A stretch of 62,823 nucleotides of DNA, counting the filler, from Collodictyon triciliatum (Eukaryota), in NCBI GenBank assembly GCA_043381765.1. It is 40 parts of 40 records of this genome, joined end to end, with 100 filler letters (N's around TTAATTAATTAA, not from the genome) between each part and the next. Parts side by side here need not be neighbours in the genome. Positions count along the whole stretch, not along the records: positions 25,319 to 26,797 come from JBHJMP010010964.1; 39 more parts are not named here. One strand, 5' to 3'. Both the position numbers and the translations under genes were made by a program. The notes beneath the pieces were generated by a model. That model ran no database searches and was not told where the DNA came from. It saw only the letters and a program-made list of their open reading frames with translations. Below, piece by piece: positions 1 through 62,823 of the stretch; the stretch's first letter is position 1; every line of letters starts with the position of its first letter.

Positions 1-14252: not shown

Positions 14253-14352
<100 letters not shown>

Positions 14353-14379
14353 TCAACTGCCCGCATTTTTCTGATAGAT

Positions 14380-14945
14380 AAAGCACACGCTATAAACCTT
14401 TGTTTGCTGGGATTTCTGCTTCTCCGAATCCTTAGATTTTTCTCTAGTTCCTTTTGAGGAATCCCTTTCGTTATCCTTCTCCTTTGCTGGAGAGATTGTT
14501 GCTCCCTTTCCCCGCTTGGCCACATTTTTTGTTGCTTCGAAAATCTCTCTTCCTTCGGACTAGATCAAATAAACTCATAATTAGTGGTAATCATAAACAT
14601 ACTAAATTGCTCTGCAACCTTCTTCAATCTATCCTCTAATTCTTCAATTTTTCTCTCCATGTCAGATATTTTGCCAGAGTATTCCGCGTGGATGGATTCA
14701 CGACGAGATTGGAAATCAGCTTCAAGCTTGTTATTAAAAATGTCAGATGATCTATTTGTATTCACATCATAAATTCCTATAAAAATGTGAATTTCTGATT
14801 ATTTTTTTCTGTCATGAACCATACAGCAAGGCGCTGTTTTTCTATGTATGTTTTTGAGCTGTCCTCGAAAGTTTTCTGCTGAAAAATTCGCTGTTTACGC
14901 TGGTTTCTTTCGGCTAAACCAACATGACGCGTGAATATAGATGAA

Positions 14946-14995
<50 letters not shown>

Positions 14996-15220
14996 NNNNN
15001 NNNNNNNNNNNNNNNNNNNNNNNNNNNNNNNNNNNNNNNNNNNNNNNNNNNNNNNNNNNNNNNNNNNNNNNNNNNNNNNNNNNNNNNNNNNNNNNNNNNN
15101 NNNNNNNNNNNNNNNNNNNNNNNNNNNNNNNNNNNNNNGTATCGTTTATCGTGACATATAATCTTGCTTGCAGTTCTTGAACGGTGGTCTCAAGGTCTGC
15201 AATTCTGTTCATATACTCAC
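14380..15220 (-). CDS. Coiled-coil protein, partial, function unknown
   Basis: Heptad-rich exons MNRIADLETTVQELQARL and KISDMERKIEELEDRLKKVAEQF, with plausible splice sites. Confidence 0.45.
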
Positions 15221-15611
15221 CTACAAGCGATTCTTAATTGAGAGGGTTGACTATGCTTGATTTAAATTCGAATTAGAGTGTTCTGTTTAGATTAAGAAGA
15301 AAGGCACATGACTTACTGCAATTCAATGTGTTTTTATCATATTGCATCGTTTGAGCGTGTCAATTATATAGTATCGTTTGTATCAAGTTTAATTAGCGGA
15401 ATGTCCATTCACATGTAAAATGAATTTAAATATTGGGTTCATGTAAATTTATTCTGAATAATCCCTAAGAGATATTAACCCAATTGTTTCGAATGGTGCA
15501 TCAACGCCTAGATGTCCATTTCTCGCACCCCCATCCTATAAATGAAGACAGAGGCGCATTTAGATCATTACATTTTAAATGTGACTACGCTTAAGATTTC
15601 TTTTTATTAAG

Positions 15612-15734
15612 CATAACATAACATAACATAACATAACATAACATAACATAACATAACATAACATAACATAACATAACATAACATAACATAACATAACATA
15701 ACATAACATAACATAACATAACATAACATAACAT
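15612..15734. repeat. (CATAA)n microsatellite; representative of the many simple repeats at contig ends
   Basis: Also (AAT)n 14253-14348, (TACA)n 20376-20478 and 37939-38055, (GATA)n 25135-25218, (CA)n 42507-42567, (AGAA)n 45819-45962, (TTCTTGTTT)n 52511-52730. Confidence 0.97.
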
Positions 15735-15834
15735 NNNNNNNNNNNNNNNNNNNNNNNNNNNNNNNNNNNNNNNNNNNNTTAATTAATTAANNNNNNNNNN
15801 NNNNNNNNNNNNNNNNNNNNNNNNNNNNNNNNNN

Positions 15835-17268
15835 TTGATTTCGAAAGCGGAGCCGATGACACTGCCATATAGGCCGACTTGGCTCATGATAAGATTGAAG
15901 GGCGCGATTTTGGTGAGTTCCTCAGGGAGACCAACCACGACCATTTTTCTGTGTGCGGAGAAGTGACAGATACCCGCCCCAGTTAATGTCGTTGCTATTG
16001 GCTGTCACAAGGATAACATCCAACTAACAAATTCTGATTGTAAAACAAAGTTCACTTTCTTTATTTTAGCAATATATAACCACATATGAACGGATTTTTG
16101 TGTTTGATTCGCAAACGGTCTTTGCAGCAGAAGCGATTTCGGCAGGGTTGCTACTGTTGATGAAGTGATGCGCTCCAAGCTTGATGTCTTCCTCTTCCTT
16201 TTTCTTTGAGTGAGAAATGGCGGTTACTTCGCCTCCTAGGGCCTGCAGTTTTTTTTGTTTTAAATATATAAACACATGAATCGACTTTAAAGCGATATAT
16301 GCCGTGAAGTTATTTTATTTTGTAACATAAATATCATAGTGAAAACAAACCTTGGCAAACTGAATTCCCAAATGCCCATGTCCTCCGATACTAATCATTC
16401 CCACCTTGATTCCGTTGCTTGCACGGTCGCTGCTTATAAAAAAAAATGTAAAAATAAAGCGCTTCGTTTATTGTATCAAGAAATTATATAACTTAGGCAT
16501 CTGTGAGTCTAAATGATGTCTACCGCCTCAGGCAGCGAAAACTGTGATTCCAACACTTAGAAGAGGAGCAGCAACATCAGAAGGGATACTTTCTGGGATG
16601 AGGAAGGCGAATTCGGACAAGAGACGGATGCGGTCGGCATGTCCGCCCCTTGAGAGCTCACCGTCAGCGTAGGGTATATTGTAGATGAAGACTTTCTTTG
16701 GGTACCATTGATCATCCTTGTTGCTGCACTCATAAAAATCGGGCTTCAGACAGGCAAAACACTGACGCCCACACCCACTCGGTCTCCTACCTTGAAGGAA
16801 GGTCGATATTGATGAGAGGTGAGCGCAAGACTACGTAACATGCAAAGCTTTATATGGATGGAATCTATTTTATGAGACTTACCATCAAGTTCGTCATGTT
16901 ATGACCTGCGGCAACAACCTCGCCGATAACCTCATGTCCAACCACCACAAGATAGACTGACCTCTTCCAGCCTTTATCGATGGTATGGATATCTGTAAAG
17001 TTGTGAATAATACGAATAAGTGGAGCAACAACATCAGAGTCTATGGTGCGGCGTTGCTTCTCATCACAAGCTGAGCTTTACAACCTGATGCAGCCTCTGT
17101 GTATTTGTAACAAAGGTCACTCACCCGACCGCAGATTCCGCAGTGGGTGATTTTGAACTCAAAGTTGCGCGGGCCAAGGATGCGGGGGTGATACGTTTAT
17201 GGCTCAAGAGCTGCTCCGGCACTCAATGCGGCATAGGAGTGGAATGAAACGCTGGTGTCAACGGCCAT
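15835..17268 (-). pseudogene. Zn-dependent (cinnamyl/NADPH-type) alcohol dehydrogenase pseudogene
   Basis: Motifs HCGICG.DIH, GHEVIGEV, VGDRVGVG, IGG.GHLGIQFAKALG. In-frame TAA at ~17197, lost Cys ligands (CLKPDFYEC...WY; APLLS in place of APLLC), and a frameshift or stop near 16530. Confidence 0.8.
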
Positions 17269-17415
17269 GTGGCTGCTTTTTATATGGGATAGAAGCGGGG
17301 TAAGTTGAAAGAAAANNNNNNNNNNNNNNNNNNNNNNNNNNNNNNNNNNNNNNNNNNNNTTAATTAATTAANNNNNNNNNNNNNNNNNNNNNNNNNNNNN
17401 NNNNNNNNNNNNNNN

Positions 17416-17489
<74 letters not shown>

Positions 17490-17637
17490 TTTTTTGTTTT
17501 TGATCAATATTTAGAAAAAAAATAGAAGAGTCAAGCAGGGTGTTTCAAAAGCCCAGACAGCACTGTTTCGTTCTTGGGTATATGCTCCATAAGAGGACGA
17601 GTCAGAAAAGAAGGGAAAGACAAAAAGCGAGTGTGCA

Positions 17638-18705
17638 TTAATTGTGATGTTCACCAAAGACATAAACGGAGAAGGATGGGTCTGTCTGGGGTGGCGGTTG
17701 GGAGACGTGAGGGGGCCTGGGGTATTTCGGCGAAGGAAGGCCGTTCTCCTTACAGTATTTCTTGACCCACGGAGCAATGGCTTTTTGAGGGCGGCTGACG
17801 ATGTCCAAGAATTTACCATGGTTGTCATGCTCGAGGTAGTAATCAAGGGTGATGGTGTAGTTTGGGTTTCTGGTCTGAGAAGGGCCATGATGGTGAGGAG
17901 AGGTCTGAAAGAACGTTAGATTAGACGTTTGTGGATTGTAAGGAGAACTCGTGTGTGTCCGCATCTGATTGCCCTTGTCTGGTGGATAGTGCCCACGGTT
18001 CATGTTTTGGTAGGATGAGGAGGGAGTGGAATACCCATACTCACTACAACAGACACGAGAGCATCTAAGCGCCGGTGCAATACCACAAAAGGCAAGTAAA
18101 AAGACTATGCTGCATGCCAGGCCGCAGTAGAGGCAGATGGGGATATTTGTAGTGTGAGGCCCGTCCATGGGAGCTGTCATAATTGTGTAAACCGGAGGCA
18201 GCGGGGAATCCTGAGGCACGGCCATCAACGCCTGTTCAATTTTTAATAAGCTGTTAACCGTGCTGATTACCCCAGGAATGACAAAGGTCGGCAGGACACA
18301 TCGCAGTGAATGCAAACGAGCTTCTGTCCATATACTCATGACCCCCAGTATTAAGGCCAGGTTTGAACAAAGTGAAATAATTGCCCCCGTGCGCGCTGCT
18401 TGCAAGTTGTTCTTTATGTCAAGGCACCAATCGGCGCCACATTCATCGTATTCCACCCACTCTTCTGTTTTATAAACTCTTTTCACATAGTCCCCGTCCA
18501 CAATCATATACGTAGTGTTTTTGATTTGAAGGCGCATTTTTTCCAGTTCATATGTAGTCGTTACGTTAGCGCTCCACAACCCACCTTCCAAGGGTCCTAC
18601 CTCGGACGTTCCCCATTCATGAAGCCCAACTGCTGCGCTGAAAAATGCGATGGTTGACAAATACATAAAGACTGTTATACAAGTAAGCCTGCCTTTCTTT
18701 GTCAT
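17638..18705 (-). CDS. Intronless 355 aa tetraspan membrane protein, PMP22/claudin-superfamily-like
   Basis: About four hydrophobic segments. The first loop has W...GLW...C....C...LQAAR, the claudin ECL1 signature. Long cytoplasmic tail. Confidence 0.6.
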   Translation of the reverse strand: MTKKGRLTCITVFMYLSTIAFFSAAVGLHEWGTSEVGPLEGGLWSANVTTTYELEKMRLQIKNTTYMIVDGDYVKRVYKTEEWVEYDECGADWCLDIKNNLQAARTGAIISLCSNLALILGVMSIWTEARLHSLRCVLPTFVIPGVISTVNSLLKIEQALMAVPQDSPLPPVYTIMTAPMDGPHTTNIPICLYCGLACSIVFLLAFCGIAPALRCSRVCCSEYGYSTPSSSYQNMNRGHYPPDKGNQMRTHTSSPYNPQTSNLTFFQTSPHHHGPSQTRNPNYTITLDYYLEHDNHGKFLDIVSRPQKAIAPWVKKYCKENGLPSPKYPRPPHVSQPPPQTDPSFSVYVFGEHHN

Positions 18706-18822
18706 CTCTTGGTCGTGAGGGCGTCCCTGTAAGGTGTCGAATCAAGATAACATATTGATAGACTCTTCAGTGAATGAATGAACGTTTTCTTGGGTTTTTT
18801 TTTTGTTTTTTGTTTTGTTTTG

Positions 18823-18884
<62 letters not shown>

Positions 18885-19112
18885 TTTTTTTTTTTTNNNN
18901 NNNNNNNNNNNNNNNNNNNNNNNNNNNNNNNNNNNNNNNNTTAATTAATTAANNNNNNNNNNNNNNNNNNNNNNNNNNNNNNNNNNNNNNNNNNNNTCTT
19001 TTTTTCTTTTTTTCTTTTTTTCTTTTTTTCTTTTTTTCTTTTTTTCTTTTTTTCTTTTTTTCTTTTTTTCTTTTTTTCTTTTTCTTTTTCTTTTTCTTTT
19101 TCTTTTTTTTGA

Positions 19113-20355
19113 ACTTTGCAGAAAGGTCATGAACCCAAAGAACCTGAGCATGTTGTGTACGAACTTCCAGCACATCTCAGTAGAGTAACGCGATCCAACT
19201 CTGCTGCATCGCATTCCTCGCCACCCATCCTGAAACCCTCCACCAAATCAGAGTTGAATGCCGCGGATGGACAAACGTCACCGCCGCCGAAGGCATCGCC
19301 TTCGTGTATCCAAAAGGCCCAAAGGATATGCAAGTTAGAGCCAGAGGTACGCATCTTTACAATTAGAAAAAGGGTTACCAGATACAATAGATTGTGTGTG
19401 GTGAGGGGAAAGAAAAGTATTAGAAGGTGTTTGGGTTGGTGTGATGCGGTGTGCGTGACAGGATAAGTTTGATGCTTTCTCTGCTTGTAACCTCGACGTG
19501 CACTGAATAATCCAAATAGATGGCCATCTATGTGTACTCTTATTGGCTATCAAAGCGAGAGAGGCGTAATGCTCCACTTGTGCGCAAAGCGAAGCATCAA
19601 GTGGTTTCTGACCATGAGATGAAGAAACATGTTGAGAAAACTGTTAGTATTTAATCAAATTATTTCAAAAAAAAAAAAGGAGATATCACTAATTTTTACA
19701 GAAAACGTTGTTCTTGAGATATTATTATTGGTGGTAGAAAAGTCTATAAAAATGGGAAATAGTTTTATTAGAAAAGTTGATGAATTGCTAATTTGATTTT
19801 ATATTGACCCGTGATACAACTTTTGAAGCATCAAGAAAAAGTGCAAGACTTTGTGCAGCTGAAACACTTGCGGAATGACATGGAAAAAGTACGATTGTGT
19901 TTGGAACTCGTACGGAGGCGAGAGATAAAGAAACGGGAGCTTGTCAAATGTCTATGTATGTCCGTTGAATTCCAGACGAAGCGACAGATGTATGTCATGC
20001 GCCGGTTCATCAAGCAAGTGGAAAGGTGATTTCTGAATTTATGGTATTTTCGGTTATTTTGCTGATTGCCTTGTGAAAGTCATTAAAAGAATTATCTAAA
20101 ATTTTAATTACATATGGCTTTTTCTTTTCTTTTTTTTTACTTTTTTTCATTTATTTGCATGCCCCTTTACTTAGCCTTGGAGGTAATACGCTAAATTAGC
20201 ATTATATGCAGTTTTGATGTACACGGATATTTCCGCGACCCAGTTAACCCAGCAATTGCACCCGACTATTTTGAAGTTGTGAAACATCCAATGGACTTCT
20301 CCACGATGCGATACAAACTCGATGGTGGGATGTATTCCACATTGGGCGATGCTAT
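19113..20355 (+). CDS. BRPF1/BRD1-like bromodomain chromatin protein, partial, multi-exon
   Basis: YSYWLSKRERRNAPLVRK, LRNDMEKVRLCLELVRRREIKKRE (EPC-II-like), then bromodomain FRDPVNPAIAPDYFEVVKHPMDFSTMRYKLDGGMY. Confidence 0.8.
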
Positions 20356-20578
20356 GGTATGTATTGACCTCGATTCATACATACATACATACATACATAC
20401 ATACATACATACATACATACATACATACATACATACATACATACATACATACATACATACATACATACATACATACATNNNNNNNNNNNNNNNNNNNNNN
20501 NNNNNNNNNNNNNNNNNNNNNNTTAATTAATTAANNNNNNNNNNNNNNNNNNNNNNNNNNNNNNNNNNNNNNNNNNNN

Positions 20579-21023
<445 letters not shown>

Positions 21024-24000
21024 TCAAAGACTCGTCGTTCTGAGAAAGATGGGACTGATTTATATTTTTTTAATCATACGGTATCCAATTTATATGCAAT
21101 ATTGCTTTTTTACGTGTTTTGTTGACAATTATAGCAAAAAATAATCATTTTTTTATATATTCCATACTTGTAGTTCTGGTAGTCTTTCACAGCAGGAAGT
21201 CCAAAAAAGGGCAATTGGCAATCACAAACAACCAACGCTTGCCGCTTTCCCACCCGCCGATTTTGTAATGAGGTGTATGTAATCGTCCTCATTTATATCT
21301 GGCATTACTTTGCACATCCCAAGTAATGTTCAATTATACCAAATACAATAGTAAAATACATTATAATTAAGTCAACAAACAAAAATTACTTTTCTCTGCG
21401 CCGACTATCCGAAACAAGTCCCATCGCGCAGAACGCATCCCATATGTAAAAATGATAAGTTCGCCTATTGAAAATAGTAATCAGCATTAAATTTTAATGT
21501 GTTTACCCCTTTCCATTAAAATCTGAATTATATGAGATTTCTATTCCGCTGTATATGGTCATTCAGTTTGCAGGCATTCTTGTCATGGTCTAAAATTACA
21601 GAATCGACAATGTAAAGTGTGGTGGATGTTTCCTCTCATTCCACACAAAAGTGATGAGCTCTACCATCATGATGGAGCTTCAATTTTCACGAATTTTTTA
21701 TTTTTCTAAAATCACAATCATGGGTGGAATATATGATAATTGGGTATTCGTAATGGTGTGCATCATTTGTGCAATATGTTCATGCTGATTATAAAAAATA
21801 TATGATCTCCCGTGAAGCAACACAGGGTTGGAATCACGGCATTTCCTTCTATGATGAAGATGATTAAATCAACTTGAAAAAAATTGTGGGATACGACGTT
21901 GCGGCGAACAAACGAAATGTCCAACATTTAGAGTGCAAGTAAATGGGCATTATGATTCGGGGTTGGGTTGCTGTATTGGGGTTGCTATCGAAGAAAAAAT
22001 TGGGGCTCTAATTTTTTTCATATCCAATTAAAAAATTATATGTACGCGATGAGATAAANNNNNNNNNNNNNNNNNNNNNNNNNNNNNNNNNNNNNNNNNN
22101 NNTTAATTAATTAANNNNNNNNNNNNNNNNNNNNNNNNNNNNNNNNNNNNNNNNNNNNTTTTTCTTTTTTCTTTTTTCTTTTTTCTTTTTTCTTTTTTCT
22201 TTTTTCTTTTTTCTTTTTTCTTTTTTCTTTTTTCTTTTTTCTTTTTTCTTTTCCTACATCCATTTTCAAGCGCGACACAAAGCAGGAAATGGACAAAACT
22301 CTGATCTCGCGCACACACCCAACGGTTTGGCTCTTTTGGTGGGCAAAGCAGAGACGAACCAGCACGTCGGCGGATTTGTGTGGATAACTCCAAGCACGAC
22401 TCTTTGCGCAAGCACAACCGTGAATGATTGGATGAGCTGAGCCATAAAGGTAGATGCGGCTATTCGGCTCTTCTTTCTTGGCTGCACATCAGCACAACAG
22501 AACATTCTTTTCATGCGTGCGATTGTGATGGCAGTAATGAACCATCAGCGAACCAAGAAAATGCTGTCAAATGGCACGTTTTCGATTGCAATCATAAGCG
22601 CTCATGTTCATATAGCATCCGTAGATAGTCATGAAAAGTGAATTAGGTTCTCTTTCATCTTTTTTTTATTTAATTTTAGAAGCTATTTATTCATTTAAAG
22701 GGGGCTTGAAAAATGAACGAGAGGGAAGCACACCGCCTAGAGAGCAAATGTTTCTGACAATTTACACTCGCATGGTGCAGAAATGATTTTAGAAAATTGT
22801 ATTGCGTTTGTGTCACAAGAAATGGCAATAAATTAATTCAAAGATTTAATTATGACTGCTCCTCTTTTGTATTTGCGTTGGTGGGTATCTGCATCATATC
22901 CAATATGTTTTCTTTTCAACACAATACACGGCTTATCAACTCATTCCTTTATCATATACGGACATCTAATAATCCTCAAATGCGTCACGACTCCTTTTGT
23001 ACAGCATTGATTTCTTCACAGTTAAAGTCCTTTGAATGAAGGTTTATCAATTATTGGAAATATTGGTTATGGTATATATGACTTCATGCTATCTAGTATG
23101 TTGGCTTTAAAAACAATCAAATGCAACGCAAAAGTCGATGAGAGGAGAGCACAGAAATTATGTGAGTTTTTTTTCCTTTATTCGATTCAAAGATTGCTAT
23201 GTTGTTCTTAATATATTCATACAGTCAATGGCTAACCTCATTTCGTCATCTCTCTCAGATTCGATATCCTTGGGTTTGACTGCTGGTGAGTCTGCTGGAC
23301 CCGACTGACCATCCCGACTTGAGCTTGCCTTCAATACTGTCCAATTTTTACGCACCAGTTTAAAGACACGTGCATGAATAATATTGTGCGTATATCATTT
23401 ACAAGGAATGTCAAAAGGGCGTTTTTAGGGTTGGATTTATTGGTGAACAAACATTTATCGGCCGACTTTGAAGACATGTTTGGGAAATATCCAGGTAGGT
23501 TAAAATATGCAATAGTAATTGAATTTAAAGTGTTAGTTTTTTGTTTGTTTTTTTGTTTGTTTTTTTGTTTGTTTTTTTGTTTGTTTTTTTGTTTGTTTTT
23601 TTGTTTGTTTTTTTGTTTGTTTTTTTGTTTGTTTTTTTGNNNNNNNNNNNNNNNNNNNNNNNNNNNNNNNNNNNNNNNNNNNNTTAATTAATTAANNNNN
23701 NNNNNNNNNNNNNNNNNNNNNNNNNNNNNNNNNNNNNNNAGAAAAAAGAAAAAAGAAAAAAGAAAAAAGAAAAAAGAAAAAAGAAAAAAGAAAAAAGAAA
23801 AAAGAAAAAAGAAAAAAGAAAAAAGAAAAAAGAAAAGACGGGGTTCTTCGTTTATTGTGTGAATTGTTTATGCCTTAACTTCCCTCACTCTCCTTCGCAA
23901 CCCTCGAATCGCACCGCGCCAATCAGCCCGATACAAAATATACGGCGACATGATTTAACCGGCCGATCATTAGAGACAAAATGAACATATTCACAGCCCC

Positions 24001-24242
24001 ATTCAAGATACTGGTTTCTTTCGCATCACCAATCGCCGCTTCTTTTCTTTTCCATTTCATTTTCATTTTCATTTTCATTTTTTTCTATCCTTCCCTTGCG
24101 CTTTACATGTTTCGTTCGTTCATTCGTTCATTTCCATATCTCATTGCCGATGATTCATTTATGATATATTGTTTCCTTTCACAATTTTACTTCTTGCTAA
24201 ATGGTGCTATATCTCTTCCAATCCACAGTGTCATCAGCCTGG

Positions 24243-24618
24243 TTAGCAGCACTTGCCCTTGGCTTTTTCGTTTGGCGAGGGTGATTTCAGATCAACCACT
24301 TGCGACCCGCCTGCGAGCGACGGGATTTGAGAGCCTGTGAGAACCATAGAGCCTGACACGAGGTTAATCCTCTGCATGACGCTGGTGTCGTCCAAGACCG
24401 AACTTGCAAGGTCCATAAAGGCTTGAAGAACATTCTCGTTTGTCTTTGCGCTGGTTTCGATGTACGGAATCCCACACTCCCGAGCAAGAGCTTGGCCCTC
24501 CTCAGTGGAGACATCCTGCAGTGGAGGGGAGTGGATGCGTGTGGGTGTTTATTTATGTGAAGCGAAAGCGAAAAGGCTTCCCTTGTATTCTCTTGCTTAG
24601 AATAAGACAGGGTTTTGC

Positions 24619-24651
<33 letters not shown>

Positions 24652-24839
24652 GTACAGATACATATTAATGTGGTTCATTCGGGGGATATTGGTGAGAGAG
24701 AGACAAATGGCTGAAGTTGATTGTGTTCGTATATTTTATGGACTCACGCGATTGGGAAGGTCGATCTTGTTTCCTATCAATATGGCTTTGTATGAGCCTG
24801 TCGAGTGTGCCCTCATCTCAGACACCCATTTCTTAACAC
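24243..24839 (-). CDS. Rab-family small GTPase, last two exons
   Basis: VKKWVSEMRAHSTGSYKAILIGNKIDLPNR | DVSTEEGQALARECGIPYIETSAKTNENVLQAF...KGKCC* shows G4 NKxD, G5 ETSAK and a CC prenylation motif. Confidence 0.92.
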
Positions 24840-25134
24840 CTTCATTTATGCATCGTCAAATAAAGTGGGAAATATGTGCGTGTGGGAGCGTAGAAACAGC
24901 TAGTCATAGTTGTACTTGTATGTCTGGCTTCATGAACATATTTAAGATGGTGTCATCCTTGGTATCTTTAAATGCTAGTCTATGGAAACATAATCCAGCT
25001 TACTATCAAAAGAATCTCTAATGCTGACATCATAAACAAGGAGAAATCCGACACAGTTTCTGTAGTATGCTGCGAAAGTTGTTCAGTGTTATGTTAAGGT
25101 ATCAAATTTATGTATAAAAATGGATGGATGGATG

Positions 25135-25218
<84 letters not shown>

Positions 25219-26112
25219 NNNNNNNNNNNNNNNNNNNNNNNNNNNNNNNNNNNNNNNNNNNNTTAATTAATTAANNNNNNNNNNNNNNNNNNNNNNNNNN
25301 NNNNNNNNNNNNNNNNNNCTTTTCTTTTCTTTTCTTTTCTTTTCTTTTCTTTTCTTTTCTTTTCTTTTCTTTTCTTTTCTTTTCTTTTCTTTTCGGTCTC
25401 GTTCGGCCTGTAAATGGATAAACTTCATACAAATGTTGTGACGAACTTGGTTTTATCCCTTTCAAGCCACAACACTTTTTATACAACGAAAGTGTACCCA
25501 CATATATAGCAGTATATTGCACAGAGGCAACCATCGAATTTAATCTGGATGACAAAAGCAAGAGCTTTGGTGAATCCAAAAAACAACCTGAATCATACAA
25601 TAATATGATTAGTATATATAATAATGCTTAAAAAAAAAAACTTAATAATCTCATTCTATTCCTGTAACTAGCTTATATTATATTATTCATTTATGTAATA
25701 TTAAAACTCAAAAATTCAAAAAATACAAACAAGCCCTTGCCTTGACCCAGACAGAACCCAATCTATAAATCTGCCACCAAACATGCATTCCAAAAAAGCA
25801 TACTATCCACACTTGCGGCGGTAATCATGTTGTTTGGGGCCGATATGTTGACTTTCAGTCGCAATGGCTATACAGCCGTCCTTTCGAACTAAGCAAATCG
25901 ACTCAGCGTTTTGTCTCAAATCACTTGTAAAAAACTTTAAAAACTTTGTGTGTTTGTTTGCCACAATGTGCACATTTTGAAAGTCTCAGTAGATGCTTAA
26001 TTATACATAAATTGATTTTATGCATTTTTTATTTTATTAAATTGACTAAAGTTTTATTAAAATTGAAAACTCGATAGTTTTGTAAAGGAAAAAGTAAAAC
26101 AAAGACTTTCAG

Positions 26113-26644
26113 ATGAAGAAAAGAAAACGCCTTGAGTCTGAGAATCCAAAGTCTGTGAAACCAGACTATCGAAATGTGAAAACATCTCTAAAGTCTATTA
26201 TAAGAATGCGGATGACTATGAGAAAATTAACGATACGGGTTTATTGCGTCATAATTTGGTTACCATCACTTATATGTTTGCAACATGTTACATATTGAAA
26301 TCACAACAACTCCAAACAATCAATGAAATGTTTTTTTTTAATGCTTTAAAGACAGTCAGAATAGTTTCACAAGATAGACCCGCAGTTTGAAAAAAAAACC
26401 AGATATGAGGGATGACATGATGGTTTTTTATCTCTATGATTTTCTATTCCTTTTGACCCGAGAAGAATGCTTTCCGTTGGTTGGATTGTCTCATGTGTTA
26501 CCGTACTTGGCGAAGAAAATGTTAGCAGCTTATCATAATAACATGAAGGAACATTTTGCAAAGAGGTTACTGCGCTTTACAAATCAAACAGTACCTAAAG
26601 ATGAGAATATGACGGAAGGTATTAAAAAGGCAGAGTTACGAAAG
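26113..26644 (+). pseudogene. Fanzor1-like (eukaryotic TnpB homolog) N-terminal region, two frameshifts, cut off by a LINE insertion
   Basis: Joined frames give MKKRKRLE...YRNVKTSLKSII/KNADDYEKINDTGLLRHNLVTITYMFATCYILKSQQLQTINEMFFFNALKTV.../...GLSHVLPYLAKKMLAAYHNNMKEHFAKRLLRFTN. This is colinear with Fanzor1 N-termini as I recall them (SpuFz1 KTSF...LKFYIL...INYLTVSMMTNLKVNVQEHFMQMLLRYIN). No RuvC motifs are visible. Confidence 0.75.
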
Positions 26645-26797
26645 TTTTTTTTTCCTTTATTCGATTCAAAGTGTAGCGAGGTTATGCCATACAAAGGGGC
26701 GGGATGGGAGCGCATGGGAGAAAGCAAACGCGAGTAGGAGAAGACACTACCGTGGAGAGGGTAGCACTGGAAAGAAGTCAGTGATAGCGAGTTGGTC
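26645..26797 (-). mobile_element. 3' UTR and poly(A) end of LINE subfamily A
   Basis: 26734-26797 matches 33209-33272 (one mismatch), just downstream of the RT ORF stop. On the minus strand it ends TTGAATCGAATAAAGG(A)n. Confidence 0.88.
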
Positions 26798-26897
26798 NNN
26801 NNNNNNNNNNNNNNNNNNNNNNNNNNNNNNNNNNNNNNNNNTTAATTAATTAANNNNNNNNNNNNNNNNNNNNNNNNNNNNNNNNNNNNNNNNNNNN

Positions 26898-26998
26898 GCA
26901 AAACCAAAGGGAAACGTGGTTTTTGTGCAAAACCAAAGGGAAACGTGGTTTTTGTGCAAAACCAAAGGGAAACGTGGTTTTTGTGCAAAACCAAAGGG
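26898..26998. repeat. 29 bp minisatellite GCAAAACCAAAGGGAAACGTGGTTTTTGT x ~3.5 (cut by contig start)
   Basis: Direct tandem copies; internal AAAACCA/TGGTTTT dyad. Confidence 0.9.
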
Positions 26999-27246
26999 GT
27001 AAATATGGAATGAGGTTATCTTCGAGCGTGTGGCTGGTGAAATAAATCGCCCGCTTCATAGAAAGTTGCAAGGGCGCAAAGTTTCAAAATATTGAGGCGA
27101 GCTCAAAGAGCATCGATTTGTCTACACATTTACTAGGACAGCGTGCAGCGAAGAGGAAGCACGAGATTCAAAGAATGGCCAGTCACTGACCAGCTTTTAG
27201 GCATTCTTATGAGGATTAAACTTGTTTTCTCTTTGTTTGATTCAGA

Positions 27247-62823: not shown

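What the first reader, a model, noticed from the sequence alone, without database searches (positions are those of the whole stretch)
26113..26797. Fossil Fanzor1-like RNA-guided nuclease gene interrupted by a LINE
Seen: three frames join into an intronless ~175 aa peptide with a basic N-terminus, KTSLKSII, KINDT..RHNLV..TY.F...YIL and YLAKKMLAAYHNNMKEHFAKRLLRF. It stops at the poly(T) of an antisense LINE-A 3' end at 26645. Known: this motif order characterises the N-terminal part of Fanzor1, the eukaryotic TnpB-derived OMEGA nucleases carried by transposons; I am comparing from memory. Inferred: this genome hosts a Fanzor family, possibly with intact copies, and this copy decayed and was hit by a retrotransposon. 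The ORF track hides it as two short ORFs.
Basis: partly seen in the sequence, partly recalled or inferred. Interest (0 to 1): 0.8.

Follow-up and report, generated by a model that had tools for sequence, protein, structure and literature searches.

The report
Dead Fanzor1 nuclease gene stub

Summary
Three reading frames (26113-26202, 26202-26387, 26390-26644) tile residues 1-30, 31-93 and 96-174 of a 648-aa public protein, P0039. The matches are 25/30, 34/63 and 46/79 identical, with E = 3e-13, 3e-19 and 3e-28.

P0039 and a second full-length relative, P0008, match the three solved Fanzor1 structures (SpuFz1, GtFz1, PpFz1) at E = 1e-23 to 1e-36. Both keep the RuvC D-E-D triad and a CxxC...CxxC zinc finger. 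The third window piece hits only GtFz1 (E = 0.0017) and PpFz1 (E = 0.031) among 177,635 PDB sequences.

Homology stops at 26644. A T9 run follows, then 142 nt whose last 64 nt are 63/64 identical to the start of another contig that encodes an antisense reverse transcriptase. The LINE claim therefore holds.

Caveats:
- The window is a chain of 40 unlinked ~1.5-kb contigs.
- The feature's contig ends at 26797, and no catalytic part, omegaRNA or right end is present.
- No whole genome was available.

Contigs from other public runs show the stretch is multi-copy, and most copies lack the first frameshift. Verdict: a new member of a known kind, of low interest.

The parts
26113..26202 (+). Piece 1 of the fossil Fanzor1 ORF (frame 1, codons 1-30). 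It holds the start codon, the basic MKKRKR N-terminus and the KTSLKSII motif.
   Evidence: 25/30 identical to P0039 residues 1-30, E = 3e-13. Its KTS aligns with K25 of the SpuFz1 WED domain, using the alignment (chain offset 394) and PMC10432273 passages.
26201..26202 (+). First frame break: one base is missing relative to other copies.
   Evidence: Pieces 1 and 2 overlap by one base. In laid contigs one extra base stands behind 26201 in 7 contigs of X6 (depth 118 of 140.9) and 2 of X4 (37.9 of 88.7). The remaining depth agrees with the window.
26202..26387 (+). Piece 2 (frame 3, 62 codons), holding KINDTGLLRHNLVTITYMFATCYIL...ALKTV.
   Evidence: 34/63 identical to P0039 residues 31-93, E = 3e-19. 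It tiles the family alignment A1.
26382..26390 (+). Second frame break (loss of one base), just before an A9 run at 26390-26398.
   Evidence: The frame 3 codon GCA ends at 26384 and the frame 2 codon AGT starts at 26384. P0002, P0038 and P0039 read through this place in one frame. No indel was listed here among the rows shown (33 rows were not shown).
26390..26644 (+). Piece 3 (frame 2, 85 codons), the REC-lobe part with LSHVLPYLAKKMLAAYHNNMKEHFAKRLLRF.
   Evidence: 46/79 identical to P0039 residues 96-174, E = 3e-28. There are 20 hits at E <= 1e-3 in 1.84e9 representatives. Its only PDB hits are GtFz1 at 0.0017 and PpFz1 at 0.031.
26645..26653 (-). T9, the short poly(A) tail of the antisense LINE. 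This is the breakpoint of the Fanzor ORF.
   Evidence: Homology to P0003, P0038 and P0039 ends at 26644. LINE-tail contigs of other runs start to match at 26645-26650 with unrelated sequence before them. Three X6 contigs leave the window at 26643 and run on A-rich, reading L-K-K as the relatives do.
26654..26797 (-). 3' UTR of the LINE (antisense), running to the contig end.
   Evidence: 26734-26797 is 63/64 identical to 33209-33272. The RT ORF on that contig stops at 33271-33273. Summed contig depth here is about 10 times that over the Fanzor part. The first 18 nt with a T-run recur at 23167-23192 (26/26) and 56467-56490 (22/24).
33209..34685 (-). Separate contig holding the body of the same LINE family: reverse transcriptase, itself split over two frames.
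   Evidence: RVT_1 at E = 1.4e-10 for 34322-34684(-). zf-RVT at 2.7e-07 and RVT_1 at 1.5e-4 for 33271-34548(-). It is not physically linked to the Fanzor contig in the assembly.
25711..26112 (+). Tentative upstream non-coding part of the repeated element (left flank or 5' UTR). It includes an 89-nt AT-rich segment (25988-26076) that other copies lack.
   Evidence: Contigs of X4 and X6 cover it at 85% or more. One contig in each run joins 25987 directly to 26077. One X6 contig starts to match at 25711 after 255 unrelated letters. Depth rises from 25696 on. The left boundary rests on one contig and is weak.
26798..26897 (.). Artificial linker (N runs around TTAATTAATTAA), marking the contig boundary.
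   Evidence: There are 40 matches to the 12-mer in the window. 39 of them sit in the linkers that split it into 40 pieces, and one lies inside a piece.

Best explanation
The stretch is a dead, 5'-terminal remnant of a Fanzor1 gene. It keeps codons 1 to about 177 of roughly 648.

The intact ancestor was a transposon-borne, omegaRNA-guided double-strand DNA endonuclease of the TnpB/Cas12 lineage. It had four parts:
- a basic N-terminus, probably a nuclear import signal;
- an N-terminal WED strand (KTSLK), which in SpuFz1 touches the start of the guide-target duplex;
- REC helices (YL..M..AY.NN.KEHF), next to the residues that read the TAM in SpuFz1;
- further on, a RuvC D-E-D site with a CCCC zinc finger, and a 3' omegaRNA.

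What the calls show: the homology, the colinearity, two one-base frame breaks, and the end of homology at a LINE 3' end.

What is inferred: a non-LTR retrotransposon inserted in antisense after codon 177 and separated or removed the remaining 72% of the gene. That part held every catalytic residue and the guide RNA, so this copy can neither cut DNA nor make a guide.

The copy belongs to a multi-copy family. That family is a distinct branch (46% identity or less to the next cluster) of the DUF8286 (PF26935) type of Fanzor1, whose other known members come mostly from giant viruses and metagenomes.
For: **Colinear homology of all three frames to P0039.** 25/30, 34/63 and 46/79 identical; E = 3e-13, 3e-19 and 3e-28. 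tblastn gives the same order for P0008, P0012, P0019, P0020 and P0038, as does alignment A1.

**Relatives are Fanzor1.**
- P0008 against the PDB: SpuFz1 8gkh 9.2e-37 over residues 14-607, PpFz1 7.2e-34, GtFz1 7e-16. These were the only 3 hits at E <= 1.
- P0039 against the PDB: GtFz1 2.1e-28, PpFz1 2.7e-24, SpuFz1 3.7e-23. These were the only 3 hits at E <= 0.01.
- The window piece directly: GtFz1 0.0017 and PpFz1 0.031, the only 2 hits at E <= 10.

**Catalytic residues in the relatives.** Four of four full-length relatives keep D364, E555, D604 and C562/C565/C587/C590 in P0039 numbering. In the alignment these D-E-D positions fall on chain residues 777, 935 and 1000. Those are SpuFz1 D383, E541 and D606, named as metal-binding or catalytic in PMC10432273 (passages).

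**LINE.** T9 at 26645; a 63/64 overlap with a contig carrying RVT_1 (1.4e-10) and zf-RVT (2.7e-07) on the minus strand; and tail depth about 10 times higher with many different upstream flanks in other runs.

**Multi-copy family.** 339 contigs of X4 and 322 of X6 were laid at 85% or more over all 30 bins. Most depth at 26201 carries one extra base. Three X6 contigs run on past 26643.

**Family placement.** All 120 listed relatives of P0039 carry precomputed PF26935.1, and the next best is 46% identical. The Atlas names PF26935 as DUF8286, and its nearest clusters are 92-100% viruses, mostly Nucleocytoviricota.
Against: - The session's Pfam copy gives no hit for any piece, nor for P0039. P0008 and P0041 reach only sub-threshold Cas12f1-like_TNB, at 0.0089 and 0.0011.
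- The direct PDB hit of the window piece is weak (0.0017) and covers 38 residues. Membership therefore rests mainly on transitive homology.
- No RuvC, zinc finger, omegaRNA or transposon end is in the window. tblastn of 21 relatives finds only this locus.
- The Fanzor-LINE junction is seen only in this short assembly contig. None of the contig pieces shown bridges it (665 pieces were not shown).
- The contigs laid come from coded organisms that may not be the window's species.
- Contigs cannot give copy number.
- The host organism is unknown.
Confidence: 0.9

Rival explanations
1. The fragment is a piece of an integrated giant-virus genome (an endogenous viral element) rather than of a cellular DNA transposon. 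The Fanzor1 gene would have arrived with viral DNA and decayed in place.
For: The Atlas's nearest clusters to P0039 are 92-100% viruses, mostly Nucleocytoviricota. Many relatives sit on contigs of 30-150 kb, and one is named 'Transposase, viral metagenome'.
Against: Hundreds of variant contigs cover the stretch and its upstream flank in two coded organisms, as expected of a dispersed repeat. The P0039 group is at most 46% identical to the other clusters. A high-copy LINE has inserted into it. No other viral gene is on the 1.5-kb contig. The two readings do not exclude each other, since giant-virus Fanzors are themselves transposon-borne.
Confidence: 0.1
2. The two frame breaks are assembly or sequencing errors. 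The 5' part of the gene would then be intact up to the LINE, or the LINE junction itself would be a chimeric join.
For: The contig is a 1.5-kb short-read scrap that ends in repeats. The second break lies beside an A9 run. Most other copies have one more base at 26201. No bridging contig for the junction was shown.
Against: At 26201 part of the depth in independent runs agrees with the window: X4 50.8 of 88.7 and X6 22.9 of 140.9. The first break is not in a homopolymer. The two sides of the junction share no long word that could cause a chimeric join. Even with both frames intact the ORF would still end at the LINE.
Confidence: 0.07
3. The peptide belongs to an unrelated protein family, or is a host gene that merely shares a helical motif with Fanzor1.
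For: There is no Pfam hit. The direct PDB hit is weak.
Against: Relatives that match the window at 54-83% identity over all three pieces continue into a complete Fanzor1 body with D-E-D and a zinc finger, and match three solved Fanzor1 chains over nearly their full length.
Confidence: 0.02

Closest known systems
P0039 group (P0039 648 aa, P0038, P0040, P0002, P0003): unnamed public proteins of the DUF8286 / PF26935 type
   Same: 54-83% identical over the three window pieces, with the same start (MKKRKR...YRNVKTSLKSII) and the same order of motifs. P0002 is itself an ORF call on another frameshifted copy.
   Different: P0039 is full length with D-E-D and a zinc finger. The window copy stops at codon 177 and has two frame breaks. 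The organisms of these records are not known to me.
Fanzor1 of Guillardia theta, Parasitella parasitica and Spizellomyces punctatus (PDB 9cer, 9cf0, 8gkh; PMC10432273, PMC11423790)
   Same: Homologous over the whole protein through P0008 and P0039. The window's LSHVLPYLAKKMLAAYHNNMKEHF aligns with GtFz1 LSHVLAYSIDNLLTAYKNNIEAHF. These are omegaRNA-guided dsDNA nucleases with WED, REC, RuvC and NUC domains (PMC10432273 passages).
   Different: Identity is only about 20-30% outside the motifs. The solved proteins are active enzymes with known TAM and omegaRNA, none of which can be seen here. For PMC11423790 I saw only the search listing and the start of the abstract.
Partial and 'ghost' Fanzor loci of Spizellomyces punctatus (42 loci, 19 of them full length; 134 ORF-less loci) and Fanzor-LINE associations of clade Fanzor1c
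   Same: Multi-copy families with many truncated or ORF-less copies are the normal state (PMC10432273 passages). Fanzor1c is reported near LINE, CMC and Mariner/Tc1 elements (PMC10530073 passages).
   Different: Here the LINE is an insertion that breaks the gene, not a carrier. The clade (1a-1d) of this family was not determined. The supplementary tables of both papers, which list hosts and clades, were not seen.
TnpB of IS200/IS605 (ISDra2) and Cas12
   Same: Same RuvC-plus-zinc-finger nuclease lineage. P0008 and P0041 show sub-threshold matches to PF07282 Cas12f1-like_TNB.
   Different: TnpB and Cas12 are prokaryotic, with a much smaller REC and no N-terminal basic extension. The surviving window part (extended REC and N-terminus) is the Fanzor1-specific part.

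Membership tests
Fanzor1 (eukaryotic/viral TnpB-derived omegaRNA-guided nuclease) | Sequence homology to experimentally characterised Fanzor1 proteins | tested here: met
   Direct: the window piece 26390-26650 hits only GtFz1 (0.0017) and PpFz1 (0.031) in the PDB. Transitive: P0039 and P0008 hit SpuFz1, GtFz1 and PpFz1 at 3.7e-23 to 9.2e-37, and the window matches P0039 at 3e-13, 3e-19 and 3e-28.
Fanzor1 (eukaryotic/viral TnpB-derived omegaRNA-guided nuclease) | RuvC catalytic triad D-E-D | tested here: not met
   That part of the gene is absent from the window: tblastn of 21 relatives finds only 26113-26707. It is present in 4 of 4 full-length relatives as D364/E555/D604, aligned to SpuFz1 D383/E541/D606. 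The window copy is a member by descent, not a functional member.
Fanzor1 (eukaryotic/viral TnpB-derived omegaRNA-guided nuclease) | CCCC zinc finger in the NUC/TNB domain | tested here: not met
   Absent from the window. Present in 4 of 4 full-length relatives as C562, C565, C587 and C590.
Fanzor1 (eukaryotic/viral TnpB-derived omegaRNA-guided nuclease) | omegaRNA encoded at or behind the 3' end of the ORF | not testable with these tools
   The 3' end is not on the contig. Rfam finds nothing on 25319-26797 at E <= 1. No DNA of close relatives could be fetched.
Fanzor1 (eukaryotic/viral TnpB-derived omegaRNA-guided nuclease) | Location inside a transposon with defined ends | tested here: inconclusive
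   The upstream flank from about 25711 is repeated together with the ORF in other runs, but the boundary rests on one contig. The right end is missing, so no inverted repeat can be sought. No second copy is in the window.
Fanzor1 (eukaryotic/viral TnpB-derived omegaRNA-guided nuclease) | N-terminal nuclear localisation signal (present in about 60% of Fanzors per PMC10530073) | tested here: inconclusive
   The sequence starts MKKRKR, conserved in P0008, P0019, P0038 and P0039. No NLS predictor was run. The literature basis is passages read.
Pfam PF26935 (DUF8286) | Match to the family model above its threshold | not testable with these tools
   The session's Pfam copy returns nothing even for P0039, although all 120 listed relatives carry precomputed PF26935.1. 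The model is apparently not in the local library.
Non-LTR (LINE) retrotransposon, for the tail 26645-26797 | Reverse transcriptase ORF followed by a 3' UTR and a poly(A) tail | tested here: met
   RVT_1 (1.4e-10) and zf-RVT (2.7e-07) lie on the minus strand of the contig whose first 64 nt are 63/64 identical to 26734-26797. The ORF stop is at 33271-33273. T9 is at 26645-26653.
Non-LTR (LINE) retrotransposon, for the tail 26645-26797 | Target-site duplication flanking the insertion | not testable with these tools
   The 5' side of the LINE and the far flank are not on the contig.

The most novel reading that the evidence does not exclude
The host of this window appears to be a freshwater eukaryote: 151-nt metagenome contigs match parts of the stretch with 0-1 differences. 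It may carry a high-copy and possibly still active cellular branch of the DUF8286-type Fanzor1, a type otherwise known almost only from giant viruses and metagenomes. P0039 (648 aa, all catalytic residues kept) would be a living member. That would document a virus-to-host or host-to-virus transfer followed by a burst in a nuclear genome, and would offer a new compact natural nuclease to test.
Probability: 0.3. Interest if true: 0.45.

Novelty: new member of a known kind. Interest (0 to 1): 0.25.

Why it matters
It matters little on its own. Fanzor1 genes, their truncated copies and their links to other mobile elements are well documented: 3,655 unique Fanzors in 22,497 assemblies, with up to 122 copies per genome (PMC10530073, passages read).

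Three things give it modest value:
- It shows that ORF tracks hide such fossils behind one-base frame breaks.
- It flags an uncharacterised branch of the DUF8286-type Fanzor1 in a nuclear genome.
- It points to an intact-looking 648-aa relative that could be tested as a natural RNA-guided nuclease.

Tried and rejected
- **Pfam and PHROGs on the pieces.** Nothing meaningful: SelB-wing_2 at 0.006 below its cut-off, and phrog_22822 at 0.087.
- **Word-indexed search with piece 2, 'longer' proteins.** No hit.
- **Whole-genome search.** No genome is held for this window.
- **Earlier notes of the scan.** None for this genome or sequence. A word search gave only Fanzor fossils from other genomes.
- **In-window copies.** None of the Fanzor part. 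The output was dominated by microsatellites.
- **Related loci.** The metagenome scan gave one distant locus, L001 (21% identity), which I did not pursue. The viral scan gave none.
- **Rfam on the contig.** No match.
- **Sequencing runs.** No RNA holder is listed. All holders have small shares of 0.14 or less. The 'RNA?' label of X4 and X6 is a guess, so nothing is said about expression.
- **Skips seen in laid contigs.** None has GT..AG ends, so they were not read as introns.
- **Host taxon.** The Atlas search with the LINE RT gave mixed taxa (Chordata, Basidiomycota, Mucoromycota), so no call was made.
- **Joined or mended reading.** None was made. The three pieces were always searched separately by reference.
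- **Structure prediction, fold search and complex prediction.** Not run, because sequence matches to solved Fanzor1 structures were already decisive.
- **Script.** They returned no answer and were repeated.

Full report
**What the window is.** The 62,823-base window is not one piece of chromosome. The 12-mer TTAATTAATTAA, flanked by runs of N, occurs 40 times. The linkers built on it cut the window into 40 pieces of 1266-1486 bp, sorted by size. Many pieces end in microsatellites. The finding lies in one such contig, 25319-26797 (1479 bp). Its end coordinate, 26797, is simply the contig end, and neighbouring 'context' in the window is unrelated DNA. No whole genome is held for the window, and the scan has no earlier notes on it.

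**The observation.** The quoted peptides are there.
- Frame 1 from the ATG at 26113 reads MKKRKRLESENPKSVKPDYRNVKTSLKSII up to 26202.
- Frame 3 reads 62 codons from 26202 to 26387 (KNADDYEKINDTGLLRHNLVTITYMFATCYIL...ALKTVRIVSQDRPAV).
- Frame 2 reads 85 codons from 26390 to 26644 (KKKPDM...LSHVLPYLAKKMLAAYHNNMKEHFAKRLLRF...KKAELRK).
- Pieces 1 and 2 overlap by one base at 26202. The frame 3 codon ending at 26384 and the frame 2 codon starting at 26384 overlap in the same way. Each break is therefore the loss of one base.
- The first break is not in a homopolymer. The second lies just before an A9 run (26390-26398).
- A T9 run starts at 26645.

**It is not chance.** phmmer of piece 3 against 1.84 billion representative proteins gave 20 hits at E <= 1e-3. 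The best were P0002 (5.9e-30, 75% identity) and P0003 (8.5e-25). tblastn of the 21 proteins then in hand against the window hit only this locus, and several proteins matched frames 1, 3 and 2 in that order. In a MAFFT alignment the three pieces tile columns 1-207 of the family without overlap.

A word-indexed search with P0003 found a closer full-length relative, P0039 (648 aa):

| Window piece | P0039 residues | Identity | E-value |
|---|---|---|---|
| 1 | 1-30 | 25/30 | 3e-13 |
| 2 | 31-93 | 34/63 | 3e-19 |
| 3 | 96-174 | 46/79 | 3e-28 |

No gap exceeds two residues, so this part has no intron.

**What the family is.** The session's Pfam copy gives nothing for the pieces or for P0039. It gives only sub-threshold Cas12f1-like_TNB for P0008 (0.0089) and P0041 (0.0011). 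The solved structures are decisive:
- P0008 (634 aa) matches the Spizellomyces punctatus Fanzor1 chain 8gkh at 9.2e-37 over residues 14-607. It also matches Parasitella Fanzor1 at 7.2e-34 and Guillardia Fanzor1 at 7e-16. There were no other hits at E <= 1.
- P0039 matches the same three at 2.1e-28, 2.7e-24 and 3.7e-23.
- Window piece 3 alone hits just two of 177,635 PDB sequences, GtFz1 (0.0017) and PpFz1 (0.031), through the LSHVL.Y....L.AY.NN...HF block.

Four of four full-length relatives keep D364, E555, D604 and C562/C565/C587/C590 in P0039 numbering. In the alignment the D, E and D fall on chain residues 777, 935 and 1000. With the MBP-fusion offset of 394, which I derived from H21/T22/K25, these are SpuFz1 D383, E541 and D606. 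The paper names these residues as coordinating the two magnesium ions and as catalytic (PMC10432273, passages read).

By the same alignment, the window's KTS corresponds to SpuFz1 K25 of the WED domain. The helix before YL..M lies where SpuFz1 Q129, Q130 and N133 read the TAM. This domain assignment is inference by alignment.

All 120 listed relatives of P0039 (of 243 at E <= 1e-10) carry precomputed PF26935.1. The best apart from P0039 itself is 46% identical. The Atlas names PF26935 as DUF8286, and its nearest clusters are 92-100% viruses, mostly Nucleocytoviricota.

**The LINE.** Homology to P0003, P0038 and P0039 ends at codon K (26642-26644), where the relatives continue L-K-K-A-I-F....

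After the T9 run come 144 nt to the contig end. The last 64 of these are 63/64 identical to the first 64 nt of the contig 33209-34685, on the same strand. The minus strand of that contig carries RVT_1 (1.4e-10), zf-RVT (2.7e-07) and a second RVT_1 part (1.5e-4). Its ORF stop is at 33271-33273.

So 26654-26795 is the 142-nt 3' UTR of an antisense non-LTR retrotransposon, and T9 is its poly(A) tail. The T-run plus the first 18 nt recur at 23167-23192 (26/26) and 56467-56490 (22/24).

The two contigs are not linked in the assembly, and the one mismatch means they may be different copies of the LINE.

**Evidence from other public runs.** The run search found only small shares (0.14 or less), in freshwater, lake and wetland metagenomes and in small runs of coded organisms A and B. 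I laid X1, X2, X4 and X6 at 85% likeness or more.
- X4 gave 339 contigs and X6 gave 322, covering all 30 bins. This includes the upstream flank, so the stretch is a dispersed repeat there.
- Summed depth over the LINE tail is about ten times that over the Fanzor part.
- Behind 26201 one extra base stands in 7 contigs of X6 (depth 118 of 140.9) and 2 of X4 (37.9 of 88.7). Most copies are therefore in frame at the first break, while a minority agree with the window.
- Three X6 contigs leave the window at 26643 and run on A-rich, in a reading that gives L-K-K like the relatives.
- LINE-tail contigs begin to match at 26645-26650 behind many different sequences.
- Other contigs show internal skips of 51-186 nt, so other copies are decayed too.
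- One contig in each of X4 and X6 joins 25987 to 26077, so the 89-nt AT-rich segment before the ATG is missing from those copies.
- Metagenome contigs of 151 nt match parts of the stretch with 0-1 differences.

Limits of this evidence: these are contigs, not reads. They give no copy number. None of the pieces shown bridges the Fanzor-LINE junction. No indel at the second break was among the rows shown.

**Reading.** The copy is a dead 5' stub of a Fanzor1 gene: 177 of about 648 codons, with two one-base frame breaks, cut by an antisense LINE. Everything needed for activity is absent from the window: the RuvC triad, the zinc finger, the omegaRNA and the right end (Rfam gave none).

How the ancestor worked follows from established knowledge of Fanzor1. 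It is an omegaRNA-guided, TAM-dependent dsDNA nuclease carried by transposons, with N-terminal nuclear import signals in about 60% of cases (PMC10432273 and PMC10530073, passages read).

**Rivals.** A giant-virus insertion is not excluded but is disfavoured by the dispersed, multi-copy pattern. Assembly artefacts are unlikely but were not checked with same-individual reads. An unrelated family is refuted.

**Comparison and novelty.** Fz1 is reported in fungi, protists, arthropods, plants and giant viruses (PMC10432273). Partial and ORF-less copies are common there. 3,655 unique Fanzors, with up to 122 copies per genome, are catalogued (PMC10530073). Earlier notes of this scan also judged Fanzor fossils ordinary (leads only, not tested here).

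The only unusual point is that the P0039 group is a distinct, apparently cellular and multi-copy branch of a type otherwise seen mostly in giant viruses and metagenomes. I could not determine the host organism or the Fanzor1 subclade, and I could not see the supplementary host tables of the two papers.

**Verdict.** Observation confirmed, interpretation supported, a new member of a known kind, low interest.

Noticed in passing
window 1-62823: The window is a chain of 40 unlinked contigs (1266-1486 bp, sorted by size) joined by N runs around TTAATTAATTAA. Many contigs end in microsatellites. Any reading that uses neighbouring 'context' across a linker is invalid.
   Followed up: yes
window 33271-34684 (-): The LINE copy on this contig is itself broken. 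The RVT_1 domain is split over two overlapping ORFs in different frames (34322-34684 and 33271-34548), followed by zf-RVT.
   Followed up: partly
window 25988-26076: One contig each of runs X4 and X6 joins 25987 directly to 26077. The 89-nt AT-rich segment just upstream of the Fanzor ATG is therefore absent from those copies. It is either an insertion private to some copies or a deletion in others.
   Followed up: partly
window 25435-25506 and 25742-25879: Two short upstream segments have much higher summed contig depth (about 340-750) than their surroundings in X4 and X6. They are probably separate short repeats, or the most conserved part of the element's 5' region.
   Followed up: no
P0039 residues about 410-443: P0039 has a 34-residue insertion after KEKKKY that three other full-length relatives lack. 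P0040 diverges at the same point. This may be an unspliced intron read through by the gene caller. No DNA was available to check.
   Followed up: no
window 26898-26990: The next contig starts with three tandem copies of a 29-nt unit (gcaaaaccaaagggaaacgtggtttttgt).
   Followed up: no
window 1-1485: The first contig holds near-identical direct repeats (368-667 and 1029-1328 at 95%; 1-140, 685-824 and 1346-1485 at 94-99%). They encode a repeated ORF with a cysteine-rich CSGNGVC block.
   Followed up: no
window 36362-37838 (+) and 17638-18741 (-): Long uninterrupted ORFs (526 aa across a whole contig; 367 aa) of membrane-protein character. A ubiquitin fragment lies at 20523-21023 (-). The long intron-free ORFs hint at an intron-poor eukaryote, but the host was not identified.
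   Followed up: no
window 4204-4413 and 28765-28974: A 210-nt inverted match at 94% between two different contigs, indicating another dispersed repeat family.
   Followed up: no
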